From Lachnospiraceae bacterium (lineage in GTDB: Bacteria; Bacillota; Clostridia; Lachnospirales; Lachnospiraceae): 37,489 bases of DNA. The notes under the pieces were generated by a model that made no database searches, was not told the DNA's origin, and saw nothing but the letters and a program-made list of their open reading frames with translations. Numbering within the stretch: position 1 is the first letter of the stretch; each line of letters opens with the position of its first letter. Location of the stretch: positions 1-37,489 of the forward strand of contig JAFOFP010000140.1 of the NCBI GenBank assembly GCA_017387285.1. Reading direction: 5' to 3'. The translations under genes and the position numbers were made by a program. Of this stretch, positions 1 through 37,489 are shown one piece after another.

Positions 1-896
1 CCAAAGCCATCCATCTCCACCAGCAGCTGATTCAATGTCTGCTCACGCTCATCGTGACCGCCGCCCATGCCGGTACCTCTGCGTCTGGCCACGGCGTCGA
101 TCTCATCAATAAATACAATACAAGGAGAATTTTTCTTTGCGTCCTCAAACAGATCACGGACACGGGACGCGCCCACACCTACAAACATCTCCACAAAATC
201 CGAACCGGAAATACTGAAGAAAGGAACGCCGGCTTCACCTGCCACCGCCTTGGCAAGCAACGTCTTACCGGTTCCGGGAGGTCCCACCAGCAGTACGCCC
301 TTGGGAATACGGGCTCCTACCTTAATGTATTTCTCCGGAGCTTTCAGGAAATCCACGATCTCCACCAGATCCTCTTTCTCCTCCTGAAGACCTGCTACAC
401 TGCCGAAATTTGTCCCCTCAAGATCCTTGACCATCTTTGCACGGCTCTTTCCGAAATTCATCATTTTGGAATTGCCGCCCTGTGCACCGGCCATCATCCG
501 GTTCATCAGGATCACCACAGTGAATGACACGATAAACATACCGATAATGATCGGAAGTACAATGGTCATAAATACACTTTCCTCAGGGATAGCTCGCTCC
601 TTCACGGTAACGCCGGCTGCCAGCAGCTCCTGTCTGGCCTCCGCAACATTATCGGTGTAGAGTACATAACTGTTTCCACCCTCCAACGCCAGATAAAGCT
701 CTCCGGTGGGTGTCTCCTTATTCGGCGCAATCACCACAGATTCGATCTTCCCATCAGTCAATAACTGCTGATATTCATTGTGAGTGAGGGTATTTTCTCT
801 GCTGCCCATGCTGCTCATCAGATAAACACCCCAAATAACCAGCATGATCAATGCCAGATACAGACCCACATTTGACTTTCGCTGCTGTCCTTCCAA
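1..896 (-). CDS. ftsH: ATP-dependent zinc metalloprotease FtsH (N-terminal part; C-terminus lies beyond the window start)
   Basis: The reverse translation runs off position 1. It contains an N-terminal TM, extracytoplasmic loop and second TM, then Walker [14 protein letters not shown] and Walker [14 protein letters not shown] start at 896 has GGAGG (911-907) upstream. It sits downstream of tilS-hpt, as in Bacillus. Confidence 0.9.
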
Positions 897-976
897 CTTC
901 GCTAAACCTCCCCGGCCTGTTCTTTTCACAGACCGAACCTTTCATTCTACTTTTTCACGTCTTTTGTCAAGACGTC

Positions 977-1507
977 TCATCCATCCAACTCTACCACACC
1001 GATATAGGGCAGATTACGGTACTTCTGGTCATAATCCAGACCATATCCCACCACAAATTCATCCGGAATCGTAAAGCAGGTATACTTGACCTCAACATTA
1101 CGCTTCACACGGCGGGAAGGCTTATCCAGAAGGGTGGCAACCTCAATCGATGCAGGATTTCTCAGCTTCAGCATGGGTACCAGTGCGCTAAGGGTATTTC
1201 CGGAATCGATGATATCCTCCACGATCAGCACATGCTTGCCCTCAATATGATGATCCAGATCCTTCTTGATCTTTACAGCGCCGGTGGACTCGGTGCCTCC
1301 GCCGTAGCTGGAAACCGTCATAAAGTCCAGACGAACATCCATATCCAGCATCTTAGCCAGATCACAGGCAAAAAATACACTTCCCTTCAGAATACAAACC
1401 AGCTGCAGTGTATGCCCTTCGTAATCCTTCTTGATCTGCTCAGCAATCTCCCTGATTTTCGCGGTAAGTTCTTCCTCAGTGATCAACACTCTGATTTTAT
1501 CTGCCAT
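977..1507 (-). CDS. hpt: hypoxanthine phosphoribosyltransferase
   Basis: 176-aa ORF with the PRPP-binding motif VLIVEDIIDSGNTL and typical HPRT length. It lies in the conserved tilS-hpt-ftsH order. Confidence 0.93.
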   Translation of the reverse strand: MADKIRVLITEEELTAKIREIAEQIKKDYEGHTLQLVCILKGSVFFACDLAKMLDMDVRLDFMTVSSYGGGTESTGAVKIKKDLDHHIEGKHVLIVEDIIDSGNTLSALVPMLKLRNPASIEVATLLDKPSRRVKRNVEVKYTCFTIPDEFVVGYGLDYDQKYRNLPYIGVVELDG

Positions 1508-1524
1508 CTTCTTTTCTCCTATTC

Positions 1525-2862
1525 TCAGATGTTATTTGTAGTTGCCTTTACCAGTAACACGCGACGGGTCTCGTCTGTCACCCGGAATTTCTCACTGGCC
1601 CGATAACCCACGATCCAGACAACCTCATCGCCGCTGACCAGCAGCGGGATACGGTCTCTCTGCCCCGCCGGAATCTTTGCATTGATCATGTACTCTTTCA
1701 CCGACTGGCTGCGCCCGTCGGCAAATACAACCAAGCTGTCCCCGGTTTTTCGTGTTCTCAGGCACAATTTAACTTTTATTTTATCATAATCAAAGCATTT
1801 CGTATACGGGTCCGATGCAATTTTTTCAACTTTTTCCGGAGAAATTTCGCAGACAGACAGCTCCACGGGGATCATGCCGGTCTCTTTATCCTCATTCACA
1901 GTGAAAAAAAACAACTGATCATACTCCCTGCGTACACTCCGACCTCCGGGCAGACAGATGGTTTTCCCCCCGGTCTTCCCAAGAAGGCTCCGGATCATCT
2001 CCACATGCTCCGAGGTAATATCCTTAAGCCCACCAAGCTCTCCCAAACGCTTTCGGATCAGATATCCCTGCAATGCCCGGTCTGCAGCCTTCAGCGGCTC
2101 AACGGGAAGTGATCCCGATTTTGCGTAAGTTTCAATCCACCTCTCTGCCTCAGCCTCCATATGGTCATCGATATCCCGCAAAATCCCGGCCATTTTGGTC
2201 AGATGATCAACTGCGTCTGAGTTGAATTCCCGCTCCAGATAAGGAATCAACTCGTGGCGAATGCGGTTGCGGCTGTACACCACTTCCTGATTGGTGGAAT
2301 CCTCGCGCCAGCAAAGCCCTGCCTCAGACAACGTCTCCTCAATCTCCGTTCTGCGCAGATCGATCAGCGGACGAATGATCTTACCCTGAATGGGTGCGAT
2401 CCCGCAAAGGCCTTTGATCCCGCTGCCCCTCACCAAATTAAACAGAATGGTCTCCGCAGAGTCATCCCGGTGGTGAGCCACCGCCAGCTTGTGAGCCCCC
2501 ACTCTCTCCATCTCCTCAAAAAAGAAGCCATAGCGAACCGTTCTTCCGGCTTCCTCCACCGTCATTTTCTCCTGCAGGGCAATGGACGGCACATCTGCCC
2601 GGATCACCCGGCAAGGTACCTCCAATCCATCGCACTGTTCCCGGACAAACTCCGCATCACGGTCCGCCTCTGCGCCACGGATCCCATGGTGCACATGAAC
2701 CGCAAGAATATCTATCTTCATCGACTCGCGAAGTGATGCCAACGCGTGAAGCAGCAAAACCGAATCGGCGCCTCCCGACACACCTACCACGATCGACTCG
2801 CCGGAAGCGATCAATCCGGTTTCTTTTATTCTATTCACAATATGCTCAAATAGATTACTCAT
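1525..2862 (-). CDS. tilS: tRNA(Ile)-lysidine synthetase
   Basis: 445-aa ORF with the N-terminal PP-loop motif VGVSGGADS. Length and the position upstream of hpt-ftsH both fit TilS. Confidence 0.92.
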   Translation of the reverse strand: MSNLFEHIVNRIKETGLIASGESIVVGVSGGADSVLLLHALASLRESMKIDILAVHVHHGIRGAEADRDAEFVREQCDGLEVPCRVIRADVPSIALQEKMTVEEAGRTVRYGFFFEEMERVGAHKLAVAHHRDDSAETILFNLVRGSGIKGLCGIAPIQGKIIRPLIDLRRTEIEETLSEAGLCWREDSTNQEVVYSRNRIRHELIPYLEREFNSDAVDHLTKMAGILRDIDDHMEAEAERWIETYAKSGSLPVEPLKAADRALQGYLIRKRLGELGGLKDITSEHVEMIRSLLGKTGGKTICLPGGRSVRREYDQLFFFTVNEDKETGMIPVELSVCEISPEKVEKIASDPYTKCFDYDKIKVKLCLRTRKTGDSLVVFADGRSQSVKEYMINAKIPAGQRDRIPLLVSGDEVVWIVGYRASEKFRVTDETRRVLLVKATTNNI

Positions 2863-2953
2863 TGTTTATGCCTGCCTATTTATACATTTCTTCTATATTT
2901 TACACGTTCAGGGGAATAGTGGCAAGCACATTTTCATCCCACCGACTCTCACT

Positions 2954-4564
2954 TCATTTCTTCCAGATGCCGGCAGCCAACACGGTCATATCATCCATCC
3001 GTTTTCCACCGCATCGGCAGGCAAAATCCAACACCTGTCTGGCGATGTCCCTGGGGTTGTTGGAGGAAATAGCGGACAGCAACGTCATCATGGATGCCTC
3101 CTTGTCCGTCTCGGCGAGGGCATCCAAGACTCCATCGGTGACCATAACGATCATATCTCCATGGCCAAGCTCCCGCTTCTCCGTCATGGGTACAGCCTCA
3201 GCCAATATCCCCGCGGGAAGGGATTCTGCCCGAATCGTTTCCACGGTTCCCTCCCGACGAAGGAACGTGGTGACAGCTCCCAGCTTGGTAAAACAGCAAT
3301 CGCCGGTAAACAGATCCACCGTGGCAAGATCCAGCGTCACCGGTCTTTTTTTGCCTCTTTGGAGCATCACGGCATTGATCAGTCTGGCTGCCGCTTCCTC
3401 GCCGTAACCGGCCATCAGCAGCTTTTCTGCCAGGTCCATCACTGCCTCACTGTCTTTGGCCGCCTGTTCCCCGGTTCCCATGCCATCAGAAAGTCCCAAA
3501 ACCGCTTTCCCCGATCCGATGCGCATACAGGAGAAATTGTCACCGGACGTCTCAGAGTCCTCTCTGGTTTCCCTGACCACATCGTAAAGCATGTGGTAAC
3601 CCGGATCCTCCCGAAAACAAATCTGTACCGACTCCTGACCGATCACCGCTCTGGCATTTTCCTCCGGTCTCAATTCCCTGCCCATGGCCCGGCTCAACGG
3701 CGCAGCCAGCTCTCTGACCGGAATACACCGTTTTCTCATGGCCCTCACCGTCAATGCAACGGCAAGCCTTTCCTGTCTGTCCTTCAGAATATTCAGTCTC
3801 TCCAACAGAATTTTCTTTTCCTTAAGGGCTTCCCCCACTCGTCCTTCCCAGTTTCCGGTCACATCCTCCATTTCCTGATATTCCTCCAGGAGAGTACCGA
3901 TCAATCTGGCGGTCTCACCCATTCCCACAGATGCCGCCATTTTTTCTTCCAGATAACCGGTATACCAGGTAATGGCCTGGCTATATCCCTCTCCGGGCTC
4001 CCAATGCTTGTCCGGCACTTCCTTATAATAATCGGACAGCAGCGCAAGCACCTCACCGATGGAATGGAGTCTCACTGCCGCCGCCTGTTCATAGTCGATC
4101 CCTGCCGATGCACTCTTTCGCTTTAACCGATTGACATCCAACCCTCCCGGATAGATCTCCGGGATCAGCAGAAAAATCAATCCGCCTCCGCACATCCCAT
4201 AAAAATTATCAGCCAGAAATATCGGTCCTCCGGTCAGCGATCCCAAAATAAACCCACACAAAAACGCTGTCAGGCTTCCCTTTCTTCCCAATCGGCGAAA
4301 CAAACCGGACAATGCTCCCGCCATGAGACATGCCGGCAGAAAAGCTCCACTCTCCCCTTGGGAAATGCGTGCCAACCCACAAAAAATCCCGGCAACTGTC
4401 CCCGGCACAGTTCCCAGGCGATATCCTGCCACCAAAATCAACACATACATTAACGTCTCCACAGCTGACAAGGCGAAACCGCTCTGCCCCGCCATGGCCG
4501 TGATGGCCAATCCTCCCAATAAAAATGCTCCCGTTTTTGCCAGCCATTGCGCCTGCTCTTTCAT
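2954..4564 (-). CDS. spoIIE: stage II sporulation protein E-like PP2C phosphatase (short membrane domain)
   Basis: 536-aa ORF. The N-terminal ~140 aa are polytopic and hydrophobic. The C-terminal PP2C/SpoIIE domain carries GDNFS, SDGMGTG and MVTDGV motifs. GGTGAGG RBS upstream. The position upstream of tilS matches the Bacillus spoIIE locus. Confidence 0.8.
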   Translation of the reverse strand: MKEQAQWLAKTGAFLLGGLAITAMAGQSGFALSAVETLMYVLILVAGYRLGTVPGTVAGIFCGLARISQGESGAFLPACLMAGALSGLFRRLGRKGSLTAFLCGFILGSLTGGPIFLADNFYGMCGGGLIFLLIPEIYPGGLDVNRLKRKSASAGIDYEQAAAVRLHSIGEVLALLSDYYKEVPDKHWEPGEGYSQAITWYTGYLEEKMAASVGMGETARLIGTLLEEYQEMEDVTGNWEGRVGEALKEKKILLERLNILKDRQERLAVALTVRAMRKRCIPVRELAAPLSRAMGRELRPEENARAVIGQESVQICFREDPGYHMLYDVVRETREDSETSGDNFSCMRIGSGKAVLGLSDGMGTGEQAAKDSEAVMDLAEKLLMAGYGEEAAARLINAVMLQRGKKRPVTLDLATVDLFTGDCCFTKLGAVTTFLRREGTVETIRAESLPAGILAEAVPMTEKRELGHGDMIVMVTDGVLDALAETDKEASMMTLLSAISSNNPRDIARQVLDFACRCGGKRMDDMTVLAAGIWKK

Positions 4565-4702
4565 CTCGATACCTCACCCCCTGCAAGCCCGTCCCAAAAG
4601 GCGAACCTGCAGGCAGGTTTCGTTCGGACATGGTCAATGCCCAAACAGTATAGATGAAATCAACTGCAATCTCTGTCAGATTATGGGAGCAAATAAAAAT
4701 TC

Positions 4703-6877
4703 TTATAGGAAATCATCCGGCAGCTTATAATCGATCTGTCTGGTTTTACGTCTCCTCCGGATCCGACGGGCTCTGACTCTGCCGGGATTGAAATAAACGG
4801 CCAGCACAATAACCACAACCACCACAGCCAGCACGATGCCGATAAACAGCATGACCTGTGCCAACGTAACGACCACTTCCTTGCCCTTGGACTCATCCTC
4901 AGTGGGGCCTTCCGTCTCATCGATGGTTTCCTCCGCCTCCAGGCTCTCCTCGATGTCCTTGGGATCGGAAAACTCTTCCTTGGTGGGAACAAACTCCAGC
5001 GTACCGCTGCCCACCGTCATTCCGTGATAGGAATAAACAATATCTGCGATAATATTCCCGTTTTCCGCTTTACTCTCAGGGTTATAGTTCAGGGTACAGT
5101 CCACATCAGACAGCTCCGCAGTCCGGGGAATAATGATCACACTGTCCATATTTTCCTCAATGGAAAAACCTGCCTGTTCAAATAATCCGTCAAAACCGCT
5201 GAGATAATCCGTGTCCTGTTCGCCGGACAGCAACGTACCATCGATCTGACACAGCTTAAAGTTATCAAATCCATAGTCCATCAGCAGGGTACTATCCACA
5301 TAGTGTCCGGGATTATTGTCCTTCATCACCACCGAAATCAGTTTCAGTCCGTCCCGCTCGCAGTAAGTTACCAGAGTATTTCCCGACTCATCGATATATC
5401 CGGTCTTTCCGCAGACAAAACCGTCATAGGCATGGGCTGCATTCGGCTTAAACTTATGCTGCTGGTAAAAGAATCTGTACTGAGGGTAGCGATTGGTAGG
5501 CTCCGACTCATAGTACATGGTGGTAGCTACGGACATAAACAGACGATTTTGAATAGCCTCCGCCATGATCAGCGCCATATCGTAGCAAGTGGTATAATGA
5601 TCCGCTCCGAACAATCCGCTGGGATTGGAGAAATTCGTATTGTAAGCACCCAGTTCCTTTGCCCGACTGTTCATCAGCGCCGCGAAAGACTCGTTGCTGC
5701 CGGACACATACTCAGCCAGTCCGTTGGCGGCGTCATTTGCGGAAGACAGCATCATGGCATAGAAACTGTCCAGTACAGAAATCTGCTCATCCACACTGAT
5801 ACCCACCGTCATGGCACCCCATTCCAGATTATTGATGACCGCATCTCTGGTATAAGTGACGATATCGCTCATCCGTCCATACTCAGCCACCAGAAGCCCC
5901 GTCATGATCTTGGTGATACTGGCGGGATAAAGCTCCACATCCGCATTCTTCGCATAAAGCACGGTCCCCGTGGTGGCCTCATAGAGAATAGCCGCTCCGG
6001 CATTTATCTCCGGTGCCTCCGGCCAATCCTCCGGGAATACAAACTCATGATCCACATGCTTCGTCTTAAACTCCTCCACCGGTGAAACAAGGGTTTCCCC
6101 GGGATCGGCCTTGACCGTCAACGGTGCAATACCCTGAAGGCCCACCACCGCAGCCAGCACCAGCGCAGCTGCTTTGATCCCATTTCGTTTTCCCTTTTTG
6201 CATCCTGCCGCCAGCACACCCACACATAAGCCGGATGTGATCACCAGCATTCCGCCGAAAATCAGCACGATCCGCAATGCCATATCCATAAAGAATCCCT
6301 CTACCAACACATTGATCATCAGATCCGTGGCCGGATCAAACAGCCACAGATCGTTGTCAAAGAAAATCAGATGGAAATATGTAAACAATGTATTAAAGTC
6401 AATGGCTGCCCAGATCACCAGAGCCAATACCACTGCCATCAATATCCCTACCGTCCACAAAAATGCTTTGGGCAGCAATCGTCTCATCGGCGCCTTGACT
6501 GCCGCCAGGAGCAATATACTCACCACCGCAATGGCCGCCGTCATGGCTCTCAGGCGCATTCCCCCAATAAACAGTTTCTGCACCTCCCACATATGAAAGC
6601 GATCCTGCTCATTGAAAAAATCCATAGCCTGACCGCTCACCGTAGTCTCCACCGACAGTTGATCCCGATTGCCCCGCAGATAGGCCATCATCTCCCGGGT
6701 AACGTGCATCAGATCTTCCATCTCCATGTTCACATCGTCAAGAACACGGTATTTCTCATACTCTTTTTGATAATATTCAAAATTTCCGTAGGCTGCGATC
6801 TCCACCGAAGAGATCAGCATCACCACGATCAATGCCAGGGCAGCCAACACTGCCACCGGTGTCATCAGCTTTTTCAT
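4703..6877 (-). CDS. fusion protein: TIGR01906/DUF1461 (Lit-like) integral membrane domain + D-alanyl-D-alanine carboxypeptidase (peptidase S11) + acidic linker + C-terminal TM anchor
   Basis: 724-aa ORF. Residues ~1-230 are polytopic with the FHLIFFDNDLWLFDP signature of the TIGR01906 family. The central domain has the SxxK active site (ASITKIMT), SSAND (SxN) and KTG motifs of PBP5/DacB-type carboxypeptidases. The C-terminus has an E/D-rich linker, a TM helix and an RRIRRRRK tail. AAGGGGA RBS. Confidence 0.8.
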   Translation of the reverse strand: MKKLMTPVAVLAALALIVVMLISSVEIAAYGNFEYYQKEYEKYRVLDDVNMEMEDLMHVTREMMAYLRGNRDQLSVETTVSGQAMDFFNEQDRFHMWEVQKLFIGGMRLRAMTAAIAVVSILLLAAVKAPMRRLLPKAFLWTVGILMAVVLALVIWAAIDFNTLFTYFHLIFFDNDLWLFDPATDLMINVLVEGFFMDMALRIVLIFGGMLVITSGLCVGVLAAGCKKGKRNGIKAAALVLAAVVGLQGIAPLTVKADPGETLVSPVEEFKTKHVDHEFVFPEDWPEAPEINAGAAILYEATTGTVLYAKNADVELYPASITKIMTGLLVAEYGRMSDIVTYTRDAVINNLEWGAMTVGISVDEQISVLDSFYAMMLSSANDAANGLAEYVSGSNESFAALMNSRAKELGAYNTNFSNPSGLFGADHYTTCYDMALIMAEAIQNRLFMSVATTMYYESEPTNRYPQYRFFYQQHKFKPNAAHAYDGFVCGKTGYIDESGNTLVTYCERDGLKLISVVMKDNNPGHYVDSTLLMDYGFDNFKLCQIDGTLLSGEQDTDYLSGFDGLFEQAGFSIEENMDSVIIIPRTAELSDVDCTLNYNPESKAENGNIIADIVYSYHGMTVGSGTLEFVPTKEEFSDPKDIEESLEAEETIDETEGPTEDESKGKEVVVTLAQVMLFIGIVLAVVVVVIVLAVYFNPGRVRARRIRRRRKTRQIDYKLPDDFL

Positions 6878-6943
6878 ATAGGTACTCGTCCCCTTACCTG
6901 TTTTTCCCCATCCTCTTTTACTTTAGATGCGGGGTACCGGTTA

Positions 6944-6972
6944 ATTGTAACATATTATGCGAAACTTGTCAC
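6944..6972 (-). promoter_or_regulatory. candidate sigma-A promoter for the Lit-like/PBP5 fusion gene
   Basis: On the minus strand: GTGACA (6972-6967), 17-nt spacer, TACAAT (6949-6944), about 70 nt upstream of the ATG. Confidence 0.35.
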
Positions 6973-7117
6973 AAAAAATCTCCAGAAAATCTTTTCTTTT
7001 TTTCGGCGATTTGGTATACTGGCAAAGGCTGGGCTTTTACAGCCGCCTTAACTTCCCGCAAAGTATTTTTCATTTGCTCTAATAATTATTATTAATAATG
7101 ACGAAAAGGAACAATTC

Positions 7118-7774
7118 ATGAGACTGAGAAATATCCCCGGATCACAGGATGTGATCAAGCAAAGCCCCTACTGTGTGGATGAACCCCAGCAGTACAGAGG
7201 CACCTGGAACCAATATTTTGGCAATGGATCTCCACTCCACGTGGAGATCGGCATGGGAAAGGGACAGTTTATCCGCGAGATGGCTCTCCTCCACCCTGAG
7301 ATCAATTACATCGGCGTAGAGCTGTTCACCAGCGTGCTGATCCGCGCCGTTCAAAAGGTTGAGGAGGAAGAGATCCCCAATCTCCGTTTCCTGTGGATCG
7401 ATGCAGAGAAACTGCCGGAGGTGTTCGCTCCCGGCGAAGTAAACCGGATCTATCTCAACTTCTCCGATCCCTGGCCCAAGGCCCGCCACGCAAAGCGTCG
7501 TCTGACCTCCCCCCAGTTTTTAACCCGCTACCGGGAGTTCCTTGCTGTGGACGGAGATCTGGAGTTCAAAACCGACAATCAGGATCTGTTTGCCTTCTCT
7601 TTGGAGTCCGTTCCCGAGGCCGGTTGGAAACTGGTGGCTCACACCTTTGACCTGCACCATGACGCATCCATGAACCAGGGCAATATTATGACCGAATACG
7701 AGGCTAAATTTTCCGGTCTGGGGCAGCCCATCTGCAAGCTGATCGCGGTTCCTATGCCCCTCTCAGCGGACTGA
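7118..7774 (+). CDS. trmB: tRNA (guanine46-N7)-methyltransferase
   Basis: 218-aa ORF with EIGMGKG (SAM-binding), NFSDPWPK and KRR motifs typical of TrmB. Confidence 0.92.
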   Translation: MRLRNIPGSQDVIKQSPYCVDEPQQYRGTWNQYFGNGSPLHVEIGMGKGQFIREMALLHPEINYIGVELFTSVLIRAVQKVEEEEIPNLRFLWIDAEKLPEVFAPGEVNRIYLNFSDPWPKARHAKRRLTSPQFLTRYREFLAVDGDLEFKTDNQDLFAFSLESVPEAGWKLVAHTFDLHHDASMNQGNIMTEYEAKFSGLGQPICKLIAVPMPLSAD

Positions 7775-8043
7775 TGCATATAATGGTAAAAAAGGGCTGA
7801 CGCCATGCGAAAATGTCCCCCCCTTTTTCACCTGCTCAATTCCCTGACCTGCTGCAATGGTTCCCTTAACCGCACTGCTCTGCGCATCAGCCGGGGACTG
7901 TGCGAAGCAAGTAATGCACTTCCCTCCCGGCGGGAGTGCTGTGACCATAATCAATGCGACAAAAACGATAATTGTCGGCAGCGCTGCAGAAAGGACAGAC
8001 CGGGAAAGCATCACCGCTGAACAACATCATACCAAATCACCAA

Positions 8044-8070
8044 GTGGGAAACCGTCAGACGGTTTCCCAC
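8044..8070. terminator. perfect 11-bp stem hairpin between trmB 3' region and the lipoprotein gene
   Basis: GTGGGAAACCG-tcaga-CGGTTTCCCAC, followed on the plus strand by tatttctttt. It lies 22 nt downstream of the stop of the minus-strand lipoprotein gene, so it could serve either or both strands. Confidence 0.5.
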
Positions 8071-8091
8071 TATTTCTTTTCACGATAATGT

Positions 8092-9798
8092 TTATTCCCC
8101 GGTTTCTTTCCGTTGGCCATATTCATGGGTAAAGTTGGGTGGGTAAACCATGCCGCTTCCCCAAGGAATCTCATCCACAGAATACGTTTTGCTCACACCG
8201 TTCAACGTGCGGGTAAGGCTCACTACATGGTTTGTGGTTACCTTGTCATCCAGCTCTTTTCCATCCAGTTCCCAGTAGAACACTTCCCCTGTGGACTTGT
8301 CGGTGGAAATAAAGGCTTTCAGAATATGAGAACTCTCATCTATGTATTCATACTCGTTGATAAAAAGATGATTTTCCCATCTTATATAATAGCCGCCGGC
8401 GGAAGGACCGCTCTTTACCATCTTGGAAATGTTCGTCATGGTCTCATCGCTGGCCTTATCAAACGTGGTTGTCGTCGTCCGGCAAGCATCATGATCGTAA
8501 AACGTTTCTCTGATCTCCTTCTCCGTCTCATAAAAAGAATAGAGTGTTCCCAGCTCATCATCATTGATCTGTTTGGAGTGCGCGTAAAACTGTTGATTTA
8601 TGTAAACAGTCTCCTCAAACTCATTCCAATCCTTACTGTATTTTCTGATTTCCAACTGATTTTCCCCAAAATAGTGCTTTATATAAAGATATCCCTCACC
8701 CCAATTAATGCTCAGGTTTTCGCTGTCATTTTCTATGAGCACGCCGTCATCTGCATATTGCTCAAGGAGTGACATAGCCTCATCATAACCGTTTAAGTCT
8801 TTCGCTTCAGGAAGATAAATATAACCAAGTTCATTGGCTCCCTCAATCCGTACCTTATCCGCTCCATCCCCATAGAAGGTCTCCACCTTTCCATCCGGCC
8901 AAAAAAGAGCAGACTCCCCTTCACAGTAGGCAACGCATCTGGTTTTATACATTTCTGTTCCCGACACCATACGAATATCAATGAGCATCTGTTCGCCACT
9001 TAGGCTTATGCTTCTCAGCTTTCCTGACTCGTTATAGAAAAGCATTACCTCACTTCCATCGGACGTGAGAATAATCTCAAACGGCATACCCTCATTCCGG
9101 CTTTTCTCCAACCGTCGATCATACTCATCTTTGTTTTCGCCTGTGCGGGCCAGTTCATCATAGTAAGCAAACTTGTCCTTAATCTCTGAATAGTGCTTCG
9201 GATAATGCTCCTCATAAAAGGCATAAGCAGGAGAAGAAAGCTCCTTCAAATACACATAATAGCCAACACTCACATTAACGTCCGAAATACCTTTTGTAAC
9301 CAGATAGTCGGAAACCGGAATTTGTACAGAATTCTCAAACCAGCTCCAGTCCACGTTCTCATGAACGACAAATTCGAAAGACAGATCGGTCACTTCCGAA
9401 AAAAGACTGTTTTCGCACATGACATCCATCATCCGGGTCATCCCTTCCTCAAAAGAAAGGCCCACAAAATCTACATTCTCAAAGCTACCGGTCTCATCCA
9501 AAAAAACTTCTGTGTAAACAATACTTCCTGTCTCATCTACATAAAATTTAATATCCATCCCTGTGTACACCGCCACACAAAAGGAGGATTGAGGTTCCAA
9601 AACAAGAGAGGCTCCCTCCGAAGGCATTTCGTCATCGGAATTCTGATCATTATTGCCGTTTCCGTTTTCGTCACTTCCATTCACAGTGTCTGAGACAGCC
9701 GTAGGATCCGTATCAAAAAGATCGCCTGCACTGCCACAGCCGGTGAAACATATAACCATAAAAAGAACGGCCGACATCACTTTTATCTTATTTATCAT
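8092..9798 (-). CDS. hypothetical lipoprotein (no family recognised)
   Basis: 568-aa ORF with AAGGAGG RBS and a signal peptide with lipobox (VICFTG|C). An N/D/E-rich linker follows, then a Y/E/D-rich body with loosely recurring G-x-x-x-Y/F beta-hairpin-like segments. It looks AT-richer than its neighbours. Confidence 0.7.
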   Translation of the reverse strand: MINKIKVMSAVLFMVICFTGCGSAGDLFDTDPTAVSDTVNGSDENGNGNNDQNSDDEMPSEGASLVLEPQSSFCVAVYTGMDIKFYVDETGSIVYTEVFLDETGSFENVDFVGLSFEEGMTRMMDVMCENSLFSEVTDLSFEFVVHENVDWSWFENSVQIPVSDYLVTKGISDVNVSVGYYVYLKELSSPAYAFYEEHYPKHYSEIKDKFAYYDELARTGENKDEYDRRLEKSRNEGMPFEIILTSDGSEVMLFYNESGKLRSISLSGEQMLIDIRMVSGTEMYKTRCVAYCEGESALFWPDGKVETFYGDGADKVRIEGANELGYIYLPEAKDLNGYDEAMSLLEQYADDGVLIENDSENLSINWGEGYLYIKHYFGENQLEIRKYSKDWNEFEETVYINQQFYAHSKQINDDELGTLYSFYETEKEIRETFYDHDACRTTTTTFDKASDETMTNISKMVKSGPSAGGYYIRWENHLFINEYEYIDESSHILKAFISTDKSTGEVFYWELDGKELDDKVTTNHVVSLTRTLNGVSKTYSVDEIPWGSGMVYPPNFTHEYGQRKETGE

Positions 9799-10035
9799 AA
9801 TCGCCTCCTTAACCGATTTGTTCTCCTAACAAAAATCATTTTCCGCACAGTCTTACACCATTAACCCCCTTTATTCTAACACAAGTCATAACCATTGCAA
9901 GATGAGAACAACTTTTCTTCCCGATTTATTTTTTTGTAAATAATGCTTTTCCAATCCGGTCTCCCGTGGTATAATCATTTATATAGTGACGAATCAGTGG
10001 TTTTAACCGCTGTTCCAAAATCAGGAGGAAAACAA

Positions 10036-10959
10036 ATGGCTCCATTGACTGTAAGCCCCGCAGATGAAAAGCGGGTCAAAGGACTTGGATTTTTAAGCAA
10101 CAAGGGCACCGACAACTTCTCTGCCCGCGTTATCACCGTAAACGGTAAGATCACCGTGGCACAGCACCGCTGTATCGCTGATGCTGCCGAAAAATTCGGA
10201 AACGGAAACATCACCTTCACCTCCCGTCTGACCATAGAGGTCCCCGGTATACCCTATGAGAAGATCGATGAGTTCCGGGCATTCATCGCAAAGGAAGGCT
10301 TAGAAACCGGCGGCACAGGACCTCTGGTTCGTCCCGTCGTTTCCTGCAAGGGTACCACCTGCCAGTACGGTCTTCTGGACACCTTCGCACTGTCCGAGGA
10401 GATCCATCAGCGTTTCTACAAAGGCTATCGCACCGTAAAGCTGCCCCACAAGTTTAAAATTGCAGTGGGCGGCTGTCCCAACAACTGTGTAAAGCCCGAC
10501 ATCAACGATCTGGGCATCATCGGCCAGCGGATCCCTCAGTTTGACGCCGAAAAATGCCGCGGCTGCAAAAAGTGCGTCATCGCTTCTAACTGTCCCATGA
10601 AAGCATCTCAGGTGGTGGACGGTGTTCTGACCATCGACAAATCCGTCTGCAACAACTGTGGTCGCTGCGTGGAAAAGTGTCCTTTTGGCGCCATGGACGA
10701 GGGTATTTACGGATACCGGATCCATGTAGGCGGTCGCTGGGGCAAAAAGGTAGCTCAGGGACGTCCTTTGTCCAAGATCTTCACCGATAAAGAAGAAGCT
10801 CTGTCCGTTGTGGAGAAGGCCATCCTCCTGTTCCGCGAGCAGGGGCAGCCCGGTGAACGTTTTGCCGACACCATCAATCGCCTCGGCTTCGAGAATGTGG
10901 AAGCACAGCTGTTGTCCGATGATCTGCTGGCGCGCAAAGATCAGATCATCGCCGATTGA
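10036..10959 (+). CDS. nitrite/sulfite reductase-family protein with inserted 2x[4Fe-4S] ferredoxin domain (AsrC-like / small assimilatory-type sulfite reductase)
   Basis: Start moved to the ATG at 10036, preceded by AGGAGG. The ORF-track start at 9943 has no RBS. Features seen: the siroheme-coupling cysteines SCKGTTCQ...GGCPNNC and ferredoxin motifs CRGCKKCVIASNCP and CNNCGRCVEKCP. The ~307-aa architecture resembles AsrC. Confidence 0.78.
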   Translation: MAPLTVSPADEKRVKGLGFLSNKGTDNFSARVITVNGKITVAQHRCIADAAEKFGNGNITFTSRLTIEVPGIPYEKIDEFRAFIAKEGLETGGTGPLVRPVVSCKGTTCQYGLLDTFALSEEIHQRFYKGYRTVKLPHKFKIAVGGCPNNCVKPDINDLGIIGQRIPQFDAEKCRGCKKCVIASNCPMKASQVVDGVLTIDKSVCNNCGRCVEKCPFGAMDEGIYGYRIHVGGRWGKKVAQGRPLSKIFTDKEEALSVVEKAILLFREQGQPGERFADTINRLGFENVEAQLLSDDLLARKDQIIAD

Positions 10960-10991
10960 TTTCTGCTCTGCCGACTTCAAAAACCTATATT

Positions 10992-11027
10992 GCCCGAAAA
11001 CAGCCTCCCATGAGCCTATTTTCGGGC
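10992..11027 (+). terminator. hairpin downstream of the sulfite reductase-like gene
   Basis: GCCCGAAAA (10992-11000), 18-nt loop, TTTTCGGGC (11019-11027), then an AT-rich tail. The loop is large and the T-run weak. Confidence 0.45.
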
Positions 11028-11116
11028 ATATTGATTTATTATGACCTTTATTTTTTTCATTTTTCCGCTATTTTTCACAATATTTCACAAAATATTTATT
11101 TTTTTGCAAAAAGGGC

Positions 11117-11145
11117 TTGATTTTTACGAAACTTTGCGGTATTAT
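11117..11145 (+). promoter_or_regulatory. candidate sigma-A promoter for tRNA-Lys
   Basis: TTGATT (11117-11122), 17-nt spacer, TATTAT (11140-11145), about 20 nt upstream of the tRNA 5' end. An AT-rich UP-like tract lies upstream. Confidence 0.5.
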
Positions 11146-11165
11146 ATACCTCGTTCTTAAGAAAT

Positions 11166-11238
11166 GTTCCGCTAGCTCAGTTGGTAGAGCACCTGACTCT
11201 TAATCAGGGTGTCCAGAGTTCGAGCCTCTGGCGGAGCA
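11166..11238 (+). tRNA. tRNA-Lys (anticodon CTT)
   Basis: Hand-folded cloverleaf. Acceptor GTTCCGC/GCGGAGC (one G-U) with discriminator A. D arm GCTC-AGTTGGTA-GAGC. Anticodon stem CCTGA/TCAGG with loop CT-CTT-AA. T arm CAGAG-TTCGAGC-CTCTG. No encoded CCA. Confidence 0.93.
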
Positions 11239-11316
11239 CGCAGGGCACTGTTTTTGCAGACTTCGAGAGCTGTGGGGACGGTGTCTCTTTTTGTTTTACC
11301 AATCCGAAGTGCAGAT

Positions 11317-11372
11317 AAAAAATCCCAGATTTCGCATGTGCTTGCACAAATGCGGAAGTCTGGGATTTTTTA
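11317..11372. terminator. long imperfect hairpin flanked by an A-run and a T-run (bidirectional terminator between tRNA-Lys and relE)
   Basis: AAAAAATCCCAGATTTCGCATGTG...CACAAATGCGGAAGTCTGGGATTTTTT. The outer 8 bp ATCCCAGA/TCTGGGAT are perfect, and the A/T runs make it usable in both orientations. Confidence 0.55.
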
Positions 11373-11402
11373 TCTATAGGGCGGATACATCTGTCAACCA
11401 CA

Positions 11403-11714
11403 TCAAAGTCCCTCTTCGATGTTGCGTCCGCTGTACATCACACGAACAATCGAAACCTTTTTCAATCTTTCATTTGCAATATAAAACAACACATAATTAT
11501 CTACCGGGAGGACTCGCAAGCCTCGATTTTTCCAAGGTTCCTTTTCGTATTTTCTATGCCTCATAGGATATTCCTTTAAGCTAAGGATACCTTTCTCCAA
11601 GCGTCTAAGCTGGCCAATTGCATTCTCAGGAGCAAGTAAAACAAATGCAATATATTCGTAAATGTCCCTCAAATCTCTCTCCGCCTGCAAAGAAATCTCT
11701 ATTTCATAATTCAT
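11403..11714 (-). CDS. type II toxin, RelE/ParE family
   Basis: 103-aa ORF. It overlaps the upstream antitoxin ORF by 4 nt (ATGA). The N-terminal ...AERDLRDIYEYI... and C-terminal IVRVMYSGRN resemble RelE/ParE-family toxins. Confidence 0.82.
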   Translation of the reverse strand: MNYEIEISLQAERDLRDIYEYIAFVLLAPENAIGQLRRLEKGILSLKEYPMRHRKYEKEPWKNRGLRVLPVDNYVLFYIANERLKKVSIVRVMYSGRNIEEGL

Positions 11715-12019
11715 GCCTTGTAATCCTCATATATATCCGCAAACACCGTTTCGACTGGTTTTGTCCGTCCATTAAGGACCTCCACATAACCTTTCTCTAT
11801 CTCAGTGTTCAATTCTTCCTCTGACAATACGGACATATCTAAGGGTTTTGATGCCGGTAGTTTTACTTCAAACGGCAATCCTCGCTGCAGAATTATCTGC
11901 TTATAAAACATATTGATCGCATTCGAAACCGAAATTCCCAAAGCACTTAAGATGCTTTCCGCCTGATTCTTTATGTCCGGTTCAATCCTTGCATACAAAT
12001 TCGCAGTTTTTAATGCCAT
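11711..12019 (-). CDS. type II antitoxin, RelB/DinJ family
   Basis: 102-aa ORF with an N-terminal ribbon-helix-helix-like segment (NLYARIEPDIKNQAESILSALGISVSNAINMFYKQII), as in DinJ/RelB. It is translationally coupled to the toxin. Confidence 0.82.
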   Translation of the reverse strand: MALKTANLYARIEPDIKNQAESILSALGISVSNAINMFYKQIILQRGLPFEVKLPASKPLDMSVLSEEELNTEIEKGYVEVLNGRTKPVETVFADIYEDYKA

Positions 12020-12104
12020 ATTAACGCCTCCAGTTCTTAGTATCTTACGCTCTTATTATATACTTTAGTGCGCACATTAGCAATACATTTTTTATATTTA
12101 ACAG

Positions 12105-12149
12105 AAACAGCCGCACAGTAAAATCACATCCCACTGCGCAGCTGTTTTT
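12105..12149 (-). terminator. imperfect hairpin downstream of the MDR reductase gene
   Basis: On the minus strand: AAAAACAGCTGCGCAGTG...ACTGTGCGGCTGTTTCTGTT. 12 of 14 stem pairs, with a U-rich tail. Confidence 0.4.
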
Positions 12150-12185
12150 GCTTACTCTATTATATTATACCGTTCCAACTGCCCC

Positions 12186-13424
12186 TCAGAAATTCGCCAG
12201 CAGATACTTCTCTGCCTCCGCATTCCAAAGTCCGTTATTCTTCTTTACCATCTCATCCATCACAGCGAACCGCTTGTCAGTCTTTCCCAGCTCCTCAAAA
12301 TCCGCCAGTGCAGTCAAGGGCAGCTCGATGTGAGTGTAGATCAGCTTCTTTCCGCCGGGAACCTTGGGCAGATTCAGGGTTACGTCGATAGCCGCATCCA
12401 TTCCGCCGATGTGAGTGATCATGAATGCAGGATTGATCCGCTTCTCGCCGATCAGCTGCACAATGTCAGCCATGTCCTGAGGGGTGCTTCCGCTGGTTCC
12501 TGCCACATGGTGCTGTGCATAGTGAACATTGTAGAAGTTGAAGTTTGCGCTGAACTTTTTGTCGGTGGGACCGGCAAAGAAATTCAGACAGCCGTCAAAT
12601 GCCAGAATCGCGTCAGCCAGCTCTACTACCGCGGGAACGGGTGCATAAGCAAACACGTCGTCATAGCCCTTGCCATCGGTCAGTGCCAGCAGTTCATCCT
12701 TATCGGAAGTTTTCGCAAACACAAGCTTAATGCCGTCCTTCGCTGCCTCTTCGGGAGGGAAAATGCTTGCCGCACGATCCAGACGCGCCTGATCCAGATC
12801 GGTAACCACTACCAATGAGGGATTCAGACCACCGTGGAGCGCAATATCAATCGCCTCCAGACCCATGGGGCCGCAGCCTGCCAAAATTGCCAGATTTCCA
12901 CCCTTCTTCACACCGATCACATGATTGAAATCCTCATCCATGTGGAAAGTCGCCTTATAACCGCGAAGGACACAGGAAGCAGGCTCGATCAGGGAACCGC
13001 TGAAGAATGCATCACTGTTCAGCTTCATCAAATAGCCATTCTCGATTACATGATTCTCAACCAGAGAGTAGGTGGATACGCCGCCGATATTGGGGAAGGA
13101 ATATCCTACGGTATCAATACCGCCCAGATATGCCAGTACGGGAGGACAAATCACCTTATCCCCTACCTGATACTGATTTTTCCACTTTTCGCCCACTTCT
13201 GCGATCTCTGCACAGAACTCGTGGCCGATGATGATGGGGTTGTCTGCCACATTATTGGGCACACGCATATGATCCTCTCCCTGCATTGCAGTCTTATAGG
13301 TAGACATACATACACTGTCAGAAATGATCTTAATTAAAATTTCATCTTCCTTCATCTGAGGAAGTTCAAACTCCTCCAAGCGAAGATCCTTTTTTCCGTA
13401 AAGTCTTACTGCTCTTGTTTTCAT
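12186..13424 (-). CDS. long-form MDR zinc-dependent dehydrogenase, L-sorbose-1-phosphate reductase-like
   Basis: 412-aa ORF with an N-terminal GroES-like domain (CMSTYK, GHEFCAEI) and a Rossmann motif LAGCGPMG. The ~410-aa length and pairing with a ketose-bisphosphate aldolase resemble SorE-type enzymes. Substrate not determinable. Confidence 0.72.
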   Translation of the reverse strand: MKTRAVRLYGKKDLRLEEFELPQMKEDEILIKIISDSVCMSTYKTAMQGEDHMRVPNNVADNPIIIGHEFCAEIAEVGEKWKNQYQVGDKVICPPVLAYLGGIDTVGYSFPNIGGVSTYSLVENHVIENGYLMKLNSDAFFSGSLIEPASCVLRGYKATFHMDEDFNHVIGVKKGGNLAILAGCGPMGLEAIDIALHGGLNPSLVVVTDLDQARLDRAASIFPPEEAAKDGIKLVFAKTSDKDELLALTDGKGYDDVFAYAPVPAVVELADAILAFDGCLNFFAGPTDKKFSANFNFYNVHYAQHHVAGTSGSTPQDMADIVQLIGEKRINPAFMITHIGGMDAAIDVTLNLPKVPGGKKLIYTHIELPLTALADFEELGKTDKRFAVMDEMVKKNNGLWNAEAEKYLLANF

Positions 13425-13513
13425 ATGATATGACCTTTCTCCGCACTCACGCGGTTTTCCTTTCGATCCTATGATACTTGAAAATCTTTACCACTTTCAC
13501 ATTCTGTCTGTCA

Positions 13514-14386
13514 TCAGATTCTTCCGATGCTGCCGAATACACGCAGTTTCTCACGGACAACTGCCTTCATATTCTGGCGCGCTTCCTCGAATACAAATAC
13601 AGGCCAGGTAGCCGGATTGCCCATATTATTCAGCTTGTTCTTCAGTCCGCTGTTCATGGCTGCAACCACATCAGAGTAGATGTTGATCTTGGTAATACCG
13701 TGGCGGATCGCCTCCTGCATCTGATCATCGGGAGTTCCGCTGCCGCCGTGGAGAACCAGTGGACAATTGCTCACTGCAGTGATCTCGTCCAGACGGTCAA
13801 TGCGCAGGGTAGGGGTTTTCTTATATACACCATGAGCGGTGCCGATGGCGATAGCCAAAGCATCCACCTTGGTCTGCTCCACAAATCTTACTACATCCTG
13901 GGGATCGGTCAGGGTATCCTCGGGATCCTCATCGTGTACAGTTCCCTCTGTCTCGTTGCCAACCAATGCATTTCCCACATGACCAAGCTCTGCCTCAACG
14001 GTGATTCCTCTTGCATGAGCAAACTCCGTCACTGCTGCGGTCATTGCCGCATTCTCTTCGAAGGGAAGAACTGAGCCATCATACATAACGGAACTGAAAC
14101 CGGCCTCAACCGCCTGCTTGATAAATGCAAGATCGGTAGCATGATCCAAATGGAAGCAGATGGGAATGCTGTAATACTTGGAAGCCTCAGTTACCATCGC
14201 AGTAAGCAGGTTCAATCCCTTTCCGGTCATATCTACTCCAAGACCCTGAAGCAGAGCGGGAGAGCCCTCCTCCTCACAGACGTCCAGAACCGCCTTCATC
14301 ATCTCGTAATTGCTCACATCAAACGCAGGAATCGCATAATGACGCGCCTGTGCGTCTGCCAACATCTCTTTCATAGAAACTAACAT
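13514..14386 (-). CDS. class II ketose-bisphosphate aldolase (FbaA/GatY/KbaY family)
   Basis: 290-aa ORF with IPAFDVSN, HLDH and LVLHGGSG motifs typical of class II fructose/tagatose-bisphosphate aldolases. Confidence 0.88.
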   Translation of the reverse strand: MLVSMKEMLADAQARHYAIPAFDVSNYEMMKAVLDVCEEEGSPALLQGLGVDMTGKGLNLLTAMVTEASKYYSIPICFHLDHATDLAFIKQAVEAGFSSVMYDGSVLPFEENAAMTAAVTEFAHARGITVEAELGHVGNALVGNETEGTVHDEDPEDTLTDPQDVVRFVEQTKVDALAIAIGTAHGVYKKTPTLRIDRLDEITAVSNCPLVLHGGSGTPDDQMQEAIRHGITKINIYSDVVAAMNSGLKNKLNNMGNPATWPVFVFEEARQNMKAVVREKLRVFGSIGRI

Positions 14387-14497
14387 GGGTTTATACCGCC
14401 TTTCCTTTTTTGTTTTACGTTCTCTGTTTCTTTTATCCCGGCAAACAGCCTTATCTGCCGGAATGCCCGAATTTTTACGTTTATATTATGTCATTAA

Positions 14498-14528
14498 TTT
14501 TAACATTTGTCAATAGCAAATGTTAAAA
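14498..14528. promoter_or_regulatory. perfect inverted repeat (12-bp arms, 7-nt spacer), candidate SorC-family operator in the divergent promoter region
   Basis: TTTTAACATTTG-tcaatag-CAAATGTTAAAA. The spacer and left arm contain the -35 (TTGACA, 14513-14508) of a minus-strand promoter with -10 CATAAT (14490-14485). Further CATTTGT half-sites occur at 14550-14557 and 14572-14579. Confidence 0.55.
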
Positions 14529-14533
14529 TATCA

Positions 14534-14562
14534 TTGACTTTACCAGTAGCATTTGTTACAAT
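14534..14562 (+). promoter_or_regulatory. candidate sigma-A promoter of the SorC-family regulator gene
   Basis: TTGACT (14534-14539), 17-nt spacer, TACAAT (14557-14562). The spacer contains a CATTTGT half-site. Confidence 0.55.
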
Positions 14563-14619
14563 CAGACTATACATTTGTCGCCATCTCCAGGCATACCTTC
14601 CGCAGAACAGGAGTCCCCT

Positions 14620-15549
14620 ATGAAAAAACAAAAAGACCTCATGACTGAGGCCGCCATCTTATATTACGAAAAAAACTGTACTCAGCAGGAGATTGCTGCC
14701 ATCATGGGCCTGTCCCGCCAGACCGTCTCCAAGCTGCTCAATGATGCGGTCAGGGAGCACATCGTAGAGATCCGTATCCATCGCCCGGAAAATCGGTGCA
14801 GTGATCTGGAATCCCGTCTCCACAATGCCTTTCCTCAGAGCCGGGTCATTGTCAGCAGTGTCAGCGGCACCGACGATACCCTGCGCACGCTGATGACGGT
14901 AAAAAAAGCGGCAGAATTTCTCCTTCCTCTGCTTCGTGAATCCGGGAAAAACATCGGCATTTCCTGGGGAAGAACGATCCAGCAATTTATTCTTGAGCTT
15001 CCCGCCGCACAGACCAGCGCAAACACCGTCTTTCCCCTGTTCGGCGCCACCGACTGCGAGCAATCCTACTTTTCCTCCAATGAGCTGGCCAGAAGTCTGG
15101 CTGATAAAATCAGCGCTGACGTGAAATATGCCTGGTTTCCCTACCGCCCGGAAAGTCCGGAGGATTGTGAGCTGTTTCGACGGACCAGCTACTATAAACG
15201 CCTGTTGGAACGCTGGAATCACATTGACATTGCCATCGTCGGCATCGGTGACAATACGGCTCTTCAGCTGTTGGACAGTTCCCTTGGACAACAACCCGTC
15301 ACCCGCGGTTCTATGGCCGGTGACATTGCCACTCATTTTTTCACGGAGAACGGCAGCCTCATGGGCATGGACAAACACACCCTCTGTGCATCCGGTGAAA
15401 ATTTAAAAGCCGCCGGGATGACCGTAGCCATCGCCTGCGGCGACTCTAAACTGAAAGCGATCACCGGTGCTCTTCGCACCGGAATCGTGGATGTGCTGAT
15501 CACCGACGAGTACACAGCACAGCATATCCTCGAACGGATCGAGGGATAA
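14620..15549 (+). CDS. SorC/DeoR(CggR)-family sugar-binding transcriptional regulator
   Basis: Start taken at the ATG at 14620 (MKKQKDL...). N-terminal HTH (QQEIAAIMGLSRQTVSKLLNDA) and a C-terminal sugar-phosphate-binding domain (ISWGRT..., VGIGD...). Divergent from the aldolase-reductase operon. Confidence 0.85.
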   Translation: MKKQKDLMTEAAILYYEKNCTQQEIAAIMGLSRQTVSKLLNDAVREHIVEIRIHRPENRCSDLESRLHNAFPQSRVIVSSVSGTDDTLRTLMTVKKAAEFLLPLLRESGKNIGISWGRTIQQFILELPAAQTSANTVFPLFGATDCEQSYFSSNELARSLADKISADVKYAWFPYRPESPEDCELFRRTSYYKRLLERWNHIDIAIVGIGDNTALQLLDSSLGQQPVTRGSMAGDIATHFFTENGSLMGMDKHTLCASGENLKAAGMTVAIACGDSKLKAITGALRTGIVDVLITDEYTAQHILERIEG

Positions 15550-15552
15550 GGA

Positions 15553-16392
15553 TCAACCGAAAATGATCAGCAGACCGGCCAGTATCCCCACGATTGCAGA
15601 AAATGCCGGCAGCTTGCTGTGGTACATCAGGATTGCCTGGGGCAGGATCTCACCGAACACCACATATAACATAGCTCCGCTGGCAAAGCCCAAACTCAGC
15701 GTCAGTCCCATGGGACCGATCTCACCCAGCCAATATCCCAACAGAGCTCCCAAAATAGTGGGAATGCCGGAGGATGCGGTGATCAGGACTGCCTTCCACT
15801 TATTCATTCCTCCGCTGATCAACGGCACGGAAACAGCCATGCCCTCAGGGATATTATGAAGGCCGATCAGAACCGCCAAAACCAAGGCCGCACTGCCCAT
15901 GACACCGTCGTTGCTGGCATAAGACGCTCCGATGGTCATTCCTTCCGGTACATTGTGCAAAGCGATCGCACTGGCCATCACAATACCGGCAACAAACAGT
16001 CCCAGTTTGCTGTCGGACGCTGCACGGTGATGCTCCAGATGATCACTGTGGATCAGTTCGTCCAGATCATCCGCTGTTTTCGGATGGTTGGCATCAATAT
16101 GAGGAATCTCCGGATTTGTCTTCCGGTCGATCAGATAGTTGAGCAAATAGGTAACTGCCACACCGAAAGCGATGGCTCCGATGACGATATAAATCCCCAC
16201 GTTGGTCTCAATGGCCTCTGTCACCAGATCAAAACAAACCACACTGAGCATCACACCGCCGGCAAAACTCAGCAACAGACTGACTGTCCGCTTTGAGTCT
16301 TTCTGCAGCATAGCACCGATCAAACCGCCTAATCCTGTCCCCGCTACACCGGCAAGGGCCGTGGTAACGATCAGAGTTGTAATCACACCCAT
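15553..16392 (-). CDS. ZIP-family divalent metal (zinc) transporter
   Basis: 279-aa polytopic ORF with a His-rich central loop (HIDANHP...HSDHLEHH) and two HNxPEG motifs (HNVPEGM, HNIPEGM) typical of ZupT/ZIP. AAAGGAGAAG RBS. Confidence 0.88.
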   Translation of the reverse strand: MGVITTLIVTTALAGVAGTGLGGLIGAMLQKDSKRTVSLLLSFAGGVMLSVVCFDLVTEAIETNVGIYIVIGAIAFGVAVTYLLNYLIDRKTNPEIPHIDANHPKTADDLDELIHSDHLEHHRAASDSKLGLFVAGIVMASAIALHNVPEGMTIGASYASNDGVMGSAALVLAVLIGLHNIPEGMAVSVPLISGGMNKWKAVLITASSGIPTILGALLGYWLGEIGPMGLTLSLGFASGAMLYVVFGEILPQAILMYHSKLPAFSAIVGILAGLLIIFG

Positions 16393-16451
16393 GGATCTTC
16401 TCCTTTGTCTCTTTATCCTTAATGTTCTGTCATCTGTTTAATTTCGCTAAG

Positions 16452-16486
16452 ATCATATCACAGTTTTTCGGAAATGACAACCGAAA
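16452..16486 (-). promoter_or_regulatory. candidate promoter of the ZIP gene with overlapping inverted repeat
   Basis: On the minus strand: TTGTCA (16480-16475), 17-nt spacer, TATGAT (16457-16452) with TG at -15/-14. The inverted repeat TTTCGG (16466-16471) / CCGAAA (16481-16486) straddles the -35. Confidence 0.4.
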
Positions 16487-16526
16487 TAGTAATCTTTAAA
16501 ATATCTGTTTTCTTCCTGTCCGGTCA

Positions 16527-16560
16527 CAAAAAAACACCGAAGAACTCTCCCTCGGTGTTT
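16527..16560 (-). terminator. rho-independent terminator downstream of divIC
   Basis: On the minus strand: AAACACCGAGGGAGAGTTCTTCGGTGTTTTTTT, a 7-8 bp stem followed by a run of 7 T. Confidence 0.65.
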
Positions 16561-16580
16561 CAGTCATATCCCACTGATAG

Positions 16581-16886
16581 TCACTGCTGAGGTGCCACAA
16601 CCATCTCTCCCGGCTCAACCAACCCCAACACGTTTTTCGCCATCTGAACCACATACTGACTGGACTGCATAAAAATACGCTCCTCCTCCAGTGCCTCGGT
16701 CAATGCATCGGCCTCGGCGATCTCTTTGTTCAGCGAAGTGATCCGCGCCTCATAGATCTCTGCCCGTCGCTCAAGCTCGGAGGTACGTGAAGCGAGTGCG
16801 CACACCAACAAGACCGTAATCACTGTCATTACGATCATGGCAAAAATATTTGGCCTATAATGTTTTCTTCTGCGACTCAACCTCAT
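16581..16886 (-). CDS. divIC: septum formation initiator family protein (FtsB/DivIC)
   Basis: About 101 aa from the ATG at 16886 (the ORF track begins at a TTG at 16904). One N-terminal TM followed by a coiled coil (ELERRAEIYEARITSLNKEIAEADALTEALEEE). Its position after yabP-yabQ matches B. subtilis. Confidence 0.78.
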   Translation of the reverse strand: MRLSRRRKHYRPNIFAMIVMTVITVLLVCALASRTSELERRAEIYEARITSLNKEIAEADALTEALEEERIFMQSSQYVVQMAKNVLGLVEPGEMVVAPQQ

Positions 16887-16926
16887 CACATCCAATCCTA
16901 CCAACTGCTATCATTTAAATTGTAGA

Positions 16927-17250
16927 CTATTTTCGTCCGGTACGCAACCTTTTTTTCAACAAATTAAATGAAAATTTTACCTGTTTTTCCACAAAAAGAC
17001 AAAGATAACTGCCCAAAACGGACGCAGCCATCATGTACCAACGAAAAATCCCGTCATTTATCCACAGACACATGATGGCAAACCCCAGAGCTGCCAACAG
17101 CCAGAACAGTAAATCCTCCATACCGGTCAGCAGCCAGCCTCTCGGAAATATCCTCCGCGACAGGCGCATCAAATCATAAAACAACGTCAATCCCAGGCCA
17201 ACAAAAAAGAAAAGCAACAGAATGTCCAGTTCATGCCAAATCTCCCCCAT
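16927..17250 (-). CDS. yabQ: spore cortex biosynthesis protein YabQ
   Basis: About 107-aa small polytopic membrane protein. Its ATG overlaps the yabP stop (TGATG). Conserved yabP-yabQ pairing. Confidence 0.72.
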   Translation of the reverse strand: MGEIWHELDILLLFFFVGLGLTLFYDLMRLSRRIFPRGWLLTGMEDLLFWLLAALGFAIMCLWINDGIFRWYMMAASVLGSYLCLFVEKQVKFSFNLLKKRLRTGRK

Positions 17251-17528
17251 CAACCAAACAACCTTGACAACAGTGATTCACGGTTAACATTTCCGGCAGA
17301 GTAGACCAGACTGTCAATCTGTCCCTCCAGATCTACCTCTCCCTTTTCCACGGTCAAACGGTTCACATGAAGTTCACTGCCGCGGATCGTTAACCGTCCG
17401 TCCTCTGTATCCAGAATCACCTCCTGAGCATCAAAGGAGATCACCTCCCTCACTCCGGTAATGCTCCCCTGTTTGCGCCGGCCAACGATGACCCGATGGT
17501 TTCCACCTGTTGCAATTTTCTCTTCCAT
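17250..17528 (-). CDS. yabP: sporulation protein YabP
   Basis: 92-aa ORF whose sequence (ITGVREVISFDAQEVILDTEDGRLTIRGSELHVNRLTVEKGEVDLEG) matches my recollection of the YabP family. GGGAGG RBS. Confidence 0.85.
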   Translation of the reverse strand: MEEKIATGGNHRVIVGRRKQGSITGVREVISFDAQEVILDTEDGRLTIRGSELHVNRLTVEKGEVDLEGQIDSLVYSAGNVNRESLLSRLFG

Positions 17529-17589
17529 GGCTTTCCTCCCCTCGCCCGATACACACTCTGTGCAATATCAAGTCTATGAGAAGGTGTCC

Positions 17590-17829
17590 TTAAATATACC
17601 GGAATAATTCTTTTGCCTCGTCCTTTTTCGTGGTCTCCTGAATGTCCAGAACCTCCAGTGCGACCTCGCGGTTACCGAACTGAATGTCGATCCGATCTCC
17701 CACCTTTACCTCTGCTGAGGCCTTGGCCACCTTTCCGTTTACCGATACTCTGCCTGCATCACATGCCTCATTGGCCACCGTCCGGCGCTTGATCACGCGG
17801 GACACTTTCAAAAATTTGTCCAGTCTCAT
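17590..17829 (-). CDS. yabO: S4-domain RNA-binding protein (YabO/Hsp15-like)
   Basis: Start taken at the ATG at 17829, preceded by AGGAGAGG (the ORF track begins at a TTG at 17847). MRLDKFLKVSRVIKRRT is a classic S4 domain N-terminus. It precedes yabP as in Bacillus. Confidence 0.85.
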   Translation of the reverse strand: MRLDKFLKVSRVIKRRTVANEACDAGRVSVNGKVAKASAEVKVGDRIDIQFGNREVALEVLDIQETTKKDEAKELFRYI

Positions 17830-17888
17830 TGTCCTCTCCTGTCTCAAATCCTCACGATTTACCTGTTTCTCGCCTTCCCCTTAGGACG

Positions 17889-17926
17889 TAAAAACGTCGC
17901 TGAGACAGCTTTCTGTTTCAGCGACG
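17889..17926 (-). terminator. rho-independent terminator downstream of hup
   Basis: On the minus strand: CGTCGCTGAAACAG-aaag-CTGTCTCAGCGACG followed by TTTTT. 14-bp stem with one G-U. Confidence 0.7.
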
Positions 17927-17955
17927 CTTGTTTACCATACTACCGTCCGGACTGA

Positions 17956-18231
17956 TTATGCGTTCACTGCATCCTTCAGTGCCTTACCAGCCTTGAACTT
18001 AGGGCTCTTGCTTGCTGCAATGGTAACGGTCTCACCGCTTCTGGGATTACGTCCCTCTCTCTCGCCGCGCTCGTTTACCTCGAAGGTACCGAAGCCTACC
18101 AGCTGAACCTTCTCACCCTTTACCATCTCCTCGGTAATTGCGTCAAATACTGCCTTAACTGCTTTCTCAGCGTCCTTCTTGGAAATCTCTGCCTTCTCAG
18201 CTACTGCTGCGATCAATTCTGTCTTATTCAT
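17956..18231 (-). CDS. hup: DNA-binding protein HU
   Basis: 91 aa from the ATG at 18231, preceded by GGAGG (the ORF-track N-terminal extension is discarded). [25 protein letters not shown]...FGTFEV..R..REGRNP.TGE is canonical HU/IHF. Confidence 0.93.
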
Positions 18232-18290
18232 ATCTACTATTCCTCCGTCATAATAAACGCTCTTCTTCTCACTTTTTGAGCCACATACTA

Positions 18291-18319
18291 TATATAATGG
18301 TTTCACTCCGTTTTGTCAA
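18291..18319 (-). promoter_or_regulatory. candidate sigma-A promoter of hup
   Basis: On the minus strand: TTGACA (18319-18314), 17-nt spacer, TATATA (18296-18291). Confidence 0.5.
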
Positions 18320-18348
18320 GAATTTTCCTTTTTTTTCATCATTTTCCC

Positions 18349-18897
18349 TTATCCTTCCATCTGCCGTCCGAGAAATCCGGCAGCCGTGAGTGCCAGTTTC
18401 TGCTCCAGTGCCCCCATTTTCTGTTTGGGATTCTTTTCCAGCATGAGCACAGAGCCGATGGCATCCCCCTCGCTGATAATGGTGGTGACCACCTCCTGCT
18501 CATAGCCCTCTTCTTCCTCCCGAAGGATCTGAATATGTTCCCGATCACCTTTCGAAGCCAGAATACTCTCCCGTCCGGCGATCGATCGCTCCAATTCCTT
18601 GCTGATATTTTTACCGGCCAGCTCCCGGTATCCGGCACCGGCTGCCGCAATAACCTGATCCCGGTCTGTGATCAGTACTCCCCGGCCACTGGTCTGTGCG
18701 AGAGCCTCAGCGTACTGTCTGGCAAACAGGCCCATCTCCGCCACCGGAGAATATTTTTTCAGAATGATCTCACCCTCGCGGTCAGTGAAAATCTCCATGG
18801 GTACCCCTTCGTGGAGGCGAAGAGTGCGGCGGATCTCCTTGGGAATCACCACGCGGCCAAGATCATCTATACGGCGTACAATACCTGTTGCTTTCAT
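18349..18897 (-). CDS. spoVT: stage V sporulation protein T (AbrB-family forespore regulator)
   Basis: 182-aa ORF. The N-terminal SpoVT/AbrB swapped-hairpin domain is MKATGIVRRIDDLGRVVIPKEIRRTLR, followed by a GAF-like C-terminal domain. AAGGAGA RBS. Confidence 0.92.
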   Translation of the reverse strand: MKATGIVRRIDDLGRVVIPKEIRRTLRLHEGVPMEIFTDREGEIILKKYSPVAEMGLFARQYAEALAQTSGRGVLITDRDQVIAAAGAGYRELAGKNISKELERSIAGRESILASKGDREHIQILREEEEGYEQEVVTTIISEGDAIGSVLMLEKNPKQKMGALEQKLALTAAGFLGRQMEG

Positions 18898-18980
18898 ATA
18901 TACATTTCTCCTTAAATTACAAATTGTGTTGATAGTATCTGTAATTGTGGGAGAAATATACTGCAGGATTTACTATTTCA
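18869..18980 (-). repeat. copy A of the spoVT 5'-end/promoter repeat (functional copy)
   Basis: It aligns by eye with 20427-20540. Shared blocks are ATACGGCGTACAATACC, GTTGCTTTCATA, CTCCTT, TACAAATT, TAGTATCTGTAA, GGAG, TATAC and ACTAT. Confidence 0.75.
18933..18961 (-). promoter_or_regulatory. candidate forespore (sigma-F/G-type) promoter of spoVT
   Basis: On the minus strand: GTATA (18961-18957), 17-nt spacer, GATACTA (18939-18933). This resembles the sigma-G consensus (GHATR - 17/18 - CATXHTA). The same elements and spacing recur at 20494-20522. Confidence 0.45.
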
Positions 18981-19039
18981 AGTAGTTGTGCTATAATAAT
19001 ATATATTTATTTTGCTTGATTAGGAAGGTCTGATTGTTT

Positions 19040-20287
19040 ATGAAAAATATGACTTTGAAAAAAATATTTTTTGGTGTATTAAAATGGTGCGCACTCGGGG
19101 TACTGATAGGAACACTTGGCGGATTAATTGGCGCATGCTTTGCACATTTATTGTCTTTTGTAACAAGACTACGTCAGGCAGAGCCGTGGCTCATTCTTCT
19201 ATTGCCCATTGGCAGCATCGCAACTGTTTTACTATATCAGGTTTTCAATATGCATAATTACGGCGGAACAAATGAAATCATTCTCTGCCTTACAAATAAA
19301 AAACCAATCAGAACAATTGCTGCACCGCTTATATTCATTTCCAGTGCAATCACGCATCTTTTTGGAGGTTCCGCCGGACGAGAAGGTGCAGCACTTCAGT
19401 TGGGCGGAGGGGGAGCGGCCGCCCTTTGTACTGTGTTACGATTAAAAGATGATGACCGCAGCGTTGCTGTTATCAGCGGCATGTCCGCAGTATTTGCAGC
19501 CTTATTTGGCACGCCTCTTACTGCAGCATTTTTTGTTTTAGAATTTAAATTAAGTTTCAAAGTCATTGGTAGGGCTATCTTGCCTTGCTTTATTTCTTCT
19601 ATTGTTGCCACCAAGCTTTCTTCTACCTTGGCAGTTGCCTCAGAAACAGTACATATTAGCAGCATTAACACTTTCACCTTTCCCACCATTGCAAAAATAA
19701 TTATTTTGTCACTGGGTCTCAGCATATTAGGGCGGCTCATGTGCCTTGCATTCCACAAAACAGATCATTTGATGAGACGCCTTATTCCAAACGCTTTCCT
19801 TCGCACTGCGTTAGCCGCTGCCATAATTGTTGCATTAACCGCAATTGTGGGCGATATGCGTTATAATGGCTCTGGTATGTCCATGGCAATAATGGCTATA
19901 GAAGGAAAAGCAGATTGGTTTGACTTTATTTTAAAAATCGTTTTTACTGCCGTTACCTTAGCTGCGGGATTAAAAGGCGGAGAAATTGTTCCTACTTTTT
20001 GTGTCGGTGCAACCTTCGGCTGTGTTTTTGGCGGTATGTTAGGCTTAGATTACGGATTTGCAGCAGCGCTTGGTTTGGTAGGCTTGTTCTGTTGCGCTAC
20101 AAACAGTCCTGTAAGTGCCGTTTTTTTAGGTGTTGAGATGTTTGGATTTAGTGCACTGCCGTATTTTATAATTATTTGTATATTCCTTTGGCTTTTGTCA
20201 GCCAATAATGGTCTGTTTGAAAACAGATTTTTTAAATCTCCAATTTTTTCAAGAATAAGAAAACAAGGAACAACAAAAGCGAGGTGA
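19040..20287 (+). CDS. CLC-family anion channel/antiporter without CBS domains; motifs suggest the CLC-F (fluoride/H+ antiporter) clade
   Basis: About 415-aa polytopic ORF (ATG at 19040; alternative TTG at 19034; AGGAAGG RBS). It contains GREGAALQLGG (gating Glu) and GLKGGEIVPTF, where canonical CLCs have GxFxP. No GSGIP motif. Much AT-richer than the flanks. Confidence 0.82.
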   Translation: MKNMTLKKIFFGVLKWCALGVLIGTLGGLIGACFAHLLSFVTRLRQAEPWLILLLPIGSIATVLLYQVFNMHNYGGTNEIILCLTNKKPIRTIAAPLIFISSAITHLFGGSAGREGAALQLGGGGAAALCTVLRLKDDDRSVAVISGMSAVFAALFGTPLTAAFFVLEFKLSFKVIGRAILPCFISSIVATKLSSTLAVASETVHISSINTFTFPTIAKIIILSLGLSILGRLMCLAFHKTDHLMRRLIPNAFLRTALAAAIIVALTAIVGDMRYNGSGMSMAIMAIEGKADWFDFILKIVFTAVTLAAGLKGGEIVPTFCVGATFGCVFGGMLGLDYGFAAALGLVGLFCCATNSPVSAVFLGVEMFGFSALPYFIIICIFLWLLSANNGLFENRFFKSPIFSRIRKQGTTKAR

Positions 20288-20303
20288 AATTCACCTCGCT
20301 TTT
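20279..20303 (+). terminator. rho-independent terminator of the CLC gene (overlaps its stop codon)
   Basis: GCGAGGTGA-aat-TCACCTCGC, a perfect 9-bp stem followed by TTTT. Confidence 0.72.
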
Positions 20304-20313
20304 GCTATGTATA

Positions 20314-20421
20314 AAAACCGCCCAAAACCCGTTTTTGACACCAATGCGTTAAGTGGGGCAAACCAGCGAAAACCCTAGTGTTTATGCGGGTTTCAGGCGG
20401 TTTGCCCTATTATAACGCATT
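20314..20421 (-). other. structured non-coding element with mutually exclusive helices (terminator/antiterminator-like)
   Basis: Helix A, 20314-20331 with 20387-20403: 7+8 bp around a 2-nt mismatch, followed on the minus strand by TTTTT. Helix C, GGGCAAACC (20356-20364) with GGTTTGCCC (20399-20407). Helix B, AATGCGTTA (20343-20351) with TAACGCATT (20413-20421). B+C nest and compete with A for 20399-20403. Confidence 0.4.
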
Positions 20422-20455
20422 CCTCGATACGGCGTACAATACCAGTTGCTTTCAT
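20393..20455 (-). pseudogene. 5' remnant / second copy of the spoVT start (20-codon ORF MKATGIVRRIEECVIIGQTA)
   Basis: The first 10 codons match the real spoVT at 28/30 nt and are identical in amino acids. AAGGAGA RBS is retained. Similarity is lost after about codon 12, and a stop follows at 20393-20395. Confidence 0.7.
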
Positions 20456-20540
20456 AATATATAAAATCTCCTTGCTTTACAAATTTGTACTGTTAGTATC
20501 TGTAAAACAAGGAGTTTTATACTTATGACAAACTATCTTT
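20427..20540 (-). repeat. copy B of the spoVT 5'-end/promoter repeat
   Basis: See copy A. By eye, roughly three quarters of positions are conserved outside the near-identical coding start (not computed). Confidence 0.75.
20494..20522 (-). promoter_or_regulatory. second copy of the sigma-F/G-type spoVT promoter
   Basis: On the minus strand: GTATA (20522-20518), 17-nt spacer, GATACTA (20500-20494). Both hexamer blocks and the spacing are identical to copy A, although the spacer sequence differs. Confidence 0.4.
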
Positions 20541-20548
20541 TCGTTTCT

Positions 20549-20827
20549 TTATTTTCCATAATTTTTAAGTTCTCTCGGAGTGCAACCAAAATACTTTTTC
20601 ACAACCCTTGCAAAATACTTTGAATCATTAAACCCACTTTTCTCTGCCGCCTGTTCTATCACCATTCCGCAAGCGATCAAATTTCTGGCATGTTCCAACC
20701 TTAATTGTGTTATATATTCGATTGGCGTTTTATCGTAATATTTTTGAAAAAGCATTCTTAAATTTGTCGCTCCAATTCCCGATTTCTTACAAATTTCTTC
20801 TATCGCCAGGGTATTTTCTGTATAGTA
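20549..20827 (-). pseudogene. AraC-family C-terminal (HTH) fragment lacking the N-terminal sensor domain
   Basis: The open frame from 20827 to the stop at 20549 encodes about 92 aa covering both AraC HTH units (LAIEEICKKSGIGATNLRMLFQKYYDKTPIEYITQLRLEHARNLI...SKYFARVVKKYFGCTPRE). An in-frame TGA lies immediately upstream (20830-20828). The only ATG (20755) gives 68 aa with half a domain and no RBS. Confidence 0.6.
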
Positions 20828-20841
20828 TCATCTCAGTTGTT

Positions 20842-21603
20842 TTATTGAAAATCTAAGTTTCTTTTTTGTTTTCGATAAACCGTTGGTGTTGTTCCCGTAA
20901 AATCCAAAAATTTGCGGTCGAAATCACGCAGAGAAGAAAAGCCACATTCCTCGGCGATCTGAGAGATGGTCTTATTGGTGGATTTTAAAAGTTCCTTTCC
21001 TTCCTGGATCCGCAAGAGGTTAACGTATTGGTTGTATGTTATGCCTATGGATTTTTTAAACAATTTCGAGAGGTAGGCATAATCATATCCTGCCCTCGAT
21101 ATTGCATCACGCAGCAGACATTTTTGCTTATAATTTTCATTTGCATACAACAATACCGACATAACCTGGTCCTGTGAAAAAAATTTCTTCTCTATGTATT
21201 CTCTGCCCTTTTCAAAACAGCCACATATATTGTAGGCAATCGAACGGCGCAAAAACAAATTATCGTCCTCGCTCTGTGTCCAGATAAATTCAAACAAATT
21301 GTCAATCGGAATACGCCGGTTCTTCTCATTATAAAAATCAGGGACAAGATTCGGAGAGAAAAAGCAAATCACATATTCACCGTTTTCCACGGTTTTATAT
21401 GAATGATATTGGAACGGAAAAATCAATACAGCCTGCCCCGCTTTAAGCACATACTGCTTTTCGTCGATAACCACCTCAGTAGTACCCCCAAGCTGCAAAT
21501 AGAACTCAAAGGAGCGATGAATATGCTTCATGAAGGACAAATTTTGCCCTTTTGAAATTTTGAACTCTTGCTCATTAAATGAATGTTTTCCCTCAAAAAG
21601 CAT
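20842..21603 (-). CDS. AraC-family transcriptional regulator (cupin sensor + HTH)
   Basis: 253-aa ORF with an N-terminal cupin-like domain (HIHRSFEFYLQLGG...VLIFPFQYHSY) and C-terminal AraC HTH units (YLSKLFKKSIGITYNQYVNLLRIQ...ISQIAEECGFSSLRDFDRKF). Divergent from the ThuA-like gene. Confidence 0.87.
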   Translation of the reverse strand: MLFEGKHSFNEQEFKISKGQNLSFMKHIHRSFEFYLQLGGTTEVVIDEKQYVLKAGQAVLIFPFQYHSYKTVENGEYVICFFSPNLVPDFYNEKNRRIPIDNLFEFIWTQSEDDNLFLRRSIAYNICGCFEKGREYIEKKFFSQDQVMSVLLYANENYKQKCLLRDAISRAGYDYAYLSKLFKKSIGITYNQYVNLLRIQEGKELLKSTNKTISQIAEECGFSSLRDFDRKFLDFTGTTPTVYRKQKRNLDFQ

Positions 21604-21719
21604 CTCTCATCCCATCCCGTCTATACTAATTTTGTCTCATATTGTACTATAAAAAACATAGAAAATCAATAACTGCTGTTGTAAGATAAAAATATCCCAA
21701 AGACAAAAGGAGGAACCCT

Positions 21720-22367
21720 ATGAAAAAAGCACTTATTGTATACGGAGGATGGAGCGGCCACGATCCCCAGGGGGTTGCTGAACTGTTCAAAGAAATTCTT
21801 GAAAACGAAAACTTTGCTGTAACTCTCTCCGACTCTCTTGACAGCTTTCTGGAGGATTTGACGGTTTACGACCTAATTGTTCCTGTTTGGACCATGGGAT
21901 CCCTTCCGAACGGAGCAGAAAACAACATCTGTGAGGCCGTTGCCAAAGGTACCGGTATCGCCGGCTGCCACGGTGGAATGTGTGATGCCTTCAGAAACAG
22001 CACTAAATGGCAATTCATGACCGGCGCTCAATGGGTTTCACACCCCGGAAACGGCAATGTAACCTATGAAGTTATGATCAACAAGGCATCTTCAAGTCCC
22101 CTTATCGAAGGAATCGAAGATTTTACCGTGACAAGTGAGCAATATTACCTTCATATCGACCCTGCTATTAATGTTCTGGCAACTACCACCTTTACCTATC
22201 CCGGAAATCATACCGCCAACGGAAAGATAACCGTTCCCGTAGCCTTTACCAAGCGCTGGGGACAGGGAAAAGTATATTACAACAGTCTGGGACACAACCG
22301 ATCTGTGTTTGACATTCCCCAGGCGAAGGAAATGATGCGCCGCGGTTTCTTATATGCAGCCAGATAA
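21720..22367 (+). CDS. ThuA-domain protein (class I glutamine amidotransferase-like fold)
   Basis: 215-aa ORF with AAAGGAGG RBS. ALIVYGGWSGHDP...GCHGG...YNSLGH resembles the ThuA family, which commonly pairs with a Gfo/Idh/MocA oxidoreductase. Confidence 0.75.
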   Translation: MKKALIVYGGWSGHDPQGVAELFKEILENENFAVTLSDSLDSFLEDLTVYDLIVPVWTMGSLPNGAENNICEAVAKGTGIAGCHGGMCDAFRNSTKWQFMTGAQWVSHPGNGNVTYEVMINKASSSPLIEGIEDFTVTSEQYYLHIDPAINVLATTTFTYPGNHTANGKITVPVAFTKRWGQGKVYYNSLGHNRSVFDIPQAKEMMRRGFLYAAR

Positions 22368-22386
22368 AAAGAAGAGGTGAACCCTT

Positions 22387-23490
22387 ATGAATATCGGAAT
22401 CGTGGGCTGCGGAAACATCAGCAGCATCTATCTGAAAAATCTTACCGGCGTTTTCAATAATACAACGGTATATGCCGTGTGCGATATTGATTCCGCGAAA
22501 GCAAGCGCACAGGCTCAGGCGTATAATGTAGATAAAATTATGACCCTGGATGAAATGCTTGCAGATCCGGAAATTGATATTATTCTTAACATTACAACGC
22601 CAAAAACCCATTACGAGGTTTGCAAAAAGGTATTGCTTGCAGGCAAACATGTCTATGTGGAAAAGCCTCTGTCTATTTCCTACTGCGAGGGTAAAGAGCT
22701 GTTATCCATCGCAAAAGAAAAGGGTCTGTATATCGGTGGCGCCCCCGATACCTTTTTGGGCGCAGGGATTCAAACCGCTATCAGTCTGGTAAAAAGCGGA
22801 GCGATCGGCAGACCCATCGGCGGTGCGGCGTATATGATGTGTCCCGGACATGAACGCTGGCATCCTTCTCCGGAATTTTATTATGACATGGGCGGCGGCC
22901 CGCTGTTCGATATGGGTCCCTATTATATCACCGCATTGGTAAGACTGTTAGGACGTGTACACAGCGTATTTGCGGTAGGAACAAGGGCTTTTGAAGAGCG
23001 TACGATCACCAGCAAACCGAAATTCGGTCAAAAAATACCGGTTAAGGTCGATACTCACAATGTAGGTATACTTTCCTTTGAAAACGGAGCAGTCGTTACA
23101 TTGGTAACAAGCTTTGATGTGATCAAACACAGTATGCCTAACATTGAACTATACGGTACCAATGGAAGTCTCATGGTTCCTGATCCCAACAAATTCGGCG
23201 GACCGGTTCAACTTGCCACACAGCCAAAGGAACCCTATGTTGACGTGCCGCTTATCAGTGAATACAGTGAAAATTCTCGTGGAATAGGCGTTTCCGAAAT
23301 GGTTCTTGCCATTGAAGAAAACCGAATAAACAATGCCTCGGGAGAACTGGCTTTGCATGTGCTTGAGATCATGGAAGCCTTCGTCAAAAGTTCTGAAACG
23401 GGAGAACGCATTTTTATCGAAAGCGCGCCCTCCCCTGAAATTCCCATGGACTGGGACGTTGCCATCGGCGAATTAAAGACAAAAATCTAA
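22387..23490 (+). CDS. Gfo/Idh/MocA-family NAD(P)-dependent oxidoreductase
   Basis: 367-aa ORF with an N-terminal Rossmann motif IGIVGCGNIS and the EKP motif (VYVEKPL). It begins 19 nt after the ThuA-like gene. Confidence 0.88.
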   Translation: MNIGIVGCGNISSIYLKNLTGVFNNTTVYAVCDIDSAKASAQAQAYNVDKIMTLDEMLADPEIDIILNITTPKTHYEVCKKVLLAGKHVYVEKPLSISYCEGKELLSIAKEKGLYIGGAPDTFLGAGIQTAISLVKSGAIGRPIGGAAYMMCPGHERWHPSPEFYYDMGGGPLFDMGPYYITALVRLLGRVHSVFAVGTRAFEERTITSKPKFGQKIPVKVDTHNVGILSFENGAVVTLVTSFDVIKHSMPNIELYGTNGSLMVPDPNKFGGPVQLATQPKEPYVDVPLISEYSENSRGIGVSEMVLAIEENRINNASGELALHVLEIMEAFVKSSETGERIFIESAPSPEIPMDWDVAIGELKTKI

Positions 23491-23501
23491 TTTTCAAACA
23501 A

Positions 23502-23543
23502 AGCAAAAGCCAAACAAGCTTCAACGCTCATTTGGCTTTTGCT
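23502..23543. terminator. bidirectional terminator between convergent Gfo/Idh/MocA and MATE genes
   Basis: AGCAAAAGCCAAA-16 nt-TTTGGCTTTTGCT, a perfect 13-bp stem with A/T-rich flanks. Confidence 0.6.
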
Positions 23544-23547
23544 TATT

Positions 23548-24942
23548 TTATTCATTCTCAATTTTTCTCGGTCTCATCTTCTGCTTCCATCTTCCGCGCA
23601 GATATGCCACTGCCTGAAGCACCATACCCAGTGTCCATGCGATCACCAACGAACCGGACAATGCAAAGGGAGCTCCCTTAGGCCACTGCTCACTGCGGGT
23701 CAGATACGCAATAATATATGCTGCAGGCACACGGAGAAGAATGGTGGAGATGATGGACATCCACATGGGAGTAACCGTATCTCCCGCTCCACGCATGACA
23801 CCGCCAAGCACCTGAGAGACAGATACCGCAATATAGCCCACCGCCATCAGCCGCATCATCCGGGTAGCCAGATCGATCAACTCCGGTGTATCCGTGAAGA
23901 AACCAAATAACGTCTTTCCAAATATGAGGATAGCCACAGTCAGTACCGTGGATGCACCCACTGCGATCAACAATCCCTGACGGGTACCATTGGTCACCCG
24001 GTCGAATTTGCCGGCGCCCACATTCTGGCCGGTATAAACGCTCATGGTCTGGCCGAAGGTCATGTTGGGCATCATGGCGAATCCATCCACACGCATGATG
24101 ATTACCATGCAGGCGATAACCATCTCGCCCATGGTATTGGTCAGAGACTGTACTACCATCTGTGCCATGGCCATGATCGCCTGAGTAATACCTGAGGGAA
24201 CGCCGATCCGAAGAATCGTCAGTGCCGTATCCGGGATCAGCATAAAGTTCTCTTTTTTCAGGTCAAAATGCTCACGCATACTCAGCAGTTTCAGATAACA
24301 GAGGATTGCCGAAAGGCCCTGCGAAATAACCGTCGCCAGGGCAACACCGGGCACGCCCATATTGAACTTGGCCACGAACAGCAGGTCGAGACCTACATTC
24401 AACGCAGCAGCCACCAAAAGGAAGCCCAGCGCAGAAAGAGAGTCGCCCAATCCGCGAAGCACACCGGACAGCATATTATACATAAAGAAGCCTACGATAC
24501 CATAGAAGAAAATCTTCAAATAATCGGCGCACCAAAGGATAATGGACTCCGGAGTCTTTAACAGCTTCAGCATGGGCATGGTCATCAGCGGGCCAACGAT
24601 CATGATCACCATCGTGGCAATAGCCGCCAGTGTGATACAGTTTCCAATGTTATTGGACAGTGCCTTTCTGTTCTTTGCACCGTAAGACTGCGAAATCATG
24701 ATACCCGCTCCGGTGGAAACACCCACAAACAGCGCCAACAGCAGGTTCAGAATCGGAGACGCACTTCCAACTGCAGACAGAGCATTGTCTCCCACATATT
24801 TTCCGACAATAATGGAATCGGCAGTATTATACAACTGCTGGGCAATGTTACCCAACAACATGGGCACAGCAAACTCGGTGATCCGCTTCCAAGGGGCTCC
24901 CTTAGTCATATCACGGGCAGTAAACAAACTCCTTAAACTCAT
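23548..24942 (-). CDS. MATE-family efflux transporter
   Basis: About 464-aa 12-TM ORF. Start chosen at the ATG at 24942, preceded by GAAAGG (the ORF track extends to 24981). The N-terminus (PWKRITEFAVPMLLGNIAQQLYNTADSIIVG) is typical of the MATE family. Confidence 0.87.
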   Translation of the reverse strand: MSLRSLFTARDMTKGAPWKRITEFAVPMLLGNIAQQLYNTADSIIVGKYVGDNALSAVGSASPILNLLLALFVGVSTGAGIMISQSYGAKNRKALSNNIGNCITLAAIATMVIMIVGPLMTMPMLKLLKTPESIILWCADYLKIFFYGIVGFFMYNMLSGVLRGLGDSLSALGFLLVAAALNVGLDLLFVAKFNMGVPGVALATVISQGLSAILCYLKLLSMREHFDLKKENFMLIPDTALTILRIGVPSGITQAIMAMAQMVVQSLTNTMGEMVIACMVIIMRVDGFAMMPNMTFGQTMSVYTGQNVGAGKFDRVTNGTRQGLLIAVGASTVLTVAILIFGKTLFGFFTDTPELIDLATRMMRLMAVGYIAVSVSQVLGGVMRGAGDTVTPMWMSIISTILLRVPAAYIIAYLTRSEQWPKGAPFALSGSLVIAWTLGMVLQAVAYLRGRWKQKMRPRKIENE

Positions 24943-25021
24943 CTCGTGAACCTTTCTTCTGTCAAAATATTCAAATCGCAATCCTTATTGTTATCGCATA
25001 TTTTTACCTATTCGTCAATGG

Positions 25022-25705
25022 TTATCTCTCCTTCTGTCCAATCAATTCCTCAAATTCCGGTTCTGTCAATGGTCTGTCCAGCTCCATACACATCTCTGAC
25101 AGGGCATAGTAAAGAGAAAAACGTTTTTTCCTCTCCGTCACCCGCGCTGTGATCTCCGGCCGCTTTCCCTTAAGATAATCCAATATTTCCTCAATGTGAT
25201 CCGGGATCTGCTGTTCCATTTTCCGTTTCAGCAGCACACCAGTCCCGGGGCTGGCTCCGTTGGTACATATCCCAACCGAAAGATCTCCCCTGGCGATCAG
25301 GGAGGGAAAAACAAAATCACAGTAAGCCTGATCGTCCACCACATTGACAGGGATCCTTCTCTCCCTGCACAATTCGGATATCCGATGATTTTCCTCCGGA
25401 TCATCCCCTGCGACGATAACAAAGGCGGGCAGACTGTCCAGATCACTCTCACAAAAATCACGCCGAATCAGTGTGATCCGACGGACAAGTGCCTGCTCGA
25501 TATATTCTTTCTCCGCCATCTCCGGATGACCTTTGACGCTCTCCTCTGCCAGAGATTCTATCTCCGGGCAGATCCCGGAGGCGATCACCTTAAGACAGGG
25601 CGAAAACAGTGCCAGCCGCTGAACCTTTTCCAGCGCATGTTTTCCTCCTCCGACGATCAATCCTTCTTTTCCGCAAATATCCATAAAAAACGGAAACAGT
25701 GCCAT
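25022..25705 (-). CDS. precorrin-2 dehydrogenase / sirohydrochlorin ferrochelatase-like (SirC / CysG N-terminal domain family)
   Basis: 227-aa ORF with an N-terminal Rossmann motif GLIVGGGKHALEKV and later VNVVDD, as in siroheme synthase N-domain proteins. Last gene of the ABC operon. Confidence 0.75.
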   Translation of the reverse strand: MALFPFFMDICGKEGLIVGGGKHALEKVQRLALFSPCLKVIASGICPEIESLAEESVKGHPEMAEKEYIEQALVRRITLIRRDFCESDLDSLPAFVIVAGDDPEENHRISELCRERRIPVNVVDDQAYCDFVFPSLIARGDLSVGICTNGASPGTGVLLKRKMEQQIPDHIEEILDYLKGKRPEITARVTERKKRFSLYYALSEMCMELDRPLTEPEFEELIGQKER

Positions 25706-25712
25706 TTATCCT

Positions 25713-26540
25713 CTACCTCTCTGTATCTTCTTCTCCGACCATTCCGTCCCAGAAATAATGCCAGCCGCTTTTCGTCTTCACCCGCTCGATCTCCACACCG
25801 AAAACCCTCCGAAGATCACCGCTGTCATAGACTTCCTCCGATGTTCCGGTCTTCCTCACCCGGCCATCCTCCATCAGCACCACCCGATCGGCCATCCGCA
25901 ATGCCAGTGACAGGTCATGAAGTACCATTACCACGGCCTTTCCCTGCCGGGCCAGCCGCCCCGCCATCTCCATCAATCTGAGCTGGTTGGCCACATCCAG
26001 ATAGGTGGTGGGCTCATCCATCAGGATCGTATCCGCATTCTGAGCCAAAGCCATGGCTAAATACACATTTTGCTGCATACCGCCGGACAGACGGCTGACC
26101 ATCTCATCCGCCTTATCCTCAAGCCCCGCCCATCGAAGGGCCTCTCCGGCAATCTTCATATCCTCAGCCCGATACTTTCGCGGATAGTTCAGATAAGGGA
26201 ATCGCCCGTGAAGCACCATGCGAAATGCCGAAATATCCGGTATCTTTTTGCTTTGGGGCAGATAGGCCACCCGCTTGGCACGCTCTATATCCGACAATGC
26301 CTTTACCGACAGCACAGTTTTCCTGTCCTCCGCCAACCTTTCACCACTGATATGATCTACTATGGTAATCTCTCCGGCAGAACACTCCACGATCCCCACA
26401 ATCGTTTTTAACAATGTACTTTTTCCACAGCCGTTGGGGCCGATCAGCACCGTAATCTCCCCCGGTCTGAATTCCATATCCACACCGTGCAGAACTTCTC
26501 TCTCGCCGTACCCGGCAACCACTCCGCTTATCCGCATCAT
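25713..26540 (-). CDS. ABC transporter ATP-binding protein (FecE/BtuD-type iron-chelate/corrinoid importer)
   Basis: 275-aa ORF with Walker A GPNGCGKST, signature LSGGMQQ and Walker B ILMDEPT. ATGA overlap with the permease gene. Confidence 0.9.
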   Translation of the reverse strand: MMRISGVVAGYGEREVLHGVDMEFRPGEITVLIGPNGCGKSTLLKTIVGIVECSAGEITIVDHISGERLAEDRKTVLSVKALSDIERAKRVAYLPQSKKIPDISAFRMVLHGRFPYLNYPRKYRAEDMKIAGEALRWAGLEDKADEMVSRLSGGMQQNVYLAMALAQNADTILMDEPTTYLDVANQLRLMEMAGRLARQGKAVVMVLHDLSLALRMADRVVLMEDGRVRKTGTSEEVYDSGDLRRVFGVEIERVKTKSGWHYFWDGMVGEEDTER

Positions 26541-27532
26541 GCCTGTCTTCCTCCCCTCTTATTGATCAACAGGAACAGGAAGAAGGGACCTCCGATAAAG
26601 GCCATAAAAATGCCCACCGGTATCTGGTAAGGAGAGAACAACGTTCTCGCCAGCAGATCACAGAGGGATACAAAGCCGGCACCGCACAGCGCACAGAAGG
26701 GCAGAAGTTTGCCACTTTCATCGGTTACCAATCTTCTGGCCGCATGGGGAACGATCAGTCCCACAAATCCCAGCAATCCGGAAAAGCTGACCGCAGCTCC
26801 GGCCAGCAAAGCCGCCAAACACAAAAACAGTGTGCGCATCCGCTTCACCGACAGTCCCAGCCCCTGGGCTGTATCCTCTCCCAGAGAGAGGACGTCCAGT
26901 TCATTGCACAACGTAAAGAGCACGAACAATACAATCAAAATGACTACCCCTGCAGGAACCAACCGGGTATAAGCCACCGAAGAAAATCCGCCCACGCGAA
27001 AATCCGCTGCCTGCATTCCCGCGTCCGGCACCAGCACCGAGATCGCCTCTGAAGCCGCATTGAGGCAGCTGTTCACCGCCACGCCGCCGAGGATCACAGT
27101 GGTTCTGGACGCCCCGACTTTTGCCGCTGTCAGGGTCACCAGCAAAACCGCTGCCATGGCTCCGCCAAAGGCAGCCCCTGCGATCACCCAACCGGAAAAT
27201 GCACCCAGAGCACAACAGACCGTCACCGCCAACCCGGCACCGGCATTGACACCGATGATCCCGGGAGATGCCAGTTTATTGGTCAGGACACCCTGGATCA
27301 CGGCTCCCGAAACAGCCAATGCGGCACCGGCCAGCATGGCCGCCGCCGTTCTTGGAAGTCTGGCATACCAGAATATTCGTCCTGCCACACCGCTGCCCGG
27401 TCCCTCAATGATGGCTGTCCATAAGTCCCCAAGAGATATCCCTGCACTGCCCAGACACATATTAAGCAAAAAAGACAGAACCAATAAAAGAAATGCCCCA
27501 CCAAAACAAAAGGGTATCCTGTGTTTATTCAT
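26537..27532 (-). CDS. FecCD/BtuC-family ABC permease
   Basis: About 331 aa from the ATG at 27532, which overlaps the SBP stop (ATGAATAA). Polytopic with a C-terminal ...PVGIFMAFIGGPFFLFLL typical of FecCD. The ORF-track extension to 27622 is rejected. Confidence 0.87.
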   Translation of the reverse strand: MNKHRIPFCFGGAFLLLVLSFLLNMCLGSAGISLGDLWTAIIEGPGSGVAGRIFWYARLPRTAAAMLAGAALAVSGAVIQGVLTNKLASPGIIGVNAGAGLAVTVCCALGAFSGWVIAGAAFGGAMAAVLLVTLTAAKVGASRTTVILGGVAVNSCLNAASEAISVLVPDAGMQAADFRVGGFSSVAYTRLVPAGVVILIVLFVLFTLCNELDVLSLGEDTAQGLGLSVKRMRTLFLCLAALLAGAAVSFSGLLGFVGLIVPHAARRLVTDESGKLLPFCALCGAGFVSLCDLLARTLFSPYQIPVGIFMAFIGGPFFLFLLINKRGGRQA

Positions 27533-28538
27533 CCGAAAGAATCCTTTCCAGTTTCTCGTAGGCCTCACCCCACCGGTCATTGGGCTTGAGGGCATACAAT
27601 GCTTTCTCCAGCAGATATACACGTCCCTCTCTCACTGCCGTCAGCTGAGACCAGGCCGGGGTTTCTGCAATAAATTGATCGATATTTTTCTTCGTTCCCT
27701 CTTCATTATCCCCCTGCTGGATAAAGAAAATATAGTCCGGATCACAGATCATGATGTGTTCCGGATCAAGGTTCTCCAATAGTGAGGCATCACTGTCTGC
27801 AATATTGACACAACCAAGAGATGCCAGCATCTCCCCCAGCACATTGTTTTTACTGTTCTTTGCCCGGATAAAGGTGGAAGAGGCCCGAAGACTCAGCACC
27901 GAAGGGGACTTTCCCGCTGTCTTGATCCGCTCCTCACTGTGAGCGATCACTTCATCGATCTGCCGGCGGACATCTTCGCCGTTTTCCCGATAAAGATCAT
28001 CTCTCCCGGTGATCTCCGTACAAATCTTCAACACCCTCAGATAATCCTCCACATCCGACACTTCAAAGTATGCCACCGGAATCCCCGCCATCTCAAGGGT
28101 ATCCATCCAATCCAGATTACCCTGAGTATTTTTGCTGGCCAATACGAAATCCGGATCTGCCTCAAACAATTTCTCCAAACTCAGTTCCTTGGTCATCCCC
28201 AGATTGACCGCCGACTCAGGCAATGGCAGGTCAAAATCCTCCCATGCATCGTCGGCGCAGGCACAGATCTCGCCGCCTGCCAGGTACCAGATGTCTGCAA
28301 AGCTGCCAAGCAATGCAGCGACACGCTGCGGCTTACTCACCGTCACGCTCCGCCCCAGATCGTCGGTGAAGGTATATCCCACAGATGCCTTATCGTCACC
28401 GGCAATTTCTGTCCCGGCGACAGACGGATCCGGAATTTTATCCCCCTGATGATGTGAACAGCCCGCTGCCAGCACCATCACGATACCGATCAGTCCTATC
28501 CATACTGACGCTTTTCTCCTAATCTGCTTTTCGCCCAT
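27525..28538 (-). CDS. ABC substrate-binding lipoprotein (class III, FecB/BtuF-like)
   Basis: 337-aa ORF with a signal peptide and lipobox (VLAAG|C). RVAALLGSFADIWYLAGG and PDFVLAS motifs are typical of periplasmic binding protein 2 (PBP2) family iron-siderophore/cobalamin binders. Confidence 0.83.
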   Translation of the reverse strand: MGEKQIRRKASVWIGLIGIVMVLAAGCSHHQGDKIPDPSVAGTEIAGDDKASVGYTFTDDLGRSVTVSKPQRVAALLGSFADIWYLAGGEICACADDAWEDFDLPLPESAVNLGMTKELSLEKLFEADPDFVLASKNTQGNLDWMDTLEMAGIPVAYFEVSDVEDYLRVLKICTEITGRDDLYRENGEDVRRQIDEVIAHSEERIKTAGKSPSVLSLRASSTFIRAKNSKNNVLGEMLASLGCVNIADSDASLLENLDPEHIMICDPDYIFFIQQGDNEEGTKKNIDQFIAETPAWSQLTAVREGRVYLLEKALYALKPNDRWGEAYEKLERILSDE

Positions 28539-28735
28539 TACTTATCTTCACTCCCACGCATCCGGATAACTTCTCTTCTCAATGCTTCCTTATATAGGTT
28601 ATACAACGATATGCCAAAAAAGTAAATCTTTTTCGTATTTTTGACGTTTGTAAAAATCCTGTCATATTATCAGCTAATCCTTCCTACATTCCGTTGATTT
28701 TATTGACTTTTTGCAACTTAATCGCCACATTTCTG

Positions 28736-28765
28736 TTGACACGCGCTTTTGCCCGCCGATATAAT
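28736..28765 (+). promoter_or_regulatory. candidate sigma-A promoter of the second SorC-family operon
   Basis: TTGACA (28736-28741), 18-nt spacer, TATAAT (28760-28765), about 50 nt upstream of the ATG at 28818. Confidence 0.5.
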
Positions 28766-28817
28766 GGATACAGAAACAAAAAAACGCCTTTTCTTTCCCA
28801 ATCAGTGAGGTTGCATC

Positions 28818-29780
28818 ATGAAAAAAATGGTCGATGATCTGCGTCTCATGGTCAAAGTCTGCGACATGTATTATAACGACGGACTGGGACAGCAGCAGAT
28901 TTCCGAACAGCTGAATATTTCCAGACCTACGGTTTCCCGTCTGCTGTCGTCTGCCCCCGAGCAGGGGATCGTGACGATCTCCGTATCTCATCTGGATACG
29001 ATCCGGCACTGGGAGCTTTCCCGCCAGCTGAAGGAAATGTACGAGCTGTCCGACGTGCTGATCGTGGACTCCCTCTCTGATTCCGAAGAATTAAAGGCAT
29101 CTCTGGGAAAAGCTGCAGGAAAGTATCTCTCGCACCGGATCCGTGACGGACATCGGGTAGGGATCTCCATGGGCTCCACTCTCCTTCATGTGGTGTCCGG
29201 CCTGACTTCTCCCGCAGCAAAAAACATCACCGTCATCCCCCTTCTCGGCGGCATGGGGAGACTGCGCACCGAGCTGCATGCCAATCACCTGGCTCAGCTT
29301 CTGGCCAATGCCTACGGCGGAAACTATCTTTCGCTGTATGCCCCCGCCCGGGTGTACGGTGCGGCTGTCCGAAACGCCTTGTTAAAAGAGGACAGCATCG
29401 CCTCCGTTCTCCGTCTTCAGGAGCACCTGGATGTGGCTGTGGTAGGCATTGGATATCCCAATGAGAATTCTGCCATCAAGGCCACCGGCTATTACAAGGA
29501 AAACGAGATCGATGCGCTGATTGATCGACAGGTAGCCGGAGAGATCAATATGCAGTTTTACGACATCGACGGAAACACTGCCCCCTACCGAGCCTCAAAC
29601 ACCATCATCGGACTGGACCTGGCGAAACTCAAACGTGTCCCCTGTTCCATTGGTGTGGCCGGCGGTCTGGATAAGCTGTCCGCCATCCGCGGAGCCATCA
29701 GCGGCCGCTATATCAATGTACTGATCACCGATTATGCATGTGCCAAAGCACTTCTCAATGTCAGAAAGGAGCATTTATGA
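28818..29780 (+). CDS. SorC/DeoR(CggR)-family sugar-binding transcriptional regulator
   Basis: 320-aa ORF with N-terminal HTH (QQQISEQLNISRPTVSRLLSSA) and a C-terminal sugar-binding domain (ISMGSTL..., VVGIGYP...). Confidence 0.85.
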   Translation: MKKMVDDLRLMVKVCDMYYNDGLGQQQISEQLNISRPTVSRLLSSAPEQGIVTISVSHLDTIRHWELSRQLKEMYELSDVLIVDSLSDSEELKASLGKAAGKYLSHRIRDGHRVGISMGSTLLHVVSGLTSPAAKNITVIPLLGGMGRLRTELHANHLAQLLANAYGGNYLSLYAPARVYGAAVRNALLKEDSIASVLRLQEHLDVAVVGIGYPNENSAIKATGYYKENEIDALIDRQVAGEINMQFYDIDGNTAPYRASNTIIGLDLAKLKRVPCSIGVAGGLDKLSAIRGAISGRYINVLITDYACAKALLNVRKEHL

Positions 29781-30955
29781 ACGAAATCCTCAATTTATCC
29801 ATCAATGAAATGCCGGGACTCACTTTTCAGTGTTCCTGCGGAAAGGAACATTCTTTCAGCCTGAGCGGCATGTCCATCCGCCCCGGTGCCATCGCAGACC
29901 TTCCTCAGATGGCTGCCCCCTTCAAGGCCGGCACCATTCTCATGGTCTTTGACAACAATACCTACCGGGTAGCCGGAAGGCAGGCTGTAGAACTGATGGC
30001 TGAAAATGGCTTCAAGCTCAAAGAGCTGCTGTTTGACTGCGGAGACAGCATTCTGATTCCCGATGAAAAGACACTGGGACGCATTCTTCAGGAGGCCACT
30101 CCCGATGTGGAGCTGATCATCGCCGTTGGTTCCGGCGTCCTCAACGACTCCGTTAAGTTTGTCACCGCCCGCATGAAGCTGCCCTACATTATCGTAGCTA
30201 CCGCTCCCTCCATGGACGGCTATGTTTCCGACGGAGCACCTATCATCTCCAACGGATACAAATATTCCCCTCAGGCTCATCTGGCCTATGGTCTCATCGG
30301 TGACACCGATTTTATCAAGACGGCGCCTCAGGATCTGATCCAGGCCGGTTTCGGCGATGTCGTCGGAAAGATCACTGCCATTGCAGACTGGGATCTGTCC
30401 AAAAAGGTAAATGGTGACTATAAGTGTGATACCTGCATCACCATGGTAGAGCGGGCACTGGAGAAATGCTTCTCCACCGCTGCTCTTCTCAAAGACCGTG
30501 ATCCCGAAGCCATTGAGGCTCTCTTTGAAGCGCTGACCATCACCGGCGTAGCCATGGCTCTGGTCAATATCTCCAGACCTGCCTCCGGTGCTGAGCACAT
30601 GCTCTCCCATTTCTGGGAGATGGACTACATTGCCAGAGGTCTGGACCCTAACCACCACGGCATCCAGGTGGGCGTAGCTACCCCCGTCATTGCCCGTTTC
30701 TTTGAGGAGATGGCAGATCTTCTGCCGGAGGGAACCGCCAAGCTTTGCCCTCACCACACGGAGATCGAGAAGCTGCTGGCCACCGCAGGCGCACCCACCT
30801 CACCCAAGGAGATCGGCATCGACCGTGAGCTGTTCCGCCAGAGCCTGCTTCAGGGCTATACGGTTCGCCCCCGCTATTCCATCATGCAGTATGCCAAGGA
30901 TCAGGGCCGTTTGGAAATGATTGCTGAAAAAATCACCGCGGATATCTACGATTGA
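29777..30955 (+). CDS. iron-containing alcohol dehydrogenase superfamily protein, sn-glycerol-1-phosphate dehydrogenase (AraM/EgsA)-like
   Basis: About 392 aa from the ATG at 29777 (ATGA overlap with the regulator stop; AAAGGAG RBS). The motifs GSGVLNDSVKF, TAPSMDGY and the His cluster (AEHMLSHFWE, HHGIQVG) resemble the G1PDH/AraM family. Confidence 0.72.
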   Translation: MNEILNLSINEMPGLTFQCSCGKEHSFSLSGMSIRPGAIADLPQMAAPFKAGTILMVFDNNTYRVAGRQAVELMAENGFKLKELLFDCGDSILIPDEKTLGRILQEATPDVELIIAVGSGVLNDSVKFVTARMKLPYIIVATAPSMDGYVSDGAPIISNGYKYSPQAHLAYGLIGDTDFIKTAPQDLIQAGFGDVVGKITAIADWDLSKKVNGDYKCDTCITMVERALEKCFSTAALLKDRDPEAIEALFEALTITGVAMALVNISRPASGAEHMLSHFWEMDYIARGLDPNHHGIQVGVATPVIARFFEEMADLLPEGTAKLCPHHTEIEKLLATAGAPTSPKEIGIDRELFRQSLLQGYTVRPRYSIMQYAKDQGRLEMIAEKITADIYD

Positions 30956-31011
30956 TCGCAGAGTCCCCAAACATAAATCAATACACCAATTATATATCAG
31001 GAGGATTACCT

Positions 31012-31449
31012 ATGAAAATCGCATTTGGATGTGACCCCAACGCAGCAGAATTGAAACTCGGTCTGATGGACTATGTAAAGACTCTGGGACATGAGGCTTT
31101 TGACCTGGGAAGCGACGATCCCATCTACGCCAACGTGGCATTTGACCTGGCAAAGGCCGTTGCTGCCGGCGAGTACGACCGCGGCGTTTTGGTTTGCGGC
31201 ACCGGTATCGGTGTTTCCATTGCCGCAAACAAAGTGAAGGGCGCTTACGCCGCTTGTATCCACGACGTATATCAGGCACAGCGCGCTGAGCTGTCCAACC
31301 ATGCAAACATCATCACCATGGGCTCTCAGGTTGTAGGCATCGAGCTGGCAAAATGCATGGTGAAAGCTTATCTGGAAAACACATACGATCCCAACGGCAG
31401 ATCTCACGTTAAGCTTCAGCGAATCTACGAATACGAAAACGAAAACTGA
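31012..31449 (+). CDS. rpiB: RpiB/LacA/LacB-family sugar-phosphate isomerase
   Basis: 145 aa from the ATG at 31012, preceded by AGGAGG. MKIAFGCD..., the catalytic region VLVCGTGIGVSIAANK and NHANIITMG are typical RpiB. Confidence 0.88.
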   Translation: MKIAFGCDPNAAELKLGLMDYVKTLGHEAFDLGSDDPIYANVAFDLAKAVAAGEYDRGVLVCGTGIGVSIAANKVKGAYAACIHDVYQAQRAELSNHANIITMGSQVVGIELAKCMVKAYLENTYDPNGRSHVKLQRIYEYENEN

Positions 31450-31553
31450 TTTCTCGTTGCAAAACATTTCGAAACTCTCTATACTATATGTATCACCTTT
31501 TAAGGGGACAGTCTATCCGACTGATCCCTTTAAATACTTTCAGGAGGATCCCC

Positions 31554-32936
31554 ATGAAAGATACCGGCACCCGAAAGCAGATGATGCTATACGCCCCCGT
31601 GGAAAAAGTCATTCCACGGCTGGCCGTCCCCACCATTATTACCATGCTGATTACCAGCATCTACAACATGGCGGACACTTATTTTGTCAGCCAGATCAAT
31701 ACCTCCGCCTCCGGCGCCGTAGGGGTTATCTTCTCGGCCATGTCCTTTATTCAGGCGATCGCCTTCACCTTCGGCATGGGCAGCGGTACCAATGTCAGTC
31801 AGGCACTGGGCGCCGGCGATGAAGACCGGGCAAAACAATTTGCTTCCACCGGATTTTTCACTGCCTTCGCCACCGGTATACTGATCGCTGTGCTGGGCTT
31901 GACCAATATTGATCGACTGGTCGTATTTCTCGGCGCCACCGAGACCATTGCTCCCTATGCAAAGGACTATGCGACCTATATCTTTTATGCCACCCCCTTC
32001 ATCATGTGTTCATTCCTGATGAATAACCTTCTGCGTTTTCAAGGGTTGGCTGCCTATGGCATGATCGGTATCACCTCCGGCGGTATCCTCAACATGATTC
32101 TTGACCCCTTCTTTATCTTTGGTCTGGAGCTGGGCACAGCCGGAGCGGCCATCGCTACTGCCCTGTCTCAGTTTATCAGCTTCTGCATTCTGCTGTTTAT
32201 GACACAGACAAGAAAAGAAGCGATCTCCATTCATCCACGGAATTATCGCTTCGATCCAAAGATACATCTTAAAATATGGAACAATGGTCTGCCCTCTCTG
32301 GCTCGTCAGGGAATCGCCAGCATCGCTTCCATCGTTTTGAACAATGTGGCAGGACCTTACGGAGATGCAGCCATCGCCGCACTTTCTATTTCCAACCGTT
32401 TCGTCCTGTTCATCAACTCCACCGTCATCGGCTTCGGTCAGGGCTTCCAGCCCCTCTGCGGATTCTGCTACGGTGCAAAACGCTATGACCGGGTGAAAAA
32501 GGCCTTCTGGTTCTGCTCCAAGGTTGCTACGGTTATCCTGGTGATTCTCAGTGCTGTGGCCTTTATCTTCTCCGAACAGATCATCACCCTGTTCAGGCGG
32601 GACGATCTGGAGGTTATCCGTATCGGAACCCTTGCACTGCGCCTGCAGCTTTTGACCATGCCTCTGTGGGGCTTTGTCACCATGAGCAATATGCTCTCCC
32701 AATCCATCGGCTACGGTATCCGGGCATCTATTCTGGCCTCCGCCAGACAGGGACTTTTCCTGATCCCGATCCTGCTGATCCTGCCTGAACATCTTGGACT
32801 GGGGCTGTTTGGTCTTCAGGTTGCCAGACCGCTGGGCGATTTGTTCACCCTGGTTCTCTGCATTGCCATCATCGCCGGTATTCTGAAAAAACTGGACCGG
32901 CTGGCAAGCTCGGCAGAGGAACCTCAGCATCCATAA
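31554..32936 (+). CDS. MATE-family efflux transporter
   Basis: About 460 aa from the ATG at 31554, preceded by AGGAGG. 12-TM profile, with an N-terminus (VIPRLAVPTIITMLITSIYNMADTYFVS) typical of MATE. The 3' end overlaps the convergent chrA gene by 13 nt. Confidence 0.87.
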   Translation: MKDTGTRKQMMLYAPVEKVIPRLAVPTIITMLITSIYNMADTYFVSQINTSASGAVGVIFSAMSFIQAIAFTFGMGSGTNVSQALGAGDEDRAKQFASTGFFTAFATGILIAVLGLTNIDRLVVFLGATETIAPYAKDYATYIFYATPFIMCSFLMNNLLRFQGLAAYGMIGITSGGILNMILDPFFIFGLELGTAGAAIATALSQFISFCILLFMTQTRKEAISIHPRNYRFDPKIHLKIWNNGLPSLARQGIASIASIVLNNVAGPYGDAAIAALSISNRFVLFINSTVIGFGQGFQPLCGFCYGAKRYDRVKKAFWFCSKVATVILVILSAVAFIFSEQIITLFRRDDLEVIRIGTLALRLQLLTMPLWGFVTMSNMLSQSIGYGIRASILASARQGLFLIPILLILPEHLGLGLFGLQVARPLGDLFTLVLCIAIIAGILKKLDRLASSAEEPQHP

Positions 32937-33487
32937 ACGATCATTCCCAGCACGGCTGCCAGAATGATCAGCCCGATGGGTGAGATCCGCTTTTTGTCTT
33001 TGGTTTTTACGACAAACATAACAACAGCCAAAATTACGGTGAGCACCAAGCCACGAAGATCCAACTGACTGCCTTCCCCCACAGGGAGGCAGTTTTTTAT
33101 GGTCATAAACAGGCCTGTGGCCAGAATGATCCCGGCGATACAGGGCTTTAGTCCTCTCAGTACAGCTTGCACATAGGGATTTTTTACCACACGATTTAAG
33201 GCTGCCGATACCAGCAAAATGATCACAAATGAGGGGAATACCACCGCTGTGGTGGCAAGTGCCGCGCCAAGGATTCCTGCCTGACTGCTGCCCACATAGG
33301 TAGCCAAATTGACCATGATAGGCCCCGGCGTGCTCTCGCTGACTGCGATCATATAGGTCAGCGTTTCATCGTTTAGCCAACCGTAGGACAGAACCACATC
33401 ACGAATCAGCGGAATCGCCGCATAGGCTCCCCCGAAGGAAAAACATCCTACCTGCAGAAATGCAAGGATCAGTTCCAGATAGATCAT
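32924..33487 (-). CDS. chromate transporter family protein (short-chain CHR, second half)
   Basis: 187-aa ORF with FSFGGAYAAIPLI and ESTPGPIMVNLATYVG motifs of the CHR family. ATGA-coupled to the upstream half. Confidence 0.85.
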   Translation of the reverse strand: MIYLELILAFLQVGCFSFGGAYAAIPLIRDVVLSYGWLNDETLTYMIAVSESTPGPIMVNLATYVGSSQAGILGAALATTAVVFPSFVIILLVSAALNRVVKNPYVQAVLRGLKPCIAGIILATGLFMTIKNCLPVGEGSQLDLRGLVLTVILAVVMFVVKTKDKKRISPIGLIILAAVLGMIVYGC

Positions 33488-34098
33488 GCCCGATCACCAC
33501 CTTTCTGCTGTTTTTTGTCTTCAAGGGCAAACAGCATCAAGCTGACTGCACCTGCGATCAACATCAAACTGATGGAGGAAAACTTCCAGGAAAACAGATT
33601 GATCAGAAGCATGGCCACAAAGGCACCGCCCATGATCACCTTTGGACGTCGTTTCCCTTTCATCTTTTTGATCATTTTTACAGCAGCATCAATGATCAGA
33701 ATACCAACCGCCAGCTTGATTCCCCGAAAAGCATCTGCGATCACCTTTATCTCCAGAAAGTTGTCCAGAAACATGGAAATGATACAGATCACCACAAAAG
33801 ACGGCAAAACAACGCCCAATGTGGCCGCCAACGCGCCTTTCCATCCGGCTTTTTTTTGTCCCACAAACGTGGCACAGTTGATGGCGATGGGACCCGGCGT
33901 GGATTCCGCAATCACTGTCACGTTCATCATCTCATCGTGGGTGATCCATCCCTTCTTTTCTACGCAAATATCCTCGATCACAGAGATCATGGCATAACCT
34001 CCGCCGAAGGTAAACAGGCCGATCTTTGAAAAAGTAAACAGCAGTTCAATCAGGTCTTTTCTGACTGTCTTTTCCTTTCCCACACATGTTTCTCGCAT
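33484..34098 (-). CDS. chromate transporter family protein (short-chain CHR, first half)
   Basis: 204-aa ORF with FTFGGGYAMISVI and ESTPGPIAINCATFVG motifs. GAGGAGAG RBS. The split pair arrangement is like B. subtilis ywrA/ywrB. Confidence 0.85.
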   Translation of the reverse strand: MRETCVGKEKTVRKDLIELLFTFSKIGLFTFGGGYAMISVIEDICVEKKGWITHDEMMNVTVIAESTPGPIAINCATFVGQKKAGWKGALAATLGVVLPSFVVICIISMFLDNFLEIKVIADAFRGIKLAVGILIIDAAVKMIKKMKGKRRPKVIMGGAFVAMLLINLFSWKFSSISLMLIAGAVSLMLFALEDKKQQKGGDRA

Positions 34099-34118
34099 AA
34101 TATACTCTCCTCAAATTT

Positions 34119-34157
34119 AACGGGATCTGTGATACACATCGTAACACAGATCCCGTT
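34119..34157. terminator. perfect 13-bp stem hairpin between the FAD oxidoreductase gene and the chrA pair
   Basis: AACGGGATCTGTG-13 nt-CACAGATCCCGTT. On the minus strand only a weak AAATTT tail follows, so it could be a terminator, a processing site or a chrA leader structure. Confidence 0.45.
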
Positions 34158-34185
34158 GTCCTTCAAGAACAGAATACGTTTCGGT

Positions 34186-35553
34186 TTAATCGATCACTGC
34201 ATTTTCCCTGACCAGCATAGCTCTCAGTTCCTTCACATCAATGGCTCTGGGAGGCACCTCTTTTTCGCAGGCCAACGCACATGCCGTTCCCGCTGCCTGA
34301 CCTACAGCCATACAGGTTGCCATTACACGGTAGGAACCGGAGGCCGCTTTCGTTCCGGATATGCATCTTCCGGCCACCAGCAGGTTTTCGATTCCCTTGG
34401 GGATCATGGTTTTGTAAGGGATACCATAACTCTGTCCCGTGTACTCACAGGCACAATGAGAGTCATTGGTGTGAACATCAATCATATATCCACCCACCGC
34501 GATGGAATCCTCAAACCGTCTTCCGGCATAAATATCCTGCTCGCTGAGGATATATTCTCCCTCAATTCTGCGGCTCTCACGGATCTGGATCTCGGGCTCC
34601 GAATCCGCCAGATATGCCTTCTCGCATCCGGGAACATGCTTTCTCAGAAACTCGAACAGGGCGATCATATTTTGATACTGGTGAATGGTCGCTGCCGTCA
34701 TACTCTCGGAGGAGGTACAATCCACGTGCTTGGAACGCAGCATATTGACTACGATGGCATTGGCATGAGGTACCGCCAGCAGCATAATACGGTCAATGAT
34801 CGGTGCATATTCACCCACAAAGGGGAACTGTTCGATCAACTCCGGCATCAGGAAAAACAGCTGAGTCGTCCGCAAAAATTCTTCTGTCTTTTCCTTGCCC
34901 GGTTTCATTCTCCAGTTGACAAAGGAATCGGGATTTGCCACAATAAACTCCCGCATCTTTCCCATATCCACATTCTCCATGCGGAACAGCAATGTGGGGG
35001 GCTGCAGATTTTCCAAGGTATTGAGGATTCTTGCTCCGGCAAAGTAGGACACGATTCCATCGCCGGTGGCATCGATCACCGTTTTTGCAAAATACAGTTG
35101 GCTCTCCGATTTTTTCTGAACCTTCAATCCCTTGATCACATTTCCGTCCATGATCACGTCGGTGATCTGAGCATACATCAGGATCTCAACACCGGCCTCC
35201 ACCAGCATCTCAATGATCACCTGCTTAACGATAGGACTGTTCAGCGGGCTCATGGAGTTGTGCCACATATCCGATAAATGATGACCCTCACAGCCGTTAT
35301 ACTGCTGCACCCGGTCAAGAAATTCCTGTGCATATCCCTTTACAATCTGATTGCTGTCGGAATCATGAAATCCCAGTACCAACAGACCGGAACTGAGAGC
35401 TCCTCCCAGATATCCTTTCCGCTCTACCACCAGCACACGCTTGCCATTTCGCGCCGCAGCCAATGCCGCCGTCCATCCGGCTGTTCCGCCGCCGGCAACA
35501 ATAACATCATAATTTTTCTTCTGCTGATCACAAACTGCCTGATAATCGATCAT
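34186..35553 (-). CDS. FAD-dependent oxidoreductase (PF12831-like, GidA/FixC-type dinucleotide fold)
   Basis: About 455 aa from the ATG at 35553 (AAGGAG 10 nt upstream; the ORF track starts at a GTG at 35562). N-terminal YDVIVAGGGTAGWTAALAAARNG and ERKGYLGG motifs. Confidence 0.78.
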   Translation of the reverse strand: MIDYQAVCDQQKKNYDVIVAGGGTAGWTAALAAARNGKRVLVVERKGYLGGALSSGLLVLGFHDSDSNQIVKGYAQEFLDRVQQYNGCEGHHLSDMWHNSMSPLNSPIVKQVIIEMLVEAGVEILMYAQITDVIMDGNVIKGLKVQKKSESQLYFAKTVIDATGDGIVSYFAGARILNTLENLQPPTLLFRMENVDMGKMREFIVANPDSFVNWRMKPGKEKTEEFLRTTQLFFLMPELIEQFPFVGEYAPIIDRIMLLAVPHANAIVVNMLRSKHVDCTSSESMTAATIHQYQNMIALFEFLRKHVPGCEKAYLADSEPEIQIRESRRIEGEYILSEQDIYAGRRFEDSIAVGGYMIDVHTNDSHCACEYTGQSYGIPYKTMIPKGIENLLVAGRCISGTKAASGSYRVMATCMAVGQAAGTACALACEKEVPPRAIDVKELRAMLVRENAVID

Positions 35554-35584
35554 TTCTCCCACTCTCCTTTTTATCTCGCTATGC

Positions 35585-36352
35585 TTATCCGATCTCCATC
35601 ATACATTCTTCCCAGCCGATTTTTCTGTCCACAATGGTATCCACCTGAAGCTGTCCCGAGGCCACCAATCGGAGGGCCCGACGAAAATCTTTATGAGGAC
35701 TCCCCGTCGATGAAGTGATCTCCTTTTCTCCATTGAGATCCAGCAGCTGAATCGGCACTTCTGTCCGGTTATTGACCAGATTGATCAACGTACCACGCTG
35801 TTTCAGCAAAGCCAGTGCTTTCTTTTGCGTACCGGTCTCTCCCACACAGTCGAAGATATATTTCACATCCCGACAATCGGTCGACTCCGGTCCATGAAAT
35901 ACCTGTCCTGCCCCGGCAAGTTTCAGCAGCTGTACCAACAGAAGACTCACCCCTCCGTCTCCGATCACCAGCACATCCTCGCCCAAAACCTCCTTTGCCT
36001 TCCCCACGGCAGACACTGCAAGGGAAACAAAGTTGAGGGCCGCCGCCACCTCATCGCTGACCTGATCGGGGATCGGATAAACCATGGAGGCCGGAATGCG
36101 CAGTTCTTCCTCCCCCTTATCTCGGATCCACCGCTTACTGTCACACAGATTTTCACGGCCGGCACGGCAATATTCACAGATTTCACAGCCGCGATAAGTG
36201 ATCACTGCAACCCGTTTACCCACCAGTGCTTCATCCAGACCGGTGCATGATGCAGTCACCACACCGGAAAAACCATAGGCTAGTTCCTTTTCTGACACTC
36301 TGGACCGAACCTTTACCATAACTTCCCGTTCTTTCAATAAAGCTGTATTCAT
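35585..36352 (-). CDS. truncated/degenerate MDR (zinc alcohol dehydrogenase-like) protein lacking the catalytic zinc site
   Basis: 255-aa ORF with its own GGGAGG RBS. It retains the structural-zinc lobe CEICEYCRAGRENLC. GFS replaces GHE, the N-terminal ~40 aa with the Cys ligand are absent, and the Rossmann motif is GDGGVS. Confidence 0.68.
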   Translation of the reverse strand: MNTALLKEREVMVKVRSRVSEKELAYGFSGVVTASCTGLDEALVGKRVAVITYRGCEICEYCRAGRENLCDSKRWIRDKGEEELRIPASMVYPIPDQVSDEVAAALNFVSLAVSAVGKAKEVLGEDVLVIGDGGVSLLLVQLLKLAGAGQVFHGPESTDCRDVKYIFDCVGETGTQKKALALLKQRGTLINLVNNRTEVPIQLLDLNGEKEITSSTGSPHKDFRRALRLVASGQLQVDTIVDRKIGWEECMMEIG

Positions 36353-36368
36353 CTCAACCTCCCGATGG

Positions 36369-37436
36369 TCATGGTCTCAGGACCACCTTCATGACATCAT
36401 TTCTCTTTTTATCCATCATCATATCAAATCCGTGCTGAACATCTTCCAAAGGAAGAACATGGGTAACCATGTCCTTGGCACGAATGATGCCTCTCTGAAT
36501 CAGATCGAGAGCCAGCAGACAGTCTTCATATCGATTGTTAGCCGAGGTGAGAATACGTCTCTCCCCTGAAAGGTCACTGAGGCGATAGGCAGACTGGGTT
36601 TCATTTGCCACCAGATTGACCAAGGTTCCGCCCTTTTTCAGTACATCCAGCGCCTGTCTCTGACTCTGTGCGGTTCCCACCGTGTCAAACACCACATCAG
36701 CTCCGCCCATCTCCCGCTTCACATAGGAAACCACATCCGCCTTTGATGCATCCACTGCATGGGCGATTCCCCACTTCTCAATCAGCTTCAACGGAAATTC
36801 ACATACATCGGTGCAGATGCTGGTACCTGCTCCGAAAGCCTGCACTGCCTGAATGATGGAAATTCCCACCGGTCCGCTTCCCAGTACAAGGACTTTTTGT
36901 CCCGGCTTGATGCCGGAAAGAGTCACTGCATGGATCGCCACACTGATGGGATCCAGGAGCGTCGCTTCCTCACAGGACACATCCTCGGGCAGTTCGATCA
37001 TGTTGGTGTACCACACCGGGCAAAGCTCTGCCATTCCTCCGGGGAAATAGTCCTGCTCTCCCCAACCGGCTCCATGTCCCAGATGCATGGTCTCCTTACA
37101 GAGATTATAGTTTCCGCTTCTGCAGGCCTCACACTGCCCACAGGTCTTAAAGGAAATGACAAAGACCCGCTTTCCCAACAAGTGCTCATACTCCGGGCGT
37201 TTGACCTCTTTTACCACACCGGCGATCTCGTGGCCGAAAATAATATTGGGCGGGTTGGGGATCACCTTTCCCAAGGTGTGCAGTGCCCAGGGATTTTCTC
37301 CCATGTAATATCGTATATCACTGCCACAAATTCCGCAGGCTTTGACATCCAACAGGGCAAAGGTCTCGTCCGCCACCGGCTCCGGAACATCCTCCACTCG
37401 CAGTGTCCATGGTTTTTTCAGTACAGCAGCCTTCAT
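36369..37436 (-). CDS. MDR-family zinc-dependent alcohol/polyol dehydrogenase (sorbitol/threonine dehydrogenase-like)
   Basis: 355 aa from the ATG at 37436 (GGAGG 8 nt upstream). It has the catalytic Cys (GICGSD), GHE, the structural zinc motif CGQCEACRSGNYNLC and Rossmann GSGPVG. Confidence 0.88.
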   Translation of the reverse strand: MKAAVLKKPWTLRVEDVPEPVADETFALLDVKACGICGSDIRYYMGENPWALHTLGKVIPNPPNIIFGHEIAGVVKEVKRPEYEHLLGKRVFVISFKTCGQCEACRSGNYNLCKETMHLGHGAGWGEQDYFPGGMAELCPVWYTNMIELPEDVSCEEATLLDPISVAIHAVTLSGIKPGQKVLVLGSGPVGISIIQAVQAFGAGTSICTDVCEFPLKLIEKWGIAHAVDASKADVVSYVKREMGGADVVFDTVGTAQSQRQALDVLKKGGTLVNLVANETQSAYRLSDLSGERRILTSANNRYEDCLLALDLIQRGIIRAKDMVTHVLPLEDVQHGFDMMMDKKRNDVMKVVLRP

Positions 37437-37453
37437 CACATCTACCTCCTTTA

Positions 37454-37477
37454 AAATTGATGTACGTACATCAATTT
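37454..37477. promoter_or_regulatory. perfect 24-bp palindrome immediately upstream of the MDR operon RBS (candidate operator)
   Basis: AAATTGATGTAC|GTACATCAATTT lies 5 nt from the GGAGG. On the minus strand a TACAAT (37483-37478) directly precedes it. Any -35 would lie at or beyond the window edge. Confidence 0.5.
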
Positions 37478-37489
37478 ATTGTAAAAAAA

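Follow-up and report, generated by a model that had tools for sequence, protein, structure and literature searches.

In staphylococci, SCCmec and the recombinase-less pseudo-SCC elements reside at the end of rlmH (orfX). The skin element in sigK and SP-beta in spsM occupy mother-cell sporulation genes; their excision takes place in the mother cell, a lineage that passes on no genome. TnpX, the recombinase of Tn4451, crosses over at a GA dinucleotide, and the DUF4368 domain is known from TnpX/TndX-type enzymes. A central GA has been reported as a target feature of TndX, another clostridial large serine recombinase (PMC4430133). CIMEs and their tandem accretion have been described at ICE/IME attachment sites, for example for ICESt1-related elements of Streptococcus thermophilus (reviewed in PMC5704250).

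Here we describe a 1,558-bp cassette at the 5' end of spoVT in the window, that is, the whole 37,489-nt stretch of DNA analysed, and place it with the serine-recombinase integrative elements and their cis-mobilisable derivatives. Like a CIME, it has no integration or transfer genes, keeps an attachment site, could move via an adjoining autonomous element, and belongs to a kind that accumulates in tandem where related autonomous elements have their target. However, a CIME retains both attL and attR of its parent, whereas only the attL side of this cassette, the tail, is element-like; its other boundary is a spoVT promoter with 10 codons, a putative regenerated attB, and not a right arm ending in ..TTGACACGTTGA. 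ICESt1-type enzymes are tyrosine recombinases and those at this site are serine recombinases, and the cassettes, of 1-7 kb, are built as expression units from common promoter and terminator modules.

SCC elements resemble the present system in their tandem large serine recombinases, in keeping a conserved gene end intact, and in forming arrays that include recombinase-less cassettes. They differ in target, the 3' end of rlmH rather than the 5' end of spoVT, and here the hosts are anaerobic spore-formers. Entry at a gene start means that a cassette must bring promoter, RBS, and start codon. Neither ccrAB/ccrC nor integration at rlmH was found, and the recombinases of the larger elements at the site scored 42-110 bits against the NCBIfam CcrA/B/C models, which have cut-offs of 700-900. 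Tn5397 (TndX) and Tn4451 (TnpX) share the GA exchange point and the Resolvase, Recombinase, and zinc-ribbon domains, but each encodes its own single recombinase and does not rebuild its target gene; here the large element has three in tandem, and the cassette has none.

Integrons are similar in having a fixed capture site, arrays of small recombinase-free cassettes, and diverse cargo that includes defence-like genes. In contrast to integron cassettes, which have a structured attC and are mostly promoterless, these cassettes have no attC hairpin, each has its own promoter, seen as a promoter-like extended -10 site, and its own terminator, and the capture site lies within a coding sequence. Neither the spoVT neighbourhood of the window nor the cassette loci contained intI or another tyrosine recombinase gene, and no DEDD transposase of the IS110 family lies inside the element. 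The skin and SP-beta elements are likewise large-serine-recombinase elements inside sporulation genes, and one type of element described below interrupts spoVT; spoVT is a forespore gene, however, and the cassette of the window leaves it uninterrupted. Literature searches on spoVT as an integration site, on integron-like arrays of Lachnospiraceae, and on spoVT together with serine recombinases returned nothing relevant, and no description of this cassette family was found.

The direct repeat and the cassette it delimits

The window contains two exact occurrences of the 29-nt pattern ATGAAAGCAACNGGTATTGTACGCCGTAT, one at 18869-18897 and one at 20427-20455 and each on the minus strand, with 0 occurrences expected from 100 shuffles. 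A repeat search returned three direct-repeat families with a common offset of 1558-1561 nt (Table 1). Pairwise alignment of the spoVT-proximal copy (copy A) with the distal one (copy B) gave the shared blocks TTACAGATACTA, GTATA, AAGGAGA, and ATG + 10 codons. Past codon 10 the likeness ends, copy A continuing into spoVT as GATGATCTT and copy B as GAGGAATGCG. The repeat reported by the first-pass annotation is therefore borne out by the exact count, the repeat families, and an alignment containing the blocks it had listed. The two copies are the ends of a 1,558-bp recombinase-less cassette. The annotated gene content (spoVT, a CLC gene, a terminator-like hairpin, and a tail) was recovered as well, and a domain survey agreed with the earlier statement that recombinase genes are missing: a large serine recombinase gene is absent from the cassette and from the window as a whole.

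Table 1. Coordinates of the repeat families, the cassette, and spoVT in the window.
Feature	Position	Strand	Description
Repeat D3	18863-18898 / 20421-20456		36 nt, 92% identical
Repeat D18			19 nt, 84% identical
Repeat D1			42 nt, 71% identical
spoVT CDS, 182 aa	18349..18897	-	codons 11-182 native (18349-18867); codons 1-10 supplied by the cassette (18868-18897)
GA at the spoVT-proximal junction	18866..18867	-	first two bases of codon 11, putative crossover; breakpoint analysis
Mobile cassette, 1,558 bp	18868..20425	-	includes one copy of the GA crossover; absent from L142/L150; repeat offset 1558
Core A	18868..18897	-	cassette-borne ATG + codons 2-10 (MKATGIVRRI); ACA where the native core has ACT
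Block A	18898..18967	-	cassette-borne spoVT promoter + RBS, read from the sequence
Cargo promoter-like site	18969..18997	+	TTTACT, 17 nt, TATAAT, with upstream TG (extended -10)
Cargo CLC-family channel/transporter gene, 415 aa	19040..20287	+	Pfam Voltage_CLC, E=5e-51
End module	20270..20310	-	ACATAGCAAAAGCGAGGTG, then a perfect hairpin of 15 bp (inverted repeat I15; arms 20274-20288 / 20290-20304)
Tail, 115 nt	20311..20425	-	starts GAGGAATGCGTTATAATAGGGC at 20425, reading downwards
GA at the distal junction	20424..20425	-	attL-like: native core / tail; breakpoint analysis
Core B	20426..20455	-	displaced native ATG + codons 2-10; opens a 20-codon ORF (MKATGIVRRIEECVIIGQTA) ending in the tail
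Block B	20456..20540	-	displaced native spoVT promoter + RBS: GTATA, 17 nt, GATACTA, then AAGGAGA

In the orientation of spoVT, the cassette runs from the tail through the terminator hairpin, the antisense CLC gene, and a bidirectional promoter module to ATG + 10 codons. The CLC gene, with a G+C content of about 41%, is its only gene according to the ORF and Pfam survey. The CLC protein falls below the cut-offs of the NCBIfam ClcA/ClcB models, and in the assembly collection 132 indexed blocks contain exactly this protein. Its promoter-like site is the best sigma-70-type match of the region (10/12), and the reverse-complement motif AGTAAA and the TATAAT box were seen again in other cassettes. 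On the opposite strand, block A contains a -35 element GTATA at 18957-18961, a 17-nt spacer, a -10 element GATACTA at 18933-18939, and the RBS AAGGAGA at 18907-18913. We take this promoter to belong to a forespore sigma factor, going by the sigma-G/F consensus. Among 78 genomes without a cassette, 28 have the arrangement GTATA-N17-ACAGATAATA ahead of native spoVT, compared with 3 of 1600 random windows.

At the end of the CLC gene, a terminator-like hairpin of 18 pairs is predicted (20270-20308); it looks like a bidirectional terminator, and the 19-mer of the end module is kept in unrelated cassettes. The tail is similar to one end, the left or P' arm side, of integrative elements whose insertion point is this spoVT site. 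Rfam scans of the window and of 18800-20700 returned only a tRNA at 11166-11238, with no riboswitch or known RNA in the tail. RNAalifold gave no consensus structure for 22 tails, neither an attC-like nor an sRNA hairpin, because many tails are chimeric.

Empty sites, the displaced native start, and horizontal spread

The gene adjoining the cassette is spoVT: the protein has an AbrB-type N-terminal domain and SpoVT_C (Pfam SpoVT_C and MazE_antitoxin, PF15714 and PF04014 both matched) and scores 242.6 bits against the NCBIfam equivalog TIGR02851, above its cut-off of 235.9. Its exact sequence had no record on look-up. Across contigs of the same species, whether cassette-bearing or cassette-free, 18349-18865 is 98.6-99.6% identical. 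Two of these contigs, L150 and L142, represent the empty site that the first-pass annotation had proposed as a check, with only one spoVT promoter next to the AraC genes; in them, block B and core B run straight into ..CGTATA GAT GAT CTT.., so that block B is contiguous with spoVT, and the flanks are about 98-99.7% identical to the window. Two others, L143 and L145, bear the cassette as the window does. Core B is identical to the empty allele of L150 save for the third base of codon 10 (C vs A), which is C in all occupied alleles and A in the empty ones, and which we count against our preferred explanation.

The empty alleles show that copy B (20426-20540) is the native promoter with the first ten codons, now displaced, and that copy A is cassette-borne and now drives spoVT. 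The annotation of copy A as the true 5' end of spoVT thus holds in function and fails in history, copy B being the native copy and copy A the imported one. Its proposal that an insertion brought its own spoVT 5' region and rebuilt the regulator beside foreign DNA was corroborated, as was its dismissal of a target-site duplication.

A search for the cassette outside the window, which the first-pass annotation had suggested, recovered it at 99.2-100% identity in nine other contigs (L001-L009) with unrelated neighbours. The L003 copy matches that of the window at all 1558 nt (100%), while the adjoining spoVT is 77.6%, hup 88.4%, and yabO-yabP 77.7% identical; identity drops from 100% to 78% exactly at the GA though spoVT homology goes on. 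These comparisons show that the cassette spreads horizontally, with a sharp edge at the GA. Among 80 reference spoVT loci, only L086 (a Faecalimonas MAG) contains a cassette; spoVT is single-copy in 79, and none has a second intact paralogue alongside. The best match among the reference genomes is only 69% identical, so the host has no close representative there. A phage collection contained no match, and the sole plasmid hit was a spoVT gene. An origin from phage or plasmid was rejected, the two viral-contig hits of the end-module 19-mer being hairpin-less chance matches.

The cassette family and its exchange point

More than 30 other cassettes have the same architecture and form arrays upstream of spoVT. 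The end-module 19-mer was present in 46 metagenome stretches, four of which (L109, L115, L123, and L125) have no hairpin and are chance matches. We collected 31 unique junctions of the form [10 codons]|GA(G/T)G..TATAATA.., plus variants, and about 30 tail variants, all of which open with GA(G/T)G..G(G/T)TATAATA. The arrays contain up to six cores, and many terminate at a full-length spoVT. The newest cassette adjoins spoVT, and the order varies by contig; in L007, a TetR-family gene lies beside the CLC cassette where the window has spoVT. The cargo is very diverse (transporters, regulators, TIR and OLD-type defence-like genes; about 1-7 kb), and the flanking modules are 70-100% identical over about 100-180 nt. 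The cores differ mainly at synonymous positions, including CGN vs AGA, which implies that they once served as working gene starts. A Pfam survey of 147 non-redundant ORFs from the cassette loci revealed no recombinase family occurring twice, and none of the ten largest cassette ORFs (0/10) is a recombinase.

To number breakpoints, the A of ATG was set as position 0. Contexts with a common tail show the first mismatch, moving upstream, at position 29, and contexts with a common block A and core A show it, moving downstream, at position 32. Therefore, only the GA at positions 30-31 remains as exchange point, a 2-bp crossover without longer identity. This points to a crossover at the invariant GA opening codon 11, which is what a serine recombinase should produce. 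In the case of the CLC cassette, six different upstream partners (window/L007, L001, L002, L005, L008-L010) switch at 29/30, and on the spoVT side all partners but L001 switch at 31/32. Core A accompanies the CLC gene in every context, the L001 copy alone being chimeric, from position 20. Together with 18866-18867 and the native codons that follow, core A would form a regenerated attB-like site. Breakpoints elsewhere, at 20 in L001, about 65-67 in the tails of L004/L006, and about -6 in L097 vs L105 and also in L146, indicate that homologous exchange between conserved modules occurs too. Large serine recombinases use attachment sites of some 40-50 bp whose dyad symmetry about the crossover is imperfect. 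The reconstructed attP, ..TCTCTTGACACGTTGA|GA|GGCTCGTGTTATAATA.., has ACACG and CGTGT equidistant from the GA; its dyad symmetry, read by eye with 8/16 matches, is only suggestive. A Xer/dif-like site at TATATATTATG was dropped, the junction being located elsewhere.

Elements with recombinase genes occupy the same dinucleotide. Contig L144, from the same species (flank 99.4% identical), carries three tandem large serine recombinase genes, two of them complete; the contig opens with a partial ORF, which corresponds to the C-terminus of a 577-aa recombinase that is complete in L152-L159. All contain Resolvase, Recombinase, and Zn_ribbon_recom domains, and the first and second of the three have weak DUF4368 matches. 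The end of the element, ..TTGACACGTTGA|GATGATCTTGG, joins spoVT at the same GA as the cassette, and the element interrupts the gene. Another eight contigs (L152-L159), which represent seven further spoVT alleles, have the same element end directly against codon 11, and it was absent from the viral contigs. Contig L171, also from the same species, contains the left end of a large integrative element, which the cassette tail resembles; here native block B and core B run into GATGATTGAGTTATAATAGGACAAAAG at the junction of the cassette, with DUF5348, RepA_N, and ParA-like genes downstream. Walking out from the left end of L171 and the right end of L144 did not join them, and the homologues found for RepA_N and for a 205-aa protein lay in other elements, with no link between the two ends. 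Because recombinase genes are absent from the cassette and the window, the cassette would be at most a non-autonomous dependant of such serine-recombinase elements.

Proposed routes of cassette movement

We consider it probable, at roughly three chances in four, that 18868-20425 is a recombinase-less mobile cassette, site-specific in spoVT and moved by serine recombinases encoded on other elements. The insertion with its exact limits, the empty site, the horizontal spread, the family, and the recombinase elements at the shared dinucleotide are observed. The cassette carries a spare forespore-type spoVT promoter, RBS, and ten codons that replace what its insertion severs, leaving the SpoVT protein unchanged and its expression dependent on imported sequence. 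Copy B, with the native promoter and ten codons, has been pushed upstream, where it reads into the tail and is halted at the hairpin. The acting enzyme and the route of movement we infer as follows. Exchange at the GA of codon 11 would most likely be catalysed by the large serine recombinases of the bigger integrative elements. The distal junction (native core / tail) would then be attL, and the proximal junction (cassette core / spoVT) a regenerated attB open to the next element, so that arrays can accumulate.

The least certain part of this scheme is how the cassette travels. A recombinase-bearing element may integrate in the regenerated attB, cassette and element may co-excise via the outer attL, the composite may enter spoVT of a new host, and the element alone may later excise and leave the cassette behind. 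No contig with the cassette and a recombinase element in tandem was found in support of such hitch-hiking, which is weak evidence of absence since the contigs are short.

The missing composite would also suit a different route, which we regard as possible yet clearly less probable, in which a free circle with a core A / tail joint is inserted by a relaxed TnpX/TndX-like serine recombinase acting in trans, as in integron capture and with no hitch-hiking. Substrate and product sites would be of the same two kinds (core/tail and core/spoVT), making the reaction freely reversible. The position of the newest cassette beside spoVT, the differing order among contigs, as with the TetR-family gene of L007, and the weak DUF4368 matches in two of the three recombinases are consistent with it. 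However, the circular joint was never seen, and large serine integrases of the canonical kind are not known to pair an attL-like site with attB, so a free circle could move directly only if the specificity were relaxed. If capture did proceed in this manner, which we propose only tentatively, gut Clostridia would have a counterpart of the integron that works by serine recombinases, with the 5' end of spoVT as its platform. Circles of promoter, cargo, and terminator might then be captured and released directly at the codon 11 GA, each capture giving the master forespore regulator another promoter and another set of ten opening codons; displaced forespore promoters might persist as an archive of earlier captures, and a second independent site at about codon 32-35 might behave alike.

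Homologous recombination alone, by RecA-dependent crossovers in the promoter/core and tail/hairpin modules and with no site-specific enzyme, is improbable as the whole explanation. The conserved flanking modules and the breakpoints within them (L001, L004, L006, L097/L105, L146) speak for such events. Nevertheless, the partners of the CLC cassette switch at 29/30 and, except in L001, at 31/32, entry into a naive spoVT has homology on a single side, and the fall in identity at the GA of L003 occurs within continuing homology. The data already point to many independent acquisitions that all have their junction at the GA, which would refute this reading. A tyrosine recombinase (IntI-like or phage-type) or an IS110-type DEDD recombinase as the mover is less probable still. 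The arrays are reminiscent of integrons, and an IS110-family transposase directly follows the cassette in L008-L010, but no tyrosine recombinase is linked to the arrays (that of L164 is part of an unrelated element), the 2-bp identity at the junction is below the overlap length of tyrosine recombinases, and the tails have no conserved attC-kind hairpin. IS110 itself was rejected as the mover, being a separate insertion between RBS and ATG of the displaced copy, off the cassette junction.

One-off illegitimate recombination, which the first-pass annotation had put forward, or in-situ duplication followed by drift or paralogue decay, has a negligible probability, for although the copies diverge upstream of the ATG (71-84% identical), the cassette ends are identical in other species, sister cassettes enter spoVT at the same precise dinucleotide, copy A is constant across CLC contexts (the chimeric L001 core aside) and so has not drifted from copy B, and the empty sites of the same species and the reference loci exclude a decayed paralogue. 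What had been taken for drift between the blocks reflects two promoters of different origin, and the earlier interpretation as a whole is only partly supported.

The main reading, a cassette moved by element-encoded serine recombinases, would represent a new route of gene flow in which small recombinase-less cassettes enter one exact point of an important sporulation gene, with no loss of spoVT function because each brings a spare promoter and gene start. Repeated replacement of the spoVT regulatory region by foreign DNA could alter the timing or level of the forespore regulator between otherwise identical strains, and recombinase-bearing elements, which sever the spoVT 5' end, are predicted to generate sporulation-defective subpopulations. 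The end-module 19-mer is a simple handle for cassette discovery, and the recombinases with their defined GA site are candidate genome-engineering tools for Clostridia. The repeats may also account for frequent metagenome assembly breaks just upstream of spoVT; exact look-up of the 253-aa AraC protein returned only short contigs, all stopping at the repeat.

The two copies of the spoVT 5' end

The first 29 nt of spoVT (ATGAAAGCAACNGGTATTGTACGCCGTAT) are repeated at 20427-20455, again in the spoVT orientation; none would be expected by chance. Three repeat families, of 36 nt (92% identity), 19 nt (84%), and 42 nt (71%), are all offset by 1558-1561 nt, and pairwise alignment of the two copies showed that their likeness stops past codon 10. 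The G+C content falls from approximately 0.5-0.55 to 0.33-0.45 across 18.8-23.6 kb. These results bear out the first-pass annotation, which had described a repeated spoVT 5' region bracketing a low-GC CLC cassette.

Coordinates of spoVT, the two copies, and the features between them
Feature	Position	Strand	Remarks
spoVT	18349-18897	minus	Pfam SpoVT_C and AbrB/MazE-type N-terminal domain; NCBIfam TIGR02851 above cut-off
Cassette	18868-20425		1,558 bp, between codons 10 and 11 of spoVT
Copy A (block A, core A)	18868-18967		promoter and ATG/codons 1-10
Promoter-like site of CLC gene	18969-18997		extended -10; between the two copies
CLC-family gene	19040-20287	plus	between the two copies
Hairpin	20274-20304		perfect, 15 bp; between the two copies
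Tail	20311-20425		115 nt; between the two copies
Copy B (block B, core B)	20426-20540		promoter and first ten codons

Contigs of the same species, found via the HU protein of the window, have flanks 98.6-99.7% identical to it. Like the window, two of them (L143 and L145) contain the cassette. In two others (L150 and L142) it is missing, and block B and core B run unbroken into ..CGT ATA GAT GAT CTT GGC.., which provides the empty site with a single spoVT promoter that had been suggested as a check. Codon 4 reads ACT in copy B and the empty alleles and ACA in copy A, and copy A is identical across all CLC contexts except for the chimeric copy of contig L001. The continuity of L150 and L142 into spoVT shows that copy B is the original promoter and gene start, and the ACA codon together with the identity in all CLC contexts (the L001 chimera aside) shows that copy A arrived with the cassette. 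The earlier view of copy A as the true 5' end of spoVT thus holds in that copy A is now the functional start, but the empty alleles show copy B to be the original one. The AraC-ThuA-GFO block to the right of the cassette is found in empty and occupied alleles alike, and this low-G+C block (20.5-23.5 kb) is therefore a separate, older feature outside the cassette event.

At position 20426, the third base of codon 10 of copy B, occupied alleles with copy B on the contig have C (window, L145, L007/L170), and the equivalent base is A in five alleles without the CLC cassette (L150, L142, L171, L146, and L148); the C could be a single mutation in the cassette-receiving lineage. A 68-aa C-terminal AraC fragment (20549-20755) adjoins a full 253-aa AraC gene (20842-21603). 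Elsewhere in the window, a tRNA gene adjoins a two-gene pair that by eye is RelE/RelB-type toxin-antitoxin-like (11166-11238 and 11403-12019).

A family of mobile cassettes with a common exchange point

The CLC cassette does occur elsewhere, as the first-pass annotation had proposed to examine: in the assembly collection, 132 indexed blocks contain the exact 415-aa CLC protein, with neighbourhoods of many kinds. Positions 18868-20425 are 99.2-100% identical in contigs L001-L009. Contig L003 matches the cassette at 100% over 1558 nt, whereas its neighbouring spoVT, hup, and yabO-yabP are 77.6%, 88.4%, and 77.7% identical, respectively, a pattern that means recent horizontal transfer with its edge exactly at the repeat.

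Two sequences could serve as search handles for cassette arrays, the 19-mer ACATAGCAAAAGCGAGGTG and ..TTGACACGTTGAGA.. The 19-mer leads into the hairpin and is kept in unrelated cassettes. It matched 46 metagenome stretches, four of which (L109, L115, L123, and L125) lack the hairpin and were rejected as chance matches. In the spoVT orientation, the family plan consists of a tail (GA(G/T)G..G(G/T)TATAATA..; length classes of 66, ~144, and ~150 nt), the hairpin, one or several cargo genes on either strand, a bidirectional promoter module, and ATG plus 10 codons. Arrays reach six cores, and a full-length spoVT terminates many of them. The cargo is very diverse, including AraC regulators, acyltransferases, MFS and CLC transporters, a glycyl-radical enzyme, and TIR-TPR and OLD-type ATPase proteins. 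Differences between cores fall chiefly at synonymous positions, as expected if each core was once a working gene start. Of 78 cassette-free genomes, 28 have the promoter block motif (GTATA, 17 nt, (C/G)ATA(A/C)TA) upstream of native spoVT, compared with 3 of 1600 random windows; we take it to be a forespore-type promoter from the sigma-G/F consensus. Among reference genomes, 1 of 80 spoVT loci carries a cassette (L086, a Faecalimonas MAG, with esterase-like cargo).

Some cargo is defence-like, comprising TIR-TPR/Sel1 proteins and an OLD-family AAA-TOPRIM ATPase (L106 3105-5966; L136 840-3545; L120 3381-5150). Many assemblies end a few hundred bases or less upstream of spoVT (L024, L052, L054, L061, L064, and L093) or at the AraC-side repeat (L011-L013); such breaks would be expected of a region with repetitive or polymorphic sequence in the sampled populations.

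Breakpoints were then numbered with the A of the spoVT ATG as 0. Contexts with a common CLC tail and differing upstream sequence are identical to position 30, the first mismatch being at 29 (third base of codon 10), and contexts with common block A and core A and differing downstream sequence first mismatch at 32. The two sides together leave only the invariant GA at 30-31. GA(G/T)G comes right after codon 10 in each of the 31 unique tail junctions and in four additional variants. Breakpoints were also seen at position 20 in L001, at ~65-67 in the tails of L004 and L006, and at ~-6 in L097 versus L105 and in L146, which means that homologous exchange between conserved modules also occurs.

Recombinase elements at the same GA and a possible route of movement

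No recombinase gene was found in the window, as the first-pass annotation had stated, or in the cassettes examined. In the same-species contig L144, tandem large serine recombinase genes (two complete, the third cut by the contig start) lie directly upstream of a spoVT missing its 5' end, and the junction ..CTCTCTTGACACGTTGA|GATGATCTTGG falls at the same GA as in the cassette. At full length, the three recombinases are 577, 567, and 523 aa. The L144-type right end meets codon 11 in eight more contigs (L152-L159), in which the 577-aa recombinase is complete, representing seven further spoVT alleles in differing genomic backgrounds, and the element is therefore specific for the spoVT GA site. 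For TndX, a large serine recombinase of clostridia, a central GA has been reported as the hallmark (PMC4430133). In L171, another contig of this species, the GA links native block B and core B to GATGATTGAGTTATAATAGGACAAAAG.., and DUF5348, RepA_N, and ParA-like genes come next. The left end of this large element is a cassette-type tail, and the tail is thus most plausibly the attachment-site arm of the element that lands in attL. Approximately 125 nt inside the three-recombinase right end, L144 contains an inverted tail-start-like motif (3633-3657; GGTGCTCGTGTAATAATAGGGGCAA on the other strand, compared with GAGGCTCGTGTTATAATAGGGCAA at the cassette tail start).

Under such an exchange, the distal junction (native core/tail) would be attL and the proximal junction (cassette core/spoVT) a regenerated attB. 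Canonical reactions would suffice if the cassette moved by accretion and cis-mobilisation, as conceived for CIMEs (PMC5704250): a recombinase element would enter the regenerated attB, the composite would excise via the outer attL and integrate in a new spoVT, and the element would later exit via the inner attL. Alternatively, cassette circles, closed by a core A/tail joint (..CGCCGTATA GA GGAATGCGTTATAAT..), could be captured directly by a relaxed recombinase; neither composites of cassette and recombinase element nor cassette circles were found among the contigs examined.

Despite the insertion, the SpoVT protein sequence is kept (MKATGIVRRI...), and judging from the sequence spoVT would be transcribed from the imported block A. 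The native promoter, now displaced, leads into an ORF of 20 codons and points toward the hairpin, which should shield the CLC gene against antisense transcription.

The closest known systems are CIMEs with tandem accretion at ICE sites, SCCmec with pseudo-SCC cassettes, Tn5397 and Tn4451, integrons (by analogy only), and intervening elements in sporulation genes. In contrast to all five, the spoVT cassettes target the 5' end of a forespore regulator gene, bring a promoter, an RBS, and the first ten codons, and have promoter and terminator modules in common. Literature searches covering spoVT as a site of integration, integron-like Lachnospiraceae arrays, and spoVT with serine recombinases turned up no description of the cassettes.

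Other insertions around spoVT

A second insertion point lies at approximately codons 32-35 of spoVT (L001 9760-9858 and 19255-19359; L005 2263-2364; L006 1132-1233; L009 1708-1809; L106 2901-3010; L147 1-290). The displaced copies there hold the promoter and ~34 codons, followed by CTGACAACATTGACAC..GACAG..GATACATAG. This tail differs from the codon-10 tail and ends in the same ACATAG motif, with the hairpin next in L106. In L147, which is from the species of the window, spoVT carries a fusion to a foreign ORF at GGGGTACCC.

In L008 (~1835-3470), as in L009 and L010, a 413-aa transposase gene of the IS110 family separates the RBS from the ATG of the displaced spoVT copy next after the CLC cassette; this insertion is distinct from the cassette and hits the same conserved region. 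GC-rich MITE-like palindromes with ends GTAGGGGAYGGCG...CGCCGTCCCCTAC are found inside the promoter blocks of displaced copies or in their place (L001 ~11420-11500; L002 ~1595-1680; L006 ~2795-2880; L008 3491-3560; L122). Short GC-rich insertions (~30-150 nt) in the ten-codon core just past ATGAAAGC (L094, L096, L124, and L005 ~111-170) look like another small element preferring that sequence.
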